Positions 1 to 64,000 of a stretch of DNA of 64,000 nucleotides are shown in pieces. Position numbers and translations under genes: made by a program. Under the pieces are notes generated by a model. The model ran no database searches and was not told the DNA's origin. It was given only the letters and a program-made list of their open reading frames with translations. The first letter of the stretch is position 1; every line of letters begins with the position of its first letter. This stretch comes from an uncultured Verrucomicrobiae bacterium (lineage in GTDB: Bacteria; Verrucomicrobiota; Verrucomicrobiia; Chthoniobacterales; UBA10450), in contig CAVWPA010000002.1 in the NCBI GenBank assembly GCA_963756875.1, positions 96,001-160,000 of the forward strand, read 5' to 3'.

Positions 1-419
1 TTCACATCCTTGATCGCTACGAAGCGGGCATCGAGCTGAAGGGCAGCGAGGTAAAGTCAATCCGGGCCGGCAAAGCCAACATCGGCGATGCATTCGCGCG
101 CATCGAGAACGGCGAGGCCTTTCTATACAACGCCGATATCCAGCCATACGAAAAAGCCAGCATCGAGATCCCTCCTGCCAAACGTGTCCGCAAATTGTTG
201 TTGCACCGGCAGGAAATCGACAAGCTTTACGGCGAAACGCAGGTTGCAGGACGCGCCCTGGTTGTCCTGAAGCTTTACTGGAAAAACGGGAAACTCAAAG
301 CCGAGCTCGGCGTTGGGCAAGGCAAGGTTGCGCGCGACAAGCGCGCGGACTTGAAAAAGCGCACTGTCGATCGCGAGACCGCCCGCGAGGTCGCGCGTTT
401 CAACCGCCGTCATTCTTAA
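1..419 (+). CDS. smpB: SsrA-binding protein (5' truncated by window edge)
   Basis: Frame from base 3 reads HILDRYEAGIELKGSEVKSIRAGKANI...RKLLLHRQEI...GKVARDKR, the SmpB signature. Confidence 0.95.
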   Translation, partial: HILDRYEAGIELKGSEVKSIRAGKANIGDAFARIENGEAFLYNADIQPYEKASIEIPPAKRVRKLLLHRQEIDKLYGETQVAGRALVVLKLYWKNGKLKAELGVGQGKVARDKRADLKKRTVDRETAREVARFNRRHS

Positions 420-420
420 G

Positions 421-478
421 CTGTAGCGGCGGTCTACTTGTCGCGCCGTAGCTGCGCGAAGGCGGACGACCGTCGCAC
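421..478. repeat. GTAG-type REP carrying a nested 30-bp module
   Basis: CTGTAGCGGCGGTCTA-[CTTGTCGCGCCGTAGCTGCGCGAAGGCGGA]-CGACCGTCGCA; near-identical copies at 1987-2041 and (reverse) 9519-9576. Confidence 0.85.
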
Positions 479-546
479 AAAATCGGGATTGGGTGCCCAC
501 CGTGCTGTAGCTTGCGAACGGGGGTTGGCCACTCGACGTTTTCTGA

Positions 547-1425
547 ATGCCAGTCTTTTCGTTGGAGGACAAGGTCGCCCTGATCACCGGCGGCTCGCGT
601 GGTCTGGGCCTGGTCATCGCGCGAGAACTGTGTCGTGCGCAGGCAAAAGTTGCGCTCCTTGCACGCGATCCGGAAGAGCTGGCGCGCGCAAAGGCCGATC
701 TGGCTGGGAACGGCAGCGAAGTGCTGACGGTCCAATGCGATCTGCTCGATCGGGCTCAAATTGAATCGGCTGTTCGCCAAACTCTCGATCGATTCGGCGC
801 GATCGATATTCTGATTAACAACGCCGGAGTCATTGTAGTCGGCCCGCTTGAGCATATGACTCGCGAAGATTTCGAGCGCAGCATGGGGGTGCATTTTTGG
901 GCTCCGTTCGAATTGACGATGCAAATTGTTCCTGAAATGCGGCGTCGCGGCGGCGGTCGCATTGTTAATATTTCCTCAGTGGGCGGCAGGGTGGCTATCC
1001 CGCACATGGCGCCCTATGCAGCGAGCAAGTTCGCGTTAACAGGTTTCTCCGATGCGACTCGTGCCGAACTCGCCCGCCATAATATCCATGTCACCACCGT
1101 CACGCCGGGAATGATGAGGAGCGGCTCGCAGGTCCATGCGAAGTTCAAAGGTGCTCACCGTGCGGAATTCAATTGGTTCGAGTTGTCGACCAAACTTCCG
1201 CTGGCTTCCATTTCCGCCGAGCGTGCCGCCCGAAAGATTCTCGTTGCGTGCCGGCGAGGCCAGCCTGCGCTCATCATGCCGTGGCCAACGCGTTTGATCA
1301 TCGCGGCCAATTCGCTTTTTCCGGGTTTGACCGGCTACGCAATGAAAATCGTTAACCGATTCCTGCCCGCACCGACGGGCAAGGACGGCGACAAATCGAA
1401 GTCCGGTTCCGAAGTCCAAGGTTAA
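547..1425 (+). CDS. Short-chain dehydrogenase/reductase
   Basis: TGGSRGLG, NNAG and YAASK motifs. Confidence 0.93.
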   Translation: MPVFSLEDKVALITGGSRGLGLVIARELCRAQAKVALLARDPEELARAKADLAGNGSEVLTVQCDLLDRAQIESAVRQTLDRFGAIDILINNAGVIVVGPLEHMTREDFERSMGVHFWAPFELTMQIVPEMRRRGGGRIVNISSVGGRVAIPHMAPYAASKFALTGFSDATRAELARHNIHVTTVTPGMMRSGSQVHAKFKGAHRAEFNWFELSTKLPLASISAERAARKILVACRRGQPALIMPWPTRLIIAANSLFPGLTGYAMKIVNRFLPAPTGKDGDKSKSGSEVQG

Positions 1426-1450
1426 TGTCTGCGTTGCCGCAAAATGTGCC

Positions 1451-2035
1451 ATGAATCGCCGGAGGCTTTTCGTAGCGATTGATTTGCCACAATCGATTCA
1501 GCAATTTCTCGTCCGCCTTGATCCGCATATTCGCGGTGTCCGTTGGACCGCCGGCGATCAAATGCATCTCACTCTCGGTTTTTTTCCGGAGGTGCCGGAG
1601 GATGTCGTCCTTATCTTGCGTGAAGAACTCGAGACGATCGAATTTCGCGCGTTCTTTCTGCCGGTCGAGAGTATTGGAACATTTCCCGCCAAGGGCGCAC
1701 CGAAAATCGTCTGGATCGGCGTTGGCGCGGCCCATCCACATCTTTTTCAACTTCACAAACGGATGCAGGACGCAGCGCTCGCTGCTGGACTCGAAGCCGA
1801 TTTGCGTCCGTGGCTTCCGCATATCAGTCTCGCGCGCTGTCGTGATGTTTCCGGCGGCGCGCTTCGCAAATTTCTCAAATCAAATGCCGATCTCGAGGTC
1901 GGAATGTTTCGCGTCGAAGCGTTTCATCTTTATTCGAGCGAACTGACATCCGCCGGCCCGATCCACACACGAGAACTGACAGTCCCCTGTAGCGGCGGTC
2001 TCCCTGTCACGCCGGAGCCACGCGAAGGCGGATGA
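1451..2035 (+). CDS. thpR: RNA 2',3'-cyclic phosphodiesterase (2H family); C-terminus runs into a REP
   Basis: RLFVAI start and two HxT/S motifs (HLTL, HISL). Confidence 0.9.
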   Translation: MNRRRLFVAIDLPQSIQQFLVRLDPHIRGVRWTAGDQMHLTLGFFPEVPEDVVLILREELETIEFRAFFLPVESIGTFPAKGAPKIVWIGVGAAHPHLFQLHKRMQDAALAAGLEADLRPWLPHISLARCRDVSGGALRKFLKSNADLEVGMFRVEAFHLYSSELTSAGPIHTRELTVPCSGGLPVTPEPREGG

Positions 2036-2105
2036 CAGTCGTATTAACTCTTTCTGCGAGCATTGAGTGCGGCCCGCCTACCGCAGCCAAGGGCAGCGGC
2101 TACAG
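1987..2105. repeat. GTAG-type REP doublet between convergent genes
   Basis: CTGTAGCGGC...GCGGCTACAG ends, overlapping both gene 3' ends. Confidence 0.75.
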
Positions 2106-3548
2106 CCCTTTGCTCGATAACGGCGCGGCGATCTGTTCGAGAGAGCGTCGCTCCGCGGGCACGCCGATCCATGCTTCAATCACCGCGCCAAAAATCATCA
2201 GCGCCGCAGCCACCAGATACCCGACAAACAGGGCGGTGCCGGATTTCGTGCCGATAATCCACCCGAACAATAACGGCGCGCCAACGCCGCCTGCCAGCGT
2301 CCCGATTGCATAAAAAATCGCGATCGCCAGAGCGCGAATCTCCAGCGGAAAAATCTCGCTTACCGTCAAGTAAGCAGAGCTGGCGGCTGCCGAGGCGATG
2401 AAGAAAATGATCGTCCAGGCGAGAGTTTGCGTTTCTGCAGTCAGTAATCCTGCATGAAAAAACCAGCCCGTGATCGCGAGTAAAACGCCGGCGAGCGCGT
2501 AAGTCGCCGCGATCATTTTTTTGCGGCCGATCGTGTCGAACAAATGCCCGAGCAGCAGTGGGCCAAGGACATTCCCTAGCGCGAACGGCAAAAGATAGGC
2601 GCCGACATTTTTTTCCGGCACGCCGTAAAACCGCATCAGAACAAGCGCGTAAGTGAAAAAAATCGCGTTGTAGAAAAAAGCCTGCGTCAGCATCAGCACA
2701 AAACCAAGAAACGAGCGGCGCCGATGTTCGTGTGCGATGGCGTTCCAAATCTCGTGCAAGGGAGTATGCGTGCGGGTGCGAATTCGGGTCGGAACTAACT
2801 CGCCGTAATTGGAATCAATGATCCCGTCGGGATTTGATGCCATAACTTTTCGTTCGACTTCACCCACGATTTTCTCCGCCTCTTCATTGCGTCCGTGGAT
2901 CATCAGCCAGCGTGGACTTTCCGGGATCCACCACCGAAAGAAAATCACCACCACGCCGAGGGTAGCGCCGATTCCGAACGCGCACCGCCAACCCAGCCAG
3001 ACTGGAAACCAGCGCGGATCAAGCAACACCAGGGTCGCCGCCGCTCCAAGCGCCGCACCAATCCAGTAGGAGCCGTTGATCATCAAATCCACCCGGCCGC
3101 GAACCCGCGCCGGAATCAGTTCGTCTATAGCCGAATTGATCGCTGCGTATTCACCGCCGATCCCTGCTCCGGTGATCGCCCGAAAAACCGCGTAACTCGC
3201 AAAATTCCAGGAGAACGCGCTAAGTCCCGTGGCGACGAGATAAACCGAGACAGTAATGAAGAATAATTTTTTTCGCCCCAGCCGGTCCGTTCCATAACCA
3301 AAGACCAGCGCGCCAAGGACTGCGCCCGCAAGATAGCAGGTCGCGGTCGCGCCCACCTGCGTATCGGTCAATCCCAGCGTTTCGGGGCGTGTTAGAATTC
3401 CGCCTAACGAGCCCGCCAGCGTGACTTCCAGTCCATCGAGAATCCAGGTCGCACCGAGAGCGCCCACGATGAGCCAGTGCCATCGGCTCCACGGAAGGCG
3501 ATCCAGACGTGCCGGCACGTATGACTTGATGATTTTGCCGCTCGTCAT
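2100..3548 (-). CDS. MFS transporter (sugar-porter-like)
   Basis: DRLGRKK and PESPRWL motifs, about 12 hydrophobic segments. Confidence 0.92.
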   Translation of the reverse strand: MTSGKIIKSYVPARLDRLPWSRWHWLIVGALGATWILDGLEVTLAGSLGGILTRPETLGLTDTQVGATATCYLAGAVLGALVFGYGTDRLGRKKLFFITVSVYLVATGLSAFSWNFASYAVFRAITGAGIGGEYAAINSAIDELIPARVRGRVDLMINGSYWIGAALGAAATLVLLDPRWFPVWLGWRCAFGIGATLGVVVIFFRWWIPESPRWLMIHGRNEEAEKIVGEVERKVMASNPDGIIDSNYGELVPTRIRTRTHTPLHEIWNAIAHEHRRRSFLGFVLMLTQAFFYNAIFFTYALVLMRFYGVPEKNVGAYLLPFALGNVLGPLLLGHLFDTIGRKKMIAATYALAGVLLAITGWFFHAGLLTAETQTLAWTIIFFIASAAASSAYLTVSEIFPLEIRALAIAIFYAIGTLAGGVGAPLLFGWIIGTKSGTALFVGYLVAAALMIFGAVIEAWIGVPAERRSLEQIAAPLSSKGL

Positions 3549-3591
3549 CTTATTTCGGTTTCAGACGCCATTTGGCCTTGTTGAAATGGTA

Positions 3592-3782
3592 TGTCATTCC
3601 GAGTGGAGGAACAGCCTGCCCGCCGTGGCGGGAGGAATCTCTCATTGTTGTCAGACTGAACGCAGATGACAGCAAGAGATGTCTCCCATTCGACTCGCTA
3701 CGTTCGCTCAAGGCAGGCTTTCAATTTGGCGGCTTTGCCGCTATTAATTGGATGCAACGTCACGTTGCCGCTCGACATGATA
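3592..3782. repeat. GTCAT-type palindromic doublet with nested hairpins
   Basis: TGTCATTCCGAG...CTCGACATGA ends; relatives at 21103-21217 and from 24308. Confidence 0.65.
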
Positions 3783-3796
3783 AGAGGACGTCAGAC

Positions 3797-4393
3797 TCAA
3801 CCAGGCGGTTTTGTCACTCTCTTGCCGTTGTTCGCCAGCCGCTCAAGTTCCCTGAGCACGCGATCGAGTTCCTGCACCAGTGGCTTGACGCGCCGTCCGC
3901 TAAAGGCGTTCACCAGTGCCCGGTAATACCAGAGGGTCCCTTGCTTTCCTCCTTTAAATCGGCCCCAGAGCTTTTCTCCATCCCGCCGATAGGCCATCAG
4001 CGAGGAGCGAACATTGTGCAGCTTGTCCGACGCGGAAACGAGTTGAGTTCTCTGCGAAGCATGACCGACATGCGCGACATACGCTTTCTTTCGCCGCAAC
4101 CACGGCGGTTTCGGCGTTTGATCCGTGTCCGTGCAACCGTCCACGATCTTCGCGACGGCTTTGCCGAATTGACGCTCGATGTCGCGTAATCGCTTCGAGC
4201 CGCCGCAGTCTTCGACGGCATCGTGCAAAAGGGCGCCGATCGCTTCCGTTTCGGTAGCGCCATACTCGAGCGCGATCGACGTTACGCCCAGGATGTGTGC
4301 GATGTAAGGGATCCTGGTTTTCTTTCGCAACTGGCCGCCATGAATTCGTGTGGCGTAAACCAGCGCGTTCTCAAATTTCGGCGACAATCGCAT
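3797..4393 (-). CDS. HD-domain protein, small alarmone hydrolase (Mesh1/RelA-SpoT hydrolase)-like
   Basis: H..QLRK...PYIAH, ALLHDAVED and SDKLHN motifs. Confidence 0.85.
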   Translation of the reverse strand: MRLSPKFENALVYATRIHGGQLRKKTRIPYIAHILGVTSIALEYGATETEAIGALLHDAVEDCGGSKRLRDIERQFGKAVAKIVDGCTDTDQTPKPPWLRRKKAYVAHVGHASQRTQLVSASDKLHNVRSSLMAYRRDGEKLWGRFKGGKQGTLWYYRALVNAFSGRRVKPLVQELDRVLRELERLANNGKRVTKPPG

Positions 4394-4432
4394 TCTTTCG
4401 TTTATTGAAGCGTCTCTGATGACAGCGCCTGT

Positions 4433-5819
4433 TCACAGCGTGCTGGATGGGACAAGGATCGCGTCGCTCATTCCGTGCAGAAATTTTTTGTCGGCGGGAA
4501 CGATTGTCGCGAGTGCGCCTCGCAATTTGACGCGATCGCTCTCGACGAAGAAATAGGGGCAAAGGCGCACGCGGCCTTTTATCGTTTTCAATTCGGTCGA
4601 TTCCGGATCCCAATATCGATGCTCGAACAGGCGGCCCTTGTGAAACTTCTGCATGATTGTGGGCGACGATTCGAATGTGGCGAGCGCGTGGTCGATTCGC
4701 TTTTCCCATTCAACATGCGGGAGATCGGCGCCGAGCGAGACACCGCGGCTGCCCCAGCCAAGCGGCGAAAATCCGCTCACTTTCAATAGAAGATCGCGAT
4801 CTTTCTGGCTAAACCTGGTGGCCTCGCGCCAATCGTGAATCTCAAGGCGTGGAATGACCGCATGCTGCGGCAACGGGGTGGGATCGAGCAGCCATGAATA
4901 GGGGATGACTTCCTGCAGCTTGAGAAAATATTTTTCGCCCAACTCGCGCCGCCAGAATTCACGCAACGGCTGCATCCAAAAGAGCGCAAACCACATTTTT
5001 TCTTCGAGGTACGGCTTGATCGGCGGTGTAATGGTGATGCGGCCTTCTGCATTCGCGCGCAGTGTCTTGTCGACGTTCGGGATGTTCGGCAGATCGAACA
5101 ACTCGAAGAAGCGGTAAACCGCGCGCCCATCCTCCGGCTCATAATTTTCCGCCGGCACGACGCGGAAAGAAGCCGATGCTGGATGTTGGATGCTGGATGC
5201 TGGATTTTCCGAGGCGGTGTCCGGCTTCTCATCCAGCATCAAGGATCCAGCATCCAGTATCTTCCGGTTGAGTCGCGCGGCCAGCCATTCCATCTCCGGA
5301 CGATAAGTTGCCGATTCCTGCGAAATCGCGACATCGCCGCCGTTGGGAAGAACGCTTTGAAATCCATCGAGCATTCCGTCCGTGCCACCAATGATTTCCT
5401 TTTCGAACGTCGAATAAGTTTGATTGAGCCACGCGGTTAAACCAATGCCGCCGGGTACAGAATCGATTTCCGCGATGATATAACCTTCGTCGGTGAGAAT
5501 GAGATCGGGGCGAATCACACGCGGCAGGTCTTCTCGAATCTCCTTGCGTCGGGAGAATTCGACGAGTTCCGGCGGTTTGCCGGCGTCCAGATACCGCGCA
5601 ATCCACGGCGGTTGCTTTCCCTTGATGCTCAACTGGTAAAGCTGGTTGCACGCGCGTTGAAAAACGAACAGGCGATGTCCAAGCTGTTCGAGCTCAGCCA
5701 CAAATGTCTTTCTCGACCGGAAACGCGTCGGGCGAAAGCAGCCAGTCCTTTTCCGCGAAGAGGCCCTCTTTCGGGAAGGCGGCACGAATGGCGGAAAGTC
5801 TGTCTTCTTGGACGAACAT
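4433..5819 (-). CDS. Hypothetical ATP-grasp-like (glutathionylspermidine-synthase-like) protein; apparent 1-bp frameshift near 5710
   Basis: MFVQEDRL...FPVEK in one frame joins TFVAELEQLG in the next if one A of GAGAAAGAC is removed; IRPDLIL..AEIDSVPGGIG and LLKVSG..WGSRGV resemble ATP-grasp motifs. Confidence 0.65.
5175..5261. repeat. Inverted heptamer tandem repeats inside a CDS
   Basis: (GATGCTG)x4 ... (CATCCAG)x4, 87 bp, frame preserved. Confidence 0.85.
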
Positions 5820-5827
5820 TAAGAGCA

Positions 5828-5918
5828 AACGTCCAACGCCGAACGCCGAACGTCCAACGTCCAATGCAGAAAATTTCTGAATTCGACTTTCGGCGTTGGA
5901 CGTTGAGCGTTCGGCGTT
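5828..5918. repeat. Inverted heptamer tandem repeats (AACGYCS)n
   Basis: AACGTCC AACGCCG AACGCCG AACGTCC AACGTCC ... CGGCGTT GGACGTT GAGCGTT CGGCGTT. Confidence 0.85.
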
Positions 5919-5925
5919 TGCTGCA

Positions 5926-6537
5926 TTATCTCCCTGCGGCAATCCGCTTGAGCGCCAGCTTCACCAAATCCTCCGCCGATTGCGCTTCTCCTTTTTCCTG
6001 CAGATCGCGCACCGCTTTATGGGCATCGACCTGCTTGTAACCGAGCGCGATCAGGGCGAGCACCGCTTCGTTTGCCTGCTCCTGTTCGGGAGTAGGCGCG
6101 TGCGCCGCGCTTGCCACCTCCCATGCCGCGGCGACTCCAAGCTTGTCTTTCAATTCGAGAACGATTCGCTCGGCCGTTTTCTTGCCCAGGCCGCTGATTT
6201 TCGAAAGAGCCGCCACATCGGAATTCACGACCGCACTCTTGAAATTGGATACGCTCATTCCGCTTAACACAGCGAGCGCCAGCTTCGGCCCGATCCCGCT
6301 CACGTTGTTGACGAGCAGCCGAAAAAGATCGCGTTCCGGCGCGGTCATGAACCCGTAAAGCACATGGGCATCTTCACGGACGTGCAAGTGCGTCAGAATC
6401 CGGACCGCTTGACCAACCGCTGGAAGCCGATCGTAACTGGAAAGTGGAATGAGAACCTCGTAGCCGACTCCACCAACATCGACAATCGCCTGCGTTGGCA
6501 ACGCGCTAACCAGTTTGCCGTCGAGAAACGTGATCAT
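5926..6537 (-). CDS. ruvA: Holliday junction branch migration protein RuvA
   Basis: GGVGYEV, VREDAHVLYGF, VSGIGPKLALAVL, GLGKKTAERIVLELKDK and LIALGY. Confidence 0.97.
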   Translation of the reverse strand: MITFLDGKLVSALPTQAIVDVGGVGYEVLIPLSSYDRLPAVGQAVRILTHLHVREDAHVLYGFMTAPERDLFRLLVNNVSGIGPKLALAVLSGMSVSNFKSAVVNSDVAALSKISGLGKKTAERIVLELKDKLGVAAAWEVASAAHAPTPEQEQANEAVLALIALGYKQVDAHKAVRDLQEKGEAQSAEDLVKLALKRIAAGR

Positions 6538-6579
6538 GTTTGGCCAATTCCTAACAGCGCGCGCTCAAACTGTAAACTA

Positions 6580-6643
6580 CTGTAGCGGCAGGCGTGCCGC
6601 CTGCGTTGTTGGATGAGCGCAGCCGACACGGCTGCCTCTACAG
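6580..6643. repeat. GTAG-type REP doublet
   Basis: CTGTAGCGGCAGGCGTGCCGCCTGCG ... CGCAGCCGACACGGCTGCCTCTACAG. Confidence 0.8.
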
Positions 6644-6646
6644 AAT

Positions 6647-8110
6647 TCACTCCGGTTTCAGCAACAGCGTCAGTTCGACCCATTTGCCTTTCGGGATATT
6701 AAATCCGCGCGTTGAAAATGTTTTCCAGTTCGCCGGCGGGTCTGGAAACAGCTCTCGTTCGCGATCCGTCGGCATGATGACGAACCGTGGGCCCGGTCGC
6801 TCCATGAAACCGACTGTCCTGCGTGGATTGGGCGTGGTCATGAATCCGCGAATCCGGGAACGAAAATACCAGACCAAACTCGGCTCTGTGAAATCGGCGG
6901 CCGCGAATTCCATTGGGGCCAGCAACTGGGACCTCGCCTGTTGGTAAAGTTGCCATGAAGGGAAGAAACGGGCGGTAGCCGGCGCGACCAGCAGGGAGAT
7001 TCCAAGACAAAATGCGGCCATGCCGACGGCGAATTTCTTCAGCAGCGAAATCGAAAGTTCGCTGCGAATCCAGCTTCGTGTGAAGAGAAGCGCCAGCATT
7101 GGAAATGCGGGGAGCGTGTAATGCGGCAGTTTCGTTTTTACGAACGTAAAAATGAGGAAAATAATGGCCACGCGCCAGAGCAGGTAGGTATCGATGTGGT
7201 CGTGGTCTCGCCAAAGCGTTTTGGTCAGCCAGGGAAGTTTGATGGACCAGGGAAAAAAACTAAAAAACACCAGGACGAAGTAGTACGGAAGCATGAGCAG
7301 ATAGACGCCTAACGAGTTAGCACCGTGACCTTCCATCGCGCCAAACGAACGCTTGATGACGTGTCGCCCGATCCCGATCCTGAGAAACTCACCATGTGTT
7401 TGAACGAGCGCCGGAACTCCCCAAAGGGCGACGATGCCCAACATCAGCAGAATCCCGGAAACAAACTTGAAGCGATGGCTGAGCGGAAAACGTGGGCGAA
7501 AAAGTTTGGTCGATTCAGCGGTCAGTAACGGCGTCCATCCAATCGGCCCTTTCGCCAGGAATGCAAAAGCGAGCCCGAGATAGAAGGTCCACCACCAATA
7601 GGGCGATGGTTTCGACATTGAGCTCTGCGCGGCAGCAGTTTTTCCCAATCCCACCAGTTCGTGCCCGGCCCAGAACGCCAGCGTAACGAAGAGAACCAGC
7701 CACATGTCCGCCACCGCGGCCTTTGCGTGCACGAATGTTTGCAACGACAAGCTGAATATGATGGCCGCCCACCAGCCGAGTTTTGGACCGTCAATGCGCG
7801 ATCCCCATGCGAAAATCGCGAGAGCGATTAGAGCAGCCGCAATGGCCGATGGAAAACGGGCGGCGAAATCGTTTTGGCCAAAAATTTTGTAACTGACAAT
7901 CTGGGCCCAATAGGTGAAGGGCGGTTTATCGAGGCGAAAATGGTTGTTGAAGTAGGGAACGACGTAATTGCCGCGCTGGATCATTTCGCGTGACGCTTCC
8001 GAGAAGCGCGGCTCATCGCGATCGATCAACGGCAGGCTCCAGGTGCCGGCCATGTGGAACAACACACAGCCGATAAACAAAATTGCGTAATTGCGGGCTT
8101 CGGATTTCAA
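6647..8110 (-). CDS. ArnT-family (GT-C) glycosyltransferase
   Basis: DRDEPRFSEASREM, DKPP, LAKGP, FFPWS and TKLPHY motifs; start (TTG) uncertain. Confidence 0.9.
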   Translation of the reverse strand: MKSEARNYAILFIGCVLFHMAGTWSLPLIDRDEPRFSEASREMIQRGNYVVPYFNNHFRLDKPPFTYWAQIVSYKIFGQNDFAARFPSAIAAALIALAIFAWGSRIDGPKLGWWAAIIFSLSLQTFVHAKAAVADMWLVLFVTLAFWAGHELVGLGKTAAAQSSMSKPSPYWWWTFYLGLAFAFLAKGPIGWTPLLTAESTKLFRPRFPLSHRFKFVSGILLMLGIVALWGVPALVQTHGEFLRIGIGRHVIKRSFGAMEGHGANSLGVYLLMLPYYFVLVFFSFFPWSIKLPWLTKTLWRDHDHIDTYLLWRVAIIFLIFTFVKTKLPHYTLPAFPMLALLFTRSWIRSELSISLLKKFAVGMAAFCLGISLLVAPATARFFPSWQLYQQARSQLLAPMEFAAADFTEPSLVWYFRSRIRGFMTTPNPRRTVGFMERPGPRFVIMPTDRERELFPDPPANWKTFSTRGFNIPKGKWVELTLLLKPE

Positions 8111-8112
8111 AT

Positions 8113-8393
8113 TAGTGTTGTGTAACCGGTATGGCTTGGCAATCGCCGCGAGGAGTTTGGACGAATTTCAAGAAGTGAGCGAAGCGCTGCCCCGAAAGCG
8201 TTCGGGGCTGGCCGAGCAAGCGACGCGGAAATTCGCTCAAAAAACTGCGGCCCGGAGGGTTGAGTTGAAAATGGCCCGGCGCCGGCGTTGCTCCTCGCTC
8301 ACAGGTCGCAGAGGACATGCTCCCTCGTCGCGCCTTGGCGGCGGGCCATTTTGAATTCAACGATTGGCAAGCCATACCGGTTACACAACACTA
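8113..8393. mobile_element. MITE-like element, 281 bp, 33-bp terminal inverted repeats, TA at both ends
   Basis: TAGTGTTGTGTAACCGGTATGGCTTGGCAATCG vs reverse complement of 8361-8393: 32/33 identical; no transposase. Confidence 0.85.
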
Positions 8394-8439
8394 GCGATTG
8401 CAAAATAGCGCCCGAAGGCAGACAACGGGAATCTTATTC

Positions 8440-9060
8440 GTGAACCGAAAGACCGCTTTTTACTGGATCGCTGGAATTCTGATCGCGACGCTCGCCATCA
8501 TCGCGGCTTTTCATTTCGACGTGGCGGCGGAAAATTTCATGAAAGGACATCAAAACCGGGCGGTGCGGCATTTTATGCACAATGTAAGCCGGCTCGGTGA
8601 TTGGCCCCTGCACTTTGCGCTGGGGTTGGCGCTCGCTGCGATCGCATGGTGGCGGGGAAGCAAAAAATGGACGCGCATCTTTTTGGCGATGCTGATCGCT
8701 CTAGCGATTGCCGGCGTCGTTGGGCACGGCATCAAAATCGCGACCGGGCGCGCCCGTCCGTCGGTAAAAATGGAACAGGGTTGGAACGGCCCGAGTCTGA
8801 GCTCGAAGTATCATGCGTTTCCCTCCGGGCACGTGGCGGCTTCGACTGCGTTCTTTGCCGTTCTCCTTCTGGCCAATTGGCGAATCGGGCTTTTCTGTTT
8901 GCCGATTCCAGCCTTGATCGGCTTCGCCCGGATGTACATCTTCGCGCACTATCTGTCCGACGTCGTTTGCGCGGCAGTCCTTGGCGTCCTCTGCGCCCTG
9001 CTGGTCGCGCATTTTCTTCTTCCACCAATCCGCAATTCGCAATTGATTCGGCGGGAGTGA
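8440..9060 (+). CDS. PAP2-family membrane phosphatase
   Basis: KxxxGRARP, FPSGH and RxxxxAHYLSDV motifs; GTG start assumed. Confidence 0.9.
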   Translation: MNRKTAFYWIAGILIATLAIIAAFHFDVAAENFMKGHQNRAVRHFMHNVSRLGDWPLHFALGLALAAIAWWRGSKKWTRIFLAMLIALAIAGVVGHGIKIATGRARPSVKMEQGWNGPSLSSKYHAFPSGHVAASTAFFAVLLLANWRIGLFCLPIPALIGFARMYIFAHYLSDVVCAAVLGVLCALLVAHFLLPPIRNSQLIRRE

Positions 9061-9156
9061 ACAACGTCCCATTCATCCTGCACTTTCACGTTCACGTGCA
9101 CTCTCTTTTCAAGAGCGGCAGCACGTGTAAGTGAAAGAGCAGGAGTAAAGATGGAA

Positions 9157-9176
9157 AGTGGCGGAGGGGTGAGATT
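9157..9176 (-). repeat. Inverted copy of the tRNA-Ser 3' end (att-like)
   Basis: Reverse complement AATCTCACCCCTCCGCCACT vs 9421-9441 AATCTCACCCCCTCCGCCACT (one C shorter). Confidence 0.75.
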
Positions 9177-9291
9177 ATCCAAAGCTTTGGTTTGGCTATG
9201 GAGTTAGAGCTCTACAATAGCTGAAGTTTAACGTTCGCCACGGACGCCGACTTGCTCAACTTCGTCGCGGTGGCAAACTTGCTGCGCCGCG

Positions 9292-9342
9292 CTGTAGCCG
9301 CGGTCGTTGACCGCGGTCTGGCGTCAGAGACGCCGGTTACAG
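9292..9342. repeat. GTAG-type REP doublet
   Basis: CTGTAGCCGCGGTCGTTGACCGCGG ... GGCGTCAGAGACGCCGGTTACAG. Confidence 0.7.
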
Positions 9343-9351
9343 TTGAATCCC

Positions 9352-9439
9352 GGAGGGGTGGCAGAGTGGTTGATCGCGCCGGTCTTGAAAACCGGAAGGC
9401 CGAAAGGCCTCGTGAGTTCGAATCTCACCCCCTCCGCCA
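9352..9439 (+). tRNA. tRNA-Ser (anticodon TGA)
   Basis: GGAGGGG/CCCCTCC acceptor stem, CCGGT-CTTGAAA-ACCGG anticodon arm, long variable arm, GTTCGAATC, encoded CCA. Confidence 0.97.
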
Positions 9440-9518
9440 CTATCGATCGCACGCCTGCGAGCTGTGTCGGCCACTCCTGGTTGTGCGAGCAAGTGAAAAT
9501 TCGACGTCGGACGAATCA

Positions 9519-9576
9519 TGCGACGGTCATCCGCCTTCGCGTGGCTCCGGCGCGACAAGTAGACCCCCCGCTACAG
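9519..9576. repeat. GTAG-type REP with nested 30-bp module (reverse orientation)
   Basis: Reverse complement closely matches 421-478. Confidence 0.8.
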
Positions 9577-9606
9577 GAAAGAAGGATTCCACTCGACAGG
9601 CACGCA

Positions 9607-9620
9607 TGTTCATATGAACT
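9607..9620. promoter_or_regulatory. Putative LexA box (Verrucomicrobia type)
   Basis: TGTTC-ATAT-GAACT, 9/10 match to TGTTC-N4-GAACA, 7 bp upstream of an SPL-like repair gene. Confidence 0.75.
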
Positions 9621-9627
9621 TATTTGC

Positions 9628-10773
9628 ATGGTGAAGCGGAAATTCGTGCCGATTGTTGAGGAAACGCCCCCGCCATCACCGGCGGTTCGCGGTCGAGGAG
9701 CGTCGTGGAGCCCAGCGAACCGATTTGAAAAACTTCATGTCGATCTTGGCGATGTTGATGTCGTCCAGATCGATGGGGAGGACCCGTCTTCGCGCGGCTA
9801 CGGCGTGTCAGGCGAACGGCCGGCTCGCCAAACACAATATTTTCGTGATGGCACGAAAACGATCATTACCCGCAACAACAGCCCGGACGTCGGATTCGAG
9901 ACCAGCCTGAATCCATACCGGGGTTGCGAACACGGCTGCATTTATTGTTACGCGCGGCCGACGCACGAGTATCTCGGCTTATCCGCCGGACTCGATTTCG
10001 AGAGCAAGATCATGGTGAAAACGAATGCTCCGGAACTGCTAAAGGCGGAACTGGAGTCGCCGCAGTGGCAGCCGCAAACGCTCGTGATGAGCGGCGTGAC
10101 AGATCCCTATCAGCCGGTTGAAAGAAAATTGCGGATCACGCGGGGTTGCCTCGAAGTGTTGGCAAAATTTCGTAACCCGGTCGCGATCATCACCAAAAAT
10201 CGCCTCGTAACGCGCGATATCGATCTCCTGCGCGAGCTCGTAGATCATCATGCCACAGCGGTAAACATTTCGGTCACGTCGCTTGATCCGAAATTGCAGC
10301 GCGTCCTTGAACCGCGCACCTCTTCTCCCGATGCGCGACTGGATGCGATCAAGCAACTCCGGGACGCGCGCATTCCGGTCGGTGTCATGGTTGCGCCGAT
10401 TATTCCCGGCCTGACTGATCACGAAGTTCCGAAAATTCTTGATGCCTGCGCGAAAGCGGGCGCGCAGTTCGCCGGATACACGATTGTGCGTTTGCCCTGG
10501 GCCGTGGCGCCGCTGTTCGAGCATTGGCTCGAAGAACATTTCCCTGATCGCAAAGAAAAGGTGCTCGGACGCATTCGGCACCTCCGCGGAAACGGCCGGC
10601 TCAACAATTCGAAATGGCACGCGCGCATGAAAGGCGAGGGGATCTTTGCGGAGCAAATCCGGTCTTTGTTCGAAGTCAGTTGCCATCGTTCCAGCATTGG
10701 TGCCCGGCCGACACTTTCGAACGCATCATTTCGCCGGACGAGAACACAGCTCGATCTCTTTGCAGGTGGTTAA
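9628..10773 (+). CDS. PA0069/Rv2578c-family radical SAM protein (spore photoproduct lyase-like)
   Basis: SLNPYRGCEHGCIYCYARPTHEY (CxxxCxxC), TDPYQPVE, and a C-terminal QLDLF clamp-binding-like motif; start set at ATG 9628 because the longer ORF overlaps the tRNA. Confidence 0.92.
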   Translation: MVKRKFVPIVEETPPPSPAVRGRGASWSPANRFEKLHVDLGDVDVVQIDGEDPSSRGYGVSGERPARQTQYFRDGTKTIITRNNSPDVGFETSLNPYRGCEHGCIYCYARPTHEYLGLSAGLDFESKIMVKTNAPELLKAELESPQWQPQTLVMSGVTDPYQPVERKLRITRGCLEVLAKFRNPVAIITKNRLVTRDIDLLRELVDHHATAVNISVTSLDPKLQRVLEPRTSSPDARLDAIKQLRDARIPVGVMVAPIIPGLTDHEVPKILDACAKAGAQFAGYTIVRLPWAVAPLFEHWLEEHFPDRKEKVLGRIRHLRGNGRLNNSKWHARMKGEGIFAEQIRSLFEVSCHRSSIGARPTLSNASFRRTRTQLDLFAGG

Positions 10774-10790
10774 TCTGCTATGCGGAAAAT

Positions 10791-10846
10791 TGCAGGGCGT
10801 TTCTGTGAACCCCGAAAGCCTTCGGGGCTGACACAGACGCCCTACA
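10791..10846. repeat. REP doublet with CCCCGAAAGC-TTCGGGG core
   Basis: Reverse complement nearly identical to 22143-22197. Confidence 0.8.
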
Positions 10847-10859
10847 AAAGGCGATGATG

Positions 10860-12194
10860 CTACACCTCGCCTGGGTGTGGCTGCTTCGTTAGGCTGACCC
10901 GGCCAAAAATCGTCAGCATCAGCACTCCACCAATCAGACCGAATGGCGCCATGAAATAAAAATAATTGTTCCAGCTGCGGTCGAGAAGGGCGCCGAGGGC
11001 GATTCCCGCGAGGCTTCCGCCAAAGTATTGGAACGAATCGATTACGCCGGAAGCGAAGCCGGCCATTTTTGCGCCTCCAATGTCCATCGCTGCGGCTGTG
11101 CCCAGGATTGAGTGTGTGGAGTTGGCAGTCAGTGAAATCAGAACGAGAAACAAGACCGCGGCGTTGGCGCTGTGAAATTGCGCCGCACAAAGAATGATAA
11201 TCGTTTCGAGAAAGTAAAGACCGGCGGCAACCGGCGCGCGCCGGCCTCTAAATATGGTATCCGAAATGTAACCAGACAGAAGCGAGCCGACTGACGCGAC
11301 GAATGGAATCAAAAAGCCGAGGAATTGAAATTGTGCCGACTGAAAATCGACGTGATGCACTTCCTGCATGAATCGCGGAAACCATTGATCGATTCCCTGG
11401 CGTACTGCGCCGGTGCAGGCATATGCGCAGGCAATGATCCAGATGACTGGATTGCTGACGATGATTTTAAAAACGTCGGACACTTTGGACCGGACCTGTC
11501 CGCGTGTTTCTTCGTGCGGATTTACCGGCGGGAAATTCAGTTCCTCGGGCGTGTCCTTCACGATGAGCGCCATGCAGGTCCCAACGACCACGGCGATTCC
11601 TGCGGGGATCCAGAACAGCCAGCGCCAGTGAAGGGGCGGGATTCGAATGAGGCCAAGAAAAGTAAATCCGGCGAGCAATGCCGGACCGAGTTTAAAAATC
11701 CCGAAACGGCCGAGATTGATCATGAAGCCAAAGATTCCTGCGAAACGCCCGCGTTCCGTATGACGAAACCAGGCGGCATTGATCTTGACCATGCCGGGCG
11801 CGCCAAAGGATTGCATGTAACCGTCGATTCCGCGGATAACGACAAAGAGCCACAGCAAACCCCAAAAGGACGCGGCGCCGAAAAGAATGTTCATGACGAC
11901 GGTCCCGACCGTGCCGATGAGCATTGCGCGCTTTCCGCCAAGCCGGTCCGTGAGCAATCCGTTAACGATTTGACCGCAGGCGTACGCAAACAGCGCGGTG
12001 GTGATGATCGCGCCCATCTGCTCTTTACTGAAACCGAACTGATTGCTGATGTTCTTGTTCGCCAGCGACAGGTTATACCGGCACATGTAGAACGACGTGT
12101 ACAGCAGACCCACAAACGCCCAGTTCAATCCGCGGCGTGGCCGAAAGCCGGGCGGATGTGGAATGGAAACAGAAGCGCGCGTCGATTCGGGCAT
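10860..12194 (-). CDS. MFS transporter, OPA/GlpT-like
   Basis: YxxFYMCRYNLS, WFRHTERGR, GYISD..FRGRRAP and ASGVIDSFQYFG. Confidence 0.88.
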   Translation of the reverse strand: MPESTRASVSIPHPPGFRPRRGLNWAFVGLLYTSFYMCRYNLSLANKNISNQFGFSKEQMGAIITTALFAYACGQIVNGLLTDRLGGKRAMLIGTVGTVVMNILFGAASFWGLLWLFVVIRGIDGYMQSFGAPGMVKINAAWFRHTERGRFAGIFGFMINLGRFGIFKLGPALLAGFTFLGLIRIPPLHWRWLFWIPAGIAVVVGTCMALIVKDTPEELNFPPVNPHEETRGQVRSKVSDVFKIIVSNPVIWIIACAYACTGAVRQGIDQWFPRFMQEVHHVDFQSAQFQFLGFLIPFVASVGSLLSGYISDTIFRGRRAPVAAGLYFLETIIILCAAQFHSANAAVLFLVLISLTANSTHSILGTAAAMDIGGAKMAGFASGVIDSFQYFGGSLAGIALGALLDRSWNNYFYFMAPFGLIGGVLMLTIFGRVSLTKQPHPGEV

Positions 12195-12336
12195 GGTTGA
12201 AGAGGATGCGTTAAAACCGCGAGTCGGCGCAATGGGAAATCAAAAGCGGCGGATTTCCAGAATGCTACCGCCGCTACAAAAGAGCTGTATGAACGCCATG
12301 CTCGTGTTCATTCGTGGTCGGCGATCGCCAAATGTC

Positions 12337-13701
12337 TCACCCGATGCAGATCGTCTTTGCGTTTACGAACTCGCGGATGCCATGGCCGCCGAGTTCTCTT
12401 CCAAAACCGGAGCGTTTGACTCCTCCAAACGGCAGTCTCGGATCGGACGCGACCATCGCATTGATGAAAACCATTCCGGTTTCAAGCTCAGACTCGAATA
12501 ATTCTCGTTCGGCCGGGTCGTTTGTCCATGCGCTTGCTCCCAGACCAAAGCTGCTGTCGTTTGCTGCGGCCACCGCTTCGGCAGCGTTGCTCACGCGGAA
12601 AATAGATGCAACCGGGCCAAAAACCTCTTCCCGCCAGGCAGGCGCCGTTTTCGGAACGTCGACGAGCACGGTCGGTTCATAAAAAAATCCCGGGCCGTGA
12701 ATCCGGTTTCCACCGGTCAGCAACTTCGCGCCGGCGGCAATCGATTTTTGAACCTGTTCGTTCAAACCGTTCAGGATCTGTTCCGTGGCAAGCGGCCCAA
12801 TATCGGTCGCTTCGTCGAGCGGGTCGCCGACTTTCAGCCAGCGCATGCGCTCGACAAATTCGCGAACGAATCGGTCGTAAAGTTTGTCGGCGACAAGAAA
12901 TCGCTTTGCAGCAATGCACGACTGACCGGTGTTGAGAGTGCGGGCCTTCACGGCGGTGGAGATGGCGTTCTCGAAATCCGCGCTCGGCATCACGATAAAT
13001 GCGTCGCTGCCACCCAGTTCGAGAACAGCTTTCTTTATTTCGCGTCCAGCCACGCTGGCCACCGCGCTTCCTGCACGCTCGCTGCCGGTAAGGGTGACGG
13101 CTTTGATTCGTGGATCGACGAGTACCCCTTCCACTTGCTCCGCTTCGATCAACAAGGTTTGAAAAACGCCTTCCTCGAAACCGGCACGGCAAAAGATCTG
13201 TTCAATATCGAGCGCACACTGCGGAACATTCGCCGCATGTTTGAGCAATCCGACGTTTCCCGCCATCAAGGCAGGCACGGCGAACCGGAACACCTGCCAG
13301 AACGGAAAATTCCATGGCATGATTGCGAGGACCGGCCCGAGCGGCTCGTAGTGCACATAACTGCGGGCGGCGTCGGTTTGCACCGCTTCGTCCTCCAGAA
13401 ATCGATCTGCGTTCTCCGCATAATAACGGCAGGCACGCGCGCATTTTTCTACTTCTTCGACCGCTGCCCGAAGAAGTTTGCCCATTTCGAGCGTCATCGT
13501 GCGCGCAAACTTTTCCTTTTCCTGGTGCAACAATGCAGCTGTCGCCGTCATCAATTCCGCGCGCTCGGCGAACGGCTTTTTTCGATAGCGCGCAAATGCC
13601 TGCTCGGCACAATCGAGACGCTTGCCGATCTCCTTATCGTCGAAGGTCGGAAATTTCTTCAGCGTTTTGCCGGTAGCTGGATTAATCGAAGCGATGGCCA
13701 T
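12337..13701 (-). CDS. NAD(P)-dependent succinate-semialdehyde dehydrogenase family
   Basis: IMPWNFPFWQ, LELGGSD, GQSCIAAKR, EEVFGP and PFGGVKRSGFGRE. Confidence 0.92.
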   Translation of the reverse strand: MAIASINPATGKTLKKFPTFDDKEIGKRLDCAEQAFARYRKKPFAERAELMTATAALLHQEKEKFARTMTLEMGKLLRAAVEEVEKCARACRYYAENADRFLEDEAVQTDAARSYVHYEPLGPVLAIMPWNFPFWQVFRFAVPALMAGNVGLLKHAANVPQCALDIEQIFCRAGFEEGVFQTLLIEAEQVEGVLVDPRIKAVTLTGSERAGSAVASVAGREIKKAVLELGGSDAFIVMPSADFENAISTAVKARTLNTGQSCIAAKRFLVADKLYDRFVREFVERMRWLKVGDPLDEATDIGPLATEQILNGLNEQVQKSIAAGAKLLTGGNRIHGPGFFYEPTVLVDVPKTAPAWREEVFGPVASIFRVSNAAEAVAAANDSSFGLGASAWTNDPAERELFESELETGMVFINAMVASDPRLPFGGVKRSGFGRELGGHGIREFVNAKTICIG

Positions 13702-13707
13702 TTCTTA

Positions 13708-13769
13708 CTGTAGCGGCGCTCTATGACCGTCGCATTTATTAGTCCGACGCTCATAGAGCGCCGCTACAG
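13708..13769. repeat. GTAG-type REP doublet (empty form, no nested module)
   Basis: Perfect 19-bp IR CTGTAGCGGCGCTCTATGA/TCATAGAGCGCCGCTACAG. Confidence 0.88.
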
Positions 13770-15410
13770 CCGAAGTCCTTTTGGAATCAAAACGCGGTCG
13801 AGAAGATCGAAAAGCCACTGAACCAGCAACGCCAGAAGCGCCGCTGGAATCGCGCCTTCCAGAATAGTGACGTGATCGTTCAGGTTCAGTCCGCTCAAGA
13901 TCGGTTCGCCCAACCCGCCGGCGCCGATCAAGGCGGCGAGAGTGGCCGTGCCGATGCTGATTACCGCGCTGGTTTTGATTCCTGCCAGAATGGATCGCGA
14001 AGCGAGTGGCAAATAAATCTTTCGTAGACGCGCTCCCGGTCCCAGGCCAAGCGCGATCGCCGAGTCGCGAACCGGTTGAGCGATGTCCTGCAAGCCGCTG
14101 GCCGTGTTGCGCACGATCGGCAGAAGCCCGTAAAGAAAAAGCGCGACGATAGCAGTCCGCGTGCTGATTCCAAAAAACGGCAGCGGCACGAGCAACGCCA
14201 GCAACGCCAGCGCTGGAATCGTTTGCACCATCCCCGTAAAGCCGAGGATCACGTGGCCGACCGCGCCGCCGCGACTGGCGAAGATGCCGAGCGGAATTCC
14301 GATCAGCACCGACAGGAGGAGGGCGGCCCCGGCAAGTTCGAGGTGGCGCAAAGTCCAGCGCGCGAGTTTATGCCAAAATGTTTCGCCGAAAGCGGCTGTC
14401 TTTCCGGCAGCGGTTCCAAAATACAAGCTCGCCGCTCGCGAGTAATTTTTCGTTCGCTCGGCTTCCGCGTTCAATCGAATCATCCGTTGCTCATCGATTG
14501 TTCCCTCCAGTTTGTGCAGTACGTCGATCGCTGGCATTGGAAGCGCGAGGCGATATAGAAACACGGCATCGTAACGCGGAAAAAACTTCAGATTATCCTC
14601 GAGCGTGACCAGATCGTATTCGGCAAGTTTGGCATCGGTTGAGTAGGCGTCCTTTACATCAATAGAACCGCTCTTCAGCGCGGCATAACCAAGCGCGTGA
14701 TCGATCCCGATTACGGTCTGCGGATGCAATTGATAATCCTCCGCGAGCGGCCGCCAGCCGTCGTTTCGATCCAGAAATTCGTGCGTAAGCCCGAATCTGA
14801 GCTCGGGATGCGCCCGCAGGTCGCTGATGGTGTGAATGCCAAGTTGCTGCGCCTGATTTCGCCGCATGACCAGCGCGTAGGTGTTGTTGAAGCCAAGCGG
14901 CTTTGTCATGCCCACGCCAAATTTTTGAAGCGCGTCGCGAATTTCGCGGTTCGACAACCGGTTATTCGTTTTCAAGATCTCCTGTGTGATCGTTCCCGTG
15001 TATTCGGGATAGGTGTCGATCTGTGCGCCGCGCAACGCTTCCCAGAGAATGATCGTGCCGCCCATTCCTTGACGATGTTCCGCGGGAATACCGGCGTTGA
15101 TAAGTGCGTGTTTCGCTACTTCTCCAAGCACGTAAGACTCAGTGAATTTTTTTGAGCCAATTGTAATGGGCTTCGCATGCGCGCTATGCAAACCGATCAG
15201 AAGATTTGCAACGATTAGCACGTGGTAACGAACAGATCGACGGATGAGCGCGATTTCCGGGGAGCGCACGCTCCCTCGCGTGCGGCGCTTGGCGCCCTCG
15301 CCAGGCGCATACCCGGTGCGTGGCGTTACCGCGCACGAGGTTTTCGGCGGGGGCGCCGAAAACGGCACGCGAGGCGCGCGCGCTCCCCGGAGCTCTCGCG
15401 TCGCCGTCAT
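13764..15410 (-). CDS. Betaine/QAC-family ABC transporter, fused substrate-binding and permease domains
   Basis: IGSKKFTESYVLGE, YPEYTGT, GFNNTYAL, then a permease with QTIPALALL and GAGGLGE; N-terminus contains a REP-derived stretch. Confidence 0.9.
   Translation of the reverse strand: MTATRELRGARAPRVPFSAPPPKTSCAVTPRTGYAPGEGAKRRTRGSVRSPEIALIRRSVRYHVLIVANLLIGLHSAHAKPITIGSKKFTESYVLGEVAKHALINAGIPAEHRQGMGGTIILWEALRGAQIDTYPEYTGTITQEILKTNNRLSNREIRDALQKFGVGMTKPLGFNNTYALVMRRNQAQQLGIHTISDLRAHPELRFGLTHEFLDRNDGWRPLAEDYQLHPQTVIGIDHALGYAALKSGSIDVKDAYSTDAKLAEYDLVTLEDNLKFFPRYDAVFLYRLALPMPAIDVLHKLEGTIDEQRMIRLNAEAERTKNYSRAASLYFGTAAGKTAAFGETFWHKLARWTLRHLELAGAALLLSVLIGIPLGIFASRGGAVGHVILGFTGMVQTIPALALLALLVPLPFFGISTRTAIVALFLYGLLPIVRNTASGLQDIAQPVRDSAIALGLGPGARLRKIYLPLASRSILAGIKTSAVISIGTATLAALIGAGGLGEPILSGLNLNDHVTILEGAIPAALLALLVQWLFDLLDRVLIPKGLRL
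15256..15391. repeat. GGGGAGCGC-type palindromic doublet within the 5' end of the permease ORF
   Basis: TCCGGGGAGCGCACGC ... GCGCGCGCTCCCCGGA; related halves at 57467-57514 and 59161-59210. Confidence 0.8.
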
Positions 15411-16150
15411 ATGGTTACGATGCTGCGCTGCGCGTTGATGAATTCAGACACGAAAGCGTTCGCCGGCCTTTCGCGAAGGTCGGCAATCGAGCCTTGTTGC
15501 ACGATCCGGCCTTCGTTCATCAGCACGATTCCATCGCCGAGATAAACGGCCTCGGCGAGATCGTGTGTGACCAGCAACGCCGTTTGCTGCAAGCGCGCGA
15601 AGATTTCTTTCAGGTCCTGTTGCAATGATGCGCGCACAAGTGGATCGAGCGCGCCGAGAGGTTCGTCGAGCAGCAACAGTTCGGGCGAAAGCATGAGCGC
15701 GCGCATCAGACCGACGCGCTGGCGCTGGCCGCCGGAAAGTTCAACTGGATAACGCGCCAGCAAATTTTCGGAAAAGCGCGTTAATTCGCACAGTTCCGAT
15801 AGACGTGGCTTGGTTTCATTTTCGGATTTCCCGAGGTGCCGCGCCAAAAGCAATATGTTGGCGTGCGCGGTCAGATGTGGAAACAGACCGCCTTCCTGAA
15901 TGACGTATCCTATTCGGTGCCGCAACATTTCGACGTTTTCCTGTGTGATCTGAACGCCGTCGAAAGCGACAGTCCCGGTGTCGGGCGCGATTAATCGGAT
16001 GATCAGCCTGAGGAGCGTCGACTTTCCGCAGCCACTGGGGCCGATCAAGACGGTTGTCTTGCCACGCTCGACGGAAAGATTGGTCGGATGCAACGCAGGC
16101 TGATCCGCGTAGCGCTTCGAAACATCGGCAATTTCAACCAGGGGATTCAT
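15407..16150 (-). CDS. ABC transporter ATP-binding protein (OpuA/ProV-like)
   Basis: GPSGCGKST, IGYVIQEGGLFPH, LSGGQRQR and LLLDEP. Confidence 0.93.
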   Translation of the reverse strand: MNPLVEIADVSKRYADQPALHPTNLSVERGKTTVLIGPSGCGKSTLLRLIIRLIAPDTGTVAFDGVQITQENVEMLRHRIGYVIQEGGLFPHLTAHANILLLARHLGKSENETKPRLSELCELTRFSENLLARYPVELSGGQRQRVGLMRALMLSPELLLLDEPLGALDPLVRASLQQDLKEIFARLQQTALLVTHDLAEAVYLGDGIVLMNEGRIVQQGSIADLRERPANAFVSEFINAQRSIVTI

Positions 16151-16155
16151 GGCGT

Positions 16156-16237
16156 TGTAGACGCTTTCCTCCGGGAAGCGCGAAGCTGTAGTATCAAGGA
16201 CGCGCGGGTCGCGCCTCGCAGAGCGAAGCGGCTACAG
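16156..16237. repeat. GTAG-type REP doublet
   Basis: TGTAGACGCTTTCCTCCGGGAAGCG ... CGCCTCGCAGAGCGAAGCGGCTACAG. Confidence 0.75.
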
Positions 16238-17203
16238 GGTTGTAAAATAAAAGACGCCAAACAAGCGTGAATCGTCGGTCCACAGTTTTTGAAAGTCGAA
16301 TCCGGCACTGTGGGCAAGCGCCGCGAAGCTATCCGGCGTGTATTTGTAGGAATACTCGGTAAGAATTCTTTCGCCGGCTGCGAAATGAAATTTCCGGTCC
16401 TGGATATGGACCGCCTGGTCGTCGTTACTAACCAGATAAATCTCGATCCGGCCCTCGCTCGAATTGTAAACGGCCGAATGGTGCCAATGTTTTAAGTCGA
16501 AATCCGCATCGAGCTCGCGGTTTGCGCGAGCAAGCAGATTTAGATTGAACTGCGCCGTCACACCGGCGCTGTCGTTGTAAGCGCTTTCCAGAACGTGTCT
16601 CTCCTTTTGCAGATCGACACCAATCAAAAGCCCGCCGCCGTGCCCGCAATGCTGGGCGACGCGCTTTAAAAACGCCGCCGCGGCCCCGAGCTCAAAGTTG
16701 CCGACGGTAGACCCTGGAAAGTAAACAACTTTGCGCGCGGGTTTTCGTGTCGGGGAAGGCAAATCGAATGGTTCCAGGTAATCGGCGCAAACGGGCAGAA
16801 CTTCCAGGTCCGCAAACCTTTTCCGAAACCAGACGGTGGATTCTTCCAGTTGCTCCTTCGAAATATCCACCGGGATATAGGCGACCGGTTTCTCCAGCCC
16901 TTCAAGAAGCAGGCGGGTCTTTGTTCCTGCGCCAGTGCCGAGTCCGATTAGCTCCACGCCGCGGCCGAGCAGCGCTGAGATTTCATCAGAATAACGGTCG
17001 AGAATCTGCAACTCGGTCCGGGTTGGATAATATTCCGGCAGCTCGCAAATTTTTTGAAACAGGGCTGCGCCAGTGGCGTCGTAAAAATATTTGCACGGCA
17101 GGCTGCGGGGCCGGCTGAAAAGACCGTCAACGACTTCGGAAAGGAAATCCGATTTCGCCGGCTCGAGATCGAGAACAGCCGTTCGATTTAAGTTGCGGTT
17201 CAT
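16232..17203 (-). CDS. egtD: L-histidine N-alpha-methyltransferase
   Basis: LPCKYFYD, ICELPEYYPTRTE, FPGSTVGN, AYNDSAGVTAQFNLNLL and TEYSYKY. Confidence 0.93.
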   Translation of the reverse strand: MNRNLNRTAVLDLEPAKSDFLSEVVDGLFSRPRSLPCKYFYDATGAALFQKICELPEYYPTRTELQILDRYSDEISALLGRGVELIGLGTGAGTKTRLLLEGLEKPVAYIPVDISKEQLEESTVWFRKRFADLEVLPVCADYLEPFDLPSPTRKPARKVVYFPGSTVGNFELGAAAAFLKRVAQHCGHGGGLLIGVDLQKERHVLESAYNDSAGVTAQFNLNLLARANRELDADFDLKHWHHSAVYNSSEGRIEIYLVSNDDQAVHIQDRKFHFAAGERILTEYSYKYTPDSFAALAHSAGFDFQKLWTDDSRLFGVFYFTTL

Positions 17204-18579
17204 GCGACATCGTGTCCGAGCCGGATCCCGCTGAATTGCCAGCGCTTGTCCGGTTGGAAGAAATTGCGATAGGTTTTACGGATGTGCGTGCGCGATGTTG
17301 CGCAGGAACCGCCGCGCAACACGTACTGATTGCACATAAACTTTCCATTGTATTCACCGAGCGCCCCCGGCGCCGCGCGATAACCGGGATAGGGCGAATA
17401 GGCGCTGCGGGTCCATTCCCAAACATCCCCAAAGAGCTGGTGCAGCTTGTTAGAGCCGGTTCCATGCGTGTTGTTTCCCTCACCTGGCGCTTTGCGTCCT
17501 CCTCTCCCTGAGGGAGAGGATTGAGGTGAGGGCGTGCCGGAACTGGCGGCCGGGTGGAACCGCTCGGTCTCGACGAAATTTCCATCAAGCGGAACGTTTG
17601 CGGCCGCGCGCTCCCATTCGAACTCGGTGGGAAGCCGCGCTTTCGCCCAATTGGCGTAGGCATCGGCTTCGAAATAACTCACGTGGGTGACAGGCTCGTT
17701 TTCGTCGACAGGACGAAATCCGGAGAGCGTGAAGTTCCACCAGGCGTCGTCGCGTTTCGTCCAATAAAGTGGCGCCTGCCAGCGCTGTTCGTTCACTGTC
17801 GTCCAGCCTAACGAAAGCCAAAATTCGGAACGCGCGTAGCCGTTGTCCTCGATGAACCGAAGAAACTCTCCGTTGGTCACGAGTCGCGGAGCAAGCGAGA
17901 AAGCCGGCACCAGGGCGCGATGACGGGGACCTTCGTTATCATAGGAAAATCCACGGCCGTCGTGACCGATCTCAAGCGTCGCTTCGTCGAACTCGACAAA
18001 GCTTACTGGCGAAACGTTACCAGATTCCTTGTCGACATTGCGTTTGCGATAAACCGGATGAAGCGGGTTTTGCGCGAAGACATGCTTGATATCGGTGACC
18101 AGCAACTCCTGATGTTGCTGCTCATGATGGATGCCGAGAATGACAATCGGCTCGATTTCGCGGAACAGTTTTTCGTCTGCGCCGGAGAGAAGTTTATTAA
18201 TGGACGAATCGACCGACGAACGGTAGCGCCGCGTTTCGTCGACCGTAGGTCGCGAGATCAACCCGCGAAGGTCGCGCCGGTGCATGTCACCGGCCGCATT
18301 ATAATAGGAATTAAAAAGATAAGCGTACTCCGGAACCTCCGGCTTATAGCCGGGCAGCCATTTTTTTAAGAGGAACGTTTCAAAGAACCAGGTGGTATGC
18401 GCGAGATGCCACTTCGTGGGGCTGACTTCCGGCATCGATTGAACGACACAATCCTCCGGCGCCAGTCCCTGGCAGAGTTCTGTCGTAAGGTTTCGGACGT
18501 CATGAAATCGGTTGAGTAGAGACGGAAGGCGCGACGAGGCGGCCGGCGAGCGCGACGGCGCGGCCGTTGCCTTTTCCAT
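17200..18579 (-). CDS. egtB: Ergothioneine biosynthesis sulfoxide synthase
   Basis: QSMPEVSPTKWHLAHTTWFFETF, HEQQHQEL, FGE-sulfatase-like domain and GEYNGKFM; start ATG 18579. Confidence 0.93.
   Translation of the reverse strand: MEKATAAPSRSPAASSRLPSLLNRFHDVRNLTTELCQGLAPEDCVVQSMPEVSPTKWHLAHTTWFFETFLLKKWLPGYKPEVPEYAYLFNSYYNAAGDMHRRDLRGLISRPTVDETRRYRSSVDSSINKLLSGADEKLFREIEPIVILGIHHEQQHQELLVTDIKHVFAQNPLHPVYRKRNVDKESGNVSPVSFVEFDEATLEIGHDGRGFSYDNEGPRHRALVPAFSLAPRLVTNGEFLRFIEDNGYARSEFWLSLGWTTVNEQRWQAPLYWTKRDDAWWNFTLSGFRPVDENEPVTHVSYFEADAYANWAKARLPTEFEWERAAANVPLDGNFVETERFHPAASSGTPSPQSSPSGRGGRKAPGEGNNTHGTGSNKLHQLFGDVWEWTRSAYSPYPGYRAAPGALGEYNGKFMCNQYVLRGGSCATSRTHIRKTYRNFFQPDKRWQFSGIRLGHDVA
17477..17532. 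repeat. CCCTCACC-type palindromic element inside egtB
   Basis: CCCTCACCT...TCCTCTCCCTGAGGGAGAGGA...AGGTGAGGG; relative at 30974-31036. Confidence 0.85.
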
Positions 18580-18599
18580 TGTTGCAGCTCCCGTCGAAC

Positions 18600-19001
18600 T
18601 CAAGTGATTTCGCCTTCTTGTTCCAGTTCTTCCCTTCGCGCCTCGACCATTTGATCGTGCTCGGCTTCTTCCAATCCGTCGTTCACCAGATGTTCGCCAA
18701 GCGTTTCTTCTTCCTCTGCTCCCGGTCGAGGGGCACGGTGACCCTTGGAACCGGCAACCACGTTCCATTCCTCGGTCACGTCTGCATTGCTGGGCGTTTC
18801 CTCCGGCGGGGTGTTAAATTCCGCGCCCATCAGCTCCTGTCGGGCCTGGTTCCAGTCCTGGTCCGTGAAATCGTCGGGGTTGCGCTCGTCGATTAACGCA
18901 ATTTCCCGGGCGCGTTTTTCTACTTCTTCCGGCGACGGCACGCCCATCCCGCTGCCATGCAGGAAAATTTTGCCGCTGGGCGGTTCTGATTGGTCGTTCA
19001 T
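18600..19001 (-). CDS. Acidic hypothetical protein
   Basis: Fills the gap upstream of egtB in the same orientation; EEVEKRAREIA...DWNQARQEL. Confidence 0.7.
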   Translation of the reverse strand: MNDQSEPPSGKIFLHGSGMGVPSPEEVEKRAREIALIDERNPDDFTDQDWNQARQELMGAEFNTPPEETPSNADVTEEWNVVAGSKGHRAPRPGAEEEETLGEHLVNDGLEEAEHDQMVEARREELEQEGEIT

Positions 19002-19066
19002 AATCGTTTAATACAAGAAAATAAGATGCAGAATGTGGAGGTAGTCGAGGAGATTTAGAAATTAAA

Positions 19067-19942
19067 GTGACGTCGGAAACGAGATCGGTTCCACTGAAAC
19101 GAGGCGGTCACCTTGCGTACGGCGAGTACGGCGTCCCCCAAGGGATTCCCACATTTTTTTTCCACGGCTGGCCCAGTTCGCGAACAATGGCCGAATTGAC
19201 GGATGCGGCGGCGCGCGATCTCGGTGTGCGAATCATTTCGCCCGATCGTCCCGGGATCTGCGAGTCGGCATTTCAAATGAATCGCATGTTGCTCGATTGG
19301 CCTGAGGTTTTGGAGACGTTGGCCGATCATTTGCAGATCGACCGGTTTCACTTGCTCGCGATCTCAGGCGGCGCGCCGTACGCTTATGCGAGCGCGTGGC
19401 GAATGCCGGAGCGCGTGCGTGCGATCGCAATCGTCAGCGGCGCTCCGCCGATTGCAGATCTGAGCGATCATAGTGGACTGCTGCCGCTTTATCGGCGCAT
19501 GCTGGCGCTGGATCGCAAGCATCCGAAACTATTGCGCACGCTTTTCTATATGGTGCGCCCATTCGCCATGTTTCGGATGCCATTTCGTTATATGCGAGTG
19601 CTCCTGAACATGTTGCAACCTTGCGACAGGGAAGCGTTGAGTGATTCGGTCGCGTTTGATGCATGTTTCGAAAGCCAGCGACGAGCATGGCGGGGGTCGG
19701 GTGAAGGTGTCTTGGCCGATGCGCAAATTTACGCCCAGCCGTGGGGTTTTCGATTGGAGGACGTCAAAGTGCCCGTCCGGCTTTGGCATGGGAAGCAGGA
19801 CCGCGCGTTTTCATTTCACGTCGCGGAGGAAGTCGCCGGGCGGCTGCCGAATTGCACAGCGCGTTACGTCGATAGCGAAGGCCATTACTCGTTGCCGATC
19901 CGCCACATGCACGAAATTCTGGCCGATTTGGTCGCCATATAA
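19067..19942 (+). CDS. Alpha/beta hydrolase
   Basis: FHGWPSSR, PDRPG, AISGG nucleophile elbow, WHGKQD and EGH. Confidence 0.9.
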   Translation: MTSETRSVPLKRGGHLAYGEYGVPQGIPTFFFHGWPSSRTMAELTDAAARDLGVRIISPDRPGICESAFQMNRMLLDWPEVLETLADHLQIDRFHLLAISGGAPYAYASAWRMPERVRAIAIVSGAPPIADLSDHSGLLPLYRRMLALDRKHPKLLRTLFYMVRPFAMFRMPFRYMRVLLNMLQPCDREALSDSVAFDACFESQRRAWRGSGEGVLADAQIYAQPWGFRLEDVKVPVRLWHGKQDRAFSFHVAEEVAGRLPNCTARYVDSEGHYSLPIRHMHEILADLVAI

Positions 19943-19981
19943 CTTGCCGCGGGTCATTTTAGCGCTCAGTGGCGATAGGAA

Positions 19982-21085
19982 TTGCAGCCGGCACAGCTCC
20001 CTCTACAGTTCGGCGTGGAAGATTTCACAGCAGGCGCGATTCAAGCGCAACCGGCCCGAAGACAATGGAGCGTCGAACCGCCGTTCGATGCGCGTATTCA
20101 GGAATTGGTGCGTGAATGGGGAGCGGAAACGCCCGAACTGATCGAAGAAATCATCGTGACTGCGTTAAAAATGGCGCGGGACGAGATGAGCGTGGCGGAC
20201 CTGAAGCTGATCAACCGTTCGGTAAAGGAGATGCGGTACGCGGCCAAGGTTTTCGCGCCCTATGCCCACTTTCGGAAAGTGGCGATCTTTGGATCGGCAA
20301 GAATTCCCCCCGAAGCGCCGGAGTTCCGGGTGGCGGAAGATTTCGCGCGGGAGATGGTCGCGCACAATTACATGATCATTACCGGCGGCGGTGATGGAAT
20401 CATGGGCGCGGCGCAGCGCGGCGCCGGTCGCGATCGCAGTTTCGGCCTGAACATCCGGCTGCCGTTCGAACAGCGGGCGAACGAAGTGATCGATGGCGAT
20501 CGAAAGCTGATCAACTTCAATTATTTTTTCACACGCAAACTGAATTTTGTGAAAGAGACCCATGCCTTCGCGCTCTTTCCCGGCGGCTTCGGGACGATGG
20601 ATGAGACATTCGAAGCGCTCACTTTGATGCAGACGGGCAAGGCGCGCGTTATTCCGGTCGTGCTGCTCGACCAACCGAACGGACATTACTGGAAAACATG
20701 GATGAAATTTGTTACCGAGCATTTGCTGAAGTTAAATCTGGTTTCTCCGGAGGATTTTTCCCTGTTCAAGACCGCCAATAGCGTGAACGAAGCGGTGGAA
20801 GAAATCCTGCGATTTTACCGTATTTATCACTCTTCGCGCTGGGTGGGCCAGCAGCTCGTTATTCGCATCAACGAGCCGTTGGCAAATAAAGCGGTTGCAG
20901 CTCTGAATGAAAACTTCTCAGACTTCCTTCGCAAAGGCCGGATCGTGCAGAGCGGCGCATTGCCTCAAGAGGAGAACGAACCTGAGATATTGAATTTGCC
21001 GCGACTTGTTTTCACGCCGCATCGGTCGAGGTTTGGGCGTTTGCGGCAGTTAATCGACGCGATCAATTCGTCCTCTCAAGCCTAA
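19982..21085 (+). CDS. LOG-family (TIGR00730) nucleotide-binding protein
   Basis: IFGSAR, ITGGGDGIMGA, YFFTRKLNF and FPGGFGTMDE; true start may be slightly downstream. Confidence 0.9.
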   Translation: MQPAQLPLQFGVEDFTAGAIQAQPARRQWSVEPPFDARIQELVREWGAETPELIEEIIVTALKMARDEMSVADLKLINRSVKEMRYAAKVFAPYAHFRKVAIFGSARIPPEAPEFRVAEDFAREMVAHNYMIITGGGDGIMGAAQRGAGRDRSFGLNIRLPFEQRANEVIDGDRKLINFNYFFTRKLNFVKETHAFALFPGGFGTMDETFEALTLMQTGKARVIPVVLLDQPNGHYWKTWMKFVTEHLLKLNLVSPEDFSLFKTANSVNEAVEEILRFYRIYHSSRWVGQQLVIRINEPLANKAVAALNENFSDFLRKGRIVQSGALPQEENEPEILNLPRLVFTPHRSRFGRLRQLIDAINSSSQA

Positions 21086-21102
21086 TCGGATCAATTCTCG
21101 CC

Positions 21103-21217
21103 TGTCATCCCGAACGGAGTGAGGGACCTCACCCAAGGCGACGGATACGCTAGCGGCCGCTAGTATGACCTTTCACGCAATGAGGGGTTCCTCGCCGTCT
21201 TCGCGGCTCGGGATGAC
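21103..21217. repeat. GTCAT-type palindromic doublet
   Basis: TGTCATCCCGAACGGAGTGAGGGACCTC ... GGTTCCTCGCCGTCTTCGCGGCTCGGGATGAC. Confidence 0.8.
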
Positions 21218-21306
21218 CGCGTCAACGCGTCGACGTTCGTTGCCATATGACCGGTGCGATGGTCGCGCGCCGCGCCTTGCCAAAAACTTAATGCCGACCT
21301 GGCGCC

Positions 21307-21582
21307 TCAGTTCTGATCGAGTGCCGCGCGTTTCTCGAGAATGTAATCGTGTATCGTGTTGACCGTCTGCAACGCTTTGCCCGCGACTTCGGAATTGGGC
21401 ACGCTGACTCCGAACGTTTTTTCCATGCTCACGGCAATTTCCAAGGCGTCAATCGAATCGAGGCCGAGGCCGTTTGGGCCGAAAAGCGGCAGATCGTCTC
21501 CGATCTGATCCGCGGTGGTTTGCAGCATCAAATTTTTGACCAGCATCTCTTTGATGCGCGCGCGTAGGTCGGAGTCGGACAT
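21307..21582 (-). CDS. Acyl carrier protein
   Basis: GLGLDSIDALE phosphopantetheine site. Confidence 0.9.
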   Translation of the reverse strand: MSDSDLRARIKEMLVKNLMLQTTADQIGDDLPLFGPNGLGLDSIDALEIAVSMEKTFGVSVPNSEVAGKALQTVNTIHDYILEKRAALDQN

Positions 21583-21696
21583 AAAACGAATGCGGAAATT
21601 GCCGCATCAAATCGAACAGGTCAATCGAAACAGATGAGGAAACCGATCGCCCAGTGCTCTGGCCAATTTTTTCTTTGCGTCCCGCAGAGCCCGCGG

Positions 21697-22023
21697 CTAC
21701 GCCTGACCGGCCGTGTCGCTGGGGGCGGCCGTTTGGGTTGGATTGGCCTGCGGCGCATCGCTGGCCGAGGAATTGTCGATTCGCGGGACGGTTGATTGGG
21801 CGGGTTGCGCAGTCGGTTTAGCGGCAGTGGTGTCGGTTTGGCCTGCCTTGTGCAGTTCGTCCGTGAACTCATCCTTGGCCTTTTGGAACTCACGAATGGC
21901 CTGGCCCATTCCCCGCGCCAGCTCGGGCAACTTCTTGGCGCCGAAGAGCAGCAAAATGACCAGGAGAATGAGAAACAAATCCCCTCCCGAGAAGAGGTTC
22001 GTTAGGCTGGCAACCAGGCTCAT
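21697..22023 (-). CDS. tatA: Twin-arginine translocase TatA/E
   Basis: LLLFGAKKLPELARGMGQAIREFQK. Confidence 0.92.
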   Translation of the reverse strand: MSLVASLTNLFSGGDLFLILLVILLLFGAKKLPELARGMGQAIREFQKAKDEFTDELHKAGQTDTTAAKPTAQPAQSTVPRIDNSSASDAPQANPTQTAAPSDTAGQA

Positions 22024-22084
22024 ATACAGCTGAAAAGATCAGGCCGTTTCCGCAAGTTGCAAGGCATTTTCCAGGAACCATCCC

Positions 22085-22198
22085 TGTAGACGCTTAGATC
22101 TGCGCCGTCGCCGAACCCCAAAAGCTTTCGGGGAAGGAGACTGCCAGGCGTCTGTGCCAGCCCCGAAAGCATTCGGGGTTCACAGAAACGCCCTACAA
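22085..22198. repeat. Composite REP with two CCCCRAAAGC-TTCGGGG modules
   Basis: TGTAG...CCCTACAA ends; matches 10791-10846. Confidence 0.75.
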
Positions 22199-22254
22199 TG
22201 CTGCAATCAGCGGATCCAACGAGTCCTGGCCTGTCCACTTCTGCATCCGGCATG

Positions 22255-23676
22255 TCACACGTCGTAATACATGCTGAATTCGTACGGGTGCGGCCTCAGG
22301 CGCAAGGCATCGTATTCCTTCTGTTTCATGTCGATCCAGTTGGCGATGAAGTCGGCGTTGAAGACGTCGCCGCGCAGCAGGAAGGAATGATCGTTGCGCA
22401 GGGCTTCGATTGCGCCGCTGAGCGAATCGGGCACGCTGGCGATTTGCGCGAGCTCTTCCGGCGGGAGTTCGTAAAGGTTCTTGTCCAACGGATCGCCGGG
22501 GTCGATTCGATTCTGGACTCCATCGAGGCCAGCGAGGAGCATCGCGGAAAACGCGAGATACGGATTGGCTGCCGCGTCCGGTGTGCGGAACTCGATTCGT
22601 TTTGCTTTGGGGCTGGGCGAATAAGTCGGGATGCGAATTGCAGCGGACCGGTTGCGCGCGGAGTACGCCAGATTGACCGGCGCTTCGAATCCGGGCACGA
22701 GGCGTTTGTAGCTGTTCGTGATCGGGTTCGTCAGGCAGGTCAGCGCGGGCGCGTGTTTCAAAATTCCGCCGATAAAAAAGAGCGCCATGTCGCTTAACCC
22801 GGCGTAGCCGTTTCCGGCGAAAAGCGGCTTATCGCCGTTCCAGAGAGATATGTGGGTGTGCATGCCCGAGCCGTTATCGCCGAAGAGCGGCTTGGGCATG
22901 AAGGTTACGCTTTTGTTATGTTTTTTGCCGACGTTGCGCAGGATGTATTTGTAATACTGCAAATTGTCGGCCATGCGTTTGAGCGGCGCGAAACGGATAT
23001 CGATTTCGGCCTGGCCGGCGGTGGCGACTTCGTGGTGCTGACGTTCGATGGGTATGCCGGCGCGCTCCAGCTCCAGGCACATCTCGTTGCGTATGTCCTG
23101 CAAACTGTCCAGTGGCGCAGCCGGGAAGTAACCTTCCTTTGCGCGGATTTTATAACCAAGGTTTGGAAATTCCTCGCGCGCGCTGTTCCAATGCCCCTCG
23201 ACGCTGTCGACGTGATGGAATGACGAGTTGCCGTTGTAACTGAAACGCACGTCGTCAAAAATGAAAAACTCCGCTTCCGGCCCGAAGAACGCCGTGTCCG
23301 CGATACCGGTGCTTTTCAAATAAGCCTCCGCTTTTTCGGCAACGCCGCGGGGGTCGCGATCGTAAGGCTCGCGGGTGATTGGATCGACAATCGTGCAGAT
23401 GAGGCTCAGCGTCGGTTCGGCGTTGAAGATGTCGATCCACGCGGTCGACGCATCGGGAATAACGAGCATGTCCGAGGCGTTGATCACTCTCCAGCCGCGG
23501 ATACTGGAACCGTCGAATCCGAGACCGTCTGTAAAGATTTCCTCGTTGTATTCGGTCAGTGTGGTCGTGAAATGCTGCCAGGCGCCGAGAAGGTCCGTGA
23601 ACTTGAAGTCGATCAATTTCACGTTGTGGTCTTTGATCAATTTACTGACGTCAGATGGGGTTTTGTCTTTAGCCAT
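22255..23676 (-). CDS. glnA: Glutamine synthetase type I
   Basis: [33 protein letters not shown] and NLYELPPE adenylylation loop. Confidence 0.98.
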
Positions 23677-23719
23677 GGGGTTTTGAGTCGCGGGTTGCTG
23701 ATTGAGAACTTGGAAACAA

Positions 23720-23845
23720 GAAATGACGAAATCCGAATGGCGAATGCCGAAAGAATGACTGAATGACGAATAGCGCGGTGGCGCGGAATTGCGTCATTCG
23801 AATTTGGTCATTGGTTCTGGCTTCGCAATTCGAGCTTCGTCACTA
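23720..23845. repeat. Inverted heptamer repeats (GAATGAC-like)
   Basis: GAAATCC GAATGGC GAATGCC ... GTCATTC GAATTT GGTCATT; similar array at 31775-31870. Confidence 0.75.
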
Positions 23846-23855
23846 AAGTCACACG

Positions 23856-24230
<375 letters not shown>

Positions 24231-24428
24231 TCAAAAGCTGAGCGCAGCACGCGCTCTCTTAGCAATGTCCCGTTGCAAATGCAATCACGATTTTTTGCAA
24301 AAGCTTCTGTCATCCTGAGCGGGGTGAAGGACTTCGCAGTCGAAGCACCGGCTTCCGGCGAAGCCGAGACCGCGCAAGGTGTTTGTGTGAGGTTCCGTCC
24401 TGCCTGCTTGCTCGCTCGCCTCGTAAAT

Positions 24429-24459
24429 TTGACGCCGCCCCCTTGACCGGTTTTATAAT
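24429..24459 (+). promoter_or_regulatory. Putative sigma70 promoter for leaderless dnaE
   Basis: TTGACG-19 bp-TATAAT, 6 bp before ATG; spacer is long. Confidence 0.5.
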
Positions 24460-24465
24460 CGTTCA

Positions 24466-27400
24466 ATGCCCCGCGACTCGTTCGTCCACCTGCACCTGCA
24501 TACCGAGTACTCGCTGCTCGACGGTGCGATTCGGATGAAGCAGCTGATGAAAAAGGCGGCGGAATTCAAGATGCCGGCGGTGGCGATGACCGATCACGGC
24601 AATCTTTTCGGGGCGATTGAATTTTATCAGGAAGCGAAGCGCGCGGGCATCAAGCCGATCATCGGTTGCGAGGCTTATATCGCGCCCGGTTCGCACCGGG
24701 AGCATGCCAACTCGCGGCGAGGCGCGGCTTATCATTTCACTTTGCTGGCGCAAGACGAGACCGGCTATCGAAACCTGGTCAAGTTGATCACGACTGCGCA
24801 TCTCGATGGATTTCATTACGCGCCGAGGATCGACAAGGAGCTTCTCGCCCAGCACTCGAAGGGACTGATCGGTCTGAGCGGTTGTCTTGCCGGCGAGATC
24901 AATTCGGCGATTCAATCGAATAATCTCGAGAAGGCGAAGCAGGCCGCGGCCCAGTATCGCGACATCCTGGGCCCTGAAAATTTCTTTATCGAACTGCACA
25001 ACCACGGCCTGGAGGAGCAGCAATGGTGCAACGCCGTCCTGCCGAAAATTGCGAAGGACCTGGGCCTCGGACTGGTTGCGGCGAACGACGTTCATTTTCT
25101 CCGGCGGAGCGATCATGACGCGCACGATGTCATGCTTTGCATCGGCACCGGCAAGATGGTGCAGGACGAACACCGGATGCACTACGCGCCGGAACTTTAC
25201 TTCAAATCGCCTGCGGAAATGCAGGAGTTGTTTCGCGATTTTCCGGAAGCGCTGACCAATACGCTTGAGATCGCCGAGCGTTGTAATCTCACGATCGAAT
25301 TCGGCAAGTCGAAGTATCCGCAGTATCCGGCTCCGGAAGGCAAAACGCGGGAGGGCTACCTGCGCGACCTTTGTTGCCGGGGTTTGGAGGAACGCTACGG
25401 TGAACGCGCGCGGAACGACGATCATCTTCGGCAACGTCTCGATTACGAACTGAGCGTGCTCGAAAAAACCGGTTTCGTCAGTTACATCCTGATCGTCTGG
25501 GATTTCATCCGCTTTGCGAAGGACAGAAAAATCCCGGTTGGACCGGGGCGCGGTTCCGCGGCGGGATCGCTGGTGGCCTATGTGCTTGGGATCACGGACA
25601 TCGATCCGCTGCAATATGGGCTCATCTTCGAACGCTTTCTGAATCCGGACCGCGTTTCGCCCCCGGATATCGATGTCGATTTTTGCGAAACCCGCCGCAG
25701 CGAAGTCCTTGAGTACGTTCGCCAAAAATACGGCGAACGCCGGGTCGCGCAGATCATCACGTTTGGAAAATTGAAGGCCAAGAGCGTGGTGCGCGACGTG
25801 GGCCGTGTCATGGGCCTGAGTTATCGCGACGCCGACCGCATCGCGAAGATGATTCCAAACGAACTGAATATCACGCTCGAGTCCGCCGCGAAAAAAAATG
25901 TGGAACTGGAGCGTGCGATCGCGAATGAGCCGCAAACGAAGCAACTTTTCGAATACGGAAAAACGCTGGAAGGCTTGTCGCGCAATGCCGGCGTTCATGC
26001 GGCCGGTGTCGTGATCGCCGATCGCGACCTGACGGATTACATCCCGCTTTGCCGCGACGTCAAAGGCAACGACGTCATCAGCCAGTATTCGATGGGGCCG
26101 CTCAACGATCTCGGGTTGCTGAAAATGGATTTTCTGGGGCTAAAAACGCTCACTGTAATCGAAGACACACTCACGTTGATTCGCGAGCACGAGGCCGATT
26201 TTTCGCTCAAAGGCATTCCGCTCGACGATGCGGCTTCCTTCGGGCTCTACAATCGCGGCGAGACCACCGGACTGTTCCAGATGGAATCAGGCGGCATGAC
26301 TTCGGTTTCCAAGCAATTCGACGTCGGGAAAATCGATGACATCATTGCGCTGATTGCGCTTTATCGTCCCGGCCCCATGGATCTCATCGGCGACTATATC
26401 CAGCGCAAGAAAGGCCTCACAAAAATCCGGTACGAGCATCCCTTGCTGGAAGAAATTTGTGCCGATACCTGCGGCGTGATGATTTATCAGGAACAAGTAA
26501 TGGCGGCCGCCAGCAAGCTGGGCGGCTACTCACTCGCGCAAGCCGATCTTCTTCGCCGGGCGATGGGGAAGAAAGACAAGGAAAAGATGGCGAAAGAGCG
26601 CAAGAATTTCATCGAAGGCTGCGCGCGCACGAACAAGATCCCTGAAAAAAAGGCGAATGCGATTTTCGATTTGCTCGAGAAATTCGCCGGGTACGGATTC
26701 AATAAGAGCCACAGCGCGGCGTACGGACTGATCAGCTACCAGACTGCGTATTTGAAGGCGCATTTTCCGGTCGAGTTCATGGCCGGTTTGCTCAGCAACG
26801 AAATCAGCAACACCGAAAAAATTTCGGTGTTCGTCGCCGAATGCAAACGGATGGGCATCTCGATCCTGGCGCCGGACATCAATCGAAGCGGGTTGAAGTT
26901 TGTTCCGGAAAAACGTGGCGCCTGCATCCTCCCCGTGAAACCGGAAGATCATCGGCAAGATGCCGATGCCACATTCAATGCGATTCGTTACGGGCTGGCC
27001 GCGATCAAGAACGTTGGCCAGGCGGCGATGGAAATGTCGATCCAGGAACGCGAACGGGGAGGGGATTACACGTCGCTGGAAGATTTTTGCGGGCGGCTCG
27101 GAACGCGCGTCGCGAACCGCAAAATGCTGGAGAGCCTGATCAAAGCGGGCGCATTCGATTTTCTCGGACGCGATCGCGCGGAACTTTCCGCCTGTATCGA
27201 CGAAGCACTGGCGGCCGCGGCGGCAGCCCATCGCGATCGAGCCGCGGGCCAGGTCTCATTGTTCGACGAAGCGATGCATGCGGCGACAACGACCACGCGC
27301 AAGCAGGTGAAACCGTGGAGCGATCATGAAAAGCTCTCTTACGAGAAAGAGCTGCTCGGGTTTTACGTGAGCGGCCATCCGCTCGATGCTTATGCCGATC

Positions 27401-28008
27401 TTCTCGCGGCGAAAAATTATCAATCGGTCGGTTCGTTAGGTGAGCTGAGCGATCGCGCGCTCTTCAAGACCGCCGGCGCCATCGCCCAGGTCGACAAAAA
27501 GTTTACGCGAAGGGATGGCAAACCGTTCGCGGTCATGTGGCTCGAAGACTTGAGCGGCACGCTTGAGGTAGTGGTTTGGAACGATCTTTACGTGAAGGTT
27601 GCGGAGACGCTTGCGCCCGGACGCGTCGTGGAAGTACAGGGAACAATCGACGCACGCGGCGACTCGCTGCGCGCAACGGCGCAACGGGTGAAGGTGCTCA
27701 GCTCGGAAAGACCAAACGGATCGGCTCGCGGGAATGGAGAGTCGGCGAGTGGGTCGAAGGAATCGGTCGTGCTTCTGCAATTTTCGCCCGCGGCCACCGG
27801 CGATGAGCTGCGCGAGGTGCGCGAAATTCTGGCGAGTTCTCCGGGAGATCGTCGCGTGCAATTGCTGTTTGCGCGCGCCGGCGACGATCCGCTGCGGGTC
27901 GACGCCGGTGATGACGTTCGAGTGGATTTGACGCGTGACCTTGAAGCGAAGCTCGCCCGCTGGCTGGTAAGTACCAAGTCGGAGCGGCGCAGCGCAATGA
28001 ACGCCTAA
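24466..28008 (+). CDS. dnaE: DNA polymerase III alpha subunit
   Basis: HLHLHTEYSLLDG PHP domain, GPGRGSAAGS, PDIDVDF and GYGFNKSH. Confidence 0.98.
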   Translation: MPRDSFVHLHLHTEYSLLDGAIRMKQLMKKAAEFKMPAVAMTDHGNLFGAIEFYQEAKRAGIKPIIGCEAYIAPGSHREHANSRRGAAYHFTLLAQDETGYRNLVKLITTAHLDGFHYAPRIDKELLAQHSKGLIGLSGCLAGEINSAIQSNNLEKAKQAAAQYRDILGPENFFIELHNHGLEEQQWCNAVLPKIAKDLGLGLVAANDVHFLRRSDHDAHDVMLCIGTGKMVQDEHRMHYAPELYFKSPAEMQELFRDFPEALTNTLEIAERCNLTIEFGKSKYPQYPAPEGKTREGYLRDLCCRGLEERYGERARNDDHLRQRLDYELSVLEKTGFVSYILIVWDFIRFAKDRKIPVGPGRGSAAGSLVAYVLGITDIDPLQYGLIFERFLNPDRVSPPDIDVDFCETRRSEVLEYVRQKYGERRVAQIITFGKLKAKSVVRDVGRVMGLSYRDADRIAKMIPNELNITLESAAKKNVELERAIANEPQTKQLFEYGKTLEGLSRNAGVHAAGVVIADRDLTDYIPLCRDVKGNDVISQYSMGPLNDLGLLKMDFLGLKTLTVIEDTLTLIREHEADFSLKGIPLDDAASFGLYNRGETTGLFQMESGGMTSVSKQFDVGKIDDIIALIALYRPGPMDLIGDYIQRKKGLTKIRYEHPLLEEICADTCGVMIYQEQVMAAASKLGGYSLAQADLLRRAMGKKDKEKMAKERKNFIEGCARTNKIPEKKANAIFDLLEKFAGYGFNKSHSAAYGLISYQTAYLKAHFPVEFMAGLLSNEISNTEKISVFVAECKRMGISILAPDINRSGLKFVPEKRGACILPVKPEDHRQDADATFNAIRYGLAAIKNVGQAAMEMSIQERERGGDYTSLEDFCGRLGTRVANRKMLESLIKAGAFDFLGRDRAELSACIDEALAAAAAAHRDRAAGQVSLFDEAMHAATTTTRKQVKPWSDHEKLSYEKELLGFYVSGHPLDAYADLLAAKNYQSVGSLGELSDRALFKTAGAIAQVDKKFTRRDGKPFAVMWLEDLSGTLEVVVWNDLYVKVAETLAPGRVVEVQGTIDARGDSLRATAQRVKVLSSERPNGSARGNGESASGSKESVVLLQFSPAATGDELREVREILASSPGDRRVQLLFARAGDDPLRVDAGDDVRVDLTRDLEAKLARWLVSTKSERRSAMNA
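26915..26972. repeat. GTGGC-type REP doublet in-frame inside dnaE
   Basis: GTGGCGCCTGCATCCTCCCCGTG ... CATCGGCAAGATGCCGATGCCAC. Confidence 0.75.
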
Positions 28009-30839
28009 CGACGGTGTCTGGCGCGTCGTCGATGGCGCGTCGTCGCCGTCTGCGCTCGTGTTTCGCATCCGATAAGCAGGGTCTGGGATCCTTCTCCCGA
28101 ACAAACCCGCAAGATCCGTGTCGCCCCGGCCTCGTCCATCGCGCCGAACGGATGGCCGTTGCGGCTTTCGGTCAACATCAGGAACCAATCCGGATGAAAT
28201 GCGTTCCCGTGCAGCTCGATTCGATCGATTTTGGGGAACGTCGTTTCATCCACGGAAACCGGCAGCAATTGGAAACCATTTACACAATTTGCCGACTGGG
28301 CCGGCATCGCGTCGATAATCGGCTCGATCCCGGTTAGCTTTATTGAAACATCGTCCGAATCATGGAAATCGATTGTGCCGCGGACAAAGAGATCGGCCTC
28401 CCTGGTAATTAGACGCGCGAAATCGAGAGATGCCGTTTCGCCATGGAAGCGAATCAGGCTGGACACGCCGCTTGCATGGAGCGGTGTTGCGCCCAGTTTC
28501 CCGTCGATCAATTGCAGGTCGCCGGAGATTTTCGGATGACGCAACGTTTCGGTAAAAAGCATTTTCCCGCTCAAAATTCCACCTCGCATCCAATCGTGGA
28601 TGAGATAGCGCGGAACGCGCGCCAGAAAGACCGCCGGGAAATCGAGCTGGGCTGAAATCGGTTCCAGAGCGGCCCGGCCGCGTTCCTTGCCGAGAAGAAG
28701 CTGCGAAGTAAAACCGAGCGAAATCGGGTCGCAGTCGCGGAAGGTGAGATCGGCATTGGCGCTCAGTTTCCCGGAAGCGAAGCGCGTATGTGCGTCGGCA
28801 GACCAAGGCGCTTCATCGGAAATGGTAAAGTCACGGAGCCGCATTTCGGACCAGCCCTGCAACGCGTCAAGACCGCCGAAGATCGACAGCCGCGCCGTCA
28901 AATTTCCGCTCAGAGAAGTGCGGCCGGTGATCGCTTGTGAGAGCTCGGTAAGGTCGGTCGGCTCGACAGCCAGATCGACATCGGCGTTTTGTTCCGGATC
29001 GACCGCATCCAGCAGATGGCTTCCGTGGAGGACCTTGGAAATTGAAAGTGGAATAAAAAAATTGCCGCGCAGTTTCGGTTTGGCGTTTAGATCGAAAGCG
29101 ACGGCCTGACCTTGCAGGTAATTGGCCGCGACGGTGAGAAAACCATTGAGCGACGCGTGCTGATTGGAGAAATGGAGTTGCTGAAAGAAGACCTTCCCGG
29201 GCGAATAATCGGCACTCAGTTCGACGTCGAACGGAAGAAGGTCTGAGCCTATGGTAGCGCGTATTCCGCGGCCGCCTACATGGAGCGTGCCGGAGTGCGC
29301 GCCGGCATTTCCCTTTCCCGACCATTCGCCATGGAGAAGCCCGGCGTGGAGAAAACTCCAGGAAGCCGGGATCATCTTCGCATAATCGGCAATGTTCTTA
29401 ATCGCGGCGTTCGCCGTGCCGGAGTAATTGTGCTCGTTGGAGACGTCCACCGTACCCTGCGCATGTAACGAATCTTCCTTGCGCTTTAACTCCAGCTGCT
29501 CGATTTCGAGCTCGCTCGCCTTCAAATTCAATTTTGCCGCGCAACTGTCGATCTTTGTCCGGAAGATCGACAACGAACTGCCGCTCACCGTGAGACGACC
29601 GCCTATTTTTCGGTTCCCCGCGTTCACGGTTCCTTCGATTGCTACTGCGCCTGCAAAATCGCCTGGCTGCGCACCGAAAAGGCGAGCGAAGGAGCCAAGA
29701 TCGTCGATTGACCCGGAAACGTTTGCCCGGAAATCGGGATTCCACCAATCGGTCGGCTTCGCATGCAACGAGCCTTCGCCGCTGAGCGTCAGCTCATTTT
29801 GCCGCTGTTTTACGTAAAGCTGCTGAAGCTGAATCTGGCGATTGTAGAGCGCAGCGCCCAGCATGATTAGCTCAGCGGAACGGTTTTCCCAACTCAGGTC
29901 TGTCACTTCGGTCCAAACAGAAGCGGTCGCGTGGCTCAGATCGCGAGGGTCGCCGTGAAAAGTGAATTTGCCCGCGTGAAGCGAGCCTCCGAGTTGATCG
30001 TTGAACCCGAGGGCTTTGGACGTTTGCGCCAGAGAGATATCGTTGGCCGATGCGACGAAATCCCAGATCGACTGCCCATGCTGCCATTCATTGGAAAAGC
30101 TGGCGCGCAGCTTTCCGCCAAACGTATCGAGGTCGAATTGCAGATCGGCTTGTCGCTTGCCGAGGCGCGAGAGATCCATGGTCATCCATTGAAGGTCGAG
30201 CCCGCGGCTGAGAGTGATTCCTGCAAGAGTGAGACTGGCCTCCTGCCATTTCGTTGCGCCGCGAAGGTGGGAGAACGTTTGATGAAACAAGAGCGACGCA
30301 ACCGTGAACTCATCGGCACTAAAGCGGCCGCTTTCGACTTCGCTGCCCGAGAGCGATGCGTTTCGAAGCAGGATTACCGTGCTCCCGTCTTCAAGTCGCA
30401 GGTTGAGATTCGCGAAATTGAAGTTTTCCGGAAGCAACCTTTCCAGCATTGGCCAGGCAAGATCCAGCTTGCCGGATTTGCTCTGGGAATTGCTGCTGAC
30501 CCGGACGCTGAGCTTTTCAACCGATAACGACCGGATGGCACGTCCGCGAACCCCGATTAAAATCCGCGCCATGTTCAGGCCGAGAACGGCCCGATCGGCA
30601 TCGATCTCGATACGAAATGGCGCGTTCTGCGCGTCGGTGATGCGCAGGTGATGAATTACGATCGGCCTCAAGAACGGCGCATCGATTTTTCCAAGCTCCA
30701 CATGCAGCCCTTGTTTCCGTCCCTCCCACCAGGACCAAACGCGAAAGCCGGTCGAAAGAGTAATGGGCGCAAAAAGAACAGCGACCAGCGCGACGAGCAA
30801 AAGCACCGAACCAAGGATGACAAGACGCTTTTTCCGCAT
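28005..30839 (-). CDS. Large AsmA/TamB-like envelope protein
   Basis: N-terminal membrane anchor then long beta-strand-rich repeats; PKISGDLQLIDG. Confidence 0.6.
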   Translation of the reverse strand: MRKKRLVILGSVLLLVALVAVLFAPITLSTGFRVWSWWEGRKQGLHVELGKIDAPFLRPIVIHHLRITDAQNAPFRIEIDADRAVLGLNMARILIGVRGRAIRSLSVEKLSVRVSSNSQSKSGKLDLAWPMLERLLPENFNFANLNLRLEDGSTVILLRNASLSGSEVESGRFSADEFTVASLLFHQTFSHLRGATKWQEASLTLAGITLSRGLDLQWMTMDLSRLGKRQADLQFDLDTFGGKLRASFSNEWQHGQSIWDFVASANDISLAQTSKALGFNDQLGGSLHAGKFTFHGDPRDLSHATASVWTEVTDLSWENRSAELIMLGAALYNRQIQLQQLYVKQRQNELTLSGEGSLHAKPTDWWNPDFRANVSGSIDDLGSFARLFGAQPGDFAGAVAIEGTVNAGNRKIGGRLTVSGSSLSIFRTKIDSCAAKLNLKASELEIEQLELKRKEDSLHAQGTVDVSNEHNYSGTANAAIKNIADYAKMIPASWSFLHAGLLHGEWSGKGNAGAHSGTLHVGGRGIRATIGSDLLPFDVELSADYSPGKVFFQQLHFSNQHASLNGFLTVAANYLQGQAVAFDLNAKPKLRGNFFIPLSISKVLHGSHLLDAVDPEQNADVDLAVEPTDLTELSQAITGRTSLSGNLTARLSIFGGLDALQGWSEMRLRDFTISDEAPWSADAHTRFASGKLSANADLTFRDCDPISLGFTSQLLLGKERGRAALEPISAQLDFPAVFLARVPRYLIHDWMRGGILSGKMLFTETLRHPKISGDLQLIDGKLGATPLHASGVSSLIRFHGETASLDFARLITREADLFVRGTIDFHDSDDVSIKLTGIEPIIDAMPAQSANCVNGFQLLPVSVDETTFPKIDRIELHGNAFHPDWFLMLTESRNGHPFGAMDEAGATRILRVCSGEGSQTLLIGCETRAQTATTRHRRRARHRR

Positions 30840-30973
30840 GGACCCCTACTGGTTTAATGGCAAAGCGCCTCCGCGGAAAGCCGCTTTCTCGTCGAGGACG
30901 CTTCTTTGGGGATAGGCGAGATTTTGCGGATTCGGCTGCTCGCGAGCAAGCTTTGCGACAATTTTCGTAACAA

Positions 30974-31036
30974 CCCTCACCCGGTCCGGCGGCTGCCGGA
31001 TTTTCCTCACCCTCAAGGAGAGGAGGGAGGTGAGGG
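30974..31036. repeat. CCCTCACC-type palindromic element supplying the neighbouring gene's stop codon
   Basis: CCCTCACC...GGTGAGGG ends; encodes SPSPPSSP* on the minus strand. Confidence 0.75.
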
Positions 31037-31774
31037 CGAGCCCACTTGCAAATCAACACCCTGCTGCTTCTGCTCTTTGGCCACCGGGACCTCGTCTGTT
31101 GTTTTGGCGGTAAACACCAGCCGAATGGGCTGCGTTGCATGAACTCTCGCCTCGAGTTGCTGCTTTAACGCGCGCTCGGCTTCGGCAGGCAATTTGGCTT
31201 CCGTGGCTTTTTCCCGAGCTAACCTGGGCAGGACCGCCAGTTCGCTTTGCACATCGTCTGCCGATATCCGGTTCCAATATCCATTTTCAAAAGAAAGCAC
31301 ATCCAGGTGCTCCTGTTCGACTCCGAGAACCCTGGCATGCGGGAGGTGCACCACAATTTCATTCGGGTTCACATCGACGGCCACATTCTGCCGTAAATCG
31401 AAACCGGCTTTCACAAGGAACGTTCCATGCAGCTTTACTCGCTTCGAGCTGCCGGCCCATGTGTTTTGAAATTCGTGTTCGATTTCGATTCGTCGCGAGA
31501 CCATCGCCAACTCGGTCGTCGGCATTGTTTGTTCCAGATAGACGCGATTATCGATCGTGATGCGCGGTTGTAGATGTGCAACGTCAACGAACGCCGAGCG
31601 GAGGTCTCTGCCGATCCGTTCCAGATCTCCAGTTCCCTGTTCGGCAGTGCGGGCCGGCCAGCTCTCCAGGCGCAGAAAAATGACGAGGATAACCGCCGCG
31701 ATGATGAGCGCGACCAGCGTCAGGGCGACCGGCCAGGATATTCGTCCCGACCTTGAAGTGGAATAACGAAGCAC
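31013..31774 (-). CDS. DUF4230-like membrane-anchored protein
   Basis: N-terminal TM, VKAGFDL...VHLPHARVL; start uncertain. Confidence 0.7.
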   Translation of the reverse strand: MLRYSTSRSGRISWPVALTLVALIIAAVILVIFLRLESWPARTAEQGTGDLERIGRDLRSAFVDVAHLQPRITIDNRVYLEQTMPTTELAMVSRRIEIEHEFQNTWAGSSKRVKLHGTFLVKAGFDLRQNVAVDVNPNEIVVHLPHARVLGVEQEHLDVLSFENGYWNRISADDVQSELAVLPRLAREKATEAKLPAEAERALKQQLEARVHATQPIRLVFTAKTTDEVPVAKEQKQQGVDLQVGSPSPPSSP

Positions 31775-31874
31775 GAATGACGAATGCCGAATTAATGACG
31801 AATGACAAATGACGAATGAACAGACGAAGCGATTTTCTTTGGCTATTCCCGCTTTGTCATTCGGATTTCGCCAC

Positions 31875-31919
31875 CAAAAAAGTACCGCCCCCCACGCCCG
31901 ATGGACGTGAAGGGCGGCT
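31875..31919 (-). terminator. Intrinsic terminator-like hairpin on the minus strand
   Basis: CCGCCCTTCACGTCCATCGGGCGTGGGGGCGG followed by TACTTTTTT. Confidence 0.6.
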
Positions 31920-32163
31920 GTTCCCCCCAGAACAATCTACAAAGCTGCGCTGGTAGTAGCCGAGCTTAAACGATGCCGCAACAAAATTCTGCGTGAATTA
32001 TGAGGAGCCGCAACTTTCGTGGATGAGCAGGCTGCTGCGAAGAGGGCCGCCTCGGTTTTTAGGGGTGCGGCGGACGCGACACATCGTTGATTTCGATTCA
32101 TGGGACTGGGTACGGTTAAATGTGAAACTTGCGCAAACAAACGAGGCGCGTTCTAATTTTCAC

Positions 32164-32724
32164 ATGCGCAGCATGGGTAAGGAAGAGGAGCCGAGCCTGG
32201 CAGGCTCGTTGCTTGTGGCTCATCCGAGCATGATTGACCCGAATTTTCGCCGGACGGTTCTCTTCATTTCAACACACGACCCGGAGGAAGGCGCGCTCGG
32301 AGTGATCATCAACCGGCCGCTGGACAAGAGAGTGGCCGATCTGGTGACTGAAACGCCGCCGGAAGGTTTGGCCGGCGTTCCAGTATTTTTTGGGGGACCG
32401 GTCGGAAACAATCAGTTGATGTTCGCAGCGTTCGAATGGCACAAGGGCCTGGGACTGAAGTTGAATCATAGCGTCGGTTTGGATGAAGCAAGCGCGCGTG
32501 CCGGCGACGATCCGATGGCCATCCGCGCTTTCGTCGGTTACGCCGGATGGGATGGGGGGCAATTGGAGGCCGAAATGAAACAAAAAGCGTGGATTGTTCG
32601 CAAACCGAGCCGGTCCGCACTCCGTCCAGAGAGATTGCCGAAGCTTTGGTTCGATATCATGCGCGGCCTCGGGCCATGGTATAAAATGCTGGCCGCGGCG
32701 CCGGATGATCCGTCGTTGAATTAG
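32164..32724 (+). CDS. YqgE/AlgH (DUF179) family protein
   Basis: LLVAHPSMIDPNFRRTV, GALGVIINRP, GGPV and GYAGWDGGQLEAE. Confidence 0.92.
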   Translation: MRSMGKEEEPSLAGSLLVAHPSMIDPNFRRTVLFISTHDPEEGALGVIINRPLDKRVADLVTETPPEGLAGVPVFFGGPVGNNQLMFAAFEWHKGLGLKLNHSVGLDEASARAGDDPMAIRAFVGYAGWDGGQLEAEMKQKAWIVRKPSRSALRPERLPKLWFDIMRGLGPWYKMLAAAPDDPSLN

Positions 32725-32807
32725 ATGCGCGAATAACGAGCGGCCCGCGGCGGCCGCAATTCGTTCTTGTCTTGTCGCCTATCACTCGTCACTTATCACT
32801 CTCCTAA

Positions 32808-33905
32808 ATGATCATCGGGGTCCCGAAAGAAATTAAAGAGCAGGAACAACGCGTCGCGCTCGTTCCCTCAGCGGTGGGACAACTGACGCGCCACAGCCAT
32901 TCGGTGCTTGTTGAGAAGAATGCCGGCGTCGGTTCCGGGTACCCGGACGAAGATTACGCAAAGGCGGGCGCAAAGATCGTGGATACGCCTCAGGATGTTT
33001 TTGGCAGTGCCGACCTAATCGTGAAAGTGAAAGAGCCGCTGAAGACGGAGTTTCCGCTTCTGCGCAAAGGCCAGATTCTTTTTACGTATCTCCACCTGGC
33101 CGCGAGCAAATCGCTCACTGAAGCGTTGCTCAAATCCGGCGTGACAGCCGTTGCCTACGAAACGATCCAGGTCGGCCACCGTTTACCCCTCCTTGAACCG
33201 ATGAGCGAGATCGCCGGTCGCATGTCGGCGGTGATGGGCGCGTATTTTTTGGCAAAACATAACGGCGGAAGCGGCGTCCTGCTTGGCGGTGTTCCAGGTG
33301 TGCTGCCGGGCCGCGTTGTCGTTATCGGCGGCGGGACCGCCGGCGTAAACGCAGCCCGCATGGCCTCCGGTCTCGGGGCGGATGTCACCATTCTCGAGGT
33401 CGATCTGGAGCGGATGCGTTTTCTCGATATCACCATGGGCGGAGCGCACACCCTCTATTCGAGCGAGGCGCATCTGCAGGAACTGATGCCGAATGTTGAT
33501 CTTTTGATCGGCGCCGTTCTTCTCCCCGGAGCGAAAGCGCCGAAATTGATCACGCGAGCCATGTTAAAACGGATGAAGCCGGGCAGCGTGCTGGTGGACA
33601 TTGCGATTGACCAGGGCGGCTGCGCCGAGACATCGCGCCCTACAACGCATCTTAATCCGACGTACGTTGAAGAGGGAGTCACGCATTATTGCGTGGCCAA
33701 TATGCCGGCGGCCTATGCGCGGACGGCCACCCAGGCGCTGACCAACATTACGTATCGCTACGTCCGGCTGCTGGCCGATCTCGGTTTGAAGGGCGCTTGC
33801 CAGAAGCAACCCGCTCTCACTGGAGGAATTAACACCCGTGACGGCAGGTTAACCTGCGAGGCGGTGGCCGAAGCGCACGGGCTCCCGTACTCGCCGCCTT
33901 TCTGA
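32808..33905 (+). CDS. ald: Alanine dehydrogenase
   Basis: [28 protein letters not shown] and YCVANMP. Confidence 0.96.
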
Positions 33906-33983
33906 CGACCTTTTCCCCGGCGAAAAACTTGCCTTGCCGTAAGCGATGATTTGACCGTAGTATCAGCCTTCGACTTAAAACCT

Positions 33984-34202
33984 ATGAAAAAATATATCTG
34001 CATCCTAGCTGGTGCCGCGCTACTCGTGGCTTGCGAACAAAAGACCGAAAACGTGACCCCGGCCGAAAGTCCAACAGCCGCTCCCGAAGCAACCATGAGC
34101 GCAGCTGAGTCCCCGGCGATGAGCCCGGCTGAGGCCCCCGCCATGAGCCCGATGGAATCACCGGCGATGAGCCCAGCCGAATCCGCGTCGCCTACACCGT
34201 AA
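33984..34202 (+). CDS. Small lipoprotein with SPAMSPAE-type repeats
   Basis: MKK-hydrophobic-LVAC lipobox followed by low-complexity repeats. Confidence 0.75.
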   Translation: MKKYICILAGAALLVACEQKTENVTPAESPTAAPEATMSAAESPAMSPAEAPAMSPMESPAMSPAESASPTP

Positions 34203-34285
34203 GGAAAATCTCGAGGCGAAGTCGTAACGGCGCTTCAACGCAGCCGTCTCTTGGCCTGCTCAGGAGGTTCGAAAAAAGCATTCAT

Positions 34286-34322
34286 AAAATTTTCCCCCGA
34301 AGCTTCTTCGGGGGAAAATTTT
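34286..34322. terminator. Perfect 17-bp-stem hairpin (terminator-like; CCCCGAA/TTCGGGG core)
   Basis: AAAATTTTCCCCCGAAG-CTT-CTTCGGGGGAAAATTTT. Confidence 0.6.
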
Positions 34323-34418
34323 TCTGTACTGGTCCGGCGATCAGGCAACGGAGAGTTCTCTCTCTAATGTCGCTCTGGCGGAGATGTTCGGTTAAATTTC
34401 GATGCATCAAAAATCGAC

Positions 34419-34781
34419 ATGCCCGCGGCAAGTTTTTCCTTTCCGAAAACGCGCCGATTGACGCACCCAACGGAGTTCGGGCAAGTAAAAGAAAATGGGA
34501 GGACGCAACGTGGCGCGCTGCTTATTCTCGGCGTGCTTCGGGTTGAAGGGAGTGGGGTTTTTCGAGCCGGCTTCGTTACCAGCCGCCGCATCGGCATTGC
34601 CGCTGTGCGCAATCGCGTGCGTCGTCGTCTGCGGGAAATCGTGCGCAAACACCAGCACGAGATTGCGGGCGGGATCTGGCTGGTGACAATCGCGCGACCC
34701 ATGGCTGCGGCCGCGACGTACCGCGAGATGGAAGATGAGTGGTTGCGTCTGGCCACGCGCGCTTCTATTCTAGCGCCTTGA
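34419..34781 (+). CDS. rnpA: Ribonuclease P protein component
   Basis: [26 protein letters not shown]; upstream of yidD-yidC. Confidence 0.93.
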
Positions 34782-35059
34782 TGCTGAAAATCCTGCGCGT
34801 TTGCATCTTTATTTATCAACGGACAATCTCGCCGCTCCTCTCATCGATCGCGGGACCAGGTTCCGGTTGCCGATTCCACCCGACCTGTTCCCAATATTTT
34901 CTCGAAGCGGTCGAGACCCATGGTTTCTTGCGAGGAACCTGGCTGGGACTGAAGCGGCTGGCGCGTTGTCAACCGTGGGGAGGCTCGGGCGAGGATCCGG
35001 TCCCGCCACGAAGCGAATTTCAAGGCCGTCGAGCACCTGAATCTTTTGTTTGTGAATAA
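34781..35059 (+). CDS. yidD: Membrane protein insertion efficiency factor
   Basis: [28 protein letters not shown]. Confidence 0.95.
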
Positions 35060-35076
35060 CGGCCGCTCCCGATTTT

Positions 35077-36795
35077 ATGGATCGAACCGCATGGATCGTT
35101 GTCATACTTTGCGTCATCGGATTGGTGGCGTGGGAATGGTGGATCGCCAAGCAAATGCCGCCGCGTCCATTGACGGGCTCTCCTTCACCGGCGGCCACAT
35201 CGCCCGCCTCCGGCTTTAACGCGTCACCGACGCCGCTGGCGTCGCCCATTCCAACGGCAACGCCGCAAGTTGCCGAAACGGCGCCGGCTTTTCCCGAGAA
35301 AATCGAGACGCTGCGCAACAATGATATCGAATTACACCTGACGAATCGCGGCGGCGGGATTCGGGAAGCGATTTTACTGCATCAAATCGCCGAGGACCAC
35401 AAGCAAGTCATTCTGAATTCGCCGCGCCAGATGCCTATCGGCGCGATCGTTGACGAGCCAGCCGCTCCAACTCTTCCTGAATTCAAGGCGTCGCGCGGGA
35501 CGGATGGCAGCGTGACATTTGAGCGCACTACCGCCAAGGGGATCGCTGTGCATAAGAAGTTCTTTTTTCCGGAATCAAATAAGACGAAGGAAAACTTCAT
35601 CGCGGAGCTCGACGTGGACATGGTGAACGGCGGAACCGCGCCGTACGCGAAGACCGGTTACTTTGTCGCGCTCGGCTCGGCGGTTCCGATTCACCCGAAG
35701 GATTATCCTTATTACACGCGCCTTGTCTGGTGCATCCAGGGAAAGGCGAAAGGAGTCGATGTAAACTGGTTTGGCGGAAGCGGCGGCATTCTGGGTCTCG
35801 GCCAGCATGCTGCGCGGCCCTTTTATCAGGAGGACCTCGGAAACGCCGAATGGGTTGCCGTAACCGATCAGTTTTTCACGACGCTTCTTGCGCCGCTCAC
35901 TGCGAAGTCGAACGGAGCCTGGGGCCGGCGGTTCGAAATTTCAGCGGAGAATAAGACGTTCGGCATTGAGGGAGCCATGCGGATGCCGGGATTTCAATTG
36001 CCACCGGGACAAACGTACCGCGCGCGATTTCAGATTTACGCCGGCCCGAAACTTTACCATCGCCTTGCGCAACTCGAACACAACGAGGCCGAAATCATGG
36101 ATTTCGGAATGTTCAAGATCGTCAGCCAATTCCTGCTCAATTTCATGAACTTTTTGCACGGATTGCTCTGGCACAGTTATGCCGCCGCCATCCTTGCACT
36201 GACCACGGTGATCCGCCTCGTCCTTTGGCCGCTTCAGACCAAGGCCAACCAGTCGATGCGGAAGACTGCCGTCCTCGCGCCGAAGATGCAGGAGTTGCGC
36301 GAAAAATATAAGGACGATCCGACGCGCATGAACCAGGAGGTCATGAAGCTTTACAAACAATACGGCATCAATCCGGTGGGCGGTTGTTTGCCGATGGTGA
36401 TCCAAATCCCGATTTTTTTCGGCCTCTACAAGATGCTCGCGCAGGCAGTCGAGTTGCGGGGCCAAAAATTTCTCTGGGTGCACGATCTTTCGCAACCGGA
36501 CACCGTGGCCCACCTGCCGATTCTCGGCTGGCCCATCAATATCATCCCCCTTTGCATGGCTGCGACCCAGATCTGGCTCATGCAGATGACGCCGAAGACC
36601 GGCGATTCCACGCAGCGGCGCATCATGATGTTCACGCCGCTCATCTTTTTATTTATCTGCTACAATTTTGCGGCGGCTCTGGCATTGTATTACACAACAC
36701 AAAATCTGTTTAGCATTCTCCAATTTTATCTTAACAAAAAGCAACCGATGCCGACGCTCGAAAAAGTCACGTCCAGCAAGAAACGAAGCCGATGA
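35077..36795 (+). CDS. yidC: Membrane protein insertase
   Basis: YAGPK, PKMQELREKYK, GINPVGGCLP and WVHDLSQPD. Confidence 0.96.
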   Translation: MDRTAWIVVILCVIGLVAWEWWIAKQMPPRPLTGSPSPAATSPASGFNASPTPLASPIPTATPQVAETAPAFPEKIETLRNNDIELHLTNRGGGIREAILLHQIAEDHKQVILNSPRQMPIGAIVDEPAAPTLPEFKASRGTDGSVTFERTTAKGIAVHKKFFFPESNKTKENFIAELDVDMVNGGTAPYAKTGYFVALGSAVPIHPKDYPYYTRLVWCIQGKAKGVDVNWFGGSGGILGLGQHAARPFYQEDLGNAEWVAVTDQFFTTLLAPLTAKSNGAWGRRFEISAENKTFGIEGAMRMPGFQLPPGQTYRARFQIYAGPKLYHRLAQLEHNEAEIMDFGMFKIVSQFLLNFMNFLHGLLWHSYAAAILALTTVIRLVLWPLQTKANQSMRKTAVLAPKMQELREKYKDDPTRMNQEVMKLYKQYGINPVGGCLPMVIQIPIFFGLYKMLAQAVELRGQKFLWVHDLSQPDTVAHLPILGWPINIIPLCMAATQIWLMQMTPKTGDSTQRRIMMFTPLIFLFICYNFAAALALYYTTQNLFSILQFYLNKKQPMPTLEKVTSSKKRSR

Positions 36796-37262
36796 CTCCG
36801 AGAGAATTACTCGACACCATTCTCGGTTATCTCGGCTTCGTTGTGCAGATCGCGGAGTCGCGTAACGAGGCAGGCAACCTCGTATTGCAAATCTATACCG
36901 AGGAAAGCCGGCGACTCATCGGAAGAGACGGCGAAACGCTGGAAGCAATACAGTTTCTTCTCAATCGCCTGTTGCAGACAAAAGATAGGGACGCGTCCAA
37001 AGTGGTTGTCGATTGCGAGCTCTATCGCTCGATGCGCGAGGACAAGATCGTCCAGCGCGTGCGGGAGCTCGCGGAACGCGTTCGTGCTACCGGACGTTCG
37101 CTGCAGTTGGAGCCAATGAATTCCTACGAACGGCGCATTGTCCACAATGCTTTCAAAGATGACCCGGATATTGCGACCTGGAGCCCGTCCGATTCCGCGC
37201 GCATCAAGCAAATCACGCTTCTCAAGCGCCAGGCCAAAATAGAACCCGCCCAAAAAGAATAG
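36792..37262 (+). CDS. jag: Jag/KhpB RNA-binding protein (KH + R3H, short form)
   Basis: LIGRDGETLEAIQ and PMNSYERRIVH. Confidence 0.9.
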   Translation: MTPRELLDTILGYLGFVVQIAESRNEAGNLVLQIYTEESRRLIGRDGETLEAIQFLLNRLLQTKDRDASKVVVDCELYRSMREDKIVQRVRELAERVRATGRSLQLEPMNSYERRIVHNAFKDDPDIATWSPSDSARIKQITLLKRQAKIEPAQKE

Positions 37263-37267
37263 GCTGG

Positions 37268-37403
37268 GGCGCAGGGCGTCCGCCGCGGCGGACGCCGACC
37301 TCAAGATGGCGTTTCACAGAATGGAGCCGACGGGCCTCGAGCGACATGGACGGGCAGGTCGAGAGACCGAGTGAGCGGGAGCGAGCGAGTCAAACGCCCT
37401 ACA
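37268..37403. repeat. Composite degenerate REP doublet
   Basis: GCAGGGCGTCCGCCGCGGCGGACGCC ... AACGCCCTACAA. Confidence 0.6.
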
Positions 37404-37467
37404 AATGCTCTGCCGTTCCTTTGTGTCTGCGAAGACACCACGCCTATGTTCGCCCGGAGGTCGACGT

Positions 37468-38652
37468 CTACAGGCCCGGCTCGAATCTCGCGGCTTCCTT
37501 GCTGATGCCTGCCTTCACTTCCGGCCGCCACCGGAATTTTTGCAACAGCGGATTGGATCTGCCTTCAACCGCGTCGGCAATGATCTCGCCCAGAACCGGC
37601 GCAAATTTGAATCCATGTCCGCTGTCGCCCGCTGCCAGAATCAAACCCGCCCGCTCGGGATCGGGCGCGATCCAAAAATCTCCGTCCGCGGTGTCGCAGT
37701 ACATGCAAATGCGCGTGTAAACAATCGGCGCGTCCGCCAGCGCGGTCAGCGAAGTGGACAAAAACTCGCGCAGACTATTTTCTTCTTCCTGGGTGACGCC
37801 TCGTTCGGGGGATTCAGGCGACATCTCGCGGCCCGGACCGTGCCTGGCAATTTTTACCACTCCTTGATTGAGCGGAAAACCGTAGAAGCCGGTGGTCGAG
37901 ATATCCGCGCCAAAAAACGGGAAGCGTTCGGGCAAGAAAAGATCCGGCTGGCGTGGCTTTAGATGAAAGATCGGGTGTCCCGTTGAGCGAAGGAACTTGC
38001 TTGTGGATGGCAGCACGTACGGAGTCCACGCGCCAACAGCAAGAACGACGGCATCCCCGGCAACCCTGCGCCCGTTTTCAACTACGATTCCTCGCACCGC
38101 GTTATCGCTTTCATCCAGAGCAATGAATCTGGTGTGTTCGCTCAATTCCACACCAAGCGATTTCGCATGCTCCGCGAGAGTCGCCACCACGCGGCCGCTT
38201 TCGACATAACCGCCCTTGGGATCGAAAAGGCCGTCGTGAAAAAGCTCTGCATTAAACGCAGGAAATTTTTCGCGCAGAGTCGCCGGATCGATTCGCTCAA
38301 ATTTGTGGCCGTATCTTTCGAGTGCCTTGCAGCTTTCATATTCGAAATCGCCGGGCTGCATGGCTTGTCGCCGGAGGAACAGACCGCCCGTTTCGTGGTA
38401 CAACTCGGTTCCAAATTCCCGGTTCCATTTCGGCCAGATCGCAATGGAGCGCTCGGCCAGCGCCGTGTATTGTTCGTCCGGGCCGTACGCCGCGCGCACG
38501 GCCTTGCTAATATCGGTGGACGCCGCCAGCGGATGCGGGATCGGGCCCGGGTCGACAAGCGTAACGTGGTGGCCGCGTTTTTTTAATTCGATCGCCGCGG
38601 TAACGCCGTTAATCCCCGCGCCGACTACAATAATCTTGAGGGTCGCTTTCAC
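37468..38652 (-). CDS. FAD-dependent oxidoreductase (sarcosine/fructosyl-amino-acid oxidase family)
   Basis: IIVVGAGING, AASTDISK and GDSGHGFKFAP. Confidence 0.88.
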   Translation of the reverse strand: MKATLKIIVVGAGINGVTAAIELKKRGHHVTLVDPGPIPHPLAASTDISKAVRAAYGPDEQYTALAERSIAIWPKWNREFGTELYHETGGLFLRRQAMQPGDFEYESCKALERYGHKFERIDPATLREKFPAFNAELFHDGLFDPKGGYVESGRVVATLAEHAKSLGVELSEHTRFIALDESDNAVRGIVVENGRRVAGDAVVLAVGAWTPYVLPSTSKFLRSTGHPIFHLKPRQPDLFLPERFPFFGADISTTGFYGFPLNQGVVKIARHGPGREMSPESPERGVTQEEENSLREFLSTSLTALADAPIVYTRICMYCDTADGDFWIAPDPERAGLILAAGDSGHGFKFAPVLGEIIADAVEGRSNPLLQKFRWRPEVKAGISKEAARFEPGL

Positions 38653-38732
38653 CAGTACGCGTGTTGTAGCAGCGCTCTATGAGCGCTGCACGAATTTGCA
38701 GTTTATTCGCGTCATTTCGCGTGTTTCGCGGG

Positions 38733-39731
38733 CTAATTCCCGAATTCGAAAATGATTTTGCCGCCGCGCTTTCCTTGCGCGGCGTGCGCGACCGCAGCTT
38801 TCGCCTCGCTCAATGGATACGCTCTTTCGACTTTCGGCTTCAGTAAACCGCGCTTTGCCATTTCGAATAGCGCCTGGAAAGCTTCCATGCGCTGCTGCAT
38901 CGTCGCGTTGTCGTACCATTTGTTGATCCAGATTCCGCGGAAACGCAGGTCTTTGAAAATCAGCAGGCCATTTGGAATTTTTAGCGGCTGCAGACTCATT
39001 GCACCAAACGTGACCATCGTCGCTTCCGGTGCGAGACAGTTCGCCAGTCGCAGCGCGCTCTCGCCGCCCACGGCATTCAATCCCAGCCGGATCGGCGCGC
39101 CACCGATCGCATTCCTCACTTCTTCGCGAATATTTTCGCCGTCAACAAGAACGACGTCGCCGCCTTGTGCGCGCAATTCGTCGATCAACTCGGTCCGTCT
39201 GACCAGGTTCACCGTTTTGAAACCGAGATCGTGCGCAATCTCGATCACTGCCCGGCCGGCCGCGGAATTCGCCGCGTTTTGGATCAACCAATCGCCCCGC
39301 CTTAGATCGGCATAATCGTGCAGCAGCCGCCACGCAGTCATCGGATTGATTTTTAACATGGCGGCCTCCAGCGGTCCGATCTCAGGCGGGACAGGAATTA
39401 GCGCAGCCGCTTTGACCGTGAGCGCGTCTCGCCAGGTGCCGATGTTGTGCGGAAGGATCACAAGAGTGCCGGCGGCCAGGCTTTTAACGTCGCTGCCGGC
39501 ATCGGCAATCATTCCTGCCCCTTCAAATCCGGGGGTCGCCGGAAGCTGCGGCCGAACCGGGTATTTTCCTTCGATCGCGTTCAAGTCCGCCGGATTGATC
39601 GGAGCCGCGCGCATTTGCACGACGACTTCGTCTGCTGCCGGCTCGGGCCACGGTCGGTTTTCGACGCGCAAAACGTCCGCTGGATTTCCGTGCCTTTCGT
39701 AAACGACCGCGCTTATAGTTTGTTTCTTCAT
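38733..39731 (-). CDS. 2-enoyl thioester reductase (MDR family, Etr1/MECR-like)
   Basis: AAPINPADLNAIEGKY, GTWR, INPMTAWR and IQNAANSAAG; start ATG 39731. Confidence 0.88.
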   Translation of the reverse strand: MKKQTISAVVYERHGNPADVLRVENRPWPEPAADEVVVQMRAAPINPADLNAIEGKYPVRPQLPATPGFEGAGMIADAGSDVKSLAAGTLVILPHNIGTWRDALTVKAAALIPVPPEIGPLEAAMLKINPMTAWRLLHDYADLRRGDWLIQNAANSAAGRAVIEIAHDLGFKTVNLVRRTELIDELRAQGGDVVLVDGENIREEVRNAIGGAPIRLGLNAVGGESALRLANCLAPEATMVTFGAMSLQPLKIPNGLLIFKDLRFRGIWINKWYDNATMQQRMEAFQALFEMAKRGLLKPKVERAYPLSEAKAAVAHAAQGKRGGKIIFEFGN

Positions 39732-39734
39732 CCG

Positions 39735-40637
39735 ATGGCTTCGGCGACTCATCCTACATCGAACGTCCCGGCCGGCAATCTGCAAGCCGGCGCGCGCGTG
39801 GTAATGCTCGGTCTCGTCATCAATGCTCTGCTGGCATTCGCAAAGATTTCGGCCGGCTTTTTTGGCAATGCCTACGTTCTGATCGCCGACGGCATTGAAT
39901 CGGCGCTCGATATCGGCGGCTCGATTGTGATTTGGGGCGGGCTAAAATTCGCGGCGCGTCCTCCCGATGCAACCCATCCTTACGGACATGGAAAAGCGGA
40001 GCCTGTGGCGGCGGCTGCTGTTGCCGTAGGTGTGCTGGCCGCCGGGCTTGGACTCGCAGTCCAAAGTGTTCGCGGACTCTTTTGGCCGCACCATGCGCCA
40101 GCGCCGTTCACGCTTATTGTTTTGATCGTTGCCGTCATCGCGAAGGAAACTTTGTATCGCTACGTCAATCGGTTCGGCCGCGACGTCGAGAGCATAGCCG
40201 TAAAAACCGACGCGTGGCACCATCGCATTGATGCCATGACGTCCATTGCGGCTTTCGTTGGGATCTCGGTTTCGCTGATTGGCGGCGAAGCGTGGCGTAG
40301 TGCTGATGAATGGGCCACCCTCTTCGCATGCGCGCTCATTGGCGCAAATGGATATCGCCTGCTGCGTCCGGCGCTTTACGAAATTCTGGATACCGCGCCG
40401 CGTGGACAAATTGTAGATGCTGTTCGCGATGCCGCGCGTTCTGTGCCGGGCGTGGTCGAAATTGAAAAGCCGTTGATTCGCAAGATGGGTTTAAGTTTCT
40501 ATGTCGATCTGCACGTCAGCGTGAATGGAGACATCTCCGTGCGCGACGGACATGAAATTGCGCACGAGGTAAAACGCGCGATCCAGGCGAGCGACCCGCG
40601 TATCGCCAACGTGCTGATTCACATCGAGCCGGCATAA
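39735..40637 (+). CDS. Cation diffusion facilitator (FieF-like)
   Basis: LIADGIES, HPYGHGKAE, DAWHHRID and IHIEP; start ATG 39735 assumed. Confidence 0.92.
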   Translation: MASATHPTSNVPAGNLQAGARVVMLGLVINALLAFAKISAGFFGNAYVLIADGIESALDIGGSIVIWGGLKFAARPPDATHPYGHGKAEPVAAAAVAVGVLAAGLGLAVQSVRGLFWPHHAPAPFTLIVLIVAVIAKETLYRYVNRFGRDVESIAVKTDAWHHRIDAMTSIAAFVGISVSLIGGEAWRSADEWATLFACALIGANGYRLLRPALYEILDTAPRGQIVDAVRDAARSVPGVVEIEKPLIRKMGLSFYVDLHVSVNGDISVRDGHEIAHEVKRAIQASDPRIANVLIHIEPA

Positions 40638-40740
40638 GATTAAAATCCCAAATCCCAGGCATCAACATCCGAAGAAACTGGTGCTTGGGGTTTGGTGCTT
40701 TGTGTTCTGCCTGGCTACAGCGCTGGTGCGCTCGGTCTTC

Positions 40741-40815
40741 CTGTAGCCACCGGCCTATGGCCGGTCGGACAACCAAAAACCAAGAGCTCGACGGCTCACA
40801 GAGCCGTGGCTACAG
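40741..40815. repeat. REP doublet (REPIN) left of RAYT
   Basis: CTGTAGCCACCGGCCTATGGCCGGTC...GACGGCTCACAGAGCCGTGGCTACAG. Confidence 0.9.
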
Positions 40816-40836
40816 ATTGAATGAGAATATTTTCTT

Positions 40837-41307
40837 GTGACACAGCGCTTTCAGCGGCGGCCTTTACGTCTCCATCGAGTTTTTGACGCGAGCCCACTTT
40901 ACTTCGTTACCTTTTGCACGCATCGCCGAAAGCCATGTCTGGCCCGCGCTGACGTTCACACGGTTTTCATTCGCTTTGGCGAGCGTGCGGAGAGCGAATT
41001 TAATATCGCGATTGGCCGATACGTGATAATGCCCGACCACATTCATCTCTTCGTCCGCGGAGGCCCGACTTTTGTCCTGGGTCTTTGGGTGGGCACGCTC
41101 AAGCAATCGCTGGCCAAAGTGCCCAACTTCTCAAAGGTGGGCGAACAAGTTTGGAAAGAGGGATTCTTCGATCACGTCTTGCGGAACGATGAGAGTTATG
41201 CACAGAAATGGAATTACGTTCGGGAGAATCCCGTGCGGGCTGGATTTGTAGAAACGGCCGAAGACTGGCCCTTTCAGGGAGAAATCGTTTACATCGATCG
41301 CGCGTGA
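40837..41307 (+). mobile_element. REP-associated tyrosine transposase (RAYT, HUH/Y1 family)
   Basis: YFVTFCT..R, MPDHIH (HUH), WKEGFFDHVLR, YVRENPVRAG; flanked by matching REP doublets. Confidence 0.92.
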
Positions 41308-41320
41308 CGATGCTTTGCAA

Positions 41321-41407
41321 GCTGTAGCCACCGGGCCTATGGCCGGTCAGATCCGAGGCTTGAAAACACAACCGCCAGGGGACGGCTCACAAAGCCGTGG
41401 CTACAGC
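41321..41407. repeat. REP doublet (REPIN) right of RAYT
   Basis: GCTGTAGCCACCGGGCCTATGGCCGGTC...GACGGCTCACAAAGCCGTGGCTACAGC; direct repeat of the left one with a different spacer. Confidence 0.9.
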
Positions 41408-42088
41408 CACAATTGCCTCGGTCAACGTTTTACGTGCCCGCGAAATCTGGCGCGCAAAACGCATCAGACCAAAAATCGCAGTCGGTCGCCTAACGAGATA
41501 ACTTAGCAAGCGAACGTAGTTCGTTCGCTGTTGCGCGATGTTGAACAGAATGCCTGGCGGCGCTGGAAATGTCGCGGCTGGTGTGTCGCTGATTACCCGT
41601 AACGACAGCATTGGAATGGAACGAGCGGCGCAGGCGTCCGCTATGGCCGCTGTCTCCATGTCCACAGCCGCAGCGCCCGCTCTCCGAGCAATCTCGTTCC
41701 TTTCAGCGACAGAATCGACAATCGATGCCGATGTCAAAAGTGTTCCGGGGCGCGGGTCTCGGTTCGTCAGGCTTTGCAAAGCGCTCGCGAGCAGTTGCTG
41801 ATCGGAAAAATTCTCGCCCAGCAACAGGTCTCCCACCTGTAGATTGTCACTGACCGCTCCCGCGAAACCGGAGCTGATCAAAAAGGCCGGAGTTTCACTG
41901 CTAAGAAAATTTTGCATTCGTGAGGCCGAAATCTTCGGCCCAACGCCGGTATGAAAGATTTTCACGTCCCGGTCGTCGAGTTTGCCAGCGATGATTTCGG
42001 AATCGCCGCACGCGATCCTTTTTCCGCCGCGTAATCTTGCGACGAGACCTGCGCTCTCCGCCGGCAGGGCGAACGTGATTGCAATCAT
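41387..42088 (-). CDS. Nucleoside phosphorylase/MTA-SAH nucleosidase family (HpnG-like)
   Basis: TGVG, SSGFAGA...GD, AVDMETAA and LRVISD. Confidence 0.85.
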   Translation of the reverse strand: MIAITFALPAESAGLVARLRGGKRIACGDSEIIAGKLDDRDVKIFHTGVGPKISASRMQNFLSSETPAFLISSGFAGAVSDNLQVGDLLLGENFSDQQLLASALQSLTNRDPRPGTLLTSASIVDSVAERNEIARRAGAAAVDMETAAIADACAARSIPMLSLRVISDTPAATFPAPPGILFNIAQQRTNYVRLLSYLVRRPTAIFGLMRFARQISRARKTLTEAIVAVATAL

Positions 42089-42110
42089 CCAGCCGAAGAT
42101 GGCCTCGACA

Positions 42111-42767
42111 TCATGGCTTCGATTCCACGACTCGAATTTGAATGATTCTCTTCTCGCCGGGCGATGAGGGCTCCGGTTGCGACGGTTGCGCGCCCAACTT
42201 CGTCAGCTTCTGACGGAATTCGTTCTCTCGCGCTGCCGGAATTTCGGCAAATACCAGGGTCCCATTTTCATTACTTAGATTTTTCGCGGCTGATCCGCCG
42301 CATTGTGCCGCATCCGCGATGATTTGGTTAACGACTACGTCTCGCTGACCAGTCGGCGCCGGGACCTTGATTTCACCGACGTCGAGCTTGGGTGTCGGCA
42401 TGACGGCGGCGGCAGTGTTTTCCAGCGCCTGGACCACTTGTTGGCGATTGTTTTCGCTTGGTCGAACGTTGTGCCGCTTTTTCTCCAGAAAGGCGATCGC
42501 GTAAAGCCCGAAGAGCACATTGAAAAAAACAAGGGCGCCAAAGATGATTGCAATCCGGCGGCCAAGGACTGCGCCGCGCGTAGAAGCAGCCGGAGCGTCC
42601 AGCGTTGCCAAAACCTCTCGAGAGTCGCGCGTTTCGCTGTGAATCCGGCGCGCGATGTTCAGTTCACGCCGCAACTGCGGGTCGGAAATGAGCAACTCCT
42701 CCAGTTCCGCTCGCTCGTTCGCGGGTAACTTGCCCTCCAGGTAATCGAAAAGCTTGTCCGGACTCAT
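42111..42767 (-). CDS. Hypothetical membrane protein with anti-sigma-like N-terminus
   Basis: LFDYLEGKL...ERAELEELL then one TM segment. Confidence 0.6.
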   Translation of the reverse strand: MSPDKLFDYLEGKLPANERAELEELLISDPQLRRELNIARRIHSETRDSREVLATLDAPAASTRGAVLGRRIAIIFGALVFFNVLFGLYAIAFLEKKRHNVRPSENNRQQVVQALENTAAAVMPTPKLDVGEIKVPAPTGQRDVVVNQIIADAAQCGGSAAKNLSNENGTLVFAEIPAARENEFRQKLTKLGAQPSQPEPSSPGEKRIIQIRVVESKP

Positions 42768-42932
42768 TGCGCGTTTCGACAAGAGTGACGCCGGACACGT
42801 TCATGCGCAACGGGGAACTGAACCACCATTTTGTCGATGCCGAACGTCGCCCAGTCCCTATTTATGAGATGGGATCCTAATTCGACAGGGTTGGTTGCTC
42901 TTTGGGACTGAGGCAAATAGAGTAATTGCTTC

Positions 42933-45900
42933 GTGGGTGATGAAGATCAGGCAACCTCCAAAGGGCGCGGAGGATGGCGGCGTCGCGCAATCGTGGCGGC
43001 GCTATTGTTCTGTGCGCTGCTCGTAATTTTTCATCGCCCGATCCTTCTCGGTATTGGCCGGGTCGTCATCCGCCATTATGCGGCCAAACAAAATCTCCGG
43101 GCCGAATTTCGGTTGGAGGGGAGCGTTTTCACTTATCTGACATTGCGAAATCTGCATGTCGCCCCGACCGGCCCGAGCGACATCGAATCAATCGATGCCG
43201 GCCGAGTGCGTGCCGATTACAATCTGCTGGGCCTGTTGCGGCATGGCATGTCCGATTTTTTACAAAACGTCGAGCTGCATTCAGCTCGGGTCGTTCTTAA
43301 CCCAGCCAATGCGCCCAAGCATCCGCCCAAAAAAGCGGCCGGCAAAAGAACGAAGCTCCCCGGAATTTTCCCGGAAAAATTGCAGCTCTCCGATGTGACC
43401 TTCATCGTGCGCGATTCGCCGCACGATTTTAAGATTGAGCACCTGGATCTTGATTTGAATCCGCGCGCGCCGGGCGAATTGCGCATCGGACAGTTGCAAT
43501 TTCCAACCGGGCAGAGTTGGTCGAAAATCTCGGCGCAAACATCCTACGCCCGTCGCAATCTGGTCCTGCGCGATTTGGCGCTGACTGATTCGGACCGGAT
43601 TCGCCTGCTTAATATCGATGCATCGCGCATCGATGAGAATCAATTATTGATGACGCTGGATGCGGCGATCGGTGGCGGGACCGTTTCGGCCTCAGTGGCG
43701 TTGCAGGAAAATGGTTCGTCGTTAAGCTCGAAAATTCATTTGATCGGCCAGCAGGTAGGAATCGACGATTTTAACAAGTATGCGGGGTTGCCCGACGGAT
43801 TTCTGGGCGGCAACATCGAGAAACTGACAATCGATGGCACGGGTGTGTTGAACGCGCCACGCACATGGAACGCCACGATCGCGGCGAGTATAAACGATTT
43901 TCATTCGGGCGAGGTCGCGTTCGACCGCTGCGTGATGCTGGTTTCTGCAAACGACGGAAAAGCGACGCTGCAGTCCGCGGAGATCGTTCAGGGTGGAAAC
44001 GACATCCATCTGCACGGATCGGGTGAGTTGCCGGCCAAACTGGACCAATGGTCACGCAGTCAGGCAACCCTGGCCATTTCCGCGAAGGCGCCGAACCTGG
44101 AGCAGGTGGCGATGTTTTCGAAAGACAAAATCTCAGGTTCGGGGGAAGCGAGCGGCAAGGTCGAACTCGTGAATGGCAAATTGACAGCGGCCTTCAATCT
44201 CGACGCCGGTCCGCTGGGATTTGCCGACGGGTCGATCGAAAAGCTAAACGCCAGTGTAAGGGCAGTTAAAAGAATGCCATTTAACGAAGCCGGAACAGCG
44301 GGAGCTGCGGCAGCAAAAGAAGCCGTGGTTCGCAAATCTAATGTCTAACATAAACTTGGATGTATCTAATGTACAATTTCGCGATTATGCGATCGATTCG
44401 ATTAGCGGACCCTGGCCGGCGTGGATGACACCCTGAAGATTGAAAAAGCTCGATGTTCAGCGGAAGGAGAATCATCTGGCACTTCATGGCCGATATCGGT
44501 TGCCGGAAAAGTTCAAACGGCAAACGCCAACCGGCGAGCTCTACTTTTCGTTGAACGCACCCGATGTCGCGGATTTGTGGGTTTCCGATTCGCCGGATAA
44601 ATGGAGCGGACCGTTGCAAGGGAACGGACAAATCGAATGGAAAAACGGGATTGCCAATGGCGAGTGGTCCGTCTCCGCGTCGAACCTTCAGACGCGTGAT
44701 CTGGTGGTGGAGCAGCTTAGCTCACAAGGCGTAATTACAAATGACGTTGCTTATGTAAACGATTTCAGTGCGAGGCTTAACGCGCAGGACTTTGTCAGTG
44801 CAAATGGAACAGTCGACTTCCATTCTCCGTATCGCTACTCCGGAAAACTCTCGGCGCACCTTTCGGACCTGTCCAAACTGCAGCCGTTACTTCGCGCTTT
44901 GGGAAATCAAAACGAGCTGGCAGGCTCGCTGATGGTCGATTGGCAGGGGCGGGGCGTAGGCGCGAAATTCAAAAATAGCGGAGATCTCAAGCTGACGCTC
45001 AAGAACGGGCGTTACGGTGGTTTGAAGTCGCTGCAGGCAAACGTGAATGCGACGTATTCGCCGGACGAGCTGGATATTCCGACGGTTTTTGTGAGCAGCG
45101 ACCGGATGGATTTTCAAGCCATCGTTCAGGCGAAAGATCAAAAGCTCGAAATCACGAAGATTCAGCTCGATCAGGGCCAGGCAAAATATGCGTCGGGATA
45201 TCTCTCGATTCCGCTTATCTGGAAAAATATCGGCACGAACGCGCCTCTTTTCGCATCGAACGGACAGGTCATTGCGAATTTCCAGTCGGAGGATCTGGAC
45301 ATCAAAAAACTTTTTGAAGACATGGGCGCGAACCCGATCGCTGCCGGCACGTTGAACGTGAAATTTGACGCGCGAGGTGCGTTTGAAGATATGAATGCGA
45401 GTCTGGACATCGAAATGCGCGACTTGCGCAATGAGAAGTTGCCAAAACTCGAGCCGGCGACCTTTACCCTGAGCGCGCAATTGCAGCACAATCAGCTCGC
45501 AATCCTGGGCAAATTCGAGCAGGCCAAGATCCAGCCGATCGAGTTGACCGCAAAGTTGCCGTTCGATCCTCAGAAAATCGCGCGGCAAAGAGGATTGCCG
45601 GATGACACCCCGGTCACTGCAAAGGTAGAACTGCCGCGAAGCTCGGTTAATTTCATCGGCCAGTTTGTTCCGGCAGTTCGGCAGGTGGACGGCAGCGTTG
45701 CATTTTATGCCCAGATAGGCGGAACCGTCGCGCGGCCGGTTTTAACCGGCGCCGCCGATATGAACATCAATTACGCCCGGGCCAATGACACCACGCTTCC
45801 GGCTCTGCAAAATTTTAAGGCAAACCTCAAATTCGAGAACAACGCACTGATCCTGAAACAATTCGGCGGGGAACTTTCCGCCGGCCACTTTACGGTAAGC

Positions 45901-46833
45901 GGTCGCATTACTTTTCCGAAGCTGACGACCGCCAATCTGGATTTGCACCTGAATGCAAACAGCGCGCTTATTGCTCGCAACGACACGTTGACCATGCGCA
46001 CGGATGCCGATGTCAAGGTGGAGGGCCCAATCAACAAAGCCAGCGTGACCGGCACTGTTGAACTAACGAACAGTCGATTTCTAAAAAATATCGATCTCAT
46101 TCCCATTGGTTTGCCGGGCCGGCCTGCGCCCCAGCCGCCGGCTTCCTATCCGAATCTTTCTTTTCCGCCTCCGTTTAGGGGTTGGAAATTCGACGTTGCG
46201 ATCAAAACCAAGGACCCGGTCTTGATTCGTGGCAATCTGGCTGCCGGCAAGGCGGTGGTCGACCTGCACCTCACCGGGCAAGGATCCAGGCCCGCATTAG
46301 ACGGCCTGGTTCGCCTGGAGAATGCGGAAGCGACGCTTCCATTCAGCCGGCTTGAAGTTTCCCAGGGTTTTCTTTATTTCGATCCGGACGACCCGTTGAA
46401 TCCAAGAATCGATCTGCACGGAACATCTTTGATCCAGAATTACACTATCCGCGTGTACGTCTACGGTACCATGCTTTCGCAGGAAGCCGTATTCACCAGC
46501 GAACCCCCTTTGCCGCAGGAGGATATCATTTCGTTGCTGGCAACCGGCACTACCAGGCAGGAGCTGACCGGCAGCAACAGCGCGCTGGCCGGGCGCGCAG
46601 CCCTGCTGCTGATCCAGCAACTCTATCATAAAGTTTTCAAGAAAGGCCAGCCGGCGCAAAGCAGTTCGGTCTTCGATCGCTTGTCGGTGGATTTTGGCCA
46701 GGTGGACCCGCGGACCGGCCAGCAAAAAGCGACGGCGCGATTCAAAGTCAACGATCAATTTGTTTTAGTTGGCGATGTGGGCGTCGGCGGCGATTATCGC
46801 GGCATGGTGAAATACCTGATCCGTTTCTACTAA
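42933..46833 (+). CDS. TamB-family translocation/assembly protein, interrupted by apparent indels at about 44315-44450
   Basis: N-terminal anchor, beta-rich body, C-terminal FTSEPPLPQEDIISLL; ORFs 42933-44348 and 44440-46833 join through three 1-bp shifts. Confidence 0.8.
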
Positions 46834-49004
46834 TGCGGCGCGCCTGGTCGACTCTTCTTTGCATGGCTGTTCTTGCGGGCGAAGCCGCCGCGCAAAGCGC
46901 AGTCGACGTGTCGCGACCTGAAGAGAAGGCGAAACAACAAAACGCGATTGAGAAGAAACAGGAAAAACAGGCGCAACATGCGGGCGCGGTCGAGTTCGCC
47001 GGCGAGCAGGCTTTCGGCGAAAAGGAATTGCGCTCCGTGGTGAAGGAACAGCTGGCGAACATCGACAAATACGGGCTGAGCCCGGCCCGCGCGGACGATC
47101 TCGCCTTTTTTATCGAGCTCTTTTACCGCAAACACGGCTACGCGAAAGTGAACGTGAAGTACACCATCGAGAACGGGAATCGATTGCGCCTCGATATCAA
47201 CGAAGGAGCGTTGATGACGCTGGGTACGGTGGTTTTTGAAGGGAACGAGTCCGAGCCGGCGGATAAATTGTTTGAATACGCGGCGGGACCGACGCGCCAG
47301 CGGTACTCGAGGTTGCAACGCACTCTGCCCTTCGTTGCTAACGACATTAAGGAAGGGATCGATCTGTTGTACCGCTATTATGTGGCCGAGGGCTTTCTCG
47401 ACGCCAAGGTGGATCCGCCACAATACACGTATCACAACGCCGAGAATCGAGTGGATGTGACCATCCCGATCCACGAAGGGCGCCAGTATTTCTTTGGCCA
47501 GGTTGCTTTCACCGGCCAGAGAATTTATCCGGCGGAAACATTGCGCGGCCAGATCAAGGACCTTCTCAAACAGCCGTACACGGAGGCGCGCCTGGACGAT
47601 ATCCCCCGGCGCTTGGAAGCGTACTTTAAGGCGCGCGGTTACTACGACATCAAAGTGTCGGCCACCGGTAATCCTGAGGCGGCGGGAAACGGCCACGTGC
47701 CGGTCGAAGTGATGGTCGTGCCCGGTCCGGTATATCATTTCGGTGAAGTCAGTGTAACCGGACTCACCCGGCTGCACTCGAGCTTCGTCCGCAATCGCTT
47801 CACCAGGCTCGCCGGAAAAACGTACAGCCCCGACGTGCTCGATGAAAAATTCCGCGCCCTCATGAAAACCGGGCTTTTCAACGTCCTGCAGATCAAGCCG
47901 GTGCCTGCCGGTGAAAGTTTGCTGCATCTGGATATCTCGGCGGAGGAGGCAAAAAGCAAGGAGTTTGGTATTTCTCTCGGCTACGGCACGTACGAGGGCT
48001 TGATTGGAGGCTTGCAATTTCAGGAGCGCGATCTGTTTGGGACGGGTCGCCCGATCACCTTTTCGGTGGAGGTGTCGCAGCGCGGCTACAAAGGCGAGAT
48101 TTTGTACGAAGATCCGTTTTTTCTTGATACCGACATCGATTTCACAAACCGGCTCTCCGCGCTCACCTTCGACTACGATGGTTACTCAAAGTTCGAGATC
48201 GGCGACCGCATACAGCTTCTCCGCAAGCTTACAAAGCAATACGAAGTGGGGTTGGTATTTGCCGCCCGGCATGTAAAGATCATCAGCGCCTCGATCCGGA
48301 ACGATCTGCTCGGCGACACCAATTATTTCATAGACTCGATTGGGTTCACACAGACGCTCGATTTGCGCACGAATCCACTTGTTTCGCCGCGCGGTTTCGT
48401 CGCCAAGAACACGTTCGATGCGGCTACGAGCGCGCTCGGGAGCGAAGTGCAGCTGGTGCGCAGCACAATCGGCCTCGCTTATTTTCTCCCGTTTGGCCCG
48501 AAGACTTTCGAGCCTGGCACCACCGTCGACGCGACGGTCTCGCCGTTGCGGCGCTGGTTTCGACTCTCCAGTCTCGCATTCGGCGCGCGTGCGGGCGTGG
48601 TTCACTCCCTTGATAACTCCGGCTCCGACGAGCCGACCACCATACCGATTGACGAGCGTTTCTTTAATGGCGGCTCCAACTCAGTGCGAAGTTTTGGCGA
48701 GCGCGACCTCGGGCCGCTCGATCCCAAGGGAAATCCGGTCGGCGGCGAATTCTATACCATTTACAATGTGGAATACACGTTTCCGCTCTACGGCGAACTC
48801 GAAGGCGCGACGTTCTTCGACGCTGGAAATCTTCTGCACAGATCCGAGGATCCGAGCCTTGATAAGATGCGTTATGCGCTCGGCCTTGGTTTGCGTTACA
48901 AATTGCCGATCGGTCCCATCCGGCTCGATTACGGGTTTAACCCCGACCCAAGGCCGCACGACGCCATGGGTGCGTTTCATTTCAGCTTCGGCTTCGCGTT
49001 CTGA
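46833..49004 (+). CDS. Omp85-family outer-membrane protein (TamA/BamA-like)
   Basis: POTRA repeats, ERFFNGGSNSVRSF, LPIGPIRLDYG and terminal FSFGFAF. Confidence 0.92.
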   Translation: MRRAWSTLLCMAVLAGEAAAQSAVDVSRPEEKAKQQNAIEKKQEKQAQHAGAVEFAGEQAFGEKELRSVVKEQLANIDKYGLSPARADDLAFFIELFYRKHGYAKVNVKYTIENGNRLRLDINEGALMTLGTVVFEGNESEPADKLFEYAAGPTRQRYSRLQRTLPFVANDIKEGIDLLYRYYVAEGFLDAKVDPPQYTYHNAENRVDVTIPIHEGRQYFFGQVAFTGQRIYPAETLRGQIKDLLKQPYTEARLDDIPRRLEAYFKARGYYDIKVSATGNPEAAGNGHVPVEVMVVPGPVYHFGEVSVTGLTRLHSSFVRNRFTRLAGKTYSPDVLDEKFRALMKTGLFNVLQIKPVPAGESLLHLDISAEEAKSKEFGISLGYGTYEGLIGGLQFQERDLFGTGRPITFSVEVSQRGYKGEILYEDPFFLDTDIDFTNRLSALTFDYDGYSKFEIGDRIQLLRKLTKQYEVGLVFAARHVKIISASIRNDLLGDTNYFIDSIGFTQTLDLRTNPLVSPRGFVAKNTFDAATSALGSEVQLVRSTIGLAYFLPFGPKTFEPGTTVDATVSPLRRWFRLSSLAFGARAGVVHSLDNSGSDEPTTIPIDERFFNGGSNSVRSFGERDLGPLDPKGNPVGGEFYTIYNVEYTFPLYGELEGATFFDAGNLLHRSEDPSLDKMRYALGLGLRYKLPIGPIRLDYGFNPDPRPHDAMGAFHFSFGFAF

Positions 49005-49011
49005 TGAGAGT

Positions 49012-49098
49012 CCGCTAAACACGCTAAAAAACGCCAAAGAGTTTTGTTCCCTCAAAAGATCTTCTTTGATTTTTAGCGTTCTTTAGCGTGTTTGGCGG
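49012..49098. repeat. Inverted nonamer repeats (CGCTAAA-type)
   Basis: CCGCTAAAC ACGCTAAAA AACGCCAAA ... TTTAGCGT TCTTTAGCG TGTTTGGCGG; half copy at 50557-50584. Confidence 0.75.
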
Positions 49099-49117
49099 AT
49101 AAGTCTTTGCCTCGAAA

Positions 49118-50563
49118 ATGAAAGATCGCCCCTCGCTCGGTGATACGCCGCTGGATGAATTTCGAAAACAGCTGCGCGAACTGGCAGAATGGGTCGCCGA
49201 TTATCGGGAACAGATCGAGACGCTGCGCATTTCGCCTGACGATAAACCAGGCGCGATTCTGGCCGCGCTTCCGGCGCAGCCGCCGGAACAGGGCGAACCG
49301 TTCGAAAAAATTCTCGCCGACATCGATCGGCTCATTGTTCCCGGACTTGTGCATTGGGCGCATCCGGAGTTCATGAGCTACTTCGGTTGCACAACGACGA
49401 ATCCGGGCGTCCTGGCCGAGATGATCACCGGCGCGCTCAATGTGAATGCGATGACATGGCGCACGGCGCCGGCGGCCACGGAGCTGGAAACACTCGTTCT
49501 CGACTGGCTGCGACAATGGCTCGGGCTGCCCGAAGAGTTTCGTGGCGTCGTTTACGACACTGCCTCCATGTCCACCATGCACGCGCTCGCGACGGCTCGT
49601 GAAGCAGCGGCGCCAAATACCCGCAAACTGGGGCTGAGCGGGCGCGACTTGCCTGTCTTTCGGATCTACGCTTCCGATCAGGCGCATAGCTCGGTTGAAA
49701 AAGGGGCCATCGCCATTGGCGTTGGAGAAAATAATGTGCGGCGCGTTCCAAGCGATTCGTCATTTTGCATGAACGTGGCGGAATTACGCGAAACGATCGT
49801 GAAAGACCGGCAGTCAGGTTTTCACCCGATGGCGGTTGTCGCCACGGTCGGAACAACGTCGACGGCCAGCGTCGATCCGGTCGCGGAGATCGCGCAGGTT
49901 TGTCGTGAGGAGAAAATGTGGCTGCACATTGACGGCGCTTACGGAGCGGGGCTGGCGTTGTTGCCGGAATGCAAATGGATCACCGCCGGCTGGAGCGAGG
50001 CCGACTCGATCGTGATCAATCCGCACAAGATGCTTTTTGTGCCTCTCGATTTCAGCGCGCTCTACCTGCGCGATATCGAGCATTTGCGCCGGCTCTTCAC
50101 ACTTACGCCGGAGTATTTGCATCTGCGCGATCCTGTTGGCGCCGAAATCAATTACATGGATTACGGCGTGCAACTTGGACGAAGATTTCGTGCGCTAAAA
50201 GCGTGGGTTGTCTGGCGGTCATTCGGCCGGGAAGGAATCGCCGCGCGGATTCGCGAGCATCTGCGACTGGCGCACCTTCTTGCCGATTGGATCAAAGCCG
50301 ACCAGCGCTTTGAACTGGCTGCGCCCGTAGTGATGCCGGTCGTTTGTTTCCGGTTTACAGCCGCCGGGAAAGGGAACATCGACCAAATCAACAGCGAAAT
50401 CGTCGAGCGGATTAACGCCAGCGGTCGCGCGTATCTGACTCAGACAAAACTGAATGGGCGCACGGCGATGCGGATCGGCCTGGGCAACATTCTTACGACC
50501 GGGGAGCATGTGCGGAAAATGTGGGAGCTGATTGGGAAAACGGCGGATTCAATCGTCCGCTAA
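49118..50563 (+). CDS. Group II PLP-dependent decarboxylase (aromatic-L-amino-acid decarboxylase family)
   Basis: HWAHPEFMSYF, AHSSVEKG, HIDGAYG, NPHK and LGRRFRALK. Confidence 0.92.
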   Translation: MKDRPSLGDTPLDEFRKQLRELAEWVADYREQIETLRISPDDKPGAILAALPAQPPEQGEPFEKILADIDRLIVPGLVHWAHPEFMSYFGCTTTNPGVLAEMITGALNVNAMTWRTAPAATELETLVLDWLRQWLGLPEEFRGVVYDTASMSTMHALATAREAAAPNTRKLGLSGRDLPVFRIYASDQAHSSVEKGAIAIGVGENNVRRVPSDSSFCMNVAELRETIVKDRQSGFHPMAVVATVGTTSTASVDPVAEIAQVCREEKMWLHIDGAYGAGLALLPECKWITAGWSEADSIVINPHKMLFVPLDFSALYLRDIEHLRRLFTLTPEYLHLRDPVGAEINYMDYGVQLGRRFRALKAWVVWRSFGREGIAARIREHLRLAHLLADWIKADQRFELAAPVVMPVVCFRFTAAGKGNIDQINSEIVERINASGRAYLTQTKLNGRTAMRIGLGNILTTGEHVRKMWELIGKTADSIVR

Positions 50564-50705
50564 ACACGCCAAATAACGCTAAAAGGACTTCCGATCCGGA
50601 TTGTAGGGCGTCTGTGTCAGACGCCAAAACCCTCTTCTCTTCCGATTGATTTGCGACGGGACCCGGTCGCCCGTAGAATCCGTCCTTCGAAAGGACCCAA
50701 ATTTT

Positions 50706-52235
50706 ATGATGAGACTTCTGCGCAAGCACCGGCAATGGCTGATGATTGTCATCGCCGTCCTCGCGCTGCCGTTCGTTTTTTATTTTGTTCAAAAACCCGA
50801 CTACAGCCAGATCGGGCGCGACCAGGCCGGGCAAATTTACGGCCACGGTATCTCTTTCATTGATGTGGGGCGCGCGGGCCGTTTGCTAAGCCTGGGCTTG
50901 GACCTTGGGATGGAGGATTTTGTGAGGCAGATGACGCTCGGCGTGCAGAAGCAGGACCGTGATGAATTCAGCCGCTATTTTGCGGGCAACCTGCTGATCC
51001 TTCAACATGAGGCGGACCGCCTCGGCATCCATCCGGCTTCGGCTGAAATTGTGAATTTCGTCCGCAATCTGCCGGTATTCCGTGGACCTTCCGGATTCGA
51101 CGCCAAAAAGTACGAAGAGTTCGCCGCGAACGCGCTCGCACCGAATGGTTTCACCGAGGCGCAGATCGAAGAACTCGTGAGCGCGGACCTTTGTTTCCAA
51201 CGAATCAAGGAGCTGCTCGCCGCCGGGGTCGCGATCCCGCAAGCCCAGGTGAAATCGGATTTCGAAGACTTTTATGGCAGGAATTTTGTAAGTCTGATTC
51301 GATTGCACGCGTCCGATATGGCGAAGGAGGTGAAGGTGACCGATGACGAGGTGCAGAACTATTACGACGCGCACAAGGTCGAGTTGAAGACCGAGGAGAA
51401 GCGAAAGGTCGACCTGGCTAAATTTACGCTAAACGACGCCGAGAAAAAGTTGACCGGCAGGGAGCGTGTCGATGTCCTGCAAAAATTGCAGGACCGCGCG
51501 AGCGATTTTACGCAGGCATTGACGCAAAAAGGGGCCGATTTCCGCCAGCTCGCCGCGAAGTTCCAGGCGTCTGTTGAAGAGACCGGCGAATTCACGGCGA
51601 GTTCTCCCGATCCCAAGCTTAAGGGGAACCCCAAGCTGAGCGCCGCTGCGTTCCAATTAGCAGAGCAACAATCCAACAGCGATATCATTGAGGAAGAAAA
51701 CGGATACTACGTTTTGCATCTGGCAGGCATCGCCGAAGCGCGGCCGCTTACTCTTGCCGAAGCGAAACCGAAGATTGTCGATACTTTGAAGGCCGATCGG
51801 GAGCGGCAACTGATTGTGAGCAAAGGCATGAAAGCGGCGCACGATTTGCGCGAAGGGCTGAAAGCCGGGGAACCGCTCTCGTTCGCCATGGAACAGGTCA
51901 ATGTGAAGGGCGAAAAAATGGAACCGTTTATCGTCGCGGACAATTCCGATGCGAAAACTGCCGCGGAGAAAGCGAAAAACGAACCGCCGGAAATGAACGA
52001 GATCAAAAACGTAACCGCACAGCTTCAGGCGGGCGAGGTCAGCGACTTCCTTTCAACGCCCGATGGCGGCATGATCATTTACCTGGAAAAGCGCGAACCG
52101 CCGGACAAGGCGACATACGCGCAGAACAAGGCGGAATTCGACCAGAAATATCTGCGCAACAAGCGCCAGATTGTTTTCTACGAATGGCTGCATAGCCGGC
52201 AGGTTGCGGCCAACCTGCAGTTCGTGAAAAGCTAA
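50706..52235 (+). CDS. SurA-N/PpiD-like periplasmic chaperone
   Basis: N-terminal TM, VTDDEVQNYY...EEKRKV and PLTLAEAKPKI. Confidence 0.8.
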   Translation: MMRLLRKHRQWLMIVIAVLALPFVFYFVQKPDYSQIGRDQAGQIYGHGISFIDVGRAGRLLSLGLDLGMEDFVRQMTLGVQKQDRDEFSRYFAGNLLILQHEADRLGIHPASAEIVNFVRNLPVFRGPSGFDAKKYEEFAANALAPNGFTEAQIEELVSADLCFQRIKELLAAGVAIPQAQVKSDFEDFYGRNFVSLIRLHASDMAKEVKVTDDEVQNYYDAHKVELKTEEKRKVDLAKFTLNDAEKKLTGRERVDVLQKLQDRASDFTQALTQKGADFRQLAAKFQASVEETGEFTASSPDPKLKGNPKLSAAAFQLAEQQSNSDIIEEENGYYVLHLAGIAEARPLTLAEAKPKIVDTLKADRERQLIVSKGMKAAHDLREGLKAGEPLSFAMEQVNVKGEKMEPFIVADNSDAKTAAEKAKNEPPEMNEIKNVTAQLQAGEVSDFLSTPDGGMIIYLEKREPPDKATYAQNKAEFDQKYLRNKRQIVFYEWLHSRQVAANLQFVKS

Positions 52236-52258
52236 AGATCGCGCAGGAGCGCGATTTT

Positions 52259-52384
52259 AAACCCAAAATCCCAAACCCCAAGCACCAAAGAATTACCAAT
52301 CACCAAATTCCAATCCACGCGTGCACCTTTGGGGATTGGTGTTTAAAGTTTGGAGCTTCCCTGGGGTTTGGTGCTTGGGGTTTT
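52259..52384. repeat. Inverted heptamer repeats (AAnnnCC / GGnnnTT)
   Basis: AAACCCA AAATCCC AAACCCC AAGCACC ... GGAGCTT ... GGTGCTT GGGGTTT; related arrays at 40642-40700, 55007-55160 and 56371-56530. Confidence 0.8.
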
Positions 52385-52392
52385 AAAGAAAT

Positions 52393-52722
52393 ATGCCTTC
52401 CCTCGATGAAATTTTCGACGACGCCAACGGCGACCTTGCGATTGGCGAATTGGAAAGCGCTGTGGAAAAATACCGGCGCTGCGTCGAATTGGATCCGGAC
52501 TTTTTCGACGGCTGGCACGCACTCGGCATGGCGCTGATGAAGGTCGGCCGATTTCCGGAAGCGATCGATGCCGGCAAAAAAGCCACCGAGCTCCGGCCTA
52601 ACGATCAAATTGCCTGGACCAGTCTGTCCCTATTCTACAATCGTGCCGGCGACATCAAGGAAGCCGAAGCCGCAGGGACAAAAGCGAAGATCCTTGGTTG
52701 GGGAGGGAAAATCGCGCAGTAG
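52393..52722 (+). CDS. Small TPR protein
   Basis: YRRCVELDPD..GWHALGMAL and KATELRPND TPR pattern. Confidence 0.85.
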   Translation: MPSLDEIFDDANGDLAIGELESAVEKYRRCVELDPDFFDGWHALGMALMKVGRFPEAIDAGKKATELRPNDQIAWTSLSLFYNRAGDIKEAEAAGTKAKILGWGGKIAQ

Positions 52723-52737
52723 CGCGACTTAAGCAGC

Positions 52738-52880
52738 AAAATTGTAGGGCAGGCGCGTCGCCTGCCGACGTCTAACGGGCAACCGGAGCGGTCGCCCTAC
52801 AATTGGAGCTTGGGTATGGGTGATTCTCTGGAGCTTGGATGTTGGTGCCTGGTGCTTCCGATCGGCGTACCGCCGATCGG
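52738..52880. repeat. REP doublet + heptamer tail + CCGATCGG hairpin
   Basis: AATTGTAGGGC...GCCCTACAATT; direct repeat at 55036-55133; tail repeated at 56503-56554. Confidence 0.82.
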
Positions 52881-52885
52881 TTTGG

Positions 52886-54949
52886 TCACCAGATATTCAC
52901 CCGCTTGTCCGCTGCGCGCACCATCGCTGCGCCATCAGGAATGTTAAACGCCTTTTGAAATTCAGGCAGATTCGAGAGCGGCCCGTCCACGCGGTAACGC
53001 GCGGGCGAATGCGGGTCGGTGTTCAAACGCAATTTCAAATCTTCGTCGCGCTGCTTCGATTTCCAGATGGTCGCGAACGATAGAAAGAAGCGCTGATCTT
53101 CGGTAAAGCCGTTAATTTTTTTGTCACGCTCCTGTGGATTTTTATCGAGCGCTTTTTGCAACGCGGCGTAGGCGAGTTTCAGGCCGCCGAGATCGGCGAT
53201 ATTTTCACCTTGAGTCAGCTTGCCGTTGATGTGCAGCCCCGGCAGCGGCTCGTAGGCATTGTATTGGTCCACGACTTTCTGCGCGCGCTTCTTGAACTCG
53301 GCCGCCGATTTCGGCGTCCACCAGTCTCGCAGATTGCCGGCGGCATCGTATTGCCGGCCCTCATCGTCGAACCCGTGCGTCATTTCATGACCAATGACCG
53401 CACCGATTCCACCGTAGTTCACGGCGTCGTCCGCGTTGGCGTAGAAAAACGGCGGCTGCAAAATGCCGGCCGGGAAAACGATTTCGTTTCTGGTGGGATT
53501 GTAATAGGCGTTCACTGTCGGTGGCGTCATTCCCCAGTCGGTGGGATCGACCGGTTGGCCGATCTTGTTGAAATCTCGTGTGACCGCGAATTTCGCCGCG
53601 CGTACTGCATTCAGCACGAATGGGCCGCGATCGATCTCCAGCATCGAATAATCGATCCACTTGCTCGGATAACCGATTTTCACCTGCATGGCGGCCAGTT
53701 TCTTTAGCGCTTCCTGTTTCGTCGGCTCGTCCATCCAGTCGAGCGTCTTGATGCGGTCGCGGAGCGCATCCCTCACGTTGTTGACCAGCTCCAGCGCGCG
53801 CGCCTTTGCCTGCGGCGGAAAATCATACGCGACATACAATTTGCCCAATGCCTGGCCGACGGACCCATCGGTGGAGGCGATCACGCGTTTCCAGCGCGGC
53901 TTAATTTTCTTCGTGCCGTGCATGATCGTCCCGTTGAAGTGGAAATCTTCGTCCACAAATGCCTTCGACAGCTGGTCGGCGGTCGCGTCGATCAGGTGCC
54001 AGCGCAAATACGCTTTCCAATCGTCGAGTGGCGTCTCTTTGAAGACGGTATCGGCGGTCTTTAAAAATTCCGGCTGATGCACATTGATGTCGGCCGGCTC
54101 GTGCACATCGAGGTTCTTGAAGTAATCGCTCCAATTCCAGCCCGGCGTGAGGCCTTGGAGCTGGCTCATCGGGATCTTATTGTAGTTCTTTTGCGGATCT
54201 CGAAGCTCCACGCGTGTCCGTGAGGCTTCCGCGAGTTTGGTCTCGAGTGCGAGAATCTTTTTCGCTTCGTCCGTAGCGCTCGCGGACGCGTCGCCCAGGA
54301 GCGTCAGCATTTTCGCCACGTGCGCGACGTATTCGTCGCGCAATTTTTTCGAGGCCTCGTCCGTCTTCGTGTAATAATCGCGGTCCGGCATGCCAAGTCC
54401 ACCCTGGACGGCTTGCGCGATCTCGCGCGTGCTGTTCTTGTCGTCCGCTCCGGAGCCGAACCCGAAAAGCACGTCTACACCGATGCCATGCAGGTGCGCG
54501 ATTTCCTTGAGCAAATCGTTGCGGTCCTTGATCGCGGCGATGCTTTTGAATTCGTCCGCCAGTGGCTTGGCGCCCGCGGCCTCGACCGTTTTCTCGTCCA
54601 TCCCGCTCGTGTAATAATTCCCGACCTTCTCCACATCCGGCGCCAGTCTCGGGTCGATCTTCGTGGCGGCGGCTTTTTCCGCGACCGCATGCAACGCATC
54701 GTTATTTCTCTCGATCAACTGATTGAAACTTCCCCAGCGCGAGTATTCGGGCGGGATCACCGTCCGTTTGACCCAGCCGCCGTCCGCGTAGGTGAAGAAA
54801 TCGGTCCCCGGCTTTACGGACGGATCCATATTTGTTGGATCGAGCGGTTTCGGATGTTTCTCGAACGCGGATGCCGCGGAAGGCGTGTCGGCGCGCAAAG
54901 CCAACGCGCCAAAAAGAGCGATTGCGAAAATGGAGAACGTCTTAATCAT
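52886..54949 (-). CDS. M13-family (neprilysin/PepO-like) metallopeptidase with signal peptide
   Basis: VNAYY, GHEMTHGFD, GENIAD and DPHSP. Confidence 0.95.
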   Translation of the reverse strand: MIKTFSIFAIALFGALALRADTPSAASAFEKHPKPLDPTNMDPSVKPGTDFFTYADGGWVKRTVIPPEYSRWGSFNQLIERNNDALHAVAEKAAATKIDPRLAPDVEKVGNYYTSGMDEKTVEAAGAKPLADEFKSIAAIKDRNDLLKEIAHLHGIGVDVLFGFGSGADDKNSTREIAQAVQGGLGMPDRDYYTKTDEASKKLRDEYVAHVAKMLTLLGDASASATDEAKKILALETKLAEASRTRVELRDPQKNYNKIPMSQLQGLTPGWNWSDYFKNLDVHEPADINVHQPEFLKTADTVFKETPLDDWKAYLRWHLIDATADQLSKAFVDEDFHFNGTIMHGTKKIKPRWKRVIASTDGSVGQALGKLYVAYDFPPQAKARALELVNNVRDALRDRIKTLDWMDEPTKQEALKKLAAMQVKIGYPSKWIDYSMLEIDRGPFVLNAVRAAKFAVTRDFNKIGQPVDPTDWGMTPPTVNAYYNPTRNEIVFPAGILQPPFFYANADDAVNYGGIGAVIGHEMTHGFDDEGRQYDAAGNLRDWWTPKSAAEFKKRAQKVVDQYNAYEPLPGLHINGKLTQGENIADLGGLKLAYAALQKALDKNPQERDKKINGFTEDQRFFLSFATIWKSKQRDEDLKLRLNTDPHSPARYRVDGPLSNLPEFQKAFNIPDGAAMVRAADKRVNIW

Positions 54950-55035
54950 GAGTAATAAAACTCGAAGGTCGCGCGCTTGTCCAATCATTGCGCGGCAGCG
55001 CGATGAAAGCTCCAAATTCCAAGCTCCAACATCCC

Positions 55036-55133
55036 AAAATTGTAGGGCGGGCGCTCCGCCTGCCTAATTAGTTACATGGCAACCGAAGCGGTCGCCCTAC
55101 AACCGGACGTTGATGCTTGGTGATTCTCTGGTG
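55036..55133. repeat. REP doublet within a heptamer array
   Basis: TTGTAGGGCGGGCGCTCCGCCTGCC...GGCAACCGAAGCGGTCGCCCTACAA. Confidence 0.82.
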
Positions 55134-55274
55134 TCCGCCACAGGACGGATTCGCCATGGCGAACTTGAAAGTTGGTGCTTCCCATCAGCCTGGGGATGGG
55201 CTTCCGCCTGCCGAATCAATCTAATTGCCCTATAAATACTTGAGCCCGTCTCCCGTAGCACCTAGTCTGTATCC

Positions 55275-55715
55275 ATGACAAAACTAATCAGTTACACAAT
55301 GACAGCTCTTCTGGCGACGGTAGCCATTTCATTCGCTGCGCCGGACAAGGCCGCGCTGGAAGCAAAAGAAAAAGCTGCCTGGCAGGCCTTCAAAGACAAG
55401 AAGACCGACGACTTCAAAAAGATCATAAACACAGAGTTTTGCGGCGTCTACGACAGCGGCATCTACAACATGCAAAAAGAGGTGGACGACATGCAAAAGT
55501 GGGACATGAAATCCTTTGCGTTGAGCGATTACCAGATGGTCGCCGCCGGACGAGGTACAGTCATGACGACTTACACGGTAAAAATCGAGGGCACCTTTAA
55601 TGGGAAAGACGCCTCCGGTACTTTCAATTGCGGCTCGGTCTGGAAAAAACAGAAGGACGGGGAATGGCAGCCCATTTTCCATACGAACGTGAAGCAGGCC
55701 GCCCCCACCAGCTAA
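55275..55715 (+). CDS. Secreted NTF2-like (DUF4440) protein, copy 1
   Basis: Signal peptide, KEKAAWQAFK, SVWKK..GEWQPIFH. Confidence 0.8.
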   Translation: MTKLISYTMTALLATVAISFAAPDKAALEAKEKAAWQAFKDKKTDDFKKIINTEFCGVYDSGIYNMQKEVDDMQKWDMKSFALSDYQMVAAGRGTVMTTYTVKIEGTFNGKDASGTFNCGSVWKKQKDGEWQPIFHTNVKQAAPTS

Positions 55716-55737
55716 TCACGTCGAGGTAACCGTATCC

Positions 55738-55864
55738 TGTAGAGGCCGCCGTCCCGGCGGCAATGGTAGGGACGCCGCGCCGCGGCGTCCCGCAACCTGT
55801 GGCTTGGACAGCGCGGCGCACTGTCCCTACCTTGGGTTTGGCGTCTGACACAGACGCCCTGCAA
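55738..55864. repeat. Cluster of nested REP halves
   Basis: TGTAGAGGCC..., GGTAGGGAC...GTCCCTACC, GGCGTCTGACACAGACGCCCTGCA. Confidence 0.75.
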
Positions 55865-55929
55865 CTGAGATCGGTCGCGTCACCCAATAATGCTTGAGCC
55901 CTTCTCCCGTCGGGCATAGTTTTGCGTCT

Positions 55930-56367
55930 ATGACAAAACTGATCAGTTACACAATGACAGCTCTCCTTGCGACAGTCGCCATTTCATTCGCGGCGCCGAA
56001 CAAGGATGCCGTTATCGCCAAGGAAAAAGCCGCCTGGCAGGCCTTCAAAGACAAGAAAGCCGATGAGGTCAAAAAGCTCCTTTCCCCGGAGTTGATGGCG
56101 GTTTACTCCGATGGAATCAATACCTTCCAACAGGAACTGGATGCGATGGCAAAGACGGACATGAAATCGTTCAGCTTTAGCGATGTGAACGTAGTGTTTC
56201 CGGATCCCGCGACTGCCGTCATTACTTATAAGGTGACGGTCGAGTCCACTCAGGAAGGAAAAGACATCGGCGGCACGTTCAACGCCGGTTCCATCTGGCG
56301 GATGGTCAAGGGCAAATGGTTGGGCGTCTTTCACACCGAAGCCAAGGTGGAAGCCGCGACCAAATAG
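55930..56367 (+). CDS. Secreted NTF2-like (DUF4440) protein, copy 2
   Basis: Identical N-terminal MTKLISYTMTALLATVAISFAAP; diverged mature domain. Confidence 0.8.
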   Translation: MTKLISYTMTALLATVAISFAAPNKDAVIAKEKAAWQAFKDKKADEVKKLLSPELMAVYSDGINTFQQELDAMAKTDMKSFSFSDVNVVFPDPATAVITYKVTVESTQEGKDIGGTFNAGSIWRMVKGKWLGVFHTEAKVEAATK

Positions 56368-56624
56368 GATAAAAGCTCCAAATCCCAACTCCGAAATACT
56401 TCGCGAGCAGGGCTCCAACATCCAGAGAAGCACCAAACTTCAAACACCAATCTTCAAAGCTGCGCGCGCGTAAATATTGGGATTTGGTGATTGAAGTTTC
56501 ATTGGAGCTTGGATGTTGGTGCTTGGTGCTTCCGATCGGCGCCTCGCCGATCGGGTCATTCACTTCATTAGACGCGGGTCTTTTGTCCACTTGTCACATG
56601 TCACTCGCCACTTTAACGTAGTGC

Positions 56625-56712
56625 CGTAGTGCGGGGGAGCCGCTATTGGCTGAGACGTCTTGGACGAACCCCTTGAACCTGATGCGGGTAATGCCGCCGA
56701 AGGGAGGTCCGA
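56625..56712 (+). ncRNA. TPP riboswitch
   Basis: GGGG...GCTGAGA...ACCC.TTGAACCTGATGCGGGTAATGCCGCCGAAGGGA upstream of thiC; ends approximate. Confidence 0.93.
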
Positions 56713-56716
56713 GCTC

Positions 56717-56749
56717 GGCCATGCCATGTCCCGCATGGCCTTTTTGTTT
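56717..56749 (+). terminator. Riboswitch expression-platform terminator
   Basis: GGCCATGC-CATGTCCC-GCATGGCC followed by TTTTTGTTT. Confidence 0.8.
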
Positions 56750-56754
56750 GTTAG

Positions 56755-56838
56755 CCACAGATGAACACAGATTTTCACAGATCAATGAACCGAATTGCTT
56801 CCTGTCTTATCTGTGTTTCATCTGTGTAAATCTGTGGC
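56755..56838. repeat. Inverted nonamer repeats (CACAGAT-type) in the thiC leader
   Basis: CCACAGATG AACACAGAT TTTCACAGAT ... ATCTGTGTT TCATCTGTG TAAATCTGTGG. Confidence 0.8.
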
Positions 56839-56844
56839 CTGGAT

Positions 56845-58927
<2,083 letters not shown>

Positions 58928-59025
58928 TGCGCATGTCCATGAATACGGCTTTGAGCGGGAGCGGCCGGATAGATGACATCAAAAGTCACCCGCAGGGCGA
59001 GCGTCGCGGGGAGACAAAGCTCGTC

Positions 59026-59157
59026 AAGATCACGGAGGACGTGAGGAAATACGCAGCCGAACAAGGCTTGTCCGAGGAAGAGGCATTAAAAGCAGGCATG
59101 GAACAGAAATCTCGGGAATTCGTAAGTGCCGGCGCCAAGGTCTACGCAAAAACCTAA
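59026..59157 (+). pseudogene. Diverged duplicate of the thiC 3' end (within ORF 58924-59157)
   Basis: [32 protein letters not shown].. vs Thi[33 protein letters not shown].. Confidence 0.85.
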
Positions 59158-59313
59158 TGTCTGGGGAGCACAGGCTGCCAGCCTGTTGGTCGCGGCGACT
59201 CGCCGCGACGAGCTTTCATCAGAACCAATTCGCGAAATCCGCGAATTTATGCGAAAGAAATTTTTGCGGCACCGGTTTGTAACCGCGGGAGCCGACGAAA
59301 TTCCTTCGCCTCA

Positions 59314-59924
59314 ATGACACGCAAACTACTTCTTTGGGCGCTGATCGCGGTCCCCATCTGTTATTACTTTGGGCTAATCGTTGGTGCGGCGACTTATCCC
59401 GGTTACAGCCACATCACCCGTTATGCGAGTGAGCTCGGCGCTGCCGGCGCGCCATATCCGGCACTGTTCAATGTCTCGATTATGATCGGCGGCGCGTTAG
59501 CCGTACTTGCATCGATCGGTCTCGCGATTGCGCTTCACGATCAAGTGACGGCGGCGGCTGGCTATGGGCCGTTCTGGCTGGAGTCGCTCTGGCCTGCTGG
59601 GGCGCCTCCATGGTAATGGGCGGAATGTTTCCGATGCCCGACCCGCGTCACGGCGGGCTTGGGCTCGGTCTTTCGGCACCTCTTGTGCCGTTGTTCGCGT
59701 TGCTGGCAATTCGAAAACTTCCGAACGCGACCGGAATGAAGCTCTTTCTCGCCTTTATCTTTCTCGGGTCGTTGATCGTGCTGGCGATCATGTTCGGCGT
59801 GGGACACCTGGTCACGCGTCACAACGTCGGAATTTGGCAGCGGATCAACTCCGGAATCTCCATTCCCTGGTTCGCGGTGCTCGGGTGTTGGCTGCTCACT
59901 CGCGCGCGAAAGAAATGGGTGTAG
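59314..59924 (+). CDS. DUF998-like membrane protein; apparent frameshift near 59550
   Basis: YPGYSHITRYASELGA, GMFPMPDPRH and GIWQR; ORFs 59314-59616 and 59610-59924 join. Confidence 0.7.
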
Positions 59925-60103
59925 AGGCGCCCGTCTCGGGTGCAATGCCAGTCCGGCCTCGGGCTCGCGGGTGTCTCACCGCGACGAACGTTCCGATGTT
60001 CTGCAGAAGGGTCCTAAAGGATTCTTTCAGACCCCATTTTCCCGCGCATCGTGGACGATCTCTATCGTTCGCGGTCATTTTTCTGATAGATTAAGGTACG
60101 CCC

Positions 60104-60772
60104 ATGGCTGATTCATCAGTTACAGAAAAACGACGACTGGCTGCACCGTGCGTGACGCCGCAGGCGCTGGCCTGGGACGGGAAACAGCTTTGGCTCAGCT
60201 CGCGCGATCTAGGCACGCTCTATCGAACCAACAACGGTGACGGATTGAAGATTGTCGAGGAAATCGATCCGCCGGGAACGGTATGGGCGGCGGTGCTGAC
60301 AAACCGCGGCTGGCGGTTCACGATCGGCAAAGGATTAAATGACGACCGCTACGTCTATAGTTATACTGCGGCCGACGGGTTCAGGAAGTTGTTTGCCTGC
60401 CCGGAATTTACCGGCTCCTATCTCAGCTTCGACGGCGAACATCTGTACCTGAGCCAATGGTACAAAGGACAGATCCATCGGATGGACGATTCAGGAACCA
60501 TTTCGCGCACGATTGACGTCGGCGCGGAAATATGCGGGCACACATTCGTCGATGGGACGCTCTATGTGCTGCGTGGGCGCGAGAACAAGGACATTCCAAA
60601 CAGAGGAGAGGAATGGCACATCGCCCGCCTCGATCCTGAGAAAGAAACACCGGAGGTAAAAGACCTCGCGGAGATTCCATTCGCATCGCGGTCGCTAGCG
60701 TTCGACGGCGAGTTCTTCTGGTCGAATCATCGCGCCGGAAACGAGACGATCGCGTTTGCCATCCCTGACTAA
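60104..60772 (+). CDS. Hypothetical beta-propeller-like protein
   Basis: Repeated LAWDGKQLW / LSFDGEHLY / LAFDGEFFW blades. Confidence 0.75.
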   Translation: MADSSVTEKRRLAAPCVTPQALAWDGKQLWLSSRDLGTLYRTNNGDGLKIVEEIDPPGTVWAAVLTNRGWRFTIGKGLNDDRYVYSYTAADGFRKLFACPEFTGSYLSFDGEHLYLSQWYKGQIHRMDDSGTISRTIDVGAEICGHTFVDGTLYVLRGRENKDIPNRGEEWHIARLDPEKETPEVKDLAEIPFASRSLAFDGEFFWSNHRAGNETIAFAIPD

Positions 60773-60879
60773 CGAATGGCAAGATCCCCAGGTTCACAAA
60801 GGCCGAATTCGATGCGATGAAAAAAAGGAAAAGAAGAAATGAATTTGGAGCAATCTTCTCGATGCCTCTCGCGTCCTCC

Positions 60880-60905
60880 AAATGTCAAAAATATAGATGC
60901 GACCC
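60880..60905 (+). repeat. Conserved 26-bp junction site, copy 1
   Basis: AAATGTCAAAAATATAGATGCGACCC, identical to 63112-63137. Confidence 0.9.
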
Positions 60906-60964
60906 CATTATTTTCCATTTTCCTAACGACCTGATGTCAGGAGAGGGGACCGATTATCGAAGAG

Positions 60965-61348
60965 ATGGACGAGCATAATATTCGCGCGGCGATAGATCGA
61001 CATTGGGCCGCCTCCGCCGCGGGCGATCAAGTGGGCGAACACGAAATCTATCACGATGACGTTGTCTGCGAGTACCCACAGTCAGGCGAGATAATTTATG
61101 GTCGCCAAAATCTGCAGGCGTTGCGTAGCCACCACCCTGATAAGCCATCTGAGTTTACCGTCAGGCGGATCGTAGGAGAAGGTAAGCTCTGGGTTAGCGA
61201 GTACGTGATTAACTACGGCGGCAAACGTCTCTTTACCGTGAGTGTCATGGAGTTTCGAGACGGAAGAGTGTCGCACGAGACACAATATTTCGCCGATTCA
61301 TTTGATGCTCCTGCCTGGCGCGCCCAATGGGTCGGGCGCGCGCTATGA
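60965..61348 (+). CDS. SnoaL/NTF2-like protein
   Basis: IYHDDVVCEYPQSGE, VMEFRDGRVSHETQYF and APAWRAQW. Confidence 0.88.
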   Translation: MDEHNIRAAIDRHWAASAAGDQVGEHEIYHDDVVCEYPQSGEIIYGRQNLQALRSHHPDKPSEFTVRRIVGEGKLWVSEYVINYGGKRLFTVSVMEFRDGRVSHETQYFADSFDAPAWRAQWVGRAL

Positions 61349-61515
61349 TTCACCGAGACATTCCCGCAATGCTAGGACCGACGAGCGATGAGCGGAGGCG
61401 AACCGGTTCGCGGCTTCCTGCAGCACAGTTGTAACTTTACTTTCCTGCCAAGGTCTGAATAATTTACTCAGCGCGAGGTTCGTCAGGCGTCTCCGCAAAT
61501 CACTCCGCTAATTCG

Positions 61516-62244
61516 ATGGATCACAACCGGAAGACAGTGATAGTTACGGGAGCGTCGCAAGGTATCGGTGCCGGCATCGCCCAGGCATTTCTCGCCCGCG
61601 GCTACGATGTGGTAGCAACCGCGCGAAGCGCGACGAAATCCAAGGAACTTTCAGCTTCCGACCATCTCGCACTGGTCGACGGCGACATCGGTCAATTTGA
61701 GACGGCGCAGAAAGTGGCCGAACTCGCGACCAGTAAGTTCGGCTCGATCGATGCCGTGGTCGCGAACGCCGGCATCTTCATAGTGAAGCCGTTCACGGAA
61801 TACACAGCGGACGACTTTCGCGCCCTCGTCTCGACCAACCTTGCAGGCTTCGTTTACATCACGCAGCTGGCGGTTAAACAGATGCAGGCGCAGAAGAGAG
61901 GCGGCAGCATCGTGAGCATCACCGCCGCGTTGGTGGACAATCCAATTGTCGGCGAGCCGGCTTCCGTGGCCATGATCACTAAGGGTGGCCTGAACGCGGT
62001 GGTGAGAAGTTTGGCTTTGGAATACGCGAAAGAGCGTATTCGATTCAACGCCGTCGCGCCGGGCGTCGTCGACACCCCGCTGCACGCCGATGCTCCGAAG
62101 GACTCGCTGAAAAGAGCTTCGCCGATGGGCTCAATCACGACGGTGGAAGACATCGCCAGCGCGGTCGTTTATCTGACAGAAGCTCGTCAAATCACAGGAG
62201 AGGTGTTGCACGTCGACGGTGGTGCGCACATTGGCAAATGGTAG
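61516..62244 (+). CDS. Short-chain dehydrogenase/reductase
   Basis: TGASQGIG, ANAG, NAVAPG and ITGEVLHVDGG. Confidence 0.92.
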   Translation: MDHNRKTVIVTGASQGIGAGIAQAFLARGYDVVATARSATKSKELSASDHLALVDGDIGQFETAQKVAELATSKFGSIDAVVANAGIFIVKPFTEYTADDFRALVSTNLAGFVYITQLAVKQMQAQKRGGSIVSITAALVDNPIVGEPASVAMITKGGLNAVVRSLALEYAKERIRFNAVAPGVVDTPLHADAPKDSLKRASPMGSITTVEDIASAVVYLTEARQITGEVLHVDGGAHIGKW

Positions 62245-62330
62245 AAAATTCCAATTCGACCGGCGCCGAGCAGCGTTTGCGGGAACTCGCCATCAAACTT
62301 CCGGAGGGAAAAAAATGCGGTCGCGTCTAA
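62238..62330 (+). pseudogene. Truncated RidA-like (YjgF family) N-terminus
   Basis: ATG overlaps the SDR end; MVENSNSTGAEQRLRELAIKLP resembles RidA N-termini, then runs into the inverted junction site and stops. Confidence 0.55.
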
Positions 62331-62342
62331 ATATTTGACATT
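62318..62342 (-). repeat. Conserved junction site, inverted copy
   Basis: Reverse complement AATGTCAAATATTTAGACGCGACCG, 21/25 identical to copies 1 and 3. Confidence 0.85.
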
Positions 62343-62461
62343 CGCGCGAGCTAAGGCCACGCAGTTCTTGGTTAATTGTTATTCGTCGGCGACGAAGCCC
62401 GGAGCATGGTGATTGCGATAACCATTGGCAGGAAGCGGGCGGATGGACATAAAGTAAGTGC

Positions 62462-63037
62462 ATGAGCAAGGCTGGTAGCGAAAAGCAGAAGCTGTCGGCG
62501 GAACAGCGTGACGAATTATTAAAGACCGTGAAGGCCCGTTTCGAAAAGAACATGAGCCGCCATAAAGGGGTCGAGTGGGCCAAAGTAGAAGCCAGGCTAA
62601 AGGCTAATGCCGACAAACTCTGGTCACTCCATGAGATGGAAAGAACCGGCGGTGAACCGGATGTGGTGGGTCAGGATAAGAAGACGGGCGAATACGTCTT
62701 CTTCGACTGTTCAGCACAAACTCCCGGTGACCGGGTAAGCCTTTGCTACGACGATGAGGCGCTGGCGGCGAGGAAAGAGCACAAGCCCAAAGGTAGCGCT
62801 GTCGGCATGGCCGCGGCCATGGGTGTTGAACTCCTGACTGAGGAGCAATATTTCGAGCTGCAGAAGCTGGGAGAATTCGATACGAAAAGATCGAGCTGGA
62901 TCAAGACGCCTGCGGAGATCAGAAAGCTCGGCGGTGCGCTTTATTGTGATCGCCGCTACGGCCGCGTCTTCGTGGGGCACAACGGCGCGGACTCCTACTA
63001 TAGCGGCCGGGCTTTCCGTGGCTCGCTCAGGGTCTGA
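62462..63037 (+). CDS. DUF4256-family protein
   Basis: RFEKNMSRH, MERTGGEPDVV, SLCYD and HNGADSYY..RAFRG. Confidence 0.85.
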   Translation: MSKAGSEKQKLSAEQRDELLKTVKARFEKNMSRHKGVEWAKVEARLKANADKLWSLHEMERTGGEPDVVGQDKKTGEYVFFDCSAQTPGDRVSLCYDDEALAARKEHKPKGSAVGMAAAMGVELLTEEQYFELQKLGEFDTKRSSWIKTPAEIRKLGGALYCDRRYGRVFVGHNGADSYYSGRAFRGSLRV

Positions 63038-63111
63038 CTTTTCGCGGGTCGCGAATCGAATTCAAAGAAATGAATTTTGAGCGGCTCCCTCGACGGTCCT
63101 CGGAGTCATGG

Positions 63112-63137
63112 AAATGTCAAAAATATAGATGCGACCC
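63112..63137 (+). repeat. Conserved 26-bp junction site, copy 3
   Basis: Identical to 60880-60905; weaker similarity extends about 45 bp upstream (AGAAATGAATTT.GAGC...TCGA). Confidence 0.9.
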
Positions 63138-63215
63138 ATCCACCACTTTACGGACCTCGGCATCGATAAAACTTTCACCCTCGCATGTCGATCCGTAGCC
63201 GGTTAGGCTCGATCT

Positions 63216-64000
63216 ATGTTGTCAAACAGCGGCAGAGTGCTTCTCGAAGATCAAAGAGTGGATCAGGACCTCGTAGATGCTAAGTTCTGCAATCACCAGC
63301 TTGTTCGACTGGTCGCGAAGAAACATCGATTTAAGGAGGTTGACTTCAGATATTCGACATTCGACGCCTGTTATCTTCGAAAGTGTGCGTTTGAGTCGTG
63401 CGACTTTACGGGTTGCCGCTTCGTCGCCAGCAACTTTTATGGGTCAACATTTGAAGGATGCATCTTTGATTATGCGATATTCGAGAGAACCATAATAGCT
63501 AGCGACCTTCTCCTAACATGCTGCCCCGCGCACGAGAATTTGAAAATGAGTTTCGCTCGGACGTTGCGTACAGTTCTGAACAACTTGGCGACGCTCATGC
63601 CACGAACGTGGCAATTAAAATTGAACTGGAGGCTACCGAGGAACATCTATACAAGGCATGGCATTCGAAAGATTACTATTATCGGTCGAAATATCCGAAG
63701 TGGAAGCGAGCCGTTGCGTTCTGGAATTGGCTCAAGTTCAAATTTCTAGATTGGATTTGGGGGAACGGCGAAAGCGCGCTAAAGCTCTTGTATGCGGTTC
63801 TCGCCGTACTCGCGCTAATAGCGGTACGCGATGTTTTTCTGCGCCGGGACCCATCGCAACTTCTTGATTATTTCGCCGCGGCTGTCGACGCGCCGCAGAT
63901 ATTTCTCGGAACGCTTGTGCCTTCGGGCTACTCCGCTGGATATCTAGCTGTTATCGTTTTTTTCAGATTGGTGGCTTTCGCGTTCTTGATGTCTATCGTT
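63216..64000 (+). CDS. Pentapeptide-repeat protein with C-terminal membrane domain; two apparent frameshifts; runs off the window
   Basis: F....F.... pentapeptide repeats; shifts near 63573 and 63724 restore ...EQLGD...LDWIWGNGES + TM helices. Confidence 0.7.

Follow-up and report, generated by a model that had tools for sequence, protein, structure and literature searches.

Integrons pair an IntI integrase and its attI site with a hairpin-forming attC behind each cassette, and Xer/dif sites are recognised by XerC/D, the chromosomal copy lying at the replication terminus. IS200/IS605 elements of the IS608 type encode a TnpA of ~150 aa and have subterminal hairpins and no TIRs. TIRYT genes lie between TIRs that carry a GGGGWSAS motif, and TIR copies occur singly, as dimers and in groups, as described in the excerpts of Di Nocera et al. 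(2013; PMC3733652) used here; in these excerpts, some TIRs overlap the gene ends and there is no strict link between gene and repeat. In the parts of Quentin et al. (2018; PMC6006769) on which we draw, TnpA_REP proteins of subclass 2.1 carry an HTH domain (Bac_DnaA_C, HTH_23 or HTH_28), subclass 2.1.2, with Bac_DnaA_C, is equated with the TIRYTs, and no REP-like sequences are reported near subclass 2.1.2 genes. The TIRYT class is known only from genome surveys, and the consulted sections of both papers cite no biochemistry on it (PMC3733652, PMC6006769).

Here, we analysed a stretch of 64,000 nucleotides (the window) from an uncultured Verrucomicrobiae bacterium (G000), in which short repeated sites lie among small genes downstream of thiC (79-86% nt identity to G006 and metagenome loci). 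A 26-mer occurs exactly twice, at 60880-60905 and 63112-63137 (0 expected in 100 shuffles), and an inverted copy with a core match of 21/24 lies between the two on the minus strand, in agreement with a preliminary description of this DNA. The weaker similarity that had been noted upstream of the direct copies A and C is likewise real: an 18-mer is common to both (Table 1), which suggests a duplicated unit of ~80 bp rather than 26, and A and C show 91% identity over the 33 nt that surround the core. The core of site A (60881-60904) has its GACCCC end towards SnoaL, and its sub-variant differs at 2/24 bases from a copy in relative G021 (L013). The core of site B (62319-62342) points with its GGTC end to RidA' and with its ACATT end to DUF4256, and B has 43 nt in common, at 91% identity, with site E beyond the window (family D1). 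The tail of site C departs from the consensus. Type-1 ends comprise A/C, B/E and D sub-variants.

Table 1. Positions of the sites and neighbouring genes in the window.
Feature	Position	Strand	Basis
thiC, conserved left anchor of the variable region	56951..58927	+	ORF
A/C interior stretch (other copy 63065-63082)	60834..60851	+	family D9, 17/18 identical
Site A, type-1 TIR copy, right-end orientation	60878..60915	+	model R1, 36.5 bits at C2:156878-156915
SnoaL_2, accessory gene between the outer ends of A and B	60965-61348	+	Pfam
SDR, accessory gene between the outer ends of A and B	61516-62244	+	Pfam
RidA', first ~20-24 codons of a RidA/YjgF gene	62244..62304	+	tblastn, full G008 RidA
Site B, type-1 TIR copy, left-end orientation	62308..62345	-	model, 36.0 bits
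Interior flank of site B	62336..62405	+	L001:8336-8405 vs L225:905-973, 87%
DUF4256 gene between the inner ends of B and C	62462..63037	+	Pfam, 1e-85
Site C, type-1 TIR copy, right-end orientation	63111..63137	+	28.1 bits; identical to A over 26 nt
Pentapeptide gene	from 63216		Pfam

The window genome holds eight copies of the site, six of which cluster in the 8 kb that follow thiC. Their orientations read +,-,+,-,-,-, so the alternation that had been described breaks down past the window. Every clustered copy is intergenic, and the next start codon follows at 61, 80, 107 or 120 nt, with both orientations represented. Partial palindromes of the form GTCAAAT-6 nt-ATTTGAC occur in some copies; it is the palindrome arm that varies, and the two arms do not covary. 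Fold z-scores of -1.25 to +0.35 revealed no significant hairpin in 8/8 stretches, a result that fits TIRs rather than REPs, no GC-skew turn was detected at the site cluster, and the consensus pattern had no exact match in viral contigs. For a Y1 enzyme acting on single strands, a target that forms no hairpin is unusual. A tiny ORF spanning the site (MGSRLNI) was considered and discarded, as its ATG is missing in many copies.

The genes that had been named as cargo were recovered as Pfam matches (SnoaL, SDR, DUF4256 and, behind them, the pentapeptide gene) and as the fragment RidA', whose 20 aa (62244-62303) share 65% identity with the beginning of a full-length RidA in relative G008. SDR orthologues are 83% identical, and in G008 the complete RidA comes next; in the window, RidA' breaks off at 62304, the point at which the tail of site B starts. 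Neither a recombinase or integrase nor a regulator gene next to the sites was found among 19 ORFs scanned by Pfam (C2:155.3-169.3 kb), as had been reported for recombinases.

The site is widespread among relatives. Its motif is conserved in 16/24 sister genera of Verrucomicrobiota, with 1-30 copies each, and in a control over 41 genomes the true pattern matched in 14 and the backwards-read pattern in 0. Model matches counted at E<=1e-3 amounted to 94 site hits, 16 of which lie <=200 bp from a Y1/HUH gene or its stump. Nine doublets are spaced 37-272 bp, and most site pairs in relatives are gene-less. In G008, a unit of 100-260 bp composed of an end and a 3' stump of the gene is present at least 7 times, with mutual identities of 80-97%, and the large cluster of this genome includes ordinary large genes (porin, TonB receptor, RHS). 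Genes neighbouring the sites in relatives bear no relation to one another. Besides G000, 4/24 sister genera keep the 24-nt core without the gene, suggesting that the sites outlive the enzyme or serve the host. A site stands ahead of DUF4256 in both G000 and G006 (sites 22/24, neighbouring gene 76% nt identity).

In these relatives, two inverted site copies bracket a gene of 325-340 aa that combines an IS200-like Y1/HUH domain with a DnaA-domain-IV-like HTH, the GGGGTC ends pointing outward. The enclosed gene is therefore of the Y1/HUH type, in line with the conjecture in the preliminary description that the sites are recognition ends of such an enzyme. In G016, the encoded protein (contig C1, 325 aa) matches Y1_Tnp at 1.4e-11 and Bac_DnaA_C (PF08299) at 1.2e-8, contains an HFH (HUH) and a YIHLNP tyrosine motif and aligns with DnaA domain IV (PDB 1j1v, E 2e-4). 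Its site copies lie at 14-37(-) and 1026-1049(+), the second encoding the last five codons and the stop of the gene, and the flanks form a 28-nt perfect inverted pair. The two closest homologues, both in G021 (64% and 59% identity), are bracketed likewise, while the flanks of the G019 and G020 genes are weaker. Among full-length homologues of at least 53% identity, the model matches at a flank in 7/7 and at both flanks in 5/7. In other PVC lineages, 13/17 homologues (35-65% identity) possess flanking inverted repeats of their own, at least 12 nt long; in 12 of these 13, the outer end starts with GGG(G)TCA or the repeat includes this motif, and the majority of the distant PVC homologues have the outer motif GGGGTCAG or GGGGTCAA. 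In the G000 assembly, which is 87.6% complete, neither a cognate gene nor a fragment of it was found. The link between site and gene thus rests on the relatives, and any enzyme for the window genome would act in trans or have been lost. The A/C interior stretch, considered as a possible transposase-gene stump, showed no similarity to TIRYT genes.

Taken together, the sites in the window are orphan ends of a known, little-studied class of Y1 (HUH) transposase units. Specifically, we interpret them as the TIRs of a TIRYT unit ("TIRtron"), left in G000 as orphan ends among ordinary accessory genes, and assign this reading a probability of about 0.78. Such a unit consists of a Y1/HUH nuclease gene with a DnaA-domain-IV-like HTH between inverted repeats of ~28-40 bp, with one inner end 20-30 bp ahead of the start codon and the other overlapping or closely following the stop. 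The TIRYT family is resident in the window's verrucomicrobial family and has left behind gene-less copies, as solo ends, short doublets and ends with gene stumps of 100-260 bp, concentrated in one variable chromosome region. G000 retains eight orphan type-1 ends, with A and C as right ends sharing ~50 bp of interior and B as a left end. The enzyme may bind the repeat, nick at its boundary by HUH/tyrosine chemistry and copy or move the ends, and flush deletions such as the RidA truncation may be by-products of nicking. As orphan ends without a cognate gene, the sites imply that the genes between them are ordinary accessory genes of a variable region and not captured cargo; the ends in this genome are probably inert relics.

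Compared with the TIRYT/TIRtron systems, the present family shares the Y1/HUH gene (present in G016 and, in two copies, in G021), long TIRs in place of REP hairpins, the overlap of some TIRs with gene ends, the loose connection between gene and repeat, a C-terminal Bac_DnaA_C HTH and an arrangement in dispersed singles, doublets and regional clusters. It differs in its type-1 outer end, GGGGTC[G/A]N, in its reduction to orphan ends in G000 and in its hosts, Chthoniobacterales-like Verrucomicrobiota, which are not named in the excerpts of PMC3733652. With subclass 2.1.2 it has in common long Y1 proteins with a Bac_DnaA_C-like HTH, as in the G016 comparison with DnaA domain IV, but the genes studied here have clear flanking repeats that make up dispersed families, a difference that holds for the parts of PMC6006769 on which we draw. 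A single-copy Y1 gene bracketed by inverted copies of a short repeat that is also scattered through intergenic DNA, in part as inverted doublets, and inherited mostly vertically within a clade also recalls REP/RAYT systems and REPINs, as portrayed in excerpts of Nunvar (2010) and Bertels & Rainey (2011); relative to that portrayal, however, the sites lack a GTAG tag and a significant hairpin, there are 8 copies rather than tens to hundreds, and the NCBIfam RAYT model NF047646 gives the protein 49.8 bits (cut-off 80). A classical RAYT with GTAG palindromes is present separately in the window, at 40741-41331. The PF01797 fold family and a presumed single-strand HUH/Tyr chemistry are shared with IS200/IS605, from which the proteins of 325-350 aa with an HTH and the true TIRs set the family apart. 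The resemblance to integron cassettes and pdif modules is superficial, consisting in short sites among small accessory genes that lack a neighbouring recombinase; here, there is no IntI/Xer link and no attC hairpin, the array is irregular and the partner gene is Y1/HUH, in keeping with the earlier statement that the sites are neither attC nor dif.

The same cluster contains a second TIR type, beginning with GGGGTCAG, a pair of which lies just outside the window. In G030, G024 and G038, GGGGTCAGTCAACAAATCTTGA brackets other TIRYT genes, and type 2 co-locates with type 1 in G000, G012, G019 and G021. Type 2 matches GGGGWSAS at 8/8 positions and type 1 (GGGGTC[G/A][C/T/A]) at 6-7 of 8. The G000 pair, at C2:160956-161939, has bracketing geometry around 940 bp without TIRYT similarity; an origin of this interior as a decayed TIRYT was considered and dropped (best E-value 0.14).

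DUF4256 occupies, between B and C, the position of the transposase gene in relatives. This gene adjoins thiC in five site-free metagenome loci and in G006, whose orthologue is 77% identical and lies within the same thiC...MOSC interval; the thiC-DUF4256 linkage is ancestral, with DUF4256 here at its ancestral place. In 80 DUF4256 loci (412 kb) the site was found in 0/80, which rules out DUF4256 as its habitual partner. The thiC-DUF4256 interval varies from 0.35 to 3.1 kb, with different genes, in the absence of any site, and the region is therefore variable regardless of sites. In relatives, SnoaL_2 and SDR are located at other places and arranged differently. The order SnoaL-SDR-RidA'-B-DUF4256 in G000 contrasts with DUF4256-SnoaL in the site-free locus L145; a 123-bp spacer in L145, equal in length to "75 + site + tail" in G000, carries no site and was dismissed as coincidence. 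In G021, the interior flank of site B lies beside a degenerate site, upstream of SnoaL rather than DUF4256.

Strain-level comparison located a break at one of the ends. Homology with seven relatives ends at L001:8290-8305 (window 62290-62305). A contig from sequencing run X1 matches up to L001:8304, continues with 1455 other letters and matches again from 8311, and a contig from run X4, of another study, diverges at the same base. The 1455 bp of close relatives are absent here, with a breakpoint that abuts site B exactly at its outer end, which constitutes one robust hint of activity. Of the suggestion that synteny breaks fall at the sites, this instance stands; the few others are weak joints, in which the shorter side measures about 20-23 nt or a side is not listed, and, like uncovered parts, were not counted as evidence. 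They include 10977->11917 (X2 at depth 29, also X4), which starts from the left TIR of type 2, at its inner end; 10977->[38 nt]->12050, which starts at the same end and terminates at the outer end of site D; and 12000->14847, which terminates at the outer end of site E. Among the joints listed, all but one are weak, and none of the 15 listed (there are 23 further ones) connects the direct repeats A and C. The runs reached at best a share of 0.24 of sampled words and were all assembled contigs, which are blind to rare forms.

Two observations are not predicted by a plain relic reading: B-DUF4256-C and the type-2 pair enclose other genes in bracketing geometry, and the starting points of several weak joints coincide exactly with TIR ends. 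Both would fit a cassette exchange, in which TIRYT end pairs serve as exchangeable holders and a trans-acting Y1/HUH enzyme, from elsewhere in the genome or population, cuts flush with the ends, so that DNA is excised, inserted or swapped and a shuffled array of small genes builds up downstream of thiC. Other genes would replace the ~1 kb between inner ends, and DNA next to outer ends would be deleted; the two fitting holders would be DUF4256 between B and C and the small unknown gene in the type-2 pair, neither of which is a transposase gene. The 1455-bp difference in contigs of two studies, the three weak joints at TIR ends, the different gene order in G000 and L145 and the 60-nt interior flank of B, preceding DUF4256 in one genome and SnoaL in another, also argue for exchange. 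We nevertheless regard it as unlikely, since the site is absent from all 80 DUF4256 loci, DUF4256 sits at its ancestral place beside thiC in an interval that varies without sites, the orientations do not alternate, most pairs in relatives are gene-less, and the large G008 cluster contains ordinary large genes; moreover, the enzyme is absent from the G000 assembly, and all joints but one, drawn from contigs blind to rare forms, are weak. The earlier proposal that the sites capture, invert or shuffle cargo found no support: DUF4256 is linked to thiC in five site-free loci and in G006, none of the 80 DUF4256 loci has a site, and site pairs in relatives are mostly gene-less.

It is very unlikely that the ends were adopted by the host and kept by selection, as a binding site or promoter part, after loss of the transposase. 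Gene-less 24-nt cores in four sister genera and G000, and a site ahead of DUF4256 that is better conserved between G000 and G006 than the neighbouring gene, are consistent with such a role, as is the TTGACA in the inner end, located 27-30 bp before the start codon in TIRtrons. However, inspection by eye and a scan for sigma-70, ECF and Bacteroidetes-type promoters yielded no consistent second element, no consistent promoter- or terminator-like signal was found at the sites, start-codon distances vary in both orientations, the neighbours in relatives are mutually unrelated, and the gene may be missing merely from incomplete assemblies. The partly palindromic copies and the intergenic location of all clustered ones would suit an operator recognised by a transcription factor for a regulon of small stress/detoxification genes. 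This explanation is practically refuted, because copies of the site stand on both sides of a transposase-like gene, with an overlap at the gene's stop codon; in addition, distance and orientation to genes are not fixed, contrary to the fixed promoter distance considered in the preliminary description, the palindrome arm is variable without covariation, and no regulator is adjacent. Least credible are Xer/dif-like core sites of a tyrosine recombinase that delimit modules in the manner of Acinetobacter pdif: the layout, a conserved and a variable arm in inverted orientation around a 6-nt spacer, the several orientations and the lack of an adjacent recombinase agree with this, but 8-30 copies per genome, no GC-skew turn at the cluster, a bracketed gene that is Y1/HUH and not Xer, and no viral-contig matches speak against it.

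The interpretation of the sites as orphan TIRYT ends removes a false lead, as an apparent recombinase-less cassette array turns out to be orphan transposon ends among accessory genes. Were the exchange of genes between end pairs true after all, it would amount to a counterpart of integron cassette exchange, driven by HUH chemistry on single strands, from which the variable region behind thiC is built. As orphan TIRYT ends, the sites provide a clean example of a TIRYT repeat family in soil Verrucomicrobiota, conserved across many genera, in which two TIR types gather in the same variable region in different genera and a single natural deletion lies flush with an end. The cleavage point and the activity of TIRYT enzymes thereby become testable with defined substrates.

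The repeat under study (type 1, with its GGGGTC end outermost) was searched for throughout the 2.69-Mb genome of the organism (G000; three contigs, C1–C3; 87.6% complete), in which the window corresponds to C2:96001-160000. An exact 26-mer is found at window positions 60880 (site A) and 63112 (site C), with none expected from 100 shuffles, and an inverted copy (site B) lies on the minus strand between them, with 21 of 24 core bases identical. These copies are as the preliminary description had them, and the weaker upstream similarity that it mentioned takes the form of a shared 18-mer (17/18 identical) about 28 nt upstream of A and C; the 33 nt around their core are 91% identical. As this likeness reaches beyond the core, the duplicated unit measures about 80 bp. 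By orientation, A and C are right ends and B a left end. The genome contains eight copies, six on C2 and two on C3, and the strict alternation in orientation ends with the window (+,-,+,-,-,- along C2). Sites B and E have 43 nt in common at 91% identity, site D and a copy at C3:625633 have a common outer flank, and the A/C sub-variant differs from one copy in a relative, G021, at 2 of 24 bases. The B/E, D/C3 and A/C similarities therefore indicate that units exceeding the core were duplicated within this lineage.

Positions of repeats and neighbouring features (L001, extracted stretch over the cluster downstream of thiC)
Feature	Coordinates	Strand	Remark
Type-1 site A	C2:156881	+	genome-wide search
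Type-1 site B	C2:158319 (window 62319-62342)	-	genome-wide search
Type-1 site C	C2:159113	+	genome-wide search
Type-1 site D	C2:162053	-	genome-wide search
Type-1 copy	C2:162245	-	genome-wide search
Type-1 site E	C2:164851	-	genome-wide search
Type-2 pair	L001:10956-11939 = C2:160956-161939 (repeats at C2:160956 and 161918)		956 bp past window end; transposase-bracketing geometry, ~940 bp inside
Left site, G016:C1	14-37	-	Y1 gene between the two sites
Right site, G016:C1	1026-1049	+	Y1 gene between the two sites
Classical RAYT unit	window 40741-41331		Y1 gene 40837-41307; palindromes 40741-40815 and 41318-41331
77-aa ORF	window 58924-59157		immediately 3' of thiC
DUF998 gene	window 59314-59924		two overlapping ORFs
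Pentapeptide/TM gene	window 63216-64000		two overlapping frames
DUF1801 gene	L001:13136-13685 = C2:163136-163685		
Site cluster of G008	C1:730000-797000 (L094-L097)		~18 type-1 sites in 66 kb

A search of relatives, as had been proposed, showed the site to be widespread. A degenerate pattern allowing one mismatch had matches in 14 of the 41 related genomes compared, G000 among them, and in 0/41 when reversed as a control. A sequence-only model built from 37 aligned copies (R1) located the site at E ≤ 0.1 in 16 of 24 further genera within the family and in 3 of 16 genomes from other families of the order, with 1 to 30 copies per positive genome. These tallies take in the unpublished-flagged genomes G007 and G014; the comparison of cluster-gene homologues below also takes in G002.

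When 83 ORFs near the first 25 loci were searched with Pfam, one match stood out, a 325-aa gene of the relative G016 (Y1_Tnp, 1.4e-11; Bac_DnaA_C, 1.2e-8) whose product bears HFH and the tyrosine motif YIHLNP. Inverted site copies bracket this gene, and the right-hand one encodes its last five codons and stop. Its nearest homologues, G021:C3 (64% identity) and G021:C1 (59%), likewise have sites on both sides with the GGGGTC end outward. The gene that these sites bracket in relatives is of Y1/HUH type, which supports, via these relatives, the earlier suggestion of HUH/Y1 recognition ends. Full-length homologues of at least 53% identity have an R1 match at a flank in 7/7 cases and at both flanks in 5/7, and 16 of 94 R1 matches at E ≤ 1e-3 have the gene or its stump no more than 200 bp away. 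Derivatives include a 34-aa N-terminal piece between two sites 171 bp apart (G012), C-terminal pieces beside sites (G008, G009, G023, G024) and, in G008, at least seven copies of a 100-260-bp unit of end plus 3' stump (mutual identity 80-97%) as well as ~300-bp doublets with an N-terminal stump. In the G008 site cluster, these end-plus-3'-stump units (at least seven) and MITE-like doublets lie among genes for a porin, a TonB receptor and RHS and among unknown genes.

The G016 gene recurs as an identical locus in a public Spartobacteria (Verrucomicrobiota) MAG record, and homologues at 35-65% identity occur in records of Kiritimatiellia, Lentisphaerae/Victivallales, Opitutaceae and Planctomycetes. 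Thirteen of 17 full-length homologues in those records have flanking inverted repeats of at least 12 nt, which end 20-58 nt upstream of the start codon and begin -12 to +88 nt relative to the stop; 12 of the 13 either open with GGG(G)TCA on the outer side or contain it within the repeat. Complete units show a second GACCCC 3-4 nt past the first at their outer ends. The left terminal inverted repeat (TIR) in relatives (L064:1-70, L065, L089) carries TTGACA (or TTTACA) at its inner end, 27-30 nt ahead of the transposase start codon; in G021:C3, TAGTAT follows 16 nt after this element and 6 nt before the ATG, and together the two may act as the promoter of a leaderless transcript.

The text of Di Nocera et al. 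2013 (PMC3733652) names RAYT-like genes between long TIRs TIRYTs and their units TIRtrons; it describes a motif common to many TIRs (GGGGWSAS), TIRs overlapping gene ends, "moderately abundant" families occurring as singles, dimers or groups, and a gene and repeats that are not strictly correlated. According to the text of Quentin et al. 2018 (PMC6006769), most TIRYTs belong to TnpA_REP subclass 2.1, with a Bac_DnaA_C-like C-terminus in subgroup 2.1.2. The layout in the relatives is the same, and the G016 protein likewise aligns to DnaA domain IV (1j1v, E 2e-4); the curated RAYT model recognizes it as a relative, with a score below the cut-off (49.8 vs 80 bits). This protein fits the TIRYT description of both papers. 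In type-1 ends, 6-7 of the 8 positions of GGGGWSAS agree. The sites show no folding beyond the level of shuffles (z -1.25 to +0.35), so they are TIRs rather than REP hairpins. Assignment of the site family to the TIRYT/TIRtron repeats, an already known kind, is thus supported, the HUH/Y1 link running through relatives. A literature search, covering text passages of PMC3733652 and PMC6006769, returned no paper that treats this repeat family for Chthoniobacterales-like bacteria. The window also contains a classical RAYT unit, whose 156-aa Y1 gene (PF01797, 1.7e-8; motifs HIH and YVRENP) has GTAG-type palindromes on either side; the genome has 37 occurrences of the 10-mer CTGTAGCCAC, where a rough arithmetic estimate gives about five expected.

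Both gene and sites are present in 12 of the 24 other genera, neither in 7, sites without the gene in 4 (G006, G010, G015, G017) and a distant homologue without sites in 1 (G007), among genomes that are related rather than independent samples and assemblies that are incomplete. G000 has no cognate gene in its 87.6%-complete assembly: the G016 protein gave 0 matches at E ≤ 1e-5, tblastn with nine family members gave weak matches to other short Y1 genes and nothing cognate, and the sole Bac_DnaA_C match is DnaA itself. None of the 19 ORFs of C2:155.3-169.3 kb is a recombinase, in agreement with the preliminary description. The site ends in G000 are most likely inert.

Just beyond the window lies a 26-nt pair of a second TIR type, GGGGTCAGTCAACAAATCTTGA (GGGGTCAG...), 92% complementary. 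Its 940-bp interior lacks TIRYT similarity and holds small ORFs, one weakly DnaJ-like_C11_C-like; weak read joints suggest relatives without this interior. In G030, G024 and G038, TIRYT genes of a different clade have the type-2 sequence on both sides, and in G000, G012, G019 and G021 it lies no more than ~1 kb from copies of type 1.

Pfam confirmed the previously listed SnoaL_2, SDR, DUF4256 and pentapeptide proteins in the cluster, and the fragment RidA' matches the start of a relative's full-length RidA. The 77-aa ORF behind thiC copies the last ~45 ThiC residues, the thiC 3' end being partly duplicated; in G006 a similar copy, preceded by a 388-aa ORF, is found ~1.4 kb downstream from thiC. 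The DUF998 and pentapeptide/TM genes are each frameshifted, either as real pseudogenes or through assembly indel errors. The DUF1801 gene has 90-94% nucleotide identity in at least eight other genera (neighbours, 67-85%), with several copies in some, e.g. G053, and is either unusually conserved or recently transferred.

That the sites capture and shuffle such genes, as a cassette-exchange system, appears improbable; several observations keep this reading alive, and none requires it. Contigs of four sequencing runs were compared with the cluster. One (X1, 2300 nt) matches L001:7768-8304, continues with 1455 other letters and matches again at 8311-8612; another from a different study (X4, 426 nt) matches 7936-8304 and then diverges. 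L001:8304 (window 62304) is the end of RidA' and the start of the purine-rich tail of B. The SDR shares 83% identity with its counterpart in G008, where a full 162-aa RidA comes next, and the remainder of RidA is absent throughout G000. Based on these results, we read the difference as a 1455-bp deletion in G000, lying flush against B at its outer end. Other, weaker joints (20-23 nt on the shorter side, or that side not listed) begin precisely where the left type-2 TIR has its inner end (10977), and some joints stop at the outer end of D (12050) or of E (14847). B and C, and the type-2 pair, bracket non-transposase genes; the 60-nt interior flank of B lies upstream of DUF4256 in G000 and of SnoaL in G021, and locus L145 has DUF4256 followed by SnoaL.

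Against exchange, G006 is syntenic with G000 (thiC ... site(-) ... DUF4256 ... MOSC), but all other genes of the interval differ; five metagenome loci have thiC, 0.35-3.1 kb of varying genes and then DUF4256, without a site, and sites occur at 0/80 DUF4256 loci (412 kb). The region is therefore variable regardless of sites, with DUF4256 at its old place. The G008 cluster includes ordinary large genes, and in relatives the majority of (-,+) pairs enclose nothing and are spaced by 37-272 bp. Cluster-gene homologues are scattered over ~70 kb in G021, with similar stretches in G012 and G017, in the regions where their type-1 sites concentrate.

We thus favor a TIRYT/TIRtron family, for which we observe architecture, distribution, derivatives and one flush deletion. 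The mechanism that we propose follows the behavior of IS200/IS605-type and RAYT-type HUH/Y1 enzymes. It also draws on the text of PMC6006769. The enzyme would recognize the repeat, perhaps via its DnaA-like HTH on duplex DNA, and nick the repeat boundary through its catalytic tyrosine. Nicking would lead to copying or moving of units and ends, and truncated units and solo ends would remain and pile up where insertions are tolerated.
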